Shown here: positions 1 to 64,000 of the stretch, piece by piece
Position numbering within the stretch: position 1 is the stretch's first letter
Layout of the letters: each line of letters begins with the position of its first letter
Assembly (NCBI RefSeq): GCF_963921235.1
Contig: NC_086097.1
Span: forward strand, 66,342,001 to 66,406,000
Origin: Mobula hypostoma
Taxonomy: Eukaryota
Direction of reading: 5' to 3'
Length of the DNA stretch: 64,000 bases
Translations under genes and position numbers: made by a program
The notes under the pieces: model-generated
Databases searched by the model: none
Told to the model about the DNA's origin: nothing
Seen by the model: the letters and a program-made list of their open reading frames with translations, nothing else

Positions 1-291
1 CAAGAAGAATAAACATCTGTCATTTCTTATAAGTTTTAACTGTAACATTTCATTGTTTAGCTCAGTATAATTTAGATTTCAATTTCAAGAAACTGTAGTA
101 TGAATAGTGTCTGCATTAACCTGTGAAATTGCATAAACACTGCAGAAATATTTTACTAAATATGTATTGATAACATAGAAAATACCTACTTCTATAGCAT
201 TTTGTTTTGTGTTATTTGGTTACTGTGTTTTGCTGCAACTGCTCATGTTATTTTCTTAAGTTGAAACTAAAATGTTATTTTCTAATTTTAG

Positions 292-451
292 ATATGTTTA
301 TGAAGGAATTCCTGTATCAGAGGTGATTCAGGAAAATTTCCAGGATAGTATTAAGTTATTACCACCACTTTCACCAGAATATTTGTATGAATGGCAAAGG
401 ATTGCAGAATATTACGTGGAGAGACCTAGAATGATACTTTTGGGAAAATCG
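292..451 (+). CDS. TTC6: TTC6-like gene, internal coding exon A (phase 2 to 0)
   Basis: Acceptor tttctaattttag|A, donor TCG|gtaggt; encodes YVYEGIPVSEV...PPLSPEYLYEWQRIAEYYVERPRMILLGKS; joins exon B in frame. Confidence 0.8.
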
Positions 452-1524
452 GTAGGTAATTAAAGCAATAATTTTATTTCTTTAACCTCATGAAAATATA
501 AAATTGTAATAAATGGTAAGCTTTGACTGTTTTCAGAAGTGATGTACAGTTTTTTAAAAAATTATTGTTCAGTAAAATACCATCTTAAAAAGTTACTACA
601 CAGGAGCTCATAACATTGGGTGTAATGTATCAACTTAAACAGAAGATTGGCAAAAGAACAGAAATAATATGGAGACAAGAATTAATATCTTCTCTCACTT
701 GTGAATCATTATAATTCTCTACGCCAGGAAATGGAGTCTGAATGACTGAATGTATTCAAGATGACACATTTTCTTCCATAGTTGCAGTCATTGTTAGTGG
801 GAAACAAACAGGTAGGTGGAGCTTCCAAGATCGGATCTCCCATGATTACATTGGATGGTGAAGTAGGCATAAGGGGACATACAGTATAGTCTACTCACTC
901 TCCTTTTGTAATGCTTTCAATTAAGGTTATTTATTGAAAGTTAGAGGTATTCTTTGTGTATGAAGAACTGTACAGTTATTACAGACCCAGGAACTGCAGC
1001 AAAGCATGGCCTCTTATCCAAGAATCTTTTGTTCCAGCAAACCTCTATGGACTATACTTATAACCCACAGAATAACTGTAATGTAATACTGTACTGTACT
1101 AATCAACACTATAGACTTAAAACCGCACTGCTCCTACTTTTGAAAAGACAGGAATGTTGTTTATTCATATCCAGTACAGTTGCAGATATAACCATATCAT
1201 GGGTTGCCTTGTGCTGTTGAACCTTTGTAACAGAATAAGTGTGATTGAAGACAGAAAGGACTGAAAATTCTGGATTTTGGAGCAAAAAAAACATCCTGCT
1301 GAAAGAATTTAGCAGACCAGGTACCATCTGTGGAAGCAAAGGGATGGTTGACATTTTTGGTTGAGTACATGCATCAGTTGGGCAGGTCATTTGCAGATGT
1401 CAAAGAACAGATATGTATGATGTATGACAAACAAAAGAAAATCTGCAGATGCTGGAAATCCAAGCAACACACACAAAATGCTGGAGGAACTCAGCAGGCC
1501 AGGCAGTAACTATGGAAAATAGTA

Positions 1525-1867
1525 GGTTCAATAGATTCAAAAGGTACATTTAATGTCAGAGAAATGTATACAATGTACTTCCTGAAATTCTTTTCCTTTG
1601 CAAGCATCTATGAAAACAGAGGAGTTCCTCAAAGGATGAATGACAGTTAAACGTTGGAACCCCAAAGACCCCCCCCAGCTCACATGCACAAGCAGCACAA
1701 AGGCCATGACCCCCCCCACCGGCAAAAAAGCATCAGCACCCTTCACCGAACACTCAAACATGCAGCCAAAGCATCAATAAAGACACAGACTTGCAGTACC
1801 CCAAAGATTACAGTATTTGCTCACCCGGTAATTTGACATACCAAAGGCGCGTGCGTGTATTCTCATT

Positions 1868-1954
<87 letters not shown>

Positions 1955-2478
1955 TCTCTCTCTCTCTCCCTCCCTCCCTCCCTCCCTCTCCCTAATAAGG
2001 GAAAAAGGGGTGTCCCCATTTCACAGCAAGGGGGAAGACATAACAAACAACTCACTGATTTATGGTATTATAAGTCTGTTGTGTTGCTTTTTCTGAGCTC
2101 TGCGCTCAGAGAGCTCAGGTGTCCAGATACATAGCTAGCCTGGTTCTCATGATGCCCTTGTTGTCCCATGATGCCTCAGTCAGGGACACCGCCTTGAATC
2201 AGCCCGTCTCCAGAGCCATGAAAATCCGGCACCCTGATGGCGTGCTGGTCTTCCAGCCTGTGTCCTTGGCATATCAAAAAGCAGCCGGTTGTGGGGCCCT
2301 GACAGCGGGTCCTATTCCCACGAAGAACCAAAGTCAGCATGTAACTCCAGGTCAGGGTCTTCAAAAGAACCTTGAAAAGGGAAAAAAAAAGAAATATCAT
2401 AGATAGAAATAGAGCTGTTTCTACACAAGCAAAGGAATCACTGTTTAGCGCCATCATGACTTCGCGCTGCCCTCTGTC
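1525..2478 (-). mobile_element. Non-coding, non-autonomous retroelement (LINE-tailed) containing a (CT)n tract
   Basis: Cleanly interrupts the pLTR; minus-strand 5' end has GATGGCGC, 3' end has an ATTAAA signal plus short ttgaa repeats; no credible ORF. Confidence 0.55.
1873..1992. repeat. (CT)n microsatellite with CCCT-type extension
   Basis: Directly visible. Confidence 0.98.
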
Positions 2479-2792
2479 ACAGTCGACGTTTTGGGCCAAG
2501 ACCCTTTAGCAGGTCCTGGAGACCCTTCAGCGGGTCACAAATGATGCAGACTAGTGCCGTTTGGCCATAGCTGGTTGCATAAGATTGACACAGCTCATCA
2601 ACTACTCTTATGCTGCCAAATCTTTCCAAAAAGTTAGTTTAAGATAAAATACATGACACGCAGAAAAGGAGTTGGTCTCTCTGACTTTCTGCAGTAAAGT
2701 AACAGAACACAATGTTTTGTTTTCATTTTTAAGTTGTGATATCATTGGCATTTTTGATATTATTGCTCATCCTAATGGTAGTATTAGTATTA

Positions 2793-3085
2793 GTGTGGCA
2801 CTTGGCCAAGTGTTGGGCTCATAATCTGAAGGTCTTGGGTTTGAGTCTCGGCCAAGGCAGTGTGTTGTGTCTTTGAGCAAGGCATTTAATCACACACTGC
2901 TCCAGTCCACCCAGCTGAAAATGTGTACTGGCAAATGCTGGGGGTTAACCTCGCAATAGACTGGCGTCCTATCTGGTGTGTGGGGGGGGGGGTTAGTTTT
3001 GTACTCTCAGTCGCTTTACACCACAGAAACCGGCGTAAGCACTGGCCTGATGGGCCACAAAGGCTCGGGACAGACTTTGACTTTT
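2793..3085 (+). mobile_element. tRNA-derived SINE with CORE-like body
   Basis: A-box-like tggccaagtg, B-box-like gggtttgagtctc, CORE-like tgtgtctttgagcaaggcatttaa, (gacttt)2 tail. Confidence 0.65.
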
Positions 3086-3554
3086 GAATGTAGTGATAAG
3101 TCTCTTCTTGAAACATTGTTTTTACACTATAATTATGTTATTCAAAGCTTACTAGCCTACTTCAGAGGGCAATTAAGAGTCAATCATAGTACTGTGGAAT
3201 GGAGACACAGAGAGGGCAAATGGAGTGAAGAGTAGTTATGATGAAATTTTATCACAATCTAGTAGTTTGTAATCATACTACCAAAGTTGGTCTTTAAAAA
3301 AATTTGGATTATTTAATTTACCATAAATTCCAATATACTGTGTTGAGAATTGAAATTTCTTCTTTGGATTGTTAGTCTAGGTCTATAAATTATCTGGTTT
3401 TGTATTCACTGTGTTCCATTTCTTCTGCTCGGTAACTTTCTGAATTTCTGTGTAACACTACAAAAAAAAATTATCTGATGCCTGGCTCAGTTCTCTTCCC
3501 AACAATTTCTCCAGCCTTAACTATTTTCATCAATCTAAACCCTTAATATATTCT

Positions 3555-4320
3555 CAGAATCATAATCAGTTTATTATCACTGTCATATGTCTTGAAATTT
3601 GTTGTTTATAGTAGCAGTACAGGACAAGACATAACAAATTACTATAAGTTACCATAATAAGTAAATAAACAAACAGTGCCATAGAGGAATAGCAAGGTAA
3701 TGTTCATGAGTTCATTGACCATTCAGAAATCTGATGCCACAGGGAAAGAATTTGTTCATAAAACATTGAGTGTGTGTCTTAAGGCTCCTGTACCTCCTTC
3801 CTGATTGTATTAATGGAAAGAGGGTCTGGATGGTGAGGGTCAATAATGATGGGTACCGCCTTTTTGAGGCACTGTCCTTTGAAGACGTCCTCAGTGGTGG
3901 AGAGGGTCATACTTGTGATGGAGCTGGCAAAGTCTACAACCCCTTGCATCCTCTTTCAGCTTTGTCCATTGGAGCCTCCATACCAGGTAGTGATGCAACC
4001 CATCAGAATGCTCTCCATGATATATCTGTACAAATTTGCTTGAGTCTTCGGTGACTTATAAAATCTCGTCAAATTCTTAATAGGTAGAGCTACTGTTGTA
4101 CCTTCTTCATGATTGTATCAATGCGCTGGGCCCAGGAAATTGGAGCTATTCACTCTGACCTCTGAATGTGCATTGATGTGTGTTCTTCCTGAATTCTACA
4201 TCAACTCCTTGAGCTTGCTGGCATGGAATATGAGGTTTTTGTTGTGATACTACTCAATCAGCTGTTCTATTACGCCTTCTTGTTGCCAGCTATGATTCTG
4301 CCAACAACACCAGTGTCATG
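3555..4320 (-). mobile_element. Rex1/Babar-type LINE, decayed 3' portion
   Basis: Minus-strand AATAAA and ctgatt-type tail at about 3555-3575; degraded ESILMGCITTWYG-type C-terminal motif. Confidence 0.65.
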
Positions 4321-4440
4321 AAGTTTTCCATTCTGTAATTTTCCTTTTGTGGTTTACAAGCAGATGAGCTAATTCCAAATTTCTGAATTGAAATTCATAT
4401 TGGCAAGGCCACTCACTACACATTACAGACCAGGGTAACA

Positions 4441-4832
4441 TTTAGGAGCTGAATTAGCATATTTGGCCCCTAGAGTCTGCTTTGTTTATCATTCGATCAT
4501 GGATGTATTTTTTTCAACTCCATTCTTCTGGGTTCTCCTTGTAATCCTTAACTCCTTTACCATTTGAGAACCTATCAATTTCTACTTTAGTACGCACAAT
4601 GACTTGGCCTCAGCAGCCCTATGCAGCTGAAGAAATTCCTCCCTATCTCAGTTTTAAAGGGGTGCCCCTTTATTCTGAGTTTGTGCCTTAGATCCTATAC
4701 TCTTCTACTAATGGAAACATCCTTTCCATGTCTACTTTGTCCATCCTTTTAGTGTTCAGTAAGTTTCAGTGAGACTCCTCTTCCTTCTGAACTCCACTGA
4801 GTACAGGCCTAGAGCCATCAAACACTCTTCTA
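4441..4832 (-). mobile_element. CR1-type LINE 3' fragment
   Basis: Reverse complement of the CR1 3' ends at 18800-19247 and 31850-32105. Confidence 0.75.
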
Positions 4833-5291
4833 TTCTGCCACTGTCTGCCGAATGAATAACATTTCTGCTTTATTTTCCTTTTGATTATATATTTTTTTAA
4901 TTTCTCTGTTTACACATTCTGGAATTTCAATTTAAAACATTTTTTTTCTTTCACATTTAACTGTTAGTCTTTCTCCCATTTTACCTCCAAGCTATCATTT
5001 TGTTTCTTGAGGAAGAAGCAATCTCATGCAGGCAACTAATAACTTTGGGAGAAATAAATGATGAGATATAGGGTTGTAGTTGAAGAATTAATACTTAAAT
5101 ATTAGGCGTTGTTAGGTTAGTGGAGACACCTTAAATATTCAAGAAAATATTTTAAAAGGAGGAAATTTATGGAACAGAAATGTATTTATTAATAAGATTG
5201 TTAATAATCCATATTCTTCAGGGCCATGAGAATTTTGGACTGAAGCACAGTGGAAAGGGATCTAAAGGCAAAACAAATACATATAAAATGA

Positions 5292-5471
5292 CAGGAATTC
5301 TGCAGATGCTGGAAATTCAAGCAACACACATCAAAGTTGCTGGTGAACGCAGCAGGCCAGGCAGTTCAGGCAGTTAGTCCTGACGAAGGGTCTTGGCCTG
5401 AAACGTCGACTGCGCCTCTTCCTATAGATGCTGCCTGGCCTGCTGCGTTCACCAGCAACTTTGATGTGTGT
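5292..5471 (+). mobile_element. Short Penelope-derived insertion made of inverted pLTR pieces
   Basis: 14-bp TSD tacatataaaatga at 5278..5291 and 5472..5485; perfect 42-bp inverted arms 5323..5364 and 5431..5472. Confidence 0.85.
5375..5412 (+). ncRNA. Minimal type I hammerhead ribozyme motif
   Basis: TAGTC-CTGACGA-AGG(gtcttgg)CCT-GAAACGTC-GACTG: core CUGANGA and GAAA, stem II AGG/CCT, palindromic ACGT replacing stem III, GUC cleavage triplet, stem I TAGTC/GACTG. Confidence 0.75.
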
Positions 5472-5719
5472 TACATATAAAATGAGATGGTGTTTAAATT
5501 AAATGGAGGAATGTGGAAGAAACCCTATTTTACATTTGAGAAGCATATTTTGGATACTTCATTGGGTTTGATTTTAAAGGGAAATGCAAGCATTACTGCA
5601 AGTAAAGTGTAGAGGAGTTAGGGGTTTCCATTAATGTATAAGACCATCTGATTTTGAAATATGCTCACAGCTCTTTGCTATTTTACGGTTGTACCCCATT
5701 GTTGGACAACATATGTCAT

Positions 5720-6292
5720 CCGAGAGGTAATGTTGCAGCTACGTAGGACCCTGGTCAGACCCCACTTGGAGTACTGTGCTCAATTCTGGTCGCCTCGCTA
5801 TAGGAAGGACATGGAAACCATAGGAAGGGAGCAGAGGAGAATGTTGCCTGGATTGGGGAGCATGCCTTATGAGAATAGGTTGAGTGAACTCGGCCTTTTC
5901 TCCTTGGAGTGATGGAGGATGAGAGGTGACTTGATAGAGGTGTACAAGATAATGAGAGGCATTGATCATGTGGATAGACAGAGGCTTTTCCCCAGGGTTG
6001 AAATGGTTAGCATGAGAGGGCATAGTTTTAAGGTGCTTGGAAGTAGGTACAGAGGAGATGTCAGGGGTAAGTTTTTTACGCAGAGAGTGGTGAGTGCGTG
6101 GAATGGGCTGCCAGTGGAGGTGGAAATGATAGGGTCTTTTAACAGACTCCTGGATGGCTACATGGAGCTTGGAAGAATAGAGGGCTATGAGTAAAGCCTA
6201 GGTAGTTCTAAGGTAGAGACATGTTTGGCACAGCTTTGTGGGCCAAAGGGCCTGTATTGTGCGGTATGTTTTCTATGTTGCTATGTTTCTAT
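5720..6292 (+). mobile_element. CR1-type LINE, 5'-truncated 3' end
   Basis: LVRPHLEYCAQFWSP, RGDLIEVYKI, FFTQRVV motifs; (ttctatgt)-type tail. Confidence 0.9.
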
Positions 6293-6955
6293 CCATTTTG
6301 GGGTTGCAGAGTTGCACCAATCCACCTTAGAAACCTGGAGTTCTTCAAAAATTTTTATGTTATTATGTCTAGTTTTATTAATTGCTTTGCTTTGAATGTT
6401 TGAGCTTTGTTTTAATTTTTGCAAAAAAAGATTAGTACATTTAAAATAATAACTTGAATCATTTTAAATAGTTTTGGAAAGCTTCTGTCTACCAATTAAA
6501 TTCAATGTTGCCCTGCTTTAAACAACGTGCTAAACTATTGTGGATAGCAAAACTGAGTGTTAGTTTTTCCAAAGTTTCATGTGTGGGTCTTGATCTGGCC
6601 CTCGTTTCCCTCTTCCATAATCTCCTTCCTCCTCTGCATTGTTCCACATCATGGCGTTCATAGATGGAAGCCTGATTTGTCATCAATGCTTAGGTTTGCA
6701 GTTTGGAAATTGCAATCGATAGTGTTCATACCACACAAGTTAAGTTTAGGAGGTAAGCACTGAGTTCAGATAAGTTGTTACTCACTTCAAAATATAGTGC
6801 ATTGTGTTTTGAACAATTAATTTTACTCTGAAATTATGTGATATTCTAATTAAGTAAAGACAGAGTTTTCAACATTTTGATATATTACTGCCATTCTTTG
6901 CTTTTACAATAGTTTTTTGCATAGATATTTGACTCTTTGTATTTGTTTTGAATAG

Positions 6956-7069
6956 ATGAAAATCCACAAAGATGCAACAAAGCTGTTTTGGACACCAGCA
7001 TTTCCCAAGTTTGCAGTTCCTATTTCATATATACAGGAAATCCTATACCCAAAGTTGCAAATGGAATTG
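6956..7069 (+). CDS. TTC6: TTC6-like exon B (phase 0 to 0)
   Basis: tttgttttgaatag|ATG...TTG|gtaata; 114 nt; MKIHKDATKLFWTPAFPKFAVPISYIQEILYPKLQMEL. Confidence 0.8.
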
Positions 7070-7454
7070 GTAATAAGAAAAAAAAATCAGATATTGTGCT
7101 TTTTTTTCCATTTTGTTATTTTTTATTAGAGATTTGGATGTAAAGCTTGTATTATTACTAACAGATAGATGAATTAAACAAAGATAAATGGAATTAATGA
7201 TGTCTGGTTTAACCTAATCTTGAACTACTGAAAACTAATATAGATTCAGGAAGTTCAATAGTGTCTCTTTCTTCCGTAGTCTTACATTTCTCAAATGTGT
7301 GTCCTGGAAATGGTAACTAGATGCCTGGGTTCAGTTTATTAACTGATTTCATTGAATTATTGTATGATATAGCAAAGAAAGGTGTCACTTGGGCCACATG
7401 CCTACTTTTGAAAAGCTATGCAAAAAAAAACAACTCAAAATGGAAGTAAAAACA

Positions 7455-7570
7455 AAATTGCAGATGCTGGAAATTTGAAGTAAGGACAGAACATACTGGG
7501 AACATCCAACATGTCAGGCAGAATCTATGGAAGAAGACGGTTAACATTTCAGGTTCTTCATTAGAACCGG
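7455..7570 (-). mobile_element. Old Penelope-like pLTR relic
   Basis: tgcagatgctggaaat...caggcagaatctatgga...aacatttcagg resembles 1441..1520 and 2479..2510. Confidence 0.5.
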
Positions 7571-7899
7571 TCACTTGCATAGAGGGTCTGGTGGAGAAAA
7601 AAGAATATCTTTAATAAGATGAGACCAAATAGGGTTCATGGCAGTTCGATGCAGATTATGCTTCTTTATCTGTGTTATGTGCTGTTAACAACAGGGCTGT
7701 AGGATATGCCCAGCAGACAGGCTGCATTAATGAACAGGAAAAAAGAGCCAAAATCACACGGCAAAACTAAAATCCAAGATTAATGTAAGGTGTATTGGAT
7801 ACAAAATATACTAGTCAGAGGATTTCAGAGTGTCCTGGTACATGGATGTGTTCATCAAATTTCATATTCCAGGTTGCAGAGAAATTACAATATTTTCTC

Positions 7900-10800
7900 C
7901 CAGGAGTTGTATTTGCTACTAATTTTAATACATCCTCTGACTAATGAAGGCCAACACACCACACACCTTTTTAACAATTCTATCAACTTGCGCCACAACT
8001 TTGAAGGATCTACGGATGTGAACCCCAATGTCCCTCTATTCCTCCACATTGTTAAGAATACTGGCATTGACCCTGTATTCTGGCCTCAAATTCAGTCTTC
8101 CAAAGTGAATCACGTTACACTTTTCTGGGTTGAATTCCATCTGCCACTTCTCAGCCTATGATAACCCCCCACACCGTCTACAATTCCACTAATCTTCATG
8201 TCATATGCAAACTTACTAACACACCTTTCTACTTCCTCATCCAAATCATAAAAATCACAAAAAGCAGGCATCTCAGAACAGATCCCTGTGGAACACTATC
8301 GGTCACTGACCTCCAGTCAGGATATGCTCCATCTAATGTCACCTCTTTCGTTTATGGGCAAGCCAATTCTGTATACACAGAGCCAAATTTCCGTAGTTCA
8401 CATGCCTTCATTCTGAATGAGCCTACCATGGGGAAGCATATCAAATGTCTTATTAAAATCCATATACACCACATCCACTGACCTGCCTTCATCAATATGT
8501 TTTTCACATCTTCAAAGAAGTTAATCAGGCTCATGAGGTACGACCTGCCCCTCACAACACCATGCTGATGATCCCTGATCGGACAATGTTTCTCCAAATG
8601 TTCATCAATCCTGTGTCTAAGAATCTTCTCCAATAATTTGCCTACCACTGAGGTAAGGCTCACTGGTCTATAAATCCCAGGATTATTCCTACTCCCTTTT
8701 TTGAACAAAGGTGTAACAATTAACATCCTCCAGTCATCTGGTATTACTCCTGTGGCCAGTGAGGATACAAAGATCATTGCCAAAGGGACAGCAATCTCTT
8801 CCCTCGCTTCCTATAGTAACCTGAGTTAAATCCTGTTTATCTACTCTAATATTTTTCAAAAGTTCGAGCACATCTTCTTTCTTAATGTAAACATGTTCTA
8901 GCACATCAGACTGTTTTACTTTGTGTTGACAAATGTCAAGGTCCCTTTCACTGGTGAATACTGAAGCAAGCTCCCTAGCTCCCCCTAGCGCCTCGACTCT
9001 AGGCACATGTTTTCTCCCTCAATCTAGCCATCCTACTTTTTTTCCACATATGTGTAGAATGCCTTGGGGTTTTTCTTAATCCTACTTGCCAAGGCCTTCT
9101 CATGCCCCCTTCTAGTTCTCCTAAGTCCATTCTTCAGCTCCTTCCTAGCTACCTTGTAATTCTCTAGAACTGTGACTGATCCTTTGCTTCCTAAGCCCTA
9201 AGTAAGCTTCTTGCTTCCTCTTGATTAGGTGTTTCACATTTCTTGAGAACGTGGTTCCTTCACCATACAATCCTTTCCCTGTCTCATTGGGGCCAAGCTA
9301 TTCAGAACCCCATGCAAGTGCTCCTTAAACAACTTGCTCATCTCTGTGTATTTCCTTGAGTACATCCATTACCAATTTATATTCCATTCCTGCCTAATAG
9401 CATCATAATTCTCCCTCCACCAAATAAATACTTTCCAATAATGTCTGCTGCTTTCCCTCTCCAAGGCTATAGTAAAGGTCAGAGAGCTGTGGTCACTGTC
9501 ACCGAAGTGCTTACCCACTGACTGACACCGGACCTGGTTCATCACCTGGCGCTAGAACCAGTATTGCTCCTCCTCTAGTCAGTCTGTCTGCATATTATGT
9601 CTGGAATCCTTCCTTTCTAAAATTTGCCTCCCAGTTTGTTCCTCAGTGTTTCTGTTGCTGGTGGGAATACGCCCAATAGAGTGATTGCTCCCTTCCTGTT
9701 TCTGACCTCCACCCACACTGACTCAGTAGACAATCTCTCCATGACATTCTCCCTTTCTGCAGCTGTGATACTATTCCTGATTATCAATGCCACTTCCTCA
9801 CCTCTTTTACCTTACTCCCCCTCTCTTTTGAAAGATCTAAATCCTGGAACTTCTCGCAGCCATCCTTGCCCTTGCAATAGCTAAGTCTCCGTAATGGCCA
9901 CAACATCATAGTTCCATGTACTGCCATATACTGTCCCATGCTCTAAGTTCATCACCCTTATTCCTGATACTTACATTAAAATAGACATATGTCGCTCCAT
10001 TCCCATTTCAATTTTACCTTAACAACTGCCTATCCTGCCTCATAGTATCTCCACATGTTGCATTACTTGTACACCAACTGCCCCAACCTCTGACCTATCA
10101 TTCTAGTTCCCTTCCCCCTGCCAAGCTAATTTAAACCCTCTCCAACAGTTCTAGCAAATCTGTCTGCAAGAACATTTGTGCCTCTGAATTTCAAGTGTAA
10201 GCCATCCTTTTTGTACAGGTCATACCTTCCTCAGGAGAGATCCCATTGAATCAGAAATCTGAAACCCTGCCCCATGCACCAATTCCTCAGCCACATATTC
10301 ATCTGTCAAATTATCCTATTCTTACCCTCAATAGCGCATGGCACAGGCAGAAATCCAGAGATTACTACTCTTGAAGTCCTGTGTCCAGCTTCCTACCTAG
10401 CATCCTATATTCTTTCTTCAGGACCTCATCTCTTTTCCTATTTATATCATTGGTATATTGTGACATTTATATCATATGTATACATCTTTTGGATGTTCAC
10501 CCTCCCTCTTTAGAATGCTATGGTCCTGATCTGAGGCTGACTGCAGCTTTTTAATGTTAAGTTCTCCTCCAACAGTATCTGAAGAGGTATATCTAAAGAA
10601 TAGAAAATCTGCAGATGCTCTGAAGTAGTTTACTTGTTATTAGAAGGAATGGTCACAGCAGTACTCTGCACTATCTGCCTACATCTTTTCCCTCTCCTGA
10701 CAGTCACTCAGCTACCTGCCTCCTGCAACTTAAGGGTGACTACCACCTTGTAGACCTTATCTGTTCATTCTGCTGAATGAGCCTTTGGTCATCCTGCTGC

Positions 10801-11010
10801 AGCTCTATTTCCTTAGTAGATTCTATGAGAAGCTGCTGATGAATGTACCTCATGGGTTTGTAACTATCAGGGAGACTCAGGACTCCCACACCTGACCTGA
10901 ATAACACATCACTCACCCTAGACTCATTTTCACCATTCCAGCTAGGCACTAATAGAGAAAGAAAGAGACTTACCAGAAGTTTCCCTATACCTTCGCCTCT
11001 CTTCACCAAA
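7900..11010 (-). mobile_element. CR1-type LINE, decayed (ORF1 and ORF2 remnants)
   Basis: Minus-strand YRPVSLTSVVGKLLEKI, QHG, FTSE motifs; many stops and frameshifts. Confidence 0.85.
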
Positions 11011-11496
11011 GTCTCTTAAGCCAAAACCTCAAACCCTTCACTTTAACACTGGCTCACTCCAACAATAGCCACTTCTACAGTGTGTTCCACTTAAACCTGA
11101 CTTATTTTTTTGGCTCTTACCAAGTGGCTAATTATCCTGTGATCTTAGGTGCTCAGAATGTCCCATCTTGCTTTTTGGAATCTTGCTCCCACAATGCACA
11201 ATCCAACAGCTCCTTGCAATCTCAAGCACATAGAAACTTTGAAGATGACACGAACTTTGCAGATAGTATAGATGTTTGATATATAGCATGTTATTCACTC
11301 CAGAGCAACTAAAGTAAGCAAGTTTTTGTGGAACAGTGGCAGATTAAATTTTGTGCAACTTTGGTAGATTAAAACAGTAGGCTGCTGGTTTGCCCTATCA
11401 TGTGCGTAGATTTGGTTATGTTGAAGAGAGTTATTTGTTTTTCAAGAGAATGGTAACATGTTACTAAACATTATTGAAGGTAGATACAGGAGAGAA

Positions 11497-13990
11497 GATT
11501 TTGCATTTGTATGCACACAGTATACTGAATAAGGTAGATGAACTTGCAGCGCAATTGTAGATTGGCAGGTATGATGTTGTAGGCATCGCTGTATCATAGG
11601 TGAGAAAAGATTATAGCTGAGAACTTAATGTTCAAGGATACACATTGTATCGAAAGGACAAGCAGGAAGGCAGAGGGGAGCAGCGTTGTTCTGTTGGTTA
11701 AAAAATGAAATTAAATCATTAGAAAGAGGCTACATAGGCTCGGAAGCTGTTGAATCGTTGCAGATAGAACTAGGGAACTGCAAAGGTAAAAAAATCCCTG
11801 ATGGGAGTTGTATACAGACTACCAAACAGTAGTAAGGATATGGTCTACAAATTACAACCAGGAGATAGAAAGTGCATGCCAAAAGGGCAATGTTACAATA
11901 GTCATGGGGGATTTCAATACGCAGGTAGATTGGGAAAATCAGGTTGGTGCTGTATTCCAGGAGAGGGAATTTCTAGAGTGCCTATGAGAGCAGCTTGTGG
12001 TTGAGCCCACTGGAAAATCAGGTATACTGGATTGGGTGCTATACAATGAACCAGAATTGATTAGAGGACTTAAGGTAAAAGAACCCTGAGGGGCAAGGGA
12101 TCATAATATGATCAAATTTACCCAGAAATTTGTGAAGGAGAAGCTAAAGTCAGATGTATCAGTATTACGGTGGAGTAAAGGGAATTACAGAGGCATGAGA
12201 GAGGAGTTGACCAGAATTGATTGGAAAGGAGCACTGGCAGGGATGATGGCAGAGTAGTAATGGCTGAAATGTCTAGAAGCAATCTGGAAGGCACAGGATA
12301 TATACATCCCAAAGAGGAATAAGTATTCTAATGGCAAGTTGACATAACTATGGCTAACAAGAGATGTCAAAGCCAACATAAAAGCTAAAGAGAGGGCATA
12401 TAATAGAGCAAAAATTAGTAGGAAGTTAGGGAATTGAGAAGATCAATAAAAACATTATTGAGCAGGTAAAGATAGAATACGAAAGTAAGCTAGCCAGTAG
12501 TATTAGAGAGGATACCAAAAGTTTTTTCAGATACATAAAGTGTAAAAGAAAGGTGAGAGTGTATATTAGACCAGTGGAAAGCAATGCTGGAGAGGTGGTA
12601 ATGGGGGACAAGGAAATGATGCATGAACTAAGTATTTTACATCAATCTTCCCCATGGAAGACACTAGTAATATGGTGGAAGTTTCGGGCGTTAGCGGTAA
12701 TGGAGTTTACAAAGTTACCATTACTAGAGAGAAGGTTCTTGGGACTCTGAAAGGTCTGAGGATAGATAAGTCACCTGGACCAGATGGTGTACTCCCCAGA
12801 GTTCTGAAAGAGGAGGCCAAAGAGATTATGGAGGCATTAGTAATGATCTTTCAAGAATCCCTAGATTCTGAAATGGTTCTGGAAGACTGGAAAATTGCAA
12901 ATGTCACTCCACTCTTCATGAAGGGTGAGAGGCAAAAGAAAGGAAACTATAGTCCAGTTAGTCTGACCTCAGTGGGTTGGGAAGATGTTGGAGTCAATTA
13001 TTAAGGATGAGGTCTCAGGGTACTTGGAGGCACATGATAAAATAGGCCATAGTCAGCATGGTTTCCACAAGGGAAAATCTTGCTTGACAAATCTGTTGGA
13101 ATTCTTTGAAGAAATAACAAGCAGGATAAACAAAGGAGAATCAGTTGATTTTATATTCTTGGATTTTCAGAAGGCCTTTGACAATGTGCAACACACGAGG
13201 CTGCTTAACAAACTATGAACCCATGGTATTACAGGAAAGATTCTAGCATGCACAAAGTAATGGCTGATTGGCGGGAGACAAAGAGTGGGAATAAAGGGAG
13301 CCTCTTCTGGTTGGCTGCTGGTGCCTAGTGGTGTTCCACAGAAGTTTGTGTGGGACCAATTCTTTTTCTGTTATATGTCAATGATTTGGATGATGGAATT
13401 GATGGCCTTGTTGCAAAGATTGCAGACAATATGAATACAGGTGGAAGGGTAGTCTGATGCAGTAGAGAGGCTATGGAAGAACTTAGACAGATTAGGAGAA
13501 GGGGCAAAGAATTTTCAGATGGAATACAGTGTTGAGAAGTGTATGGTCATTCATTTTGGTAGAAGAAATGAAGGAATTAAATATTTTCAAATGGAGAGAA
13601 AATACAAAAAGCTGAGGCACAAAGGGACTTGGGAGTCCTTGTGCAGGATTATCTAAAGGTTAACTTACAGGTTGAGTCAGTGGTGAAAAAGGTCAATGCG
13701 TTGTTAGCATTCATTTCAAGAGGACTAGAACATAAAAGCAAGGATGTAATGTTAAGATTTTATAAAGGACTAGTGAGGCCTCACTTGAGGTGTGAGCAGA
13801 TTTGGGCCCCATATCTTAGAAAAGATGAGCTGAAACTAGAGAGGGTTCAATGGAGGGTCATGAAAATGACTCCAGTATTGAACAGCTTGTCATATCAGAA
13901 ATGTTTGATTGCTCTGGGCTTGTATTCACTAGAATTCAGAAGAATGAGGGATGACCTAATTGAAATCAATCGAATGGTGAAAGGTTTGCT
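11497..13990 (+). mobile_element. CR1-type LINE ORF2 remnant (APE endonuclease plus RT), 3' end missing
   Basis: [48 protein letters not shown] motifs. Confidence 0.92.
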
Positions 13991-15733
13991 CAACCTGAGC
14001 AAATCTAAGTGTAATGAGTAGATTAATTGTATAATTTTATACTTATCTGAATATTTATTTGACAGAATAAATTAATATGGAATAAGTTAATGTATATACA
14101 GTAAATAGTTAATGGTTTACTTTGCTTTGTTCCTCGACTGTAAACTCCACAGAAATATCTATCCTTGTTTGAGCCAGATCTCTGGATTTACTGGTTTATC
14201 ATAATCCCGTTTAGCAATTTGAGATAGCAATACCTCATCCTTAATGTATACAGTTATCTGGTACTGAAAATGTTTGTATGAAAGAGGTTTTCCAAGGCAA
14301 AACATTTTAAGCAATACCCCCTCTGTAACAAAACAAATAATTTTGGAAGTTCTTAATTGGTTTGCCAATGTCAATGGAGAGGAAACATGTTAATATTTGA
14401 TTATCTTTCAACTGCCAGAACAATGATATCCCATACCACGTGGAGTGACTCTAAGTCTTAACTTAAATGAGATACAGTATAATAAAATCATCTTACCTCA
14501 GATTATCTGCTAGATATTATCTTAAGGCATTGCTATAAACTGGGAGAAGGAAACCTACATCATTGAGCAGTAAACAGTCTGAAAGATCTTTCATTGTCTG
14601 CCTCATGTATTCAAATGTCTCTATTGGCTTTTGGGCTCTTGACTGGGTGACTTGGGTCTCAATAAACTTGAAACACCTAGCATATCTGTGGTAAGGGAAA
14701 CCATCAACATTTCAGGTCCAAAACCATTCACCAGAACTAGGTAAGAGAAAAAAAGATAGTTTTTGATAGGATGGGAGATGACAAAGTGATTTGCAGATCA
14801 AAGGAAATAAGTCTGATGAGATGGACCACATGTATTAGTGGAGGCGTTTAGGACATTATGCTTCTTTGTGTGTATGATGAGTTATATAAAGGGTACCTCT
14901 TCTGGGGGAGGTATGAACTGTTCAAAAGAGATGGGTTGCACCTGAACCCGAGGGGGACCAATATTCTCGTGGAAAGGTTTGTTAAAGCTGTTGGGGAGGG
15001 TTTAAATTAACTTGGCAGGGGGGTGGGAACCGGAGTGAAGGGACTCAGGAAAGGACGGATGGTAAAAAAAAGTAAAGATAACGCGCAGTCAGATTGTCAG
15101 GAAGGGCAGACTTAATTGTAGCCAACAGGTTGAGTATCAAATTATTAGGGATGCAGAGTCAGAAAGGACAGCAAATACGCTACGCAAGGTGTTGTATCTA
15201 AATGCATGTAGTATAAGAAATAAGGTGGATGATCTTCTTGCAGTATTACAGATTGCCAGGTATGATGTTGTGGCCATCACTGAGTTGTGGCCGAGGGATG
15301 GTTGTAGTTGGGAACTGATTGTCTAAGGTTATACGTTATATCAGAGGGATAGGAAGGTAGGCAGAGGGGGTGGTAAAGAATGGCATCAAATCAGTAGAAA
15401 GATGTGACATAACATTGAAAGGTGTTGAATCTTGGTGGGTTGACTTAAGAAACTGCAAGGGTAAAAGAAGGTTAATGGCAGTTTTATACAGGCCTCCCAA
15501 CAGTGGCTGGAAGGTGGACCACAGGTTGCAACAGGAAATGGTAAAGGCGAGTCAAAAGGGCAATGTTACGGTAGTCATGGGAGATTTTAACATGTAGGTT
15601 GATTGTGAAAATCAGGTTAGTTATGGATCTCAAGGGAGTGAGTTTGTTGAATACCTAAGAGATAGGTTTTTAGAGCAGTTTGTTGTTGAGTCTACTCGGG
15701 GATCAGCTAAACTGAATTGGGTGTAATGTAATG

Positions 15734-16946
15734 CAGCGGTCCCCAACCACCGGGCTGTGGACCGGTACTGGGCCGCAAAGCATGTGCTACTGGGCCGCAA
15801 GGAAACGATATGATTTGGCGATATGAGTCAGCTGCACCTTTCCTCATTCCCTGTCACGCCCACTGTTGAGCTTGAACACACGCAAGGTCATTAACAGCGC
15901 ATCATCCGCGTCAGCGCAGGAAGGAGTGCAATTCCTCGAGCTTGCAAATGACGACGGGCTGAAAAATATGTTTGACATAACATCTCTGCCGGCATTCTGG
16001 ATCAAAGTCAAGGCTAAATATCCTGAGATAGCCACGAAAGCACTGAAAACGTTGCTTCCATTTCCAACATATCTCTGCAATGAATGCAACGAAAACTAAA
16101 TTGTGGAATAGACTGGACATAAGGAACCCCCTTCGAGTATCGCTGTCTCCCATCACCCCTCGATAGGACCATGTTGTTGCAGGAAAACAAGTATTCAGCC
16201 CCGGACTCCCACTGATTCAGCGATATTGGTGTGTTGCAATGATTTTATATGTTCATACGGGGAAAATATGTGCTGTGTGTTTAATATCCAAACGTTACTT
16301 AAAATGTTATGATGCTATTGACTTATATAACCATATAACAATTACAGCACGGAAACAGGCCATCTCTGCCCTTCTAGTCCGTGCCGAATGCTACTCTCAC
16401 CTAATCCCACCGACCTGCACTCAGCCCATAACCCTCCATTCCTTTCCTGTCCATATACCTATCCAATTTTTCTTTAAATGAAAATATCGAATCTGCCTCT
16501 ACCACTTTTACAGGAAGTTCGTTCAACACTTACTTCAAGCTCCCCTGTCCTCCCCTGATAATTGACTTATCACTATATTTATGTGAGAAAAATATGGGCT
16601 GTGTGTTTAATATTAAATTCGTTAGATAAACTCTTTTAGAAACGAAATTGAGTGTATTAGCCACTTATCACCTATATTCCGGTCGTGATTAACACCCCGC
16701 CCCCGAACAGAATTGCTAAAAACGATTTGCAGGGAAAAAAATGGGCATGTACATGCATGTGCACTGGTGCCTGCGCAAGGCTTCATGGTCATTGTAGTCT
16801 TTCTTGGGGTAAACCCAACGTATTTGACTGCTACTCTTGTCTGTTGGCAACCCTACCCACGCCCCCCCCCCCCCCGGTCGGCTGGTCCGCAAGAATATTG
16901 TCAATATTGAACCGGTCCACAATGCAAAAAAGGTTGGGGACCCCTG
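15734..16946 (+). mobile_element. hAT (Buster/Charlie-type) non-autonomous DNA transposon
   Basis: TIRs CAGCGGTCCCCAACC and GGTTGGGGACCCCTG; 8-bp TSD atgtaatg (15726..15733, 16947..16954); transposase C-terminal fragment FWIKVKAKYPEIATKALKTLLPFPTYLC. Confidence 0.93.
16327..16528 (-). mobile_element. CR1 3' tail fragment inside the hAT element
   Basis: tataaccatataacaattacagcacggaaacaggcc...gcctctaccac has the layout of a reversed CR1 3' end (compare 31075..31260). Confidence 0.7.
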
Positions 16947-19334
16947 ATGTAATGAACCGGAGGCGATTAGGGAGATTAAAGTAAAAGAACCCTTAGGAAC
17001 CAGTGATCACAATATGATTGTGTTCAACTTGAAATTTGGTAGGGAGAAAGTAAAGTCTGATGTAGCAGTATTTCAGTGGAGTAAGGGAAATTACAGTGGT
17101 ATGAGAGAGGAGTTAGCCAAAGTAAATTGGAAGAAGCTGCTGGCCAGGATGTCAGCAGAGCAGCAATGGCGTGCATGTCTAGGAAAATTGAGGAAGGTGC
17201 AGGACATTTCTATTTCAAAAATGAAGAAATACTCAAATGGTAAAATAGTACAACCGTGGTGAATAAGGAAGTCAAAGCTATTGTAAAAACATCAAAGCAA
17301 AAATAGATAGAGGATAGAGGATTGGGAAGTTTTAAAAAACCTACAGAGAGCAACTAAAAAAATTACAGATGGAAGAACATAAAATATGAAAGCAAGCAGC
17401 AAATAATATCAAAGTGGATAGTAAAAGCTTTTTCAAGTATGTTAAAAATAAAAAAAAAGAAATGAGGGTGGATATAGGACTGCTAGAAAATGAAGCAGTA
17501 GAAATAATAATGGGGGACAAGGAGATGATTGATGAACTAAATAAATATTTTGCATCATTCTTCACTGTGGAGGACACTAGCAGTATGCCTGATGTTGTAG
17601 TGTGCGAAGGAAGAGAAGTGGGTACATTTACTTTACTGTTTACCTACTTACTGTTACAAGAGAGAAGGTGCTCAAAAAGCTGAAAGACCTAAAGGTACAT
17701 GTCATCCGGACCAGAGGAACTGCACCCTAGGGTTCTCTAAGAGGTAGTGTTATAGATTGTGGTGGCATTAGAAATGATCTTTCAAAAATCATTGGACTCT
17801 GGCATGGTGCCAGAGGACTGGAAAATTGCAGATGTTACTCCAGCAGGAGGAAGACAGCAGAGGGAAAATTATAGACCAGTTAGCCTGACCTCAGTGGTTA
17901 GGAAGATGTTGGAGTCGATTGTTAAGGATGAGGCAATGGAATACTTGGTGACACAGGACAAGATAGTACAAAGTCAGCATGGATTTTCAGGGAAAATCCT
18001 GCCTGACAAACCTTTTGGAGTATTTTGAGGAGATTACAAGCAGGATAGATAAAGGGGATGTAGTGGATGTTGTATATTTGGACTTTCAGAAGGTCTTTGA
18101 TAAGGTGCCACACATGAGGCTGCTTACCAAGTTAAGAGCCCGTGGTATTACAGGAAAGTTACTAACATGGTTAGAGCAATGGCTGATTGGTTGGAGGCAG
18201 TGAGTGGGAATAAAAGGATCCTTGTCTGGTTGGTTACCAGTGACTAGTGATGTTCCTCCAGGGTCGGTGCTGGGACCACTTCTTTTTATGCTGTATATCA
18301 GTGATTTAGATGATGGAATAAGATGGCTTTGTTGCCAAGTTTGTAGATGATACGAAGATTGGTGGAAGGGCAGGTAGTGTTGAGGAAACAGGTGGGATGC
18401 CGAAGGTCTTGGACAGATTAGGAGAACGGGCAAAAAAGTGGCAAATGAAATACAATGTTGGAAAGTGCATGGTCATGCCCTTTGGTAGTAGAAATAAAAG
18501 TGCGGACTATTTTCTAAACAGGGAGAAAATCCAGGAATCTGAGATGCAGAGGGACTTGGGAGTCCTTGTGCAGAAGGTTAACTTGCAGGTTTTGTCGGTG
18601 GAGAGGAAGGCAAATGCCATGTTAACATTCATTTCAAGAGGTCTAGAATACAAGAGTAAGGATGTGATGCCTCACCTTGAGTATTGTGAACAGTTTTGGG
18701 CCCCTTATCTTAGAAAAGATGTGCTGGCATTGGGGAGGGTCCAGAGGTGGTTCACAAGGATGATTCCAGGAATGAAAGGATTATCATACGAAGAACGTTT
18801 GATGACTCTGGGTCTGTGCTGGCTGGAATTCAGAAGGATGAACAGGGATCTCATTGAAACCTTTCAAATGTTGAAAGGCCTGGACAGAGTAGATGTGGAA
18901 AGGATGTTTTCTTTGGTGGGAGAGTCTAAGACAAGAGGGCATTGCCTCAGGATAGAGGGGTGCCCTTTCAAAACAGAGATGTGGAGGAATTTCTTTAGCC
19001 AAACGGTGGTGAATTTGTGGAATTTGTTGCGACATGCATCTGCGGAGGCCAGGTTGTTGGGTGTATTTAAGGCAGAGATTGATAGGTTCTTGGTTGGACA
19101 TGACATCAAAGGTTACAGGAAGAAGGCTGGGAGCTGGGGTTGAGGAGGAGATAGAAATAAAAATTCAGCCATGATTGAATGGCAGAGCAGACTCGATGGT
19201 CCAGGTGGCCCAATTCTGCTCCTATGTCTTATGCTTTATGGTCTTACATGGCCAACAGACCATACAAATTGAATAGACTAAGAAAAACTGAGCAAAGTGG
19301 TAGCCAGTTTTGAAACAGACAAAGAAAAAGAGAA

Positions 19335-19710
19335 CAACTTGCAGTTAGGGAATTCAATATTTAATCCAGAAGGCTGTAATGTGTCCAGATGGTAGATAAG
19401 CGTTGTTCTTTAAGCTTGCATTGGGCCTGATTCTAACAGTATATGTGTGTCTGTGGGGTGTGGGATGGGGTGGTAGGGGTGCACAGAGAGAAAGTACAGA
19501 GTGGGAGCAGGATAGTGAATTAAATTGGCAGCAACGAAAGCTCGGGGTCATTCCTGTGGACTAAATGTGGTGATCCATAAAGCAATTGCCCAATCTGTGT
19601 TTGTTTACTCCAGTGCAGAGGAGCCCGCTCCTCTCCAAAAACAGTATACTAGGTTGGAAGAAATGCTAGTGAATTTCTGTTTTACCTATAAGGACTATTT
19701 GGACCTTTGA
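19335..19710 (-). mobile_element. Penelope-like element, decayed GIY-YIG endonuclease C-terminus
   Basis: Minus-strand translation fragments VKQKFTSISSNLVYCF, GLLCTGVNKHRLGNCFMDH and AQCKLKEQRLIYHLDTLQPSGLNIEFPN. Confidence 0.7.
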
Positions 19711-20265
19711 TGGAGCGAAGGAAAGAGATGGACGGACAATAAGCTCTTATCTCTTTCCAAAAATGCAACAATGCTTTTTCTGCCGATCTTTAACTAACAA
19801 TCTGACTTTGCACAAACATTGAACACTCTCAACAGCCATATCTAACAGGATATTTTTATTTGTGCACTGTTTACATCATATGAAGTCCTGTAATCTTGCC
19901 TGTCTTCATGCTGCATACATTGGGAGTTGCAGCAGGAACATCCATACCACCACCTAGCACGTCATTTTGAACGTTAAACTTGCTTTCATTATTCACAGCT
20001 TAAGCTTGTGAAAAAGTGTTCGGACAAGAATAGGTTTTGATCCTCGATGAGATGTAATTTTAGTGAAACATTTTGAATCAGACAGATACTTTAGATTGCA
20101 TGAGCTGTTGCCTCATTAGTGGGTAAGTCAACAATGTTATGATAGCATCAGTAGCAACATTCAGACCTAATATTTTATAAAATTGATTTATGTTCTGAAT
20201 TTAACATATGGACTCTGGCTGTGAGGATATAAGCTTATTGAGTAATCTTTATACCAAATCTACAG

Positions 20266-20358
20266 GATCAAGAGAATCCTTGTGACTTCCATATGAATCA
20301 GGATGATGATTATGACATTGAAGAAGAACAGGAATATTTGGAAGATAAAGCTGCTCTG
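20266..20358 (+). CDS. TTC6: TTC6-like exon C (phase 0 to 0), acidic segment
   Basis: ctacag|GAT...CTG|gtatga; 93 nt; DQENPCDFHMNQDDDYDIEEEQEYLEDKAAL; polypyrimidine tract is weak. Confidence 0.65.
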
Positions 20359-20877
20359 GTATGAATAGCTCCTTTTATGATTCTGATATGACCAATCAGA
20401 TTTTTGTTTTGTGAGCTAAAAGTCAATTCTTTTTGGATGCTTGCATCCAGAAACAACCTGCTGCCAAGTGCAAAAGTTGGAAAAATGGAATGGAGATTGA
20501 CTCTGCTGGGTGACTGGGACTATTCCATGATTTCAGGCCCTGCCTTGAAGCCTGTTCACAATCGGTCCTGATCCTTCAACAGTGACTATGCCTTTGTCGG
20601 ATGTAATTAATGTCACAACACAAGAAAGAGAGTTGTTAAAGGTCAGCTGGTCAGAATTCAGGTCAGATATGTTCCAGTGAAGGGGTAGAAAAGGCTCTGA
20701 TGACAAGGAAGGAATTAAACAGAGTACCTGGAAGGCCAAAAAGTGCCATAACATGCCCTTGACAAATTAGATCAAAGAAAATCCCAGTGTGTTTTATGGA
20801 TCTTTAAAAACTTATCCATAGCTAGGGAAAGGGTAGAAACAATCAAAGACAAAAGGTGGTCATTTATGCTTAGACCT

Positions 20878-23800
20878 TAAGACCATAAGACATACAAGAA
20901 GAATTAGGCCATTCAGTTTATCAAGTCTGCTCCGCTATTCCTTCGTGGTTAATCCCAAATCCCACTCAACCCCGTACACCTGTCTTCCCACCATGTCCTT
21001 TGATGCCTTGACCAATCAGGAAACGATCAACTTTCACCTTAAATATACGCACGGTCTGGACCTCTGCTGTAGTCTGTAGCAGAGCATTCCACAGATTCAC
21101 CACTCACTGGCTAAAAAAGTTTCTCCTTACCCCTGTTCCAAAAGGTCGCCCCTCAATCTTGTGCCTTCTGGTTCTGGATAGCCCCATCATAGGAAACATC
21201 CTCTCCTCACCCACCCTATATAGTCCTTTCAACATTTGATAGGTTTCAATGAGATTCCCATGCAATCTTCTAAATTCCAGTGAGTACAGGTCCAAAGCTG
21301 CCAAATGCTTCTCATATGTTAACCCCTTCATTCCCGGAATCATCCTCATGAACTTCCTCTGGACTCTGTCCAATGACAACAGATTCTTTCTGAGATATGG
21401 GGCTCAAAACTGTTGACAATACACCAAGTGTGGCCTGACTTGTGTCTTATACAGGCTCAGCATTATCTCCTTGTTTTTATATTCTATTCCCCTTGAAATA
21501 AATGCCAACATTGCATTTGCCTTCTTTACCATAGCCTCAACCTGTAAATTTATCTTCTGGGTGCTTACACGAGGACTCCTAAGTCCCTTTGCACCTTTGA
21601 TGCTTGAACCTTCTCCCCATTTAGATAACAATCCACACTATTGTTCCTTTTACCAAAATGCATTATACATTTCCCATTACTGTATTCCATCTGCTACTTT
21701 TTTGCCCTTTCTTCCAATTTCTAAGTCCTACTGCAATCCCATTGCTTCTTCAACACTACCAGTCCCTCCACGTATCTTTGTATCTGCAGATTCTGCCAGA
21801 AAGCGATCAATTCCATTATTCAGATCATTGACATTATCCAAAGCAATGTGAAAAGTAGCGGTCCCAATACTGATCCCTGAGGAACGCCACTAATCACTGG
21901 CAACCAACCAGAAAAGGCCCCCCTTAATCCCACTTCTTGCCTCCTGCCTGTCAGCCATTCCTCTATCTATTGCAATATCTTTCCTGTAATGCCATAGGAT
22001 TTTAGATTGTTAAGCAACCTCATAGGTAACACCTTATCAAAATGCCTTCTGAAAATGTAAGTAAATGACGTCCACTCCCTCTCTTTTGTCCATTCTGCTT
22101 GTTACTTGCTTGAAGAACTCAGATTTGTCAGGCAATGATTCCCTTTACAGAAACCATGCTGATTTTGACTTATCAGTCTCCAAGTACCCCGAAACTTCAT
22201 CCTTAATAATAGACTGCAACACTTTCCCAGCCACTGAGGTTAAGCTAACTGGCCTATAATTTCTTTTCTTTTGCCTTCCTCCCTTCTTAAACAGTGGAGT
22301 GACATTTGCAATTTTCCAGTCCTCCAGGACCTTGCCAGGATCAAGTGATTCTTGTAAGATAATGACCAATGCATCCGTTATCTCTTCAGCAACCTCTCCC
22401 AGGACTCTGGGATGTAATCCATCTGGTTCAGGTGACTTATCCACCTTAAGATCTTTGAGTTTGCCTAGCACTTTTTCCTTTCTAGTAGCAATAACCTCCC
22501 TTCTGCTTCCTGACACTCATGGACCTCTGGCACACTGCTAGTGTCCTCCACAGAGAAGACAGATGCAAAATACCCATTAAGTTCATCTACCATTTCTTTG
22601 TCCCCCATTACTACCTCACCAGCATCATTTTCCAGTGGTTTCACCTCCCTTTTACTCTTTATATAACTGAAATTACTTTTAGTATCCTGCTTTACATTAT
22701 TGGCTAGTTTGCCCTCATATTTCATCTCTTCCCTTCTTATAGCCTTTTTAGTTGCCTTTTGTTGGATTTTAAAAGTTTCCCAATCATCCAACTTCCCACT
22801 CATTTTTGCTACCTTATATGTCCTTTCCTTGTCTCTTATGCATTCCTTAACTTCCCTTGTCAGCTCCTTGCCATTTGAGAACTTCTTCTGTGGGACATAT
22901 CTATCCTGTGTCATGTGAACTATTCCCAGAACCTTCAGCCATCTCTGCTCTGCCATCATCCCCGCTGGTATCCTCCTCCAATCCCTCTGGGCAAGGTCCT
23001 CTCTCATGCTCTGTAATTCCCTTTATTCCGATGTGATACTGATGCATGTGACCTGTGCTTCTCCCCCTCAAATGACAGGATGAATTCAATCATATTATGA
23101 TCACTGCCTCCTAAGAATTCCTTTACATTAAGCTCCCTAATAAGATCTGGGTTATTACACAGTACCCAATCTAAGATAGCCTTTTCCCAGGTAGGCACGA
23201 GTTTGTCCACCTTATTCCGAACGCTACCGCATTTAAATACAGCACCTTCAGTCCAGCATTCTTCACCCTATTCAATTTTGCCTCTGTGGTACAATTTACC
23301 TCTTTGCTCTGTCTGCATGTATACCCAATCATTGGCTTGTCTTTCCTTATATTCATGTTACATCCATCATTTACTTGTAAACCTGCTGACTCATCCTCAG
23401 CTCTATCATACTGGTTCCCATCCCCCTGCATTATTAGGTTAAACCACTCCCAACAACTCTAGTAAACATGCCCACAAGAATATTCATCCCCCACAGATTC
23501 AAGTGTAACCCATCCCTTTTGTACTGGTCCCACCTGCCCCAGAAGAGGTCCCAATTATCCAGAAATCTGAATCCCTTCCCCCTGATCCAATTCTTCAGCC
23601 ACACATTTATCTGCCATCTCATTCTACTCCTATCCTCACTGTTGTTTGACACAGACAGCATTCCCGAGATTATTATCATTGAGGTCCTGCTTCTCAGCTT
23701 CTTTCATTACTCCCTGTATTCTTTTTTCAGAACCTCCTTCCTTTTTCTACCTATGTTGTTGGTACCAATATTTACCACGACTTCTGGCTGCTCACCCTCC

Positions 23801-24305
23801 CTTTTCAGGATATTGTGGATGTGTTCAGAAACATCGCGGACCCTGACATCTGGGAGGCAAACTACTAACCGTGTTTCCTTTTTTGTGTCCACAGAATTGC
23901 GTATCTGACCACCTGACTATAGAGTCGCCTATCACTGCTGCCATCCTCTTCAGTTCCCTGCCCTTCTGAGCTTCTGTTGTTGCTTCCCCCAGGAAGGTCC
24001 CCCCCCCCCAACAGTGCTCAAAATGGAGTAATTCTTGAGAGGCATGGCCACAAGGGTGTTCTCCACTTTCTGACGATCTTCTTTCCCTCTCCTGACAGTC
24101 ACCCATTTATCTGTCTCCTGTTGCCTTGGGGTGACTACCTCCCTGACGCTCCAGTCTATCACTACTTCATTTCCCGTAACAAGCTGAAGGTCATCGAGCT
24201 GTAGCTCCAGTTCCCAAACACAATTTCTAAGGAGCTGCATCTCGATGCACCCGGTGCAGGTATGGCCATCAGGGAGGATGGAAGTCTCCTGGAAATCCCA
24301 CATCT
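20878..24305 (-). mobile_element. Near full-length CR1-type LINE, with ORF1 (Cys motif plus SGNH esterase-like domain) and ORF2; internal deletion near 23200
   Basis: ORF1: HTCTGC, IGDSIVR, IGTNNI, RDGLHLN; ORF2: KSPEPDG, YRPVSLTS, VRPHL; taagaccataagac tail; NKVDKL runs directly into VPTWEKAILD. Confidence 0.92.
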
Positions 24306-24989
24306 GTGTGGATATTCAATAATCACATTGGACCAGAAACACACAGTAGTTTAAAAATAAAAGTACTGTACATGTCTTTCTGCTTAGAAAATATTCATTA
24401 GAATTATAAAACATAAATGCCTCCAATTTTAGCTGTATCAATCCCTCTTTCCACAGATTCTCTAAATTTTTATATTCTATTTCTAAGCTACATGAAACAA
24501 TGCTATAATGTCAAATTTTACTGAACACTAACAGTTCTATTTTGCTACTTCTTCTCCCCCATTGGGTTCAATTTATCACACTCCTCCAACGTATCACATG
24601 TGAGAGCAGAAATTTTCTCCAAATATACATCAGAAAGATTAAAGTGACAGCATCATCCTTTGACTACTGTTTTCATCTGTAGTGTCAATTTGAACTTGAA
24701 CTGGACCACTCACAACCTTGGTAATCCGTTTGACCCACCACGTGCTGCAGGTTTTTGAGACCTAATTGTTTCATCCAATTCTTGATTCCAGATTAACATT
24801 TAATCTTATGTGAACCGTTGTCTTTGGTACCAGCACCTTACATTGCCCTACCATAAGCTCTGAAGTCATCTCCCGACATTTAAAGTGCTGCTAAAATCAA
24901 CTGGTAGATCCTTTTAAGATTCAGGCAAAAAGAAATACCAAATTTTCTTTATTAAACACTTGAATATGTTTTGCCACATTTTAGATCCT

Positions 24990-25854
24990 TACAGAAATGC
25001 AGATAATGAATAATTGGGTAAGTGAGCAGAGCATTGGCAATTGGAGTTTAATTCAGATAAGTGTGAGGTTTTGCATTTCTGAAGGCAAATCAGTGTAGGA
25101 CATTCACAGAGAATGTTAGGGCACTGGAGATAGTTGTAGAACATAGGAGCCTAGGAGCTACAAGTAGTGGTTCCATGAAAGTGGCATCACAGAGATGGAC
25201 AGCGTGGTGAAGAAGACTTTTGGCACACTGACCTTCATCAGTCAGAGAACTGAGTACAACAGCTGGGATGTTTTGTTGCAGTTGTACAAGCTGTTGATTG
25301 GGCCTCATTTGGAATATTGTGTTCAGTTTTGGTCACATTGTTATTAAGAAAGATACCATTAAGCTGGAAAGAGTGCAGAGAAGGTTTATGAGGATATTGC
25401 TGGGAACAAAGGAGCTGAGTTATGGAAAGAGATTAAGCAGGTTGAAACATTGTTCATTGACTCATAGGAGATGGATGGATGATCTTAAAGGGATGTATAA
25501 AATCATGAGGAACATAGATAGGATTAATGTGCAGTCTTTTTTTCCAGGGGTTAGGAATCAAGAACTAGAAGGAATAGGATAGAAAAAGAAGGGAGAGATT
25601 TGATAGGAACCTGAGAGGCAGTGTTTTCACCCAGAGGGTGCTAAGTATATGGACTCAGCTGCCAGAGGAAATGATTGAGGTAGGTACATTAACAACATTT
25701 AAAAGGTATTTGGACATGTACCTGGAGAACAAAAATTTATAGAAGGATAAAGGCCAAACATGGCAAATGGGATTTGCTTCGATGGGAATTTTGATCGGCA
25801 TGGATGAGGTGGGCCAATGGGCCTTTTTCCATGCTGTATTACTCTATGACTCTA
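24990..25854 (+). mobile_element. CR1-type LINE 3' portion
   Basis: KLERVQRRFMR motif; actctatgactcta tail ending about 20 nt upstream of exon D. Confidence 0.85.
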
Positions 25855-25872
25855 TTTCTGTTTTTATTTCAG

Positions 25873-25965
25873 CTAAGAACAGTGCTGAAAAAGCATAAAT
25901 CAGTGCCAGATCTACGACCATTTTCATTTTATTCTTCTGACACATTTAGAAACGGTGACTTTAAG
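25873..25965 (+). CDS. TTC6: TTC6-like exon D (phase 0 to 0)
   Basis: tttttatttcag|CTA...AAG|gtactt; 93 nt; LRTVLKKHKSVPDLRPFSFYSSDTFRNGDFK. Confidence 0.7.
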
Positions 25966-26512
25966 GTACTTTTGATGAACTTGAAGAATAAAATTTGTCT
26001 TTTTTTGCTTTTCTTAACCATGTGGCTGAACTTGTAACCTTCTGGATAAGAGGCAATTTTAATTTTTTTCTGTCAAATACGAGAAAAATGTGCAAAAGAT
26101 ATATATGTATATGTGTAGAATTGGTTGAATTTCCAAGTTGGTGTGATCCTTAATTGATTGTATTATGATTATTATCCTATTGTGGATATATTGAGTATGC
26201 CCACAAGGAAATGGATCTTTGGCTTGTATATTGTGACATATATGTACTTTGATAATAAATGTATTTTAAACTCGTTATGAATGTTAATTATAAATATTGA
26301 TTTATAATGCTTTATATGGTCCCATTGTCTTTATAAATTAATGCATTCTTTTATTCATTTGGCAAATTTGTTTGAAACCGTGTCTTTTTCATAATTAATT
26401 TACAATCTTCCTTATAAAATGCAGTAACATCTTTGTATTAACTTGGTTTTATATTTGGTACAGACAATGCAGTAAAGTAAAATAAATTTAGTTTATTTTT
26501 GTTTGCATTCAG

Positions 26513-26985
26513 GCAATACTTCCTGCTCATCAACTTGAAACAAGGGACAATGAATTTCTGCTTACAAATTTGAACGAGACTAATGACAAACCTTTGATGC
26601 ACATGTATAAGTCTTCACCAAATCTCTGTGTTTATAATGACAGGAAGACATTGAAAATATCGAGTCCTTTTCATCAAACCATTAATGAGATTGAATACCA
26701 GAGAGATCAACTATTAGAGGCTTCATTGAATAGAATTCAAGAACATACACTTTCACAAGCAAATTCAGAAGATTTGATTCAATTGCAGGTTTCCAAATCA
26801 AAAAGCAATATATCCTTAAGCAAGCAAGTTCCAATTGTGAATATTAAAAATTTTGTTGAAACAAATATTGAAGAAAAAACAACTCATCAAAAAAAAGTTA
26901 AAGCATATATGAGAAAACCTGTACTACCTCGGAAGTTAGCTTTTGTTTCCAATGCACTTTCAAAGCCTCCAAGCATTCTCACAAG
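26513..26985 (+). CDS. TTC6: TTC6-like exon E (phase 0 to 2)
   Basis: ttttgtttgcattcag|GCA...ACAAG|gttact; 473 nt open frame overlapping ORF 26570..27013. Confidence 0.75.
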
Positions 26986-27084
26986 GTTACTACGATTCAT
27001 TTTAAAACACTAAAGTTATGACATTGTATCTAAAACTAAATAATTGTATGTAATGAATACCATGTTTTAACCCCTCTTAAACAG

Positions 27085-27622
27085 GTCTGCATCTTTGCCA
27101 TCAAGGATTTGTTTGAATGGGATCAATGGGAAAACACCTCAGCCTATTAAACTCAAGCGGAAGTACAGTCTTCCTTCCTTAATTAACTTTGAAGCATTTG
27201 TAAAAACACAAGGAGGAATTGCTGAAGGAACTCCTGTTAGAGAGTGGGTCAGAGATGTATGGAACAAGTGGTTTGATGAGGTCTTCCCACCTTTGAAACC
27301 ACCCAGAAAAACAGTTACTGATCAAAATGATAGACCCCTGCATTACAAAGGAAATGACTCTCAGCCTGTAATGGCCAACTTGGGAGAAATACATTTGCAG
27401 AACTTGCTGTTACCAACTGAATCAGAAAAAACAGAAGTGTATCCTTTGTATTCTGAGGTCTCTACATTTGAAGACACTCAGGCTGCCTTGCTTTCTGAAG
27501 TTAACAAACTTATAAACCTCATAAATGTAAAAGGTGGATCAACTGCTTTTAATTACTGTCGGCGAGGAGCTTTGTATAGAAAATTAGGACAGCTGCAGTT
27601 AGCCATGGACGATTTAAATAAG
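27085..27622 (+). CDS. TTC6: TTC6-like exon F (phase 2 to 0), start of TPR region
   Basis: cctcttaaacag|G TCT...AAG|gtaagt; contains VREWVRDVWNKWFDEVFPP and the TPR helix AFNYCRRGALYRKLGQLQLAMDDLNK. Confidence 0.9.
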
Positions 27623-28086
27623 GTAAGTATACAGTGAGCTTTTGCTACCTGATTTCTAATAATATTGCTGGATGTTGTTCTGTATTGCCTTCCATTCAGT
27701 AAAATATAATGTAGAATTTTGTCTTTTAATGTTTGCTATTTGTATTAGTCTTAAGTGTATACCGTATACACAGTATGTCCTTTAATAGCATGAGCTAAAC
27801 TACCTGAGGATATTTCAAAATAATCTCTGATACATAGGCAAATATATGAACAAAATTTTCATGCAGCATGGTCACACAAAACAAATGATTGGTCAAATCT
27901 TGGTCTCTTAAACTAATATCTTGAGGAATCAACAAGGAAAGGGACAGTTAGTCTGTTATCATATGATAAAACCGAATTAATTAATGATCTTATTGTAAAA
28001 AGTCTGGTATAGTTTCAAATTTAGATTGCCATTGAAAAATGATTTTGAATTAAAAGCCAATTCAGATGCATGAAGACAGAATGGAG

Positions 28087-28417
28087 AGTGGAGTAGCTCA
28101 TAGAGTTCCTGCTTTATAGTACTTGAGACCTGATTTCAATCTTGATCTGGGACACAGTTTGTGTGAAGTTTGCACATTCTCCCTGTGAATATGGGTTTCC
28201 TCCACGTGTCCTGGTTTCCTTCTACCATCACAAGGATGTGGGTTATTGGATTAATAGGTCTCTGTAATTTGCACCTAGTGTGCAGGTGAACGTTAGAATC
28301 TGAGGAAGGCTGATGAGAAAATGGGATTAATGTAGATTAGTGTACATTAGTGCTGATTTAGTAGACTGCAGGGTTTGTTTCCATTGCTGCGTTTCTCTGT
28401 GGGTCTCTATAACTCTA
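28087..28417 (+). mobile_element. V-SINE / HE1-like tRNA-derived SINE
   Basis: V-domain-like tgtgtgaagtttgcacattctccctgtg...gggtttcctccacgtgtcctggtttcct; ctctataactcta tail. Confidence 0.7.
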
Positions 28418-28477
28418 AAATAGGTTGAAGGGTAAGGTGTTAGATCAGCAGTGACAAACATCAAAGAAATATTTCAT

Positions 28478-29146
28478 ATTTCAGTTCCTCGGGGTCAATA
28501 TCACAAATGACCTGACTTGGTCCAACCAAGCAGAGTCCACTGCCAAGAAGGCCCACCAGCGCCTTTACTTCCTGAGAAAGCTAAAGAAATTTGGCCTGTC
28601 CCCTAAAACCCTCACTAATTTTTATAGATGCACTGTAGAAAGCATTCTTCTAGGGTGCATCACAACCTGGTATGGAAGTTGTCCTGTCCAAGACCGGAAG
28701 AAGCTGCAGAAGATCGTGAACACAGCCCAGCACATCACACAAACCAATCTTCCGTCCTTGGACTCACTTTACACCGCACACTGTCGGAGCAGTGCTGCCA
28801 GGATAATCAAGGACTCGACCCACCCAGCCAACACACTTTTGTTGAGAAGGCTCAGGAGCTTGAAGACTCGTATGGCCAGATTTGGGAACAGCTTCCTTCT
28901 AACTGTGATAAGACTACTGAATGGATCCCGACCTGGATCTGGGCCATACCGGCCAAATATCTGGACTTGCCTCTCAGTTTTTTTTGCACTACCTTACTCT
29001 CCCTTTTCTATTTTCTATTTATGATTTATAATTTAAATTTTTAATATTTACTATCGATTTGTACTCAAGGGAGCGCGAAGCGCAGAATCAAATATCGCTG
29101 TGATTGTACGCTCTAGTATCAGTTGTTTGGCGACAATAAAGTAAAG
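28478..29146 (+). mobile_element. Rex1/Babar-type LINE 3' end, relatively young
   Basis: FLGVNITNDLTWS...KKAHQRLYFLRKLKKFGLSPKTLTNFYRCTVESILLGCITTWYGSC; AATAAA plus gtaaag tail. Confidence 0.85.
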
Positions 29147-29169
29147 GTCACGGAAAGTATATTCTCGTG

Positions 29170-29393
29170 AAACGGAAAAGCTGTATGGAAGGATGCATTT
29201 GGCATGCTGACTGAAGAGGTTATGGATAGCATTAAATTAAGAGGAAAGGTGTACAATTTTGCAAGAATTTGTGGTAGACTCAGAGGACTGGCAATTTTTA
29301 GAAACCAGCAAATGGTGTCAAACATTATAAAGAGGGAGAAGATAGAATATGAGAATAAAGTAGTAAACTATATAAAAATAATAAGTAAGAAGT

Positions 29394-29441
<48 letters not shown>

Positions 29442-29680
29442 GAGCATCCCAATAATTATAAAATAATCAAGGGATCATAGGAAAGGAATTTGAAGCAATC
29501 TCCATCATTAGAGAAAAAGTGCAAGGCAAATTAATAGGACTAAGGGAGCTAAAGGGAGACAAGTCTTGACGCAATAGCCTGCATCTTAGGGTCTTAAACA
29601 AAATGGCTGTAGAGAAAATGAATGTTTTTATTGTGATTACTGAAGTTTCCTAACTCCCAAAAATGTCCCAAAGAACAAAG
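29170..29680 (+). mobile_element. Old CR1 ORF2 fragments
   Basis: MLTEEVMDSIKL...KREKIEYENK and degraded KSPG/LHPRVLK region. Confidence 0.65.
29397..29438. repeat. (TA)n microsatellite
   Basis: Directly visible. Confidence 0.98.
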
Positions 29681-29837
29681 TATGGTGTGTTTCAAATAAC
29701 AGGTTGAGCATTGCTAGGAGAAAGAAAATGTGAGCAGTATCACAAATGGGTGATTTACATCAAAAATGGCCAGTTCTGACATGTACAGAGAAACTATATG
29801 TTAGAGAGTTGTATTTTATTTATTTTACTTTTAAAAT

Positions 29838-30118
29838 TATATTTAGAGATACAACCTTTTTGGACCTTCAAGCCATAATGGCCCACACCAGCAACCTCTG
29901 ACAAACCCAACCTAATCACAGGACAATTTACAAGGACCAATTAACCTACATGGTACATCTTTGGACTGTGGGATGAAACCAGAGCACCTGGGAAAAACAA
30001 AAACATTCCACAGGGAGGACATAAAGAGACTTTACAGATGACACCAGAATTGAACTCCAAGCTCCAATGTCCCGAGCTGTAATAGTGTTGTGCTAACCAT
30101 TATGCCACCATGGTGCCC
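29838..30118 (-). mobile_element. V-SINE-like element
   Basis: tctttggactgtgggatgaaaccagagcacctgg is a reversed V-domain; gctaaccattatgccacc is a reversed tRNA-like head. Confidence 0.7.
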
Positions 30119-30237
30119 AGTCTAGATGGCTGTGATGTCCCATGTGATAGATGAGGTGCTCATCCTCAAACCTGCCCTAAGCCTTCTCAGAACACTTAAG
30201 CAGGCCACAGACACACAGGCCAGGGTTGGAACAGGTT

Positions 30238-30432
30238 GAAGAATTGAAGTAGCAGGCAACAGGAAACTCAGGATTGCCCCTGTGTACTTAGTGCACTTGT
30301 TTCGCAAAACGATCATCCAGTCCGTGTTTGGCTTCTCAGTAGAGAGGAGACCACATTGTAAGGACCAAATACTGTACAGTAGATTGAGAGAAGTTCAAGT
30401 GAATTGCTACTTCACCTGGAAAGACTGTTTGA
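30238..30432 (-). mobile_element. Penelope-like GIY-YIG relic
   Basis: Minus-strand KQSFQVK*QFT*TSLNLLYSIWSLQCGLL...GLDDRFAK...EFPVACYFNS. Confidence 0.65.
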
Positions 30433-30454
30433 TTCTCTGATAGTGAAAAGATAG

Positions 30455-32105
30455 ATGGAAGGGCAGGTAGTGTTGAGAAAGCAGAGAGAGACAGCAGGAC
30501 TTAGACAGATTAGGAGAATGGACAAAGAAGTGGAAGATGGAATACAAAGTTGGGAACTGTATGATCATGCACTTCGGGAGAAGAAATAAAAATGTAGACT
30601 ATTTTCTAAATGGGGAGAAAATTTAAAAATCCAAGGTGCATAGGGACTTGGGAGTCCTTGTGCAGGATTCCCTAATGGTTAATTTTTAGTTGAGTCTGTG
30701 GTGAGGAAGGCAAACGCGATGTTAGCATTCATCTTGAGAGGACTAGAATACAAAAGCAAGGATGTAATTGTAAGACTATTATGGTATTGGTGAAGTTTCA
30801 CTTTGAGTATTGTGAGCAGTTTTGGGCCCATTATCTAAGAAAGGATGTGCTGACATTGGAGAAGGTTCACGAAAATGATTCTGGAATTGAAAGGCTTATC
30901 ATATGAGGGGCAGCTGATGGCTCTGCAGCCATATTCATTGGAATTCAGAAGTATGGGGGGGAGGATATCATTGAAAACTACTAAATGTTGAAAGGCCTTG
31001 ATGGAGTAGATGTGGAAAGGTGGGGGAATCCAGGACTAGAGGACATAGCCTCAGAATAGAGGGGTGTCCATTTAATAGAACATAGAATAGTACAGTACAG
31101 CACAGTACAGGCCCTTCGGCTCACAATGTTGTGCCGACCCTCAAACCCTGCCTCCCATATAAACCCCCACCTTAAATTCCTCCATATTCCTGTCTAGTAG
31201 TCTCTTAAATTTCACTAGTGCATCTGCCTCCACCACTGACTCAGGCAGTGCATTCCATGCACCAACCACTCTCTGAGTAAAAAAACCTTCCTCTAATATC
31301 CCCCTTGAACTTCCCACTCCTTACCTTAAAGCCATGTCCTCTTCTATTGAGCAGTGGTGCCCTGGGGAAGAGGCGCTGGCTATCCATTCTATCTATTTCT
31401 CTTATTATCTTGTACACCTCTATCATGTCTCCTCTCATCCTTCTTCTCTCCAAAGAGTAAAGCCCTAGCTCCCTTAATCTCTGATCATAATGCATACTTT
31501 CTAAACCAGGCAGCATTCTGGTAAATCTCCTCTGTACCCTTTCCAATGCTTCCACATCCTTCCTGTAGTGACGTGACCAGAACTGGACACAGTACTCCAA
31601 GTGTGGCCTAACCAGAGTTTTATAGAGCTGCATCATTACATCGCGACTCTTAAACTCTATCCCTCGACTTATGAAAGCTAACACCCCATAAGCTTTCTTA
31701 ACTACCCTATCCACCTGTGAGGCAACTTTCAGGGATCTGTGGACATGTACCCTGGGATCCCTCTGCTCCTCCACACTACCAAGTATCTTGCCATTTACTT
31801 TGTACTCTGCCTTGGAGTTTGTCCTTCCAAAGTGTACCACCTCACATTTAGAATGGAGATGAGGAATTTCTTTAGCCAGAGAGTGGCAAATCTGTGGAAT
31901 TCGTTACCACAGACTGCTGAGGAGACCAAGTCATTGGGGATATTTAAGGCAGAGTTTGATAGGTTCTTGACCAGTCATGACATGAAGGATTACAAGAAGA
32001 AGGAAGAAGACTGGGGTTTAGAGAGAAATGGATCAGCTATGATGAATTGGCGGAGCAGACTCGATGGGCCAAATAGCCTAATTCTGCTCCTGTATCTCAT
32101 GGATT
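30455..32105 (+). mobile_element. CR1-type LINE 3' portion, interrupted by an opposite-strand CR1
   Basis: DLDRLGEW, RNFFSQRVANLWN motifs; sequence is continuous across 31074/31851. Confidence 0.88.
31075..31844 (-). mobile_element. Young 5'-truncated CR1 nested in an older CR1
   Basis: 199-aa uninterrupted ORF 31241..31840; 6-bp duplication cattta at 31069..31074 and 31845..31850. Confidence 0.92.
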
Positions 32106-33609
32106 TACGAAAAGGGTAGAAATGAAATGATGGGTGTTGAGCTTCTGCAGTCATATGGGAAAGTGCCATGGAATGTAGAGTGTTTGATAGGAATTGAGAT
32201 ACTGATTGGAGAGCCATAAAGGGAACTCTCCTTTGAAATGCTAAAATGGAAGGTGTGGTGTGGAGATGAATCTGATAATAGAAACTTTCTGGGAATAACA
32301 GTCATTGTGAAAGATGATTTGTTGAATGGTTAGGTGGAAGGTAAAGACATGGGGAAATTTTATTCTTGAGGTTTCTGATCAGAGTGGAAATCAAGGGTTT
32401 TTTTCACTAAGCTGTGGGAGTTGAAGGATGAACAATTAAAACTACAGGCACTTAATGCATTTACTTTTAAATTTTAAGGCATTTTTTTTGTTTTGAAATA
32501 CTGAAATCAATTTCTCTCATTGTTTACCCTTACTGTTTGCCAATCATTTACAATCTTTTTTTATTATTATTGGTCTTTGTTGGGGTAGACAATTTTGAAC
32601 ATCCATGGTTCAAAAATCCATGGTTAACCTCCACAACTGAAGAAAAAGATCCTATCTCCTTCAGTCAATTCATGTGACCTAAATATCTCAACCCTAAGCT
32701 CATTGTGCCAATCTGTCCCTTGGCCTCTATAAATCCCTTTCCAGTCTGTCATCCACTTACTGGAAATGAATTCAGCTGACCCATGTTTTTTACTAATTCA
32801 ATATAATCTCCTTGGTTTGGTAGACTAGACAAATAGCCCACAATCCTGTATACTTTGGCCCTCTCAACTTCACGCACATACTCCGAAGTTTCTATATTTT
32901 GTTTCCTCTTATAACACTTTGCCTCATCATGTACAAAACAAAATTCTGGAAATATTCATCAGATGTGTATGTGTGTGTGCGCTAGTAAGATAGAGAGAGA
33001 GAGAGTGAGAAAAGAAAAGAAAAATGTTTCAGTGACCCTTTCTTGCATCACCAAAGGGCCACTGACCTGAAGTACTAGCTCTGTTTCTCTCTCTTTAGGG
33101 ATGCTGAATGGTCTGCTGAGTGTTTCTATTATTTTTTTGTCTTTATATAAGATTCCTAGCATCTGTTTTTTTTTTCATTTTCACCTCAATTCCTTCAGAC
33201 TTTCTTCTGAAATTTGTGCTGTATTGTATCGGCCATGTATTTATCCATTCCAGAAGATTGTCTTTATTCTCATGAAATACTGTATATTGACATTTGCTTC
33301 ATGTGTCAATTAGTGTAGATAAAGGTGCATCTGAACAGGGCAACAATATGCATGTGTTTCTAATCAAAGTTGCGCTATAATAGCTGAAGGGAAAGCTAGT
33401 GATTCCCCCCTATTTCTTCAATGTTTATAATGCCAAAATAATTTCTAGTTGTCTTTTTTTGTGTAGATTATAATTAAATTCAGCATATAATTAAATTGAA
33501 TAACTTTTATTTTCTGTTTGAAAGGTATACAAATCTGTACAGTTGCAGAATATCACATTGTTTTATATAGAATATGATAGCCATCTGTTCTATTATATAG
33601 AACAGACAT

Positions 33610-33800
33610 TTTCAGGCAACACCTCTTTAAGTTGTCCTTGATGGCAGGAAGAGTTGTTCCCGTGATGGAACTGGCGAAATCTACAACACTCTGCAGCCTT
33701 TTGTGATCCTATACGTTAAAGTCTCCATATTAAGCAGTGATGCAGCCAGTCAGAATGCTCTCCACTGTACATCAGTAGAAACTTGAAAGAGTCTTTCATG
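33610..33800 (-). mobile_element. Rex1/Babar LINE fragment
   Basis: gtgatgcagccagtcagaatgctctccactgtacatc is the reversed CTVESILTGCIT motif. Confidence 0.65.
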
Positions 33801-34210
33801 GAATATTGTTGGTGACATATTATTTGGTGACATAGTTTCAATTTATTTCAAGGAACCATGAGTTTATAACTTATTGCAGCAATCAAATGATTTTGTAATA
33901 TTGGAGCTTCTGAACAAAGTCTATTGGTTTTTCTTAACTTGAACTTTTCGTTTACTGTGTACATTATTATTAAAACACAAGGTTAGATTACCATTAGCAG
34001 TATGATGAATATGTGCTTACATGTGTTCATTGTAAGAGTATTATATTAACAGAAATATATAAAGTCACTGTTTATATTAATTTATTTGAGTGGTTTGAGT
34101 ACTTTATTAATTCCAAACACAGTATCAGTTTACTACTAATGCTTATCCCTATCATTTTCAAAATTCATAACAAAAATTCAATAATAATGCAATTGCTTTT
34201 ATTTATTTAG

Positions 34211-34340
34211 GCAATTCAATTAGAACCAATGCTACTTGATGCTTATTGGCACAGACATTTCATTTATCTTCTACAAATGAAAACATCTGATGCATTAGAT
34301 GATCTAAATTTTGTACTTAAACACAATAAAAGTCACGCAG
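34211..34340 (+). CDS. TTC6: TTC6-like exon G (phase 0 to 1), TPR
   Basis: ttttatttatttag|GCA...GCAG|gtatga; AIQLEPMLLDAYWHRHFIYLLQMKTSDALDDLNFVLKHNKSHA. Confidence 0.9.
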
Positions 34341-34667
34341 GTATGATAAGACACAATTTTTTTAGATTAAGTTAAATATATTTAATATATTTATGACTGG
34401 AAAATGAACACTTAATGTTATAAATTCTGAATAATTAAATAACTGCATTTCCTCTTGGTTTGTTTCAAATACCATTAATATACATTGTAGAATTAATATA
34501 TGGAACATAATATCTAAAAGTAGACTAATAGATTTAAGCAATCTTTTAGTTTGCATTTCCTGTCCTTAAAATAAGGCTTCAGATGTAGCAATGAGGATTT
34601 TTCGAAACAATTTTTGTTTACAAGTCCTGTTCAAATAATTATTTGCTATCTGTTTTTGTGTCCTTAG

Positions 34668-34840
34668 ATGCTTACACGTCAAAGGGAGATATATATAGAA
34701 AAAAAGGGGACATTACAATGGCAATCATAAATTATTCTCAAGGACTCAAGTGCAGACCTGATGATGATGTTTATTTTCGAAGAGCTGAGATGTATGAAGC
34801 CAGTAATGATCTACTTCTGGCTATGGAAGATTATCGCTTG
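34668..34840 (+). CDS. TTC6: TTC6-like exon H (phase 1 to 0), TPR
   Basis: tttttgtgtccttag|AT...TTG|gtaagt; DAYTSKGDIYRKKGDITMAIINYSQGLKCRPDDDVYFRRAEMYEASNDLLLAMEDYRL. Confidence 0.9.
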
Positions 34841-35640
34841 GTAAGTTTTCCTATATATTTTCTCAAACAAGTACAGCAGTCACATAGAATTGCAAGATTT
34901 TACATAAATGTAAATTTTCTGTGGTTTCTTTCTTTTTACAAATGCCACAAAACAGTAGAAATTCATTATCAGTTGTCTGAAAATTGTCACAAACATATAA
35001 AGTCAATTAAAATATAATATAGAATTTATTATATATTAATAATAAACTCTAAATTATATTTTGATTGACTTCATGTTTATATATTAATGTTTAATATAAT
35101 ATACAATATATAAATATAATAATCTGTCTAACAAAGGGAAAACAGTGAGTTAAGCATGTTACTGAGTGATAAGTGGAGCATAGTATTTACAAAGGTTAAT
35201 GCAAGCATAATTTTTGTTCATTATTAATTTTAATTTCAGGATTGAAAAGTCTGATTCAAAACTAACAGATAATATTACACTGGACTGTATAGATAATACA
35301 AAGATGTATATTGATAAACTTGAAAATGGATATATTGTTGAAAATGTACTTAGAAATAGAGAAATGTTAGGTAATATATTTTTATTAGAAAAGCCCAACT
35401 AAATCTTCCATGGGATTTAATAATATCAATGGGATAGAGAAGCAGTAAAACCTATGAATCATAGAAATAGCCCGTCACATTTTTATTCGTTCAAGATTGT
35501 TTAATGTCATTTCCAGTACACAAATGTAAAGGGGAATGAAATAATTGTTACTGTGGATCTGATGCAGCACAAAAAATAGACAAAAGATAAAGAACATAAT
35601 AAAACACAATAAACATAACTACATACACAGCTTTTACTTA

Positions 35641-35663
35641 CACACACGCACGCACACACACAC

Positions 35664-35712
<49 letters not shown>

Positions 35713-35739
35713 CATATTTTATATATATATATATATATA
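35641..35739. repeat. (CA)n followed by (TA)n microsatellites
   Basis: Directly visible. Confidence 0.97.
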
Positions 35740-36015
35740 GATTGCCAATAAAAAGTATTCAACCCTCTTGGAAGTTTTCATGTTTTATTGTTTTACAATA
35801 TTGAATCAAAGTGGATTTAATTCAGCTTTTTTGACACTGATCAATAGAAAAAGACTCTTTCGTGTCAAAGTGAAAACAGATCTCTATAAAGTGATCTAAA
35901 TTAATTACAAATATAAAATACAAAGTAATGGATTGCATAAGTATCCACCCCCTTTAACGACATACTAAACCATCACTGTTGTGTTCAATTGGATTTAGAA
36001 GACACATAATTAGCT

Positions 36016-39000
36016 TAGAAACATAGAAACATAGAAAATGGGTGTAGGAGTAGGCCATTTGGCCCTTCGAGCCTGCACAGCCATTTGGTACAATCATGAC
36101 TGATCATCCAACTCAGAACCCTGTACCTGCCTTCTCTCCATACCCCCTAATCCCTTTAGCCACAAGGGCCATATCTAACTCCCTCTTAAATATAGCCAAT
36201 GAACTGGCCTCAACTGTTTCCTGTGGCAGAGAATTCCACAGATTCACCACTCTCTGTGTGAAGAAGTTTTTCTTAATCTTGGTCCTAAAAGGCTTCCCCT
36301 TTATCCTCAAACTGTGACCCCTCGTTCTGGACTTCCCCAACATCGGGAACAATCTTCCTGCATCTAGCCTGTCCAATCCCTTTAGAATTTTATACATTTC
36401 AATCAGATCCCCCCCTCAATCTTCTAAATTCCAGAGAGTCTAAGCCTAGTCGATCCAGTCTTTCATCATATAAAAGTCCTGCCATCCCAGGAATCAATCT
36501 GGTGAACCTTCTTTGTACTCCCTCTATGGCAAGAATGTCTTTCCTCAGATTAGGAGACCAAAACTACACACAATACTCCAGGTGTGGTCTCACCAAGGCC
36601 TTGTACAACTGCAGTAGTACCTCCCTGCTCCTGTACTCGAATCCTCTTGCTATGAATGCCAGCATACCATTCGCCTTTTTCACCACCTGCTGTACCTGCA
36701 TGCCCACTTTCAATGACTGGTGTACAATGACACCCAGGTCTCGTTGCACCTCCCCTTTTCCTAATCGGCCACCATTCAGATAATAATCTGTTTTCCTGTT
36801 CTTGCCACCAAAGTGGATAACCTCACATTTATCCACATTAAATTGCATCTGCCATGAATTTGCCCACTCACCCAACCTATCCAAGTCATCCTGCATCCTC
36901 TTAGCATCCACCTCACAGTTAACACTGCTGTCCAGCTTCGTGTTATCTGCAAACTTGGAGATGCTGCATTTAATTCCCTTGTCTAAGTCATTAATATATA
37001 TTGTAAACAACTGGGGTCCCAGCACTGAGCCTTGCAGTACCCCACTAGTCACTGCCTGCCATTCTGAAAAGGACCCGTTTATTCCCACTCTTTGCTTCCT
37101 GTCTGCCAACCAATTCTCTATCTACATCAATACCATGCCCCCAATACCGTGTGCTTTAAGTTTGCACACTATCTCCTGTGTGGGACCTTGTCAAAAGCCT
37201 TTTGAAAATCCAAATATACCACATCTACTGGTTCTCCCCTATCCACTCTACTAGTTACATCCTCAAAGAATTCTATGAGATTCGTCAGACATGATTTTCC
37301 TTTCACAAATCCATGCTGACTTTGATGATTTCACCACTTTCCAAATGTGCTGTTATTACATTTTTGATAACTGACTCTAGCATTTTCCCCACCACCGATG
37401 TTAGGCCAACCGGTCTATAATTCCCCGGTTTCTCTCTCCCTCCTTTTTTAAAAAGCAGGGTTACATTGGCCACCCTCCTATCCTCAGGAACTAGTCCAGA
37501 ATCTAAAGAGCGTTGAAAAATTATCACTATTGCATCCACTATTTCTTGGGCTACTTCCTTAAGCAATCTGGGATGCAGACCATCTGGCCCTGGGGATTTA
37601 TCTGCCTTAAATCCCTTCAATTTACCTAACATCACTTCCCTGCTAACATATATTTTCCTCAGTTCCTCCATCTCACTAGACCCTCGGTCCCCTACTATAT
37701 CCGGAAGATTATTTATGTTCTCCTTAGTGAAGACAGAACCAAAGTAGTTATTCAGTTGGTCTGCCATGTCCTTGTTCCCCATGATCAATTCACCTGTTTC
37801 AGACTGTAAGGGACCTACATTTGTCTTAACCAATCTTTTTCTTTTCACATATCTATAAAAGCTTTTACAGTCAGTTTTTATGTTCCCTACCGGCCTTCTC
37901 TCATAATCTTTTTTCCCTTTCCTAATTAAGCCCTTTGTTCTCCACTGCTGGACTCTGAATTTCTCCCAGTCGTCAGGTGAGCCGCTTTTTCTGGCTAATT
38001 TGTATGATTCTTCTTTGGAATTGATACTATCCCTAATTTCCCTTGTCAGCCACAGGTGCACTACCTTCCCTGGTTTATTCTTTTGCCAAACTGGGATGAA
38101 CAATTGTTGTAGTTCATCGATGCGATCTTTAAATGCTTGCCATTGCATATCCACCGTCAGCCTTTAAGTATCATTTGCCAGTCTGTCTTAGCTAATTCAC
38201 GTCTCATACCTTCAAAGTTACCCTTCTTTAAGTTCAGAACCCTTGTTACTGAATTAACTATATCACTCTCCATCTTAATGAAGAATTCCACCATATTATG
38301 GTCACTCTTACCCAAGGGGCCTCACACGACAAGGTTGCTAACTAACCCTTCCTCATTGCTCAATACCCAATCTAGAATGGCCTGCTCTCTAGTTGGTTCC
38401 TGGAAATGTTGGTTCAGAAAACTATCCCGCATACATTCCAAGGAATCCTCTTCCTCAGCACCCTTACCAATTTGGTTCACCCAATCTATATGTAGATTGA
38501 AGTCACCCATTATAACAGCTGTTCCTTTATTGTATGCATTTCTAATTTCCTGTTTAATGCCATCCCCAACCTCACTACTACTGTTTGGTGGCCTGTACAC
38601 AACTCCCACCAGCATTTTCTGCCCCTTAATGTTATGCAGCTCTACCCATATCGATTCCACATCCTCCCACTAATATCCTTCCTTTCTATTGCGTTAATCT
38701 CCTCTCTAACCTGCCATGCCACCCCACCTCCTTTTCTTTCATGTCTATCCCTCCTGAATATTGAATATCCCTGAATGTTGAGCTCCCATCCTTGGTCACC
38801 CTGGAGCCATGTCTCTGGGATCCCAACTATATCATATTCATTAATAACTATCTGCACATTCAATTCCTCCACCTTGTTACGAATGCTCCTTGCATTGACA
38901 CACAAAGCCTTCAGGCTTGCTTTTACAACACTCTTAGCCCTTATACAATTATGTTGAAAAGTGGCCCTTTTTGATTTTTGCCCTGGATTTGCCAGCCTGC

Positions 39001-41506
39001 CACTTTTACTTTTCACCTTACTACTTTTTGCTTCTACCCTCATTTTACACCCCTCTGTCTCTCTGCACTTGTTCCCATCTCCCTGCCACATTAGTTTAAA
39101 TCCTCCTGAACAACAGTAGCAAACATTTCCCCTAGGACATTGGTTCCAGTCCAGCCCAGGTGCAGACCGTCCTGTTTTACCGGTCCCACCTCCTCCAGAA
39201 CTGGTTCCAATGCCCCAAAAATTTGAATCCCTCCCCCTTGCACCATTTTTCAAGCCACGTATTCATCTGAAGTATCCTCCTATTTCTACTCTGACTAGCA
39301 CGTGGCAATGTTCCGACAAGAACTGTCCTTTGTTATTCATATAACAAGCCATGGGTAACAAAGGACATTAAGGACATCCTGAATGCTCAGAAAAGAGCGT
39401 TTAGAGATGGAAATAGGGAGGAGCTGAGGGGAATACAAAGGGACCTGAAAGCCAGGATCAGGGAGGCTAAAGACAGGTACAGGAGGAAGCTTGAGTGGAA
39501 ACTCCAGCAGAACAACATGAGAGAGGTCTGGAGGGGGATGAGGACCATCACTGGGTTCCGGCAAACTAGCAACAGAGGAGCTGAAGGCAGTGTGGACAGG
39601 GCCAATGAACTTAACCTGTTCTTTAACAGATTTGACATTGTGGCCTCTGCCCATCCCCCACATGAGCCATCTGTTGTCGGCCCCCAACCAACACATATTC
39701 CACTCTCCCCTCCTACCCCTCCTCACAGTCCCCCACCCTGCTCTCATGACTATACTCCTTCCCCACACGAAACCACCATGGTGGGCTTCACAGCTGAACA
39801 GGTGAGAAGACAGCTGAAACGTCTCAACCCGAGCAAGGCTGCAGGACCGGATGGTGTCAGTACCAGGGTGCTCAAAGCCTGTGCTCCTCAGCTATGTGGA
39901 GTACTTCGCCATGTATTCAACCTGAGCCTGAGGCTCCGGAGGGTTCCTGTACTGTGGAAGTCGTCCTGCCTCGTCCCTGTGCCGAAGACGTCGCGCCCCG
40001 GTGGCCTCAATGACTACAGACCGGTGGCATTGACATCCCACATCATGAAGACCCTGGAGAGACTTGTTCTGGAGCTGCTCTGGCCTATGGTCAGGCCACA
40101 CTTAGATCCACTCCAGTTCGCCCGCCAGCCCCGACTAGAAGTTGAGAATGCCATCGTCTACCTGCTGAACCGTGTCTACGCCCACCTGGACAAGCCAGCG
40201 AGCACTGTGAGGGTCATGTTTTTTGACTTCTCCAGTGCGTTCAACACCATCCGCCCTGCTGTACTGGGGGAGAAGCTGACAGCGATGCAGGTGGATGCTT
40301 CCCTGGTGTCATGGATTCTTGATTACCTGACTGGCAGACCACAGTACGTGTGCTTGCAACACTGTGTGTCCAACAGAGTGATCAGCAGCACTGGGGCTCC
40401 ACAGGGGACTATCTTGTCTCCCTATCTCTTCACCATTTACACCTCGGACTTCAACTACTGCACAGAGTCTTGTCATCTTCAGAAGTTTTCAGATGACTCT
40501 GCCATAGTTGGATGCATCAGCAAGGGAGATGAGGCTGAGTACAGGGCTACAGTGTCACATGGTGTGAGCAGAATTATCTGCAGCTTAATGTGAAAAAGTC
40601 TAAGGAGCTGGTGGTAGACCTGAGGAGAGCTAAGGTACCGGTGACCCCTGTTTCCATCCAGGGGTTCAGTGTGGACATAGTGGAGGATTACAAATACCTG
40701 GGGATACGAATTGACAATAAACTGGACTGGTCAAAGAACACTGAGGCTGTCTACAAGAAGGGTCAGAGCCGTCTCTATTTCCTGAGGAGACTGAGGTCCT
40801 TTAACATCTGCCGGCCGATGCTGAGGATGTTCTACGAGTCTGTGGTGGCCAGTGCTATCATGTTTGCTGTTGTGTGCTGGGGCAGCAGGCTGAGGGTAGC
40901 AGACACCAACAGAATCAACAAACTCATTCGTAAGGCCAGTGATGTTGTGGGGATGGAACTGGACTCTCTGACGGTGGTGTCTGAAAAGAGGATGCTGTCC
41001 AAGTTGCATGCCATCTTGGACAATGTCTCTCATCCACTACATAATGTACTGGTTGGGCACAGGAATACTTTCAGCCAGAGACTCATTCCACCGATATGCA
41101 ACACAGAGCGTCATAGGAAGTCATTCCTGCCTGTGGTCATCAAACTTTACAACTCCTCCCTTGGAGGGTCAGACACCCTGAGCCAATAGGCTGGTCCTGG
41201 TCTTATTTCCTGGCATAATTTACATATTACTATTTAACTATTTATGGTTTTATTACTATTTATTATTTATGGCGCAACCGTAACGAAAACCAATTTCCCC
41301 CAGGATCAATAAAGTATGACTATGACTATGGTAGTAATCCATAGATTATTACATTTGTGGTCCTACTTTTTAGTTTATCTCCTAACTCCCTAAATTCACC
41401 TTGTAGGACCTCATCTCATTTTTTACCTATATCGTTGGTACCTATGTGCACCACGACCACTGGCTGTTCACCTTCCCACTCCAGAATGTCCTGCAGCCAC
41501 TCAGAG
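36016..41506 (-). mobile_element. CR1-type LINE with largely preserved ORF2, interrupted by Rex1
   Basis: ORFs 38642..39253, 38322..38660, 37303..38154, 36564..37109 (QGSVLGP, FADN) and 36113..36397; (tagaaaca)n tail; ORF1 resumes at 41331..41506. Confidence 0.95.
39311..41330 (+). mobile_element. Rex1 LINE, 5'-truncated, near-intact RT
   Basis: KAAGPDG, YRPVALTSHIMK, FFDFSSAFNTI, PQGTILSP, FSDD, QSRLYFLRRLRSF; one frameshift near 40550; AATAAA plus (tatgac)n tail. Confidence 0.93.
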
Positions 41507-42201
41507 GTGTCAGAGCTGTATATAAACCTGTGTGCAGTCAAGGTGTTTCAATTGATTGTAGTGAAAATACACCTGTATCTGTGTAATGCCCTGGCTCATG
41601 TTTTTACTGTTATGCTGTATGTATTTCATTTTGGCAGTTCTGTAAGAGCAGTTTATTTGAGTTACTGTTGAAGATAAGGGATGATGTGGAATGTGTGTCA
41701 TCCAATTAGCGAGTGGTTTTCTTGATGAGGGACAATAAGGTTGGACTTGCTTTTTTTGAGTTTGGCGGGAGATGAAGAGAGAAGATGCTAGGGAGAACAG
41801 TCGTAGCATACGATGCAGTGGGAAACCCCTTTGTTTGAGATGGTTTGTGTGCGGCGTTCGGAAGGTGGTGTGAGCGTTCATGCTGATGGGCCCAGCTCGT
41901 GAGTGACAGAGAAGTTCAAGATGAGCTCCAACTTGTGCGTATTTGACGTTTAATTAGAATGGGCCCTTTTCTTTTTGTTATTCTTTACTAACCCTCTAGT
42001 TAAATTAATATTTATAAATATGATTACTTTAATTGTAAGCAGTGTGCTGTCTGTTATTTTGTGGCACTAGTTTGTAACAGGGTAGCAAATGACACAGCAT
42101 CCACACAAACGGGGTGTTGGGGTGGGAGAGCACCTCAATCTCGTGAGTTTGGCAGGTTGGATGTTGTCTTCCCGAGACTTACGCAGCCAAGGAAACCAGG
42201 G

Positions 42202-42352
42202 CTTCCTTCAGTTAGTCCTGACGAAGGGTCTCGGCCTGAAACGTCGACGGTACCTCTTCCTAGAGATGCTGCCTGGCCTGCTGCGTTCACCAGCAACTTT
42301 GATGTGTGTTGCTTGAATTTCCAGCATCTGCAGAATTCCTGTTGTTTGCGTT
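42202..42352 (+). mobile_element. Penelope-like pLTR inserted at the end of the Gypsy LTR
   Basis: Near-identical to 5371..5472 and 49182..49292. Confidence 0.85.
42213..42250 (+). ncRNA. Minimal type I hammerhead ribozyme motif
   Basis: TAGTC-CTGACGA-AGG(gtctcgg)CCT-GAAACGTC-GACGG; intact core, stem I shortened to GTC/GAC. Confidence 0.7.
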
Positions 42353-45300
42353 TCATTTCAGGATCGATTTTGTTAGATGCTGTGTGATTGTCCTGAGCAT
42401 TGATCCAGTGGGTTGTGTATCTAAGTCTGTGTTAAACTATTGTTCAGTAAAGTGATTACAATATGCGGTTATGGATGCTGCAGGGGTTGAGCGATGGTTT
42501 GAATCCACAGAGTTACCGGTAACAAATGTGTGTGTATTGAATGGGGTAGATATTCGTATTCCTGACGAGTTGTAAATTCGAACTCTATAAGTACTGTTAA
42601 AGCCGTAGGAGCAGTTACGATTGTGGAGCGGAGGTTTGATAAAATGGCAGGCAAAGTCTTTGTTTTAGTTCAGAGTAGTGCCAATGTAATGGTGGAGTAA
42701 CTGCCTGGTACTATTGGAGCTCCAGGAGGAGGAGAGTGTAGGAGAGTGGGCCGAATTGCTAGGGGAGTCTCTTGTAGCTGGGGATGGAGACTTCAAAGAC
42801 AAGTTTCTGCGGAGCAAGGGGAAGGAGTGATCTGATTTGGAATGTCTAATGAGTCCCCCAGTGAAGAGTACGACTTCTGAGTTGGTACAAGCCTTTACCT
42901 CCCTGGTAAATAAATGGCTCAGTGCCCAGGCAGAGGGTCCTAGCTATCAACAGCTAAGAATGTTCTCAGGGATGAAGCCCACCCCTGAGGGGGAAGAGGA
43001 GTATGAGGCTTGGGCGGAGCAGACCTCTCGGATGTTAGATGAGTGGCAGTGCTCTGATGACATAAAAAGATGGTGATTGGTTGAGAGTTTGAGAGGCCGG
43101 GCTGCTGATGTAGTGAGAGCCGTAAAGATATAGAACCCCTTTGCTACCTCTGTGGCTTACATGCAAGTGCTAGAAAAGGTGCTTGGCGCGATGGGAAGCC
43201 CAATGGGGCTTATGGCGGGGTTTCAGAACATGTTTCAGGAGAAGGGGAAGAAGCTTTCTGCCTACATTTTTCAGCTAGAGAGGAAGCTAAATTGTTTGCG
43301 GTGTAGAAGGTTCATTCAAACGGCTGAGGTGAATCAGCTAAGGATGGAGCAAGTGGCGAAAGGCACCCATTCGCCGGACCTGATCGCTTGGAGTCTCCGA
43401 ATGTCTCGTAACACGCACCCCCTCCCTTATTTGTTGAGCTGCTCAGAGAAGTAAGAGAGGAGGAGGAGAATGCAATGGAGGCACGGGAGGCCTCCGCCCG
43501 CAGGGTACAGTCCTCAGTAGTGGTCCCCTTACCCACCCTGGGTAGTGATAAAGCAGCTTGTGGCAGAGTTTAGGACTGAGATATACCCAGTTGTCACCAG
43601 AGGGTGCAGCCCCTCCCCCGTTTGATAGAGCTGATAGGGAGGCGGATCCCCTAAGGGGATGGGCTACGCAAAGGGCTGCTAGTGGCTGGGGTCCCGTGAG
43701 AAGGGGAGCAGCTGGTATTTTCTGTTATACTGTAACTGTGGTGAAGAGGGACGCCTGGAGGGAGTGTGATCGGCGGGAAACCCTTTGGAGAGTGAACCCC
43801 TGGGCACCTAAACAGAAAGACCCAGTGAGGGAACGGCCTGGCATATCGCGGGGCAGGGGGAGGGAACATGTTCCCAGCAATATATCAAGGAACACCCTAA
43901 AACAAAAAACCTATTCCTGAAGGCTTAGTGGGGCCAAGCTCCAATGGATTGAGGGTATTTGTGCTAGAGCCATACTTGACACCGGCTCTCAGGTTACTCT
44001 GCTGTACCGTTCGTTTTACAACCGGTATTTGACACATTTACCCTTGACGCTCTTCAGCGCGCTAGAGATCTGGGGTCTTAGTATGGATGACTATCCGTAC
44101 AATGGCTACTTGTCATTGAAGCTGGAGTTTTTGGAGGCAGATATGGGAGTAGCTGAGGTCTTTGATACATTAGTGTTGGTTTGTCCGGACCCAGTCGAGA
44201 GGGACGAAGCTTCAATTCTCGTGGGGATGAATACTCCTATTGTGAGGAGGCATCAAGGAGAAAGCTGGAGAAAGCTTTCTGAAGGCATTGCCCATTCACC
44301 CTGTGTTCCGAGCTGCTTTTGAGGGAAGAGCGTGGCCACACTGGGCTGGATGATGAGCATAAGTGAGGGACTGTGTGGTTCGCCCAGTCCAAACCAGTCG
44401 TTATGGCCTGGGGAAGTAGTGAGAGTGATGGGAAACCCCAAATTTCCCAGAATGCCCGAGGCTGAGGCCCTTTTGGTGGATGCTCTAGAAGACCACGAAG
44501 AGGAGTCAGGCTTACCTGCTGGGGTACTGGTGAGGCCCGAACTGCAGACGCCCTCGGTTGTACAGGTGAAGAGGATGACAGTGAGTATCAGGAACATTTC
44601 GGAGCAGGAGGTCACCCTCAGGGGGGAATGCCAATGGCGCACCTCTTCCTGGTGACAGAGCTTAAGCAGTTTTGTAAAGAAGAATGGGGAAAAATGCAGC
44701 GTCTAAACGTGCAAAGCTGATAGAGACTTATCCACACAGCCTCAAGGCTGTAATTGCTGGCAAAGGTGCATCTACTAAGTACTGACGTAAAGGGGGAGAG
44801 GAATTATGTAATCAATTATTTTGTAATACTTGTAATAAATTTAGACCAATTTGTAAAATCTGTTTTCACTTTGACATGGAAGAGTCTTTTCTGTTGATCA
44901 GTGTCAAAAAAGCCAAATTAAATCCACTGTGATTCAATGTTGTAAAACAATAAGATATGAAAACTTCCAAGGGGGTGAATACTTTTTATAGGCACTGTAT
45001 GTCAATAATGTGATGCTAGGCACAGGAGTGTCTGCACATAAGGTGACTGACAGAAAATAGTAAAGTAGTGGTGGTTGGGGGTGTGGAGGGGTGAGTTAGT
45101 GGGCAGACATGTTTATCAGCCTTACTGCTTGGGGAAAGTAACTGTTTTTGAGTCTGGTTGTTACAGCATGGATGCTATGTAGCCTCCTCCCTGATGGGAG
45201 TGGGACAAACTGTTAAGGAGCAAGGTGGGTGGGATCCTTCATGATGCTACTGGCCCTTTTCTGACACCTTTTATATATGTCTTGATGGCAGATAGGCTGG

Positions 45301-45869
45301 TGCTGGTGATGTGTTGGGCAGTTTTGACTGCCTGATTTTTGAGCTTTCCTATCTGCCGCAATGTAGTTTCCATACCATGTAGTGTTGCAACAGGTTAGGA
45401 TGCTCGCTGCTATGCATCTGTTGAAAGATGTGAGTATAGATGTGCATAATCCAGCTCTCCAGCCTCCTCAGAAAGTAGCTGAGTTGGTAAGCATTCCTGA
45501 TTGTGTAAGATATTTTCTGGAACCAGGAGAGATTGTGCAAGATGTGCACTCCCAGGAGATTGAAACTGTGCTTGCAATAGGCACTGTTGTGCCACCAATG
45601 TAAAAAGAAGTCTGAGTGGTGCCAGTTCCCGTGAAGTCGATAACCATCTCCATTTTCTTGTTGACATCGAGGAACAGATTATTGTACTGCAAGGAGTAAT
45701 TGTTGTGCAATTGTTTTTGGTTCCTTAAAAATTAATGTGGCCATTTTGATGTTAAACCATTAGCCAAATTTTAGGTTTTAATAAAATAATAAGTAGCTGA
45801 TCAAAAATGATGAATGAGAGATTAATGCAGTTACTGATATCATGATGTGATGCTTTTGTTTAATTCTAG

Positions 45870-46006
45870 GCTTTTATCTTAAACCCCAGAAGAACAGATG
45901 CTATGATGAGACATGGCCAATATTATTTTAAGAATTCTAGCTGGCCTATAGCAATTAAAGATTTTACAGAATTAATTGAAGAGGAGCCTAACAATTCTCA
46001 AGCAAG
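45870..46006 (+). CDS. TTC6: TTC6-like exon I (phase 0 to 2), TPR, probable GC donor
   Basis: ttttgtttaattctag|GCT...GCAAG|gcaagc; AFILNPRRTDAMMRHGQYYFKNSSWPIAIKDFTELIEEEPNNSQAR; an alternative same-phase GT lies 9 nt downstream. Confidence 0.85.
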
Positions 46007-46639
46007 GCAAGCTATGTAACTTTAAAATATTTTTAAAGCTTCCTTTCTATAATGTACATTTTTAAAGATAGAAGTTTTAAAGATAGATATATTTGCTGTA
46101 TATTTCCAAATTGTTTCTGTAAGCTAGTGGAAAATCTTTGGAATATTTAGCTAATCCTCACAAATAGTGTTAATGCTGTTTCTTCTTGATTTCCTTATGC
46201 CTTCTACCAAAATGATGGTAGTTGATTGGAAAGCCAATATGGAAATTTATGAGTCAGTGTAAGTAATAATAATTAAGCTTATGTTCTAATATCAATACAT
46301 GTTTTAAATCAGGCACGTTTTAAACCAAGAATTGTGGTGTAGAAAAATATTTTGAGCTTTCATTTCAGTTCATTTTTGGAAATTGTTGCTGTTTTGCTTC
46401 ACAGCAATACAGAATGTCACCACCTTTTCTTGACTTTCACTGGCATTACCACTATCAATATCTTTGGGATCATCATTGATCAGAAACTCAACTGGAACAG
46501 TTAAATAAATACAATATCTACAAGAAATAGTCAAAGGCAGGGTATTTTGCAGCGTGACTAGCCTCTTGACACCCTTTGACCATTCCGCCACCTAGAGGAT
46601 GGAAGTCAGGATTATGATGGTGCACTGCTAGAATGAAAT

Positions 46640-47020
46640 CAGTTCCAACAACATGGAGTATTGTGTGCAATTCTGGTTGCCATGCTATAAGAAATATGTG
46701 ATTAAGCTAGTGAGAGTGCAGAAAATATTCACAGAAATGTTGCCTGTCTAGAAGGCTTAAGTAATGGGGAGGCAGAGACTTTTTTTCCTGGAGTGAAGGA
46801 GGCTGAAGAGTGACATGTAGAAGTTTTTTTAAAAAATGATGATGGGGTATAGAGAAGGTAGATTGTCACAGCCTTTTTCCCAGGACAGAGTCTGAAACTG
46901 GAAGCCACAGGTTTGTGAGATGGGAATATTTTTAAGAGGATCTGAGAGGCAATATTTTCATATAGAGGATGGTGGTTATATGGAGTGAGCTGCCCATAAA
47001 AGGTAGTGGATGGAGTGCAT
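46640..47020 (+). mobile_element. Old CR1 3' fragment
   Basis: catggagtattgtgtgcaattctggttgcca (HMEYCVQFWLP) and following CR1-like sequence. Confidence 0.7.
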
Positions 47021-47649
47021 TCTGCCTGGAGGTCGATGACTACTGGTGTCAGACTCAGCGGTTCAAGCAAAGGGATGATTGGTGTTTCAGGACTGAGTGA
47101 GACACATTATAGCTAGTATATAGATGTGAAAGTGAGGCGGTACAATGGACATAGAATAGCAGGTGGTGGGGGAGAGATGGATTAGGCAGATGGGAATTGG
47201 TTAGGAAAGGGATGGAGTAGGAAAAATGAATCATCTGCCGATCATCGACATCTGTATCACTTAGGTTGATAGGTATGTGGTTGATGGGCAGATGGAACCA
47301 GATGGGAGTTGGTAATGAGTCTAAGCATCGAAGAAGAGAGGGAAGGAATGGAAAATGTGAACAAAGAGAGAGAGCACAGGGGTGGACAAGTAGGAATGTG
47401 AAAGGAGCATAGTGCATTGTAAGTAAGTGAACATTTAATGCAATCATTGTAAATTCACAGCAACAAGCAAAAAGCTGGCAGAACTTGGTGGATCAGGCAG
47501 CAACTATGGAGGGAAATAGACAGTTGTAATTTGGGTTAAGCCCCTTCACCTGGACTTTATTTGCCTCTAGAAGATAATAATAATATGCATTTTTCTATAA
47601 CCCAGTAAAATTAGTTGGGTGGGCAGCATGGGTAACCCAGTAAACCCAG

Positions 47650-48130
47650 AATCTCCGGAGGGGAAGGCCCCGAGTCCTCGGCTTTGCTTGTTGCTTGGTG
47701 GCCGGGGCCAGGGTCGAAGCATTCGGCAGAGGTTGGTGCTTGGTGCTCGGTGTCAGAGGGCTGGTCGGAGGCTTGAAGTTTTCAGACGGACTCAGAGTCG
47801 GCTGCGGTCGGGTGCTTCCAGTACATCGGCAAGTTTGCGGCGCTTGCAGGTTCATGGTAGGGAGAGTTTCTCCCTTCTACCATCTGCGTAAGATGATGAG
47901 GCTATCGGGACTTGAGACTTTTTTTCACCGTGCCCATGGTCTGCTCTTTATCAAATTACAGTATTGCTTTGCACTGTTGTAACTATGTTATAATTATGTG
48001 GTTTTGTCAGTTTTTAGTCTTTGTTTGTCCTGTGTTTCTATGATATCTTTCTGGAGGAACATTGTATCATTTTTTAATGTATGCATTTCTAAATGACAAT
48101 AAATGAGGACTGAGTGTCCTCATAATCTAA
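47650..48130 (+). mobile_element. Non-coding retroelement with LINE-type 3' tail (probably 5'-truncated)
   Basis: GC/CpG-rich body, T-rich 3' region, gacaataaa signal followed by ataatctaa. Confidence 0.55.
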
Positions 48131-48881
48131 AAAAATTATGAACTTTTCTGGAATGTTTTGTGAGTAAGCTGTTCTTAAAGCAAATTATATCAATTTCCTT
48201 ATTGATTTTAGTTAGATACAAAGAGTAAAATGAATTTTGAAAACGTTTGTTAAGAAATTAGACTAAAGGCTATTTAGTTTTTGATGAATTGTATGATGGA
48301 GTCTTGTTTCCAATGGATAATGAAGGTCTCTGCGTTGCCACCCACAGTATTATTAGCTCTTAAGGGAATTGTCTCATTCTTGTGTCCATTGTATGAAAAA
48401 ATAATGCAGCTATACCAAAATGCTGCCGTATGGGACTTCTTTTTGAATCTGTGTTAAGGCAGTTGAAATCTTTGGCAATTATTTATGTCATGGCAAAATT
48501 TGTCCACATATTTCCTCTTACTTTCCTTCTGATTGTTTTGACAATTGCTGCTGTATAAAAGCACAGTGGCAGCCAGTAGGGAAATAATCATAAGAGTCAT
48601 AGAACAATACAGCACAGTTACAGTCTGTTTCGCCCAACAAGTCCATACTACCCATGCTGCCCACCCAACTAATTTCAATTTTTCCCAATAGATCTGCGCA
48701 ATGGATTGCTATTGATAAAAGATCAGTTGCACATGGATGTAATCAAAACCTTTATATTTCTTGAAAACAGTGTTGTAATTGAATGAGCATATAGGATCAA
48801 TGCAGTCAAGGTCATTGTAGACATGATAACCTATTTTCTGCATCAATCCCAGAACACAAAACAACTATTAATCTTGGGGAA

Positions 48882-49292
48882 CAACTTCTCTAACTTCCGC
48901 TAATGCCCCACCTCCCCCTCGTACCCCATCCGTTATTTATATACACATTCTTTCTCTCACTCTCCTTTTTCTCCCTCTGTCCCTCTGACTATACCCCTTG
49001 CCCATCCTCTGGGTCCCCCCACCCCCCTTTTCCTTCTCCCTGGGCCTCCTGTCCCATGATCCTCTCATATCCCTTTTGCCAATCACCTGTCCAGCTCTTG
49101 GCTCCATCCCTCCCCCTCCTGTCTTCTCCTATCATTTTGGATCTCCCCCTCCCCCTCCCACTTTCAAATCTCTTACTAGCTCTTCCTTTAGTTAGTCCTG
49201 ACGAAGGGTCTCGGCCTGAAACATCGACTGTACCTCTTCCTAGAGATGCTGCCTGGTCTGCTGCTTTCACCAGCAACTTTGATGTGTGTTGC
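48882..49292 (+). mobile_element. 5'-truncated Penelope-like element (ORF end, pyrimidine-rich UTR, pLTR)
   Basis: 15-bp TSD attaatcttggggaa (48867..48881, 49293..49307); begins with NFSNFR*. Confidence 0.85.
49193..49230 (+). ncRNA. Minimal type I hammerhead motif, ACGT palindrome mutated to ACAT
   Basis: TAGTC-CTGACGA-AGG(gtctcgg)CCT-GAAACATC-GACTG. Confidence 0.6.
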
Positions 49293-49666
49293 ATTAATCT
49301 TGGGGAAATGTTATTTATTTTAGAAAATGGAGTACAGTATAATTTAACAACATTATGAATGTATGAACTGTAGACTAGTGGTACTAATATTTCCTACTGA
49401 CATCAAGAAAAGGTTGGAAAATGTAAAAGAATGGTGATTCTAATTAGGAAAAATGAACAATATAAATTGATTTTTGACAGGTATGCTTTGAGTGATCTAT
49501 TCACATGATTATCACAATTAATCTTTTTATTAATTGTCAACTGGCCCTGATTTACATTGTATTCAAGGAATAAGATTAATTGATCATCTATGCAAAAGCA
49601 AAATGGGCTGAATAGGTTCCTGCTATGAACGTAATATGTACTTCTGTGATTATTTTTCTATTTTAG

Positions 49667-49836
49667 GAATTATCGTGGACAAGCCTATGCTAAGCTAGGA
49701 TTGTTCAGAGAAGCAGTTTTGGACATGTCTGTTGCTATTCATTTGAAACCTAACAACTGGGTGGCTTTCTATCACAGAGCCTGCCTATTACGAAAGGTTC
49801 ATCCACATAAAGCTCTACAGGACTTCAGTATTTCAG
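49667..49836 (+). CDS. TTC6: TTC6-like exon J (phase 2 to 1), TPR
   Basis: tttttctattttag|G AAT...TCAG|gtagag; NYRGQAYAKLGLFREAVLDMSVAIHLKPNNWVAFYHRACLLRKVHPHKALQDFSIS. Confidence 0.9.
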
Positions 49837-50519
49837 GTAGAGTGTATATTAAGTATACAATGTAGTTAGTGGTTATACGAGTATTATGAAAAGTTGATTT
49901 GTCTACTGCAGATAAGTTACTTAGAAATTGTAAACAGCCTAATAATGATGACCATGAAAACTACAGATTTTTGTTAAAAAGAAACCCTTCAGTTGAAGCA
50001 GTCTATGATCATTATTTGACTGTTGGCCCATTCCATTGAGTTTTAAAGTAATCCAACAAGCTATTTAATTGTACTGTTATAGCTGTGTTCAAACAGCGAA
50101 AGAATAAAGCTGGACAAACTACCTGGTAAGGAGTTCTCAGTTCAGTCAAAGTACCTCTCACAAATACAGTATCTAGGGAATGGTTTTCAAATACATAGAA
50201 ATGTTCCATGAGCTTGTCAGGCAACAGTCTGACAAAATTCTACTCTCAGTATTATGTGATACTGGCAGAGTCCCTTGATGAAGTGTAACATGGAGGCAGC
50301 ATTGAAAAGGATGATGAATACAGGACTAAAGGTGTTGTATTTGAATGTACGCAGTGTACAGAATAAGGTAGATGATCTTGTAGTGCGGTTAGAGATTGGA
50401 AAGTATGGCTTTGTGGGCATCACTGAGTAGTGCTGAAAGAAGATCATGGCGCTTAACATCCAAGGATAAACCTTGTATTGAAAAGACAGACAGGTAGGCA
50501 GAGAGAGTGAGATGGCTCA

Positions 50520-51812
50520 AAGTTCAAGAGTTCAAAGTAAATTTATTAAAGTACATATCTGTCACCATATATAAGCCTGAGATTTATTTTCTTGTGGGCA
50601 ATCATAATAAATACCAGGAACACAATAGAATCAATGAAAGACCACACCCAACAACGGACAACAAGCAATGTGCAAAATAAAACCATGGACTGTGCAAATG
50701 CAAAAAGAAAGAGAAAAATACAGGTTGACCACTCATTTTCCAGCACCCTCAGTTCCTGAGCCTTGTTGGATTAATGTTTTTGCCAAATTGAAAGAGGTCA
50801 CATAATAATAATGGCAAAAATGGACTGTAGAAGCTTAAAAAGAATTAATAATTAAATAAAATTAAATGTAAATGTATTACTTATTGTGCTTACAAAGAAT
50901 GTTGCTTCTCGGTTATCTTTTTAAACATTTCATCCAGGTGGAGTTGCTTCATGTGTTTTGAACTCTCCCTGTGTAACTTTTCTTGCATCAAATAAAAATT
51001 CATTAGCTCTTGTTCCATCATGAAGGTATGTTTCTCTAACCCTTTGATGCTTTATATCATACACAGTTGATGAACCAATGTCAGTTTACACACCAAAACA
51101 CCTTAGTCCAGTTTTAAACATTTCAACCTTCTCTTGGATTGATAAGGACTGATGTTTACATTTGACACCACCACTGGTACATTCACTTATCTTAGAAACC
51201 AAACCTAGGGTTAAATTTACATAAAATAAGCAAAAATAAGCACAAAATATTGGGACTACTGCCAAGCACAATGTGAATAATAAAAATAGCGTGCTTTGTC
51301 AAAATGTGTCTCGCCACAGATGGCGCTGCATGTGCTACACACAGTGCCATCTGGTGGCCGCCCAGAAACTACATCTGATAATTTCATCAGAATTAAAAGA
51401 GGCGCCAAACCATCAGTTTCCGGAAAATCAGTGGTTGACTTATATAATAATAATGAATAAATAAGCAATAAATATCAAGAACATGAGATTAAAAAGTTCC
51501 TGAAAGTGAGTACACAGGTTATGGGAGTAATACAGTAATGGGGTGAGAGGAGTGAAGTTATCTCCTCTGATTCAAGAGTCTGATGTCTGAGGGGTGACAA
51601 GTGTTCCTCTCCCTGGTGGTGTGAGTCCTGAGGCTCCTGTACCTTCTTCCAAAAGGCAGCAGCGAGAAGAGAGCATGGCTTAGATGGTGGGGAACCTTGA
51701 TGACAGATGATGCTTTCCTGTGATAGTGCTCCATGAAGATGTGTTAATTGTGGGGAGGGCTTTACCCATGATGGACTAGCCGTATCCACTAATTTTTGTA
51801 GGCTTTTCCAAG
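50520..51812 (-). mobile_element. Rex1/Babar-type LINE 3' end, split by a Tigger-like element
   Basis: Reversed aataaatttactttgaac tail at 50520-50548; reversed MDTASPSWVKPSP...HPSKPCSL region at 51600-51810. Confidence 0.7.
50721..51442 (-). mobile_element. Tigger/pogo-like DNA transposon derivative
   Basis: TA flanks; imperfect TIRs caggttgaccactcattttcc and ggaaaatcagtggttgactta; CENP-B-type HTH start KCKHQSLSIQEKVEM...IGSSTVYDIK on minus strand. Confidence 0.75.
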
Positions 51813-54800
51813 CTACGAATAAAATGTCACTGCACAGAAATGAAGGAAAAAAATGCTACTGTTGTGGGAACAGATCACATGACCCTGACGGTTGTTGGTT
51901 TAAAGATAAGGAATGCCGAAACTGTGGCAAACAGGGCCACACTGGCAGAGTATGCAAAACTGGTAAACAGCAGGGAAAGGGCAAAATACAGAGAAACAAG
52001 AAACCCCAGAAAGGAAAATACAACAATGTGCACAAAATGAAAGAAAGCAATCCTGATGAAAATGACTCAGACAAAAGTGAATTGTCTTGTCTGCCACATC
52101 ACAGCATAGAAGAGACAGATGATCGAAGAGTAATAGGATCACTCCACAAGTGGCAGGCGTGAGACTGAAAATGGAGCTGGACGCAGGCTCAGCCTTAACA
52201 GTGATCTCTGTACACGACTACAAACGACTGTTTTCGGCACATACTTCTGAAACGAACTAAACTACTGCTAAAGACTTACACATGATAGAAAGTGCACCCC
52301 GAAGGCAAAATTAAAGTGACAGTGACCCACAGAGGTAAAACACACCAAATGAACCTCTATGTACTGATAAATGAAGGACCACTGTTGCTGGGACGTGAAT
52401 GGCTCAGGAAAATTCAGTTGGTTTGGCACACCATCAAGGCACTAAATGTGTCAGCAAAGGAGGGCAGCAAGGCTACATTTAAGAGACTGTTGCAAATGCT
52501 TGCTGACTCTGAGGAAGTCTTCATGAAAGGAATAGGAACCCTGGCATGAAAGCAAAGATTGAGATTGAGGAAAATGCATGTCCAAAATTTCACAAAGCCA
52601 TGCCAGTGCCATATGCAATCCGTTCTATAGTAGAGGCAGAGCTGAAAAATCTGGAGGAGACTGGGGTCCTGTCAAAGGTGGATTGGAGTGAATGGGCCAC
52701 GCTTATTGTTCCAGTGATGAAGAAAACCTCCAGCACAAAACCAGCAAAACCAAGCAAGGTGCGCATATGTGGAGACTTTAAAGTGACTGTTAACCCAGTT
52801 CTCCGCACAGTACAGTACCCTCTACCTCGTATTGAGGACATCTTTGCTTCCCTGTCAGGAGGGGATCATTTCACAAAAATTGATTTGACCCAGGCTTACC
52901 TTCAAATAGAAATTGAGGAAGCATCCAAGAAATGCCTGACAATAAATACACACAAAGGACTTTACCAGTACAACAGGATAGTGTTTGGGATAGCATCAGC
53001 GCCTGCAATCTGGCAAAGGGTAATGGACCAGGTTCTGCAGGGGATTCCAGAGACTCAGTGTTACCTGGATGATATCATTGTTGCCAGCAGATGACGACGA
53101 ACATCTTTCTAACCTAAAACAAGTGCTCACCAGGTTACGAGAATATGGGCTCAGAGCTAATCGACAGAAATGTGAGTTTTTTAGAAAGGAAATTCCATAC
53201 TGTGGGCATATGATCAACAAGGATGGCTTACACGTCTCAAGACAAGATAGAAACGGTGCTTAAGGCACCACCACCTGAAAATGTGTCTCAGCTGAGAGCC
53301 TATCTTGGACAAGTGAACCACTACCACAAGTTCTTGCCTAACCTACCACAGTCCTACACCCACTAAATGCATTATTACAGGCAGGGGCACAATGGAAGTG
53401 GACTGAGAGCTGTGAGAAAGTGTTTCAGGAAACTAAAAGACTCATAACTTCAGATGGGGTGCTCGCGCACTTTGACCCCTCCTTACCTATCTGACTAACT
53501 TGTGAAGCCTCGCCCCATGAGACAGGAGCTGTGTTATCGCACAAGTTTCCAGATGGCTCCAAAAGACCAATAGCCTTTGCCTCAAGAACACTAACTTCAG
53601 CTGAATGCAACTATGCACAGATTGACAGAGAGGCTCTAAGCCTTGTGTGGGGAATCAAGAAATTCAGTCACTACCTGTATGGACAAAAGTTTGCTCTGAT
53701 GACTGACCATAAGCCTCTCATGTCAATCTTCAACCCAAGGAAAGGCATTCCAGTGATGACAGCACAAAGGCTACAGCGATGGTCCCTTTTCTTAGGAGGT
53801 CACAGGTATGACATTGAACACAAGGGGACCAAGCAACAGGGCAACGCAGTTGGTTTGTCACGTTTACCATTGCCCACTTCCAAGGTAACTACACAAACGG
53901 ATTCAGCAGAGATCTTTCACACAACAGTAGTTGAACAATTACCAGTAACAAACAGCCTCATTGAAAGGGAAACATGCAATGACCCTACGTTGTCAAAAGT
54001 GTATGACATCACGGTAAAGGGGTGGCCAGCGCGGGGTAACACACTGTTTCCAGCCTTCTCAGCGAGGAAGGAGCAGTTGTCAGTGTGTCGGGGAACACTA
54101 ATGTGTGGTTCATGAGTAGTGGTCCCTCCCAAGCTATGCACCAGAGTGCTGGTGGAACTGCACAAGGGGCTCCTGGGTACTGTGAAGATGAAAGGTCTTG
54201 CCCGTGCCTATGTGTGGTGGCCAGGAATCGATAAACAAATTGAGGATGTGACCAAGAACTGCTCTGGGTGTCAATAGATCCAGAACACACCACCATAAGC
54301 CCCTCTCCAGCCCTGGGAGAGGCCCTCATCACCATGGCAGTGAGTGCACATCGACTTTGCTGGACCATTCATGGACTCTATCTTTTTAATCGCCATTGAT
54401 GCACATTCCAAATAGCTGGAGGTCATCAAAATGAAGACAACCACATCAGAAAAGACCATTACAGTGCTGAGGACCATGTTTGCCAGGAATGGCATACCAG
54501 AGCAAATCTGCACAGATGATGGACAATTTGTCTTGAAGAATTCTAAAGTTTTGTGAAGAACAATGGAATCAAGCACTTTACATCAGCTCCTTACCATCCA
54601 TCCACAAGTGGCTTGGCAGAAAGATTTGTACAGACATTCAAGAAAGCCCTCAAGGCAAGGGACTGCAAAAATCGACCACTACAACACAAGATAGACAACT
54701 TCCTCCTTGCCTATAGTAATGCAGTACGTGCAACCACTAACCAAACTCCAGCGATGACGTTTCTGAACAGGAACCTGAGGTCCCGCATGGATCTTCTCAA

Positions 54801-55609
54801 ACCAAATGTACGGCGTGATGTAGAGAACAGACAGTTCAAACACTTGAATGTTAAGTCAACACGGAACTTCAATGTGGGACACTCAGTTTTTGCACGGGAT
54901 TTCCGGACTGAAAAGTGGCAGCCGGGTATAATTTCCACCATAGACGGGCCACTGATGTATAGAGTATAGGTGGGAGAGAATGTATGGAGACGTCATGCGG
55001 ATCAAATCCTGGATGCTCAGGTGGAAAATACATCAACATCTTGCCCTGACTTCCTGGACATAGAAGCAAACACTCCTGATGTGACCACGTCAGCCTTGCC
55101 CACAGATAAGCCTGTCATCAGTGCTGAGGACCCACCTGATGTACCTGTGGAGACTAATGCCCCAAATCAAATGGTGCAGGGCAGACGTTACCTGGAGAGG
55201 CAGAGAAGGGCCCCCCAGAGACTTCAGTTATAATTATAATAATAATTATTATTATGTTACTTTGTTATTATTTCATATTATTATGTTACTAATTAAACAG
55301 TTGGTGGGTGTTTGTATATTAAGGGTACACATACAGTATTTGTTTAGTGTAGTGCCCCTGTTAACTTAAAAAAAACAGTTGATTCACTTTTAAAATAAAA
55401 GAGGAGGAGTGTACCTTATAGCCTACTGTATAATATGCAACTATTTTATGTCGTAGTAACATGTTATTGAGCATGCGCTGTTAGGCGCGTATTGATCTGT
55501 AATAATGTGTTAAGTTCGGTTTCTGTAAGTAAAAGCCCCTGTTAACTTAGCCCAGTCTCTAGCGTTTTTATTTATAGTTTTGTTGTGTACCCCGGCCACA
55601 TACACAACA
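51813..55609 (+). mobile_element. Gypsy/Ty3 LTR retrotransposon lacking 5' LTR and most of gag; pol disrupted
   Basis: Two CCHC knuckles, protease MELDAGSA, RT (RICGDFK, YPLPRIED, YLDD), RNase H (YAQIDREAL, TDHKPL), integrase (HIDFAGP, SAPYHP..GLAERFVQTFK), purine tract at 55392..55409. Confidence 0.95.
55410..55609 (+). repeat. 3' LTR of the Gypsy element
   Basis: TGT...ACA, 200 bp, directly after the polypurine tract; CR1 resumes immediately after. Confidence 0.8.
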
Positions 55610-58600
55610 GAAGTTATATAGAGGCCCATGAACAATAGCCAGGATATGGGATATAAATTACAATGGGAGATAGTAGAGACATGTAATAAGGGCAATGTTA
55701 CAATAGTGATGGGGGATTTCAGTATGCAGGTAGATTTGGAAAATCAGATTGGTGTTGGATCCCAAGATAGGAAATTTGTGTGAGATGGCTTTTTGGAGCA
55801 GCTTGTGGGTGTTGTGTAATGACCCAGATACGATGCGGGAGCTTAGGGTAAAGGAAATCCTAGAGATAGTGATCACAATATGATAGAATTTACTCTGCAG
55901 TTTTAGAGGGAGAAGCTGAAGTCAGATGTATCAGTATTACAGTGGAGTAAATGGAATTACAGATGCATGAGAGAGGAGCTGGTCAGCATTGATTGAAGGG
56001 TACCCAATGAGGAATGATGGCAGAACAACAATGGCTGGAGTTTCTGGGAGCAATTCAGAAGGCACAAGATAAATACATTCCTGGGATGAAGAAGTATTCT
56101 AAAGGGAGGATGAGACAACCGTGACTGTCACGGGAAGTTGTAGGCAGCATAAAAGCAAAAGAGAAGGCATATAATATAGCAAAAATTATTGGGAAGTTAG
56201 CGATTGGAAGATTTTAAAAACCAACAGAAAGCAACTAAAAAAACCAAAAGGAGATAAAAGATGAACTAAGAAGGTAACTAATATAAAAGAGGATATCAAA
56301 AGTTATTCCAGATATATAAAGAGTAAAAGAGAGGTGAAGGTAAATATTAGACTGCTGGAGAATTATGCTGAAGAGGTAATAATGGGGGACAAAGAAGTGG
56401 CAGATAAATTTAATAAGTATTTTGTGTCAGACTTCACTGTGGAAGACACGAGTAGTATGCCAGAAACTCGAGAATGTCCAGGGGAAGAAGTGGGTGTAGT
56501 TGCAATTACTAAGGAGAAGGTGCTTGAGAAGCTGAAAGGTCCGAAGATAGATAAGTCACCTGGAACAGATGGACTACACCCTAGAGTTCTGAAAGAGGTA
56601 TCTGAAAAGATTGTGGAGGCATTAATAATGATCGTTCAAGAATCACTAGGTTCTGGAATGATTCTGAGGACTGGAAAATTGCAAACATCGCTTCACTCTT
56701 TAAGAAGGGAGCAAGGCAGAAGAAAGAAAATTACAGGCCAATTAGCCTGACTTCAGTGGTTAGGAAAGTGTTGGATTCCATAATTACGGATGAGGGTACT
56801 TGGATGTATATGATAAAGTAGGCCAAAGTCAGCATGGCTTCCCTAAGGGGAAATCTTGCCTGACAAATCTGTTGGAAATCTTTCAAGAAATAACAGGCAG
56901 AATAGACAAAGGAGGGTCAGTGGATGTTGTTTACTTGGATTTTCAGAAGGCCTTTTGCCAAGGTGCCACACATGAGACTCCTTAACAAACAGTCAATGGA
57001 ATTGCAGGCAAGATACTAGCATGGATAGAAGATTAACTGATTGGCAGGAATCAGCGGGAAAAGAACCTTTTCTGGTTGGCTGTCGGTGACTAGTGATATT
57101 CCATAGGGTCGGGCTGAGACCTCTTCTTTTCACATCATATGTCAATGATTTGGATGACAGAACTGATAGCTCTGTGGCCAAGTTTATGGACAATATGAAG
57201 ATAGGTGGAGGATCAGGTAGTGTTCAGGAGCAGGGATCTTCAGAAGGACTTAGACAGATTTGGAGAATGGGCAAAGAAGTGGCAGATGAAATATAGTGCA
57301 GGGAAATGTATGGTCATGCACTTTGGTAGAAGGAATAAAAGCATTGGCTATTTTCTAAATAGGGAGAAAATTCAAAAGTCAGGGGAATCCTTGTGCAGGA
57401 CTCCTGAAGGTTATCTTGTACCTTGAGTCAGTGGTAAGGAAGACAAATGCAATGTTAGCATTCATTTTGAGAGTATGTGATGCTGAAGGTTTATAAGTCA
57501 TCGGTCAGACCACACTAGGAGTATTGTGAGCTGTTTAGGGTCCCATATATAAGAAAAGATGTGCTGACATTGGAGAAGGTCCAGAGGAGATTCACCAGAC
57601 TGATTTTGGGAATGAAAGGGTTAATGTCTGAAGAGCATTTGATAGCTTTAGCCCGTACCAGTGATTTAAAAGAATGTGGAGTGGGGGGGAACCTCATTGA
57701 AACCTGTCTTATATTGAAAAGCCTAGATAGAGTGGATGTGGAGAGGATGTTTCTTATAGTGGGTGAGTGTATGACCAGTGGATGCAGACTCAATAGAAGA
57801 CAACGTCCATTTAGAACATAGATGTGAAGGCATTTGTTTTGGCATAGTGTGGTGAATCTGTGGAACTGAATATCATGGGTGGCTGTGGAGGCCAGGTGTT
57901 TCAGTATATTTAAAGTGGAGGTTGTTAGGTTCTTCATTAGTCAGGGTGTTAAAGATTATGGAGAGATGGCAGGAGAATTAGGTTGAGATGGAATTGCAGA
58001 GCAGACTCTATGGGCTGAATGGCCTAATTCTGCTCCTACATCTTATGGTTTATTAGAATTCTTGGATTTGTCTTGTCCTATTTGTAGAATAGACCCACCA
58101 GAGGTTGGAGCACCATGAAATATAACTCATTATGGGCTCTGAACCCCATAAGTTTCACGGTAGTAGGTCTAGTATCATGTGGATCATGGGTAATATTAGG
58201 GTTAATATTGCCAAAGTGGAGTAATCAAGAAATTGTTACGAAGGAATCGATGACAGAGTCACACAATTGATTAGTGGGATGATGGGGGTTAGATATCTGG
58301 GAGTTGCTGACTGGGTTCTTAATGTAAAATTCAACAAATTTTATGTCATACTGTCTTTATCAGTGAGAAATAGGACTGGTCAAGAAAAGAATATGAGCCT
58401 GTGGAGATGAGTAATATGGGGGCCTGAGGAAAGCTAGCTAAGTATTTACTTTCAGAGGATGCTACCTGAGGTGCAATCCTAGTGCTATCTTGAACCCAGT
58501 TGTGGATGAAAATTTAAAAAATGGAGATCCTGAAAATTGGAAAAAAAAACAAGATCTAGAAACGCTTTGTGGATCAGCCAAAATCTGTGGAAAGGAAAAC

Positions 58601-58996
58601 AAAGTTGAAGCATTTTGGGTCCATCGTTTTCTATCATTAATCTGGTTGTGAATACAGTACCTGCTTCTGCTTGAATGACCTGTAGATGGCACTGACCAGG
58701 GATATGCTATGAAAATTACAGATGCAGCATCTGGACATGTTTTACTTACCTTTTGGATGTTACTTCTCACGTCCCGAGCCTTCTGTGCTTTAGTGCATTT
58801 AACGCTTGGAGGATTTGCAACAAAAATGACAGACCATGCAACTCACATAAAGTCCATGATTTTCAATAGTTTTATTTTTTTTAAATTAGATCACATAGTA
58901 CAAACAGGTACTACACACTCCAGTATTTAAATTGATACGCTATACTTTTTGTATGCTTGTTAAACAGATTTAGGAGTTTATGTGCTTCCTTTACAG

Positions 58997-59117
58997 TGCT
59001 TATCAATAATGATGTTGAGAATTTGAATTCATTTTTACATCGTGGAATTTTGTACACTGAGCTTAGTCAGTGGAAAGCAGCAATATGGGACTTCAAATAT
59101 GCACTCAAGCTTGACAG
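58997..59117 (+). CDS. TTC6: TTC6-like exon K (phase 1 to 2), TPR; gene continues beyond window
   Basis: cttcctttacag|TG...GACAG|gtacct; VLINNDVENLNSFLHRGILYTELSQWKAAIWDFKYALKLDR. Confidence 0.9.
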
Positions 59118-59504
59118 GTACCTGCTTAAATCTGCTTTCACTTAGATTGTAAAAACTTATTGATGGGAAAGTCATGTGATGTATTGTTTTGCAGAAAGAT
59201 AACATTGTGACCGCTGGAATTTTCAGTCTGATGGACTGAAGACTCAATATGTCAATAGTTTTTGAGAGAAACAACCTATAGAAACAGAAAATCTAAAAAG
59301 AACAGAAATTGTTGAAAGAACTGAACAAGTCAAGCAGCCTCCATGGGGAAGGAAACAGACCCGATATTATGGATTAAGGGCACTTCTTCAAAATGGGAAA
59401 AGTAGAAAACAAATGTTTTAAGAAGCAGAGTGCAGGAGGGATAGAAAGAATGGAAGGAATATCTGCAGCTGCATTATTTATTGGGTGGAGGAAATTAATC
59501 CTTA

Positions 59505-61112
59505 CGGTGGCATGCACAAGTTTGGGCACCCCTGGTGTTACTGTGAATAGCTAAACGAGTAAAAGATGACCTGATTTCCAAAAGGCATAAAGTTAAAGAC
59601 GACACATTTCTTTACTATTTTAAGCAAGATTACTTTTTTATTTCCATCTTTTACAGTTTCAAAATAACAAAAAAGGAGAAGGGTATGAAGCAAAAGTTTG
59701 GGCACCCTGCATGGTCAGTACTTAGTAACACCCCCTTTGGCAAGTATCACAGCTTGTAAACACTTTCTGTAGCCAGCTAAGAGTCTTTCAATTCTTGTTT
59801 GTGGGATTTTCGCCCATTCTTCCTTGCAAAAGGCTTCTTGTTCTGTGAGATTCTTGGCTGTCTTGCATGCACTGCTCTTTTGAGGTCTATCCACAGATTC
59901 TCGATGATGTTTAGGTCGGGGGACTGTGAGGGCCATGGCAAAACCTTCAGCTTGCACCTCTTGAGGTAGTCCATTATGGATTTTGAGGTGTGTTTAGGAT
60001 CATTATCCTGTTGTAGAAGCTATCCTCTTTTCATCTTCAGCTTTTTTACAGACGGTCTGATGTTTGCTTCCAGAATTTGCTGATATTTAATTGAATTCGT
60101 TCTTCCCTCTACCAGTGAAATGTTCCCTGTGCCACTGGCTGCAACACAAGCCCAAAGCATGATTGATCCACCCCCGTGCTTAACAGTTGGAGAGGTGTTC
60201 TTTTCATGAAATTCTGCACCCTTTTTTCTCCAAACATACCTTTGCTCATTGTGGCCAAAAAGTTCTATTTTAATTTCATCAGTCCACAGGACTTGTTTCC
60301 AAAATGCATCAGGCTTGTTTAGATGTCCCTTTGCAAACCTCTGATGCTGAATTTTGTGCTGAAGACACAGGAAAGGTTTTCTTCTGATGACTCTTCCACA
60401 AAGGTCATATTTGTGCAGGTGTCGCTGCACAGTAGAACAGTCCACGACCACTCCAGAGTCTGCTAAATCTTCCTGAAGGTCTTTTGCAGTCAAGCAGGGG
60501 TTTTGATTTGCCTTTCTAGCAATCCTACGAGCAGTTCTCTCGGAAAGTTTTCTTCGTCTTCCAGACCTCAACTTGATCTCCACCGTTCCTGTTAACTGCC
60601 ATTCTTAATTACATTATGAACTGAGGAAATGGCTACCTGAAAACGCTTTCCTATCTTCTTATAGCCTTCTCCTGCTTTGTGGGCATCATTTATTTTAATT
60701 TTTAGAGTGCTAGGTAGCTGCTTAGAGGAGCCCATGGCTGCTGATTGTTGGGACAAGGTTTGAGGAATCAGGGTATTTATAAAGCTTTGAAATTTGCATC
60801 ACCTAGCCTTTCCTAATGATGACTGTGAACAAGCCATAGCCACAAGCTAATTAAGGTCTAAGACCTTGGTAAAAGTTATCTGAGAGCTCAAATCTCTTGG
60901 GGTGCCCAAACTTTTGCATGGTGCTCCTTTCCTTTTCTCCCACTCTAAAATTGTACAAAACAAAAATAATACACTAATCTTGCTTAAAATGTTGAAAAGA
61001 ATGTTTCATCTTTAATTTCATGACTTTTGGAGATCAGTTCATCTTCTACTCACTTATCTATTCACAGTAACAGAAATTTTGACCGGGGTGCCCAAACTTT
61101 TGTATGCCACTG
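59505..61112 (-). mobile_element. Full-length Tc1 transposon (IR/DR type)
   Basis: TA flanks; TIRs of about 200 bp with outer and inner aagtttgggcaccc repeats; 1608 bp. Confidence 0.96.
59715..60735 (-). pseudogene. Tc1 DD34E transposase pseudogene
   Basis: MGSSKQL...WTDEIKI...QQDNDPKH...[11 protein letters not shown]...GGVTKY*; 34 residues between second D and E; two 1-nt deletions and one TAG at 60020. Confidence 0.93.
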
Positions 61113-62941
61113 TATGTTGGTATCGGGCTACCAACCAAGTGAGTTGATTTGTCCTGTACTCAGTGCTGACTGATGAAGGCAAGAGTGCCAGACACATTCT
61201 TCACTGTCTACTCTACCTATGTTGCCACTTTTAGGAAACTATGTAACTCTACTCCTTGTTCTTCTGTTCTATAATACTTTCCCTACCATTTACTCAGTAC
61301 TGCCCTGGTTTAACTTATCAAAGTGCAACATCTAGCACTTGTTCAAGTTAAATTCCTTCTGATCTATTCAGAATCTGCTCAATGTGGTATGGTGGTTTTG
61401 CCACATGACATGATAGAGAATATTTTCAATCTGAAGATATAATTTCATCTCAAGGATTACAGTAGTCACTCCTATCAATAATCTCACAGAGAATTGCTTC
61501 TATGACAAATAGGCTGATGACCACAAAGTTACCTTTTCTCTCAAACTGGTATCTGGCACTGATAACTTGTAGGACTTGAAGAGATTACTAGTAGTTCCAA
61601 ACTACTGTTGCTGAGAAACATGGAAATTCCCCAACCTGAATATATTTAGTGACTGTGCTCTACCATCATGCTTCATCCAATTAGTGTTCAATATAATGTA
61701 GAACTCAATCAATGGGTGTCTTCTTGACAGTTTTTGAGGGCATGTAATGTCATAGGATCTCAAGTCAATATTGAGAATCTCTGAGTCAGAAATGAACCTT
61801 TCTGGCTTGACTGTAGCTGTATACCAAGATCAATATTTGTAAAGAAAATCTTGAAGGTGTTTCACCAAAGTATGAAGCACCAGCAAACCATGACAAGGCT
61901 GGTAAGAATAAATCTATGGGACAATGTGTGGGTAATGATGTGGTTTGTGGCAACCTGAACAAACTGTAATTTGTGAAGGATCAAATGTGAAAAGGGTAAT
62001 TCTTGAGCTAACAAATGATTATATTGTAGTATTAACAAATGATTGTTTTCCTACTAATCCACATGTCAGTAATAAAGCTTACTTGTGGTTCACTGGAAAA
62101 CAAGCAAACAAAAATGCTTGTGACAATTTTTGTTCTCTGGTTTTATTTCAGTATTCATGTCCTGTAAGAAGGCTATTTTAAAGAAGTATAAAATGCAGAA
62201 TATAAATTATGTACTTGTTTACAGGAGAAGCTGAATTTATTTCACCTGGATTCATATAATTTTTCAAAAAGAAACGTATCATTTGTCTTAAGTTGAGTAT
62301 TAGCAGATGCATGCAGGAGAACAATTATGTGCAAATACTAAAATCAATTAATGCCTTTTTATTGAGCTACTGGAGCAGCAGAGCTAGTTCAGAGGAATGT
62401 TCGTTGGGATCATGAAATTCTCCCCAATTAAAATAAGCTAATTATATACCCAGTTATTATTCATCACACATAATTTATTTACTTTTAAATTCCTGTTTAG
62501 CTATAATGCTACAGATCAGGAGATCTCGTATGTAGAGCGATATTGTATCAGAGGATATACCAAAGCTATGCCGCAACAAGGTGAACAATATTGAATTTCA
62601 AACTCTAGTCCCACAAAACCTTCAACTGCAGTTTTTCCAGGGCTAATTACTAAATTATCAACCTTCCTTCTTATTAGCAGTGCTTGACGCCTATAACTGT
62701 AATGTCTTCATAAGGGTGTAATTACAAAAAAAAAGGTGGCAGAGAAAGACAATATTTTGCATGCAACTCCCAAGGGGATCATCAGATATTCCTGTTTGGA
62801 ACTGTTACAGCTGAAATCTGTTGCCACAGATGAGCAGATGATTGGGCAGACTCAGGAATCCAGACCACCTAGATAACAAGTATAGCAGCTGTAAACTCAG
62901 GGGTGGTATCCAATGTCTCAGAAAATACTGCTACCAGGAAG

Positions 62942-63165
62942 GACCATAAGAACATAAGAGATAAGAACAGAATTAGACCATTTGGCCCAATGAGTCTGCT
63001 CTGCTATTTCATCATGACTGATCCATTTCCCTCTCAGCCCCAATCTCTTGTCTTTTCCCCATATTCCATCATGCCCTGACTAATGAAAAATCTTTCAACC
63101 TCTGCCTTAAATGAATCCAATAACTTGGCTTCCACAGCCACCTGTGGCAAGGAATTTCCACCACC
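62942..63165 (-). mobile_element. CR1 3' end fragment
   Basis: gaccataagaacataagag tail followed by reversed CR1 3' sequence (gaatttcca, acctctgccttaaat). Confidence 0.8.
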
Positions 63166-63249
63166 TTCAACAAAATTTGATCATCAAAGAAATTTTTTCA
63201 TCCTGCTGCATTACAGCATCCCAAAATGTCAATTCCCTCCTCAAGACTT

Positions 63250-63490
63250 TGGTTGGCTTTTCTAACCCTTTCCCATCCAAAACAGGAGATGCACCACTTA
63301 TCCTTTTATCTGGAGACATGACACACACTCCAGCCAAAGGGCTGCTTCATCAACTGCATGGACCAGATAGCAACATCAGGTAAAGGCAGAGGCAGTGATG
63401 TTCGCTTCATAATTAACTCACAGTAGCAGTTCATTCTCAGTCCTGCTCCACTGACCTGGAATATCTGACAGTCAACTGTCATCTATATTC
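63250..63490 (+). mobile_element. Decayed LINE endonuclease fragment (Rex1/L2-type)
   Basis: Degraded ETW / MD...SGKGRG / CSTDLEYLTVNC motifs. Confidence 0.45.
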
Positions 63491-64000
63491 AAGATAACTG
63501 TTGGGTTTGTGGCTCAGACTTAGTTTTTTCAGGTTTATAGGAATGTTTTTTGGGGACAGCGTGGAACGTTAAGATAGAGATAGGATTGAGGGGTATGAGA
63601 GATCAAGGGCATTAATGAAGAACCAGAAGTTAGAGCACTCCATGGTCAGAGGCCAGTGATCCCCAGGATGGAGGTCTGCGGACTGTAGGCCCCGAGAACA
63701 AGGATGGGTGATTCCTGAGGTCAGCGACTCCTGGAACCGGAGGCCTGAGGTTGGTTGGCCCTGAATTAAGATTTGCATGATTGGCAATTCCTAAGTCCTC
63801 AAGTCCGAAGGTCAAAGCCCAAAGATTGAGGACCCTATTCAGTGAGTCCAGAGGTCAGAAGCTAATGTCTGCGAGTCCACAGTCACAGTCTGGAATTAGG
63901 CTTGGAGGCAGCCTGTACTGGGATTGAAGCTTGGAGGTTAAAACCCCATTGTCGGTGAGTTCAAGGTCATATCCTGTGATTGACAAGTCAGGAGATCGAA

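What the first reader, a model, noticed from the sequence alone, without database searches (positions are those of the whole stretch)
5278..5485. 180-bp insertion: hammerhead ribozyme in the loop of a perfect 42-bp hairpin, with 14-bp TSD
Seen in sequence: tacatataaaatga is duplicated at 5278..5291 and 5472..5485; arms 5323..5364 and 5431..5472 are exact reverse complements; the loop holds TAGTC-CTGACGA-AGG..CCT-GAAACGTC-GACTG on the gene's sense strand. Established: Penelope-like elements carry minimal type I hammerheads lacking stem III and often show inverted terminal-repeat arrangements. Inference: this is either a one-off inverted pLTR insertion product or a member of a tiny non-autonomous ribozyme-bearing retroelement family (retrozyme-like). 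In the pre-mRNA it would form a long dsRNA stem displaying a self-cleaving motif.
Basis: partly seen in the sequence, partly recalled or inferred. Interest (0 to 1): 0.75.

Follow-up and report, generated by a model that had tools for sequence, protein, structure and literature searches.

The report
Head-to-head Penelope retrotransposon stub
This hairpin is a real, recent, single-copy insertion made of two head-to-head end pieces of a very abundant Penelope-type jumping gene in the genome of a cartilaginous fish (likely a ray), an insertion shape already described and shared by over a thousand other sites, likely formed when both cut DNA strands primed copying of the element's RNA, and its ribozyme motif is predicted to be inactive on its own.

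Summary
A related organism has the empty site with one copy of the 14-mer, so this is a true, young insertion in a ttc6 intron. It is not its own retrozyme family. The junction occurs once in the 3.48-Gb genome, while the hammerhead 23-mer occurs 59,155 times as the 3' end of a Neptune-like Penelope element with RT and GIY-YIG domains. The insert is two stubs of that end, joined head to head: one starts at the 31-nt 'tail', one at the shorter end. Three patterns find 738, 642 and 1,254 such loci (overlapping sets). Of 105 examined, 103 have exactly one tailed arm and 95 have 12-18-bp duplications. Inverted repeat, one-sided tail and duplication are published Penelope features. Best mechanism: a staggered double nick primes two cDNAs, which are joined by microhomology. 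The hammerhead lacks stem III, has G10.1-U11.1 and is predicted to misfold, so it is likely silent as a monomer. The scan found this same form before in several other genomes. Ordinary locus; modest value as mechanistic evidence.

The parts
5278..5291 (.). Left copy of the 14-bp target-site duplication; its top-strand 3' end likely primed the tail-start cDNA
   Evidence: empty site with one copy in organism B
5292..5322 (-). 31-nt Penelope 'tail' (element positions +134 to +104, counting from C5371 as +1), present on this arm only
   Evidence: the family's 3' ends cluster at about +100-113 and +132-141
5323..5364 (-). Left hairpin arm: inverted copy of element positions about +103 to +61
5358..5375 (+). 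Junction: tandem 9-bp duplication (5358-5366 and 5367-5375) around a CAG microhomology; 6 nt (5365-5370) align to neither arm
   Evidence: sequence; gap 6; single-copy in genome
5371..5472 (+). Sense arm: element positions +1 to +102, ending at the family's short 3' end; one substitution (T5394) against the five closest arms
5375..5412 (+). Minimal type I hammerhead motif: stem I 5375-5379 with 5408-5412, core CUGACGA 5380-5386, extra A5387, stem II 5388-5391 with 5396-5399 (G10.1-U11.1), GAAAC-GUC 5400-5407, no stem III; predicted cut after C5407
   Evidence: sequence; matches the min-HHR description in PMC4209133; no Rfam hit
5431..5472 (+). Right hairpin arm (element +61 to +102)
5472..5485 (.). 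Right copy of the 14-bp target-site duplication; its bottom-strand 3' end likely primed the short-start cDNA
455..6955 (+). Host context: intron of a ttc6-like gene; the insert lies about 1.5 kb upstream of the next exon
   Evidence: splice-site dinucleotides read from sequence

Best explanation
It is a single, recent, severely 5'-truncated insertion of an abundant endonuclease-bearing Penelope-like retrotransposon, made of two head-to-head pieces of the element's 3' end, likely built at this site when both strands of a staggered cut primed reverse transcription. Shown: the pieces, their orientation, their end points, the 14-bp duplication, the empty site, the parent element. Inferred: (1) the element's GIY-YIG endonuclease, probably as a dimer, nicks both strands 14 nt apart, leaving 3' overhangs; (2) the top overhang primes a cDNA at the tail start site (+134) and the bottom overhang a cDNA at the short start site (+102); (3) both stop early, after about 74 and 102 nt; (4) their 3' ends anneal through CAG, slip once (the 9-bp duplication) and are filled in. 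The hairpin is the stretch that both cDNAs copied (+61 to +102). The hammerhead is the element's ordinary pLTR motif carried along and is likely silent as a monomer.
For: Parent element: 59,155 exact copies of the hammerhead 23-mer. Upstream on the same strand lie RT motifs (PADKG, YIDD) and a GIY-YIG domain with a CX4CX2C linker. Partial tandems pLTR-ORF-pLTR are seen in 3 of 8 long copies (L146, L147, L150). Architecture: 738, 1,254 and 642 loci match three head-to-head patterns, reversed-pattern controls 0. In 105 loci, 103 have exactly one tailed arm and 95 have a 12-18-nt duplication, against 0 of 300 mismatched flank pairs. The tail is on the truncated arm in 47 and on the hammerhead arm in 33 of 80. 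In 49 of 94 loci, including this one, each arm holds more than 10 nt that the other lacks, which one strand copying itself cannot give. At two non-CpG diagnostic sites the arms carry different common alleles in 12 of 149 comparisons, against 2.7 expected from background (P 2.5e-5), so some pairs come from different templates. Both nick sides show a similar T-rich outer flank (63 loci). In vitro, an anole Penelope protein cuts and extends both strands and starts at two sites that bound the tail (PMC11167929).
Against: No integration intermediate was observed; the mechanism is read from end products. Most arm pairs agree at diagnostic sites (9% discordant against 43% if paired at random), which also fits self-copying. 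PMC11167929 saw no difference in start site between the strands, so the strict one-tail rule is not explained by that assay. PMC3846280 prefers self-priming on an antisense template. Pfam scores for RT and GIY-YIG were below the curated cut-offs. The junction shows a 1-6-nt overlap in only 45 of 94 loci; 12 are flush and 37 have 1-13 extra bases.
Confidence: 0.75

Rival explanations
1. Same parent element, but the inversion came from self-priming (fold-back of one cDNA, or of an antisense RNA), followed by an asymmetric deletion at the centre of the palindrome.
For: Proposed for rotifer Penelope elements (PMC3846280, passages). Arms are identical here and concordant in 91% of diagnostic comparisons. 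Some loci are near-perfect palindromes (L004/L005, L013, L125).
Against: Needs a second event in 49 of 94 loci, including this young one. Does not by itself explain why the copied arm stops at the same +100-113 position at which non-inverted copies end, nor the excess of arms with different common alleles, unless ectopic gene conversion is added.
Confidence: 0.17
2. The 180-bp unit is a small non-autonomous, ribozyme-bearing element (retrozyme-like) that moves as a whole.
For: Both strands of such a unit end in a start site for reverse transcription, so re-mobilisation is conceivable. A few junctions recur at different loci (one in 5 of the 50 loci listed; L041 and L042 share one).
Against: This junction is single-copy at up to 2 mismatches. 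The recurring junction sits on a 2-nt microhomology, and L041 and L042 differ from each other in their sense arms. Animal retrozymes are defined as tandem direct repeats with at least two hammerheads (10.64898/2026.07.22.740005); this has one, not in tandem.
Confidence: 0.04
3. The insertion acts on the host gene: the hairpin presents an active hammerhead that cuts ttc6 pre-mRNA.
For: Sense orientation in an intron. All core bases are present; stems I and II are predicted to form inside the hairpin (P 0.79-0.90). An anole Penelope hammerhead cleaved when the element's protein was added (PMC11167929).
Against: No stem III; a single min-HHR showed no cleavage in PMC4209133. G10.1-U11.1 replaces the conserved G-C pair. 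The core is predicted to mispair. The next same-strand hammerhead cores found in the window are at 42218 and 49198. The insert is absent in a close relative, so there is no sign of conservation.
Confidence: 0.04

Closest known systems
Insertion units of EN+ Penelope-like elements with an inverted, 5'-truncated pLTR, one-sided 30-40-bp tail and TSD (Pen2a_Av, PMC3846280; general scheme, PMC8557442)
   Same: Head-to-head inverted copy, 31-nt tail at one end only, target-site duplication, hammerhead in the pLTR, parent with RT and C-terminal GIY-YIG.
   Different: Reduced to the minimum: no ORF and only 74 + 102 nt of pLTR; TSD 14 bp (mode 13-14 in this family) against 8-10 bp in the rotifer cases read.
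Neptune / Nematis clades of Penelope-like elements
   Same: Parent copies have a CX4CX2C motif upstream of GIY-YIG, which PMC8557442 gives for Neptune and Nematis and not for Penelope/Poseidon.
   Different: No tree was built and no named reference sequence compared, so Neptune against Nematis is not decided; 10.64898/2026.07.22.740005 lists Neptune and Poseidon as the vertebrate groups.
PAc (Poseidon of Anolis carolinensis), reconstituted in vitro (PMC11167929)
   Same: Both strands cut and extended, two start sites that bound the tail, little homology between target and RNA, hammerhead not needed for insertion.
   Different: Other clade; that assay found no strand difference in start site, whereas here 103 of 105 insertions use the tail at exactly one end.
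Non-LTR retrozymes of animals (PMC7229834 listing; 10.64898/2026.07.22.740005)
   Same: Small, non-coding, type I hammerhead, derived from a Penelope pLTR.
   Different: Retrozymes are tandem direct repeats that amplify as units; this is one inverted, single-copy product.
L1 twin priming (recalled)
   Same: Both target strands prime cDNA, giving a 5' inversion, microhomology at the junction and a TSD.
   Different: L1 arms copy different parts of the RNA; here both start within about 35 nt of each other and overlap, which gives a hairpin.

Membership tests
EN+ Penelope-like element (fragment) | Sequence is the terminal repeat of an element with a PLE-type RT | tested here: met
   About 900-aa open frames with PADKG and YIDD motifs upstream of the repeat; Pfam RVT_1 E 9.6e-5, below cut-off
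EN+ Penelope-like element (fragment) | C-terminal GIY-YIG endonuclease with two cysteines between GIY and YIG | tested here: met
   GVIYCVWCSRCGLLYIGET in L012; Pfam GIY-YIG E 1.9e-4, just below cut-off
EN+ Penelope-like element (fragment) | Partial-tandem pLTR arrangement | tested here: met
   3 of 8 long copies have pLTR-ORF-pLTR
EN+ Penelope-like element (fragment) | Inverted 5'-truncated copy and 30-40-bp tail at one end | tested here: met
   This locus; 103 of 105 loci
Neptune clade | CX2-5CxxC linker motif before the endonuclease | tested here: met
   CKRNKCYTC in L012 and others; the motif is shared with Nematis (PMC8557442)
Neptune clade | RT groups with Neptune in a phylogeny | not tested
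   No named reference sequences were fetched
Minimal type I hammerhead of metazoan PLEs | Core CUGANGA and GAAA, extra base between 9 and 10.1, palindromic 15.2-16.2, UH site, stems I and II, no stem III | tested here: met
   Sequence 5375-5412; description in PMC4209133
Minimal type I hammerhead of metazoan PLEs | G10.1-C11.1 pair | tested here: not met
   G5388 with U5399; U at this place in 21 of 30 family copies
Minimal type I hammerhead of metazoan PLEs | Self-cleavage (dimer- or protein-assisted) | not testable with these tools
   Needs an in vitro assay
Rfam hammerhead families | Covariance-model match | tested here: not met
   No hammerhead match at E up to 1 (4500-6500) or up to 10 (5366-5430)
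Non-LTR retrozyme | Tandem direct repeats, at least two units with a hammerhead | tested here: not met
   One hammerhead, inverted layout
Non-LTR retrozyme | Multi-copy unit that spreads as a whole | tested here: not met
   Junction single-copy
Non-LTR retrozyme | Circular RNA in vivo | not testable with these tools
   Only assembled contigs were available

The most novel reading that the evidence does not exclude
These stubs record a Penelope integration rule not yet shown by experiment: a two-fold symmetric enzyme cuts a 13-14-nt stagger, makes each overhang start at a different one of the two start sites (one tail per insertion, 103 of 105), and in roughly one case in six to eight copies two different RNA molecules into one site. 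That would replace antisense self-priming as the source of Penelope inverted repeats and can be tested with two marked RNAs.
Probability: 0.5. Interest if true: 0.4.

Novelty: new member of a known kind. Interest (0 to 1): 0.18.

Why it matters
The locus itself matters little: it is one of well over a thousand like insertions in this genome, in a published layout. Its value is as data. How Penelope elements make their inverted repeats and one-sided tail is still open (PMC8557442, PMC11167929), and this very large, recently active family gives counts that bear on it: strict one-tail use, 13-14-nt stagger, similar flanks at both nicks, and a minority of insertions with arms from different templates. 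The insertion is also a clean presence/absence marker between organisms A and B.

Tried and rejected
Rfam scans found only hairpin-driven microRNA matches far below gathering scores and one chance snoRNA match; no hammerhead. The microRNA reading was rejected. Primer-to-RNA homology at the insertion ends: mean overlap 1.0 and 1.2 nt against 0.3 and 0.4 for shuffled primers (55 of 63 loci mapped per side), but taking the longest exact duplication inflates this, so no claim beyond 'at most 1-2 nt'. Expression: no RNA holder listed. In three runs guessed to be RNA the repeat is covered by thousands of contigs from other copies and the unique flanks have next to no cover; one 1,039-nt contig of X16 covers 6951-7070 alone, as a spliced ttc6 exon would; none of this tells whether this intron copy is cut. 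Organisms C (X9) and E (X15): no listed contig bridges the site. An empty allele in organism A: none among the listed contigs of X1, which is probably the source sample. Paper searches: 'Penelope + twin priming + inversion' gave 3 papers, none on this by title or abstract; 'Penelope + Batoidea + transposable elements + genome' gave 0. Repeat libraries (Repbase, Dfam) were not available, so the family may already be catalogued. Supplements of the papers were not opened and may hold further insertion statistics.

Full report
Observation. The 14-mer is duplicated at 5278-5291 and 5472-5485, the arms 5323-5364 and 5431-5472 are exact reverse complements, the insert is 180 bp, and the hammerhead core lies at 5380-5407. 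The RNA fold has z = -14.4. Rfam finds no hammerhead family here, at E up to 1 over 2 kb or up to 10 over 65 nt; the motif is recognised from its sequence and from the min-HHR description in PMC4209133 (parts 1-2 of 4 read). The predicted stem II closes with G5388-U5399 after an extra A, not with AGG/CCT.

A true, young insertion. In two runs of one sample of organism B, a single contig passes from 5277 to 5472 without a break, with one copy of the 14-mer; the flanks differ from the window by about 1.5% (table 8, records 9 and 16). In run X1 of organism A, contigs enter the insert from both sides. The sense arm differs from the five closest arms among the loci examined by one base, T5394. The site is in an intron of a ttc6-like gene on the + strand, between exons at about 290-454 and 6956-7069; the named hits are almost all cartilaginous fishes, the best a sawfish, so the host is likely a ray.

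What the sequence is. The junction 26-mer occurs once in the 3.48-Gb genome, and a 25-mer across it occurs once with up to 2 mismatches. The hammerhead 23-mer occurs 59,155 times. In the first 30 of those loci it lies about 290 nt downstream of an open frame on the same strand that ends in a GIY-YIG domain with a CX4CX2C motif before it and RT motifs further up (Pfam GIY-YIG E 1.9e-4 and RVT_1 E 9.6e-5, both under the curated cut-offs). A protein search found frames of about 900 aa; 3 of 8 that I fetched show the pLTR-ORF-pLTR partial tandem. This is an endonuclease-bearing Penelope-like element; the linker motif points to Neptune or Nematis (PMC8557442, passages), and no tree was built. Counting C5371 as +1, the family's 3' ends fall in two groups: 16 of 30 loci at +100 to +113, 12 at +132 to +136 (the end of that reference), 2 earlier. 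The finding is an inverted piece from +134 to +61 followed by a sense piece from +1 to +102. The hairpin is simply the part that both pieces share; 5292-5322 is the 31-nt tail. In that same sample of 30, an inverted arm was detected in 13 loci (10 insertions), 6 of them (4 insertions) under 300 bp.

How common. Exact patterns for head-to-head stubs match 738 loci (hammerhead in one arm), 1,254 loci (hammerhead in both arms) and 642 loci with the tail on the truncated arm as here (overlaps the first set); reversed-pattern controls gave 0. I examined 105: the first 90 of the 100 listed (this locus among them) and the first 15. Those two patterns lie inside the arms and do not select on ends. Exactly one arm had the tail in 103 of 105, both in 1, neither in 1; if arms chose independently at the 12-in-30 rate, about half would be expected. 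A duplication of 12-18 nt (at most one mismatch) was found in 95 of 105, mode 13-14, against 0 of 300 mismatched flank pairs. For finer counts I kept 94 loci with a duplication of 12 nt or more, a junction gap under 30 nt and one tail (11 dropped).

Mechanism. In 49 of 94 loci each arm has more than 10 nt that the other lacks; the first pattern favours such asymmetric loci. One strand folding back on itself can only copy what it already holds, so these need two initiation events, or a later deletion. The tail sits on the truncated arm in 47 and on the hammerhead arm in 33 of 80. Arms mostly agree at five subfamily-diagnostic sites (28 of 311 discordant, against 43% when shuffled and 1.8% at other sites), so most pairs come from one RNA or one source copy. 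At the two non-CpG sites tested, 12 of 149 comparisons show different common alleles, against 2.7 expected (P 2.5e-5). By hand from these numbers, about 13-18% of insertions have arms from different templates: two RNAs, or two pLTRs of one tandem RNA; gene conversion from other copies is a rival cause. Junctions overlap by 1-6 nt in 45 of 94, are flush in 12 and hold 1-13 extra bases in 37; here CAG is shared and a 9-mer is duplicated. Both nick sides have a similar T-rich outer flank. The simplest reading is a staggered double nick whose two 3' overhangs each prime a cDNA, one at each start site, then joined end to end. This agrees with PMC11167929 (parts 1-2 of 4 read): the anole protein cuts and extends both strands, starts at two sites that bound the tail, is predicted to be a dimer, and does not need hammerhead cleavage. 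That paper saw no strand difference in start site, so the one-tail rule remains unexplained by it. PMC3846280 (passages) explains head-to-head palindromes by self-priming on an antisense template; with a central deletion added, that stays possible.

The ribozyme. All core bases are present and stems I and II are predicted to form even inside the hairpin (P 0.79-0.90), but the lowest-energy fold pairs GACG of the core with CGUC, and the open form costs about 4 kcal/mol. It has no stem III; PMC4209133 reports no cleavage for a single min-HHR and low cleavage for dimers. The conserved G10.1-C11.1 pair is G-U here and in 21 of 30 family copies. The nearest same-strand cores found in the window are 37 and 44 kb downstream. 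Cleavage of ttc6 pre-mRNA is therefore unlikely but untested; the contig data do not bear on it.

What is known. Inverted 5'-truncated copy, 30-40-bp tail at one end and TSD are described for Penelope elements (PMC8557442, PMC3846280), including a 31-bp tail. Animal retrozymes are tandem direct repeats with two or more hammerheads (10.64898/2026.07.22.740005, part 1 of 5 and passages), which this is not. L1 twin priming is recalled, not read. Two paper searches found no report of this family in rays or of twin priming for Penelope by those words; repeat databases and supplements were not seen. Earlier notes of this scan list seven like findings in other genomes with the same reading (none by sequence). 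They are unchecked AI notes, seen after I had recorded my reading, and are not support.

Verdict. Real, young, single-copy and ordinary: a minimal head-to-head stub of a very abundant Penelope-like element. The retrozyme-family idea is refuted for this locus. The counts over its sister loci are of modest value for the open question of how these elements integrate. Interest 0.18.

Noticed in passing
window 48867-49307: Another copy of the same family (sense on +), 5'-truncated, short 3' end, no inverted arm, with a 15-bp duplication at 48867-48881 and 49293-49307 (read).
   Followed up: partly
window 42209-42342: Third copy, about 134 nt, with the tail; no duplication seen by eye; the sequence beyond the tail reads like the start of an LTR-element gag gene (recalled likeness).
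   Followed up: no
window 1436-1507 and 2480-2506: Two minus-strand pieces of an older subfamily of the same repeat (88% and 93% alike), about 970 nt apart; possibly one copy split by a later insertion.
   Followed up: no
L141, L143-L152: All 11 long open frames printed end in the same off-frame peptide just after a C-run, before the endonuclease, while L003, L010 and L012 read on into GIY-YIG. May be only search bias, since the query (L014) had that frame.
   Followed up: no
L002-L031: Hammerhead position 11.1 is U in 21 and C in 9 of 30 copies; an abundant subfamily lacks the conserved G-C pair, in line with cleavage not being needed for insertion.
   Followed up: partly
63 loci: Outside both nicks the cut strand is T-rich over the next 8 bases (T up to 60-68% at some places, A 10-22%): a two-fold symmetric target preference. 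The first base is biased by how the duplication was called.
   Followed up: partly
listing; L041, L042: Some junctions recur at unrelated sites (one in 5 of 50 listed loci). Microhomology hot spots are the likely cause; a small re-mobilised subset is not excluded.
   Followed up: partly
window 290-59118 (+): Ten ttc6-like exons map across the window; best named hit is ttc6 of a sawfish at 71% identity.
   Followed up: yes
window 39295-41189, 52513-54115, 60020-60604: Open frames that look like a LINE RT, a Gypsy RT/RNase H and a Tc1-type transposase (motifs recalled, not scanned).
   Followed up: no
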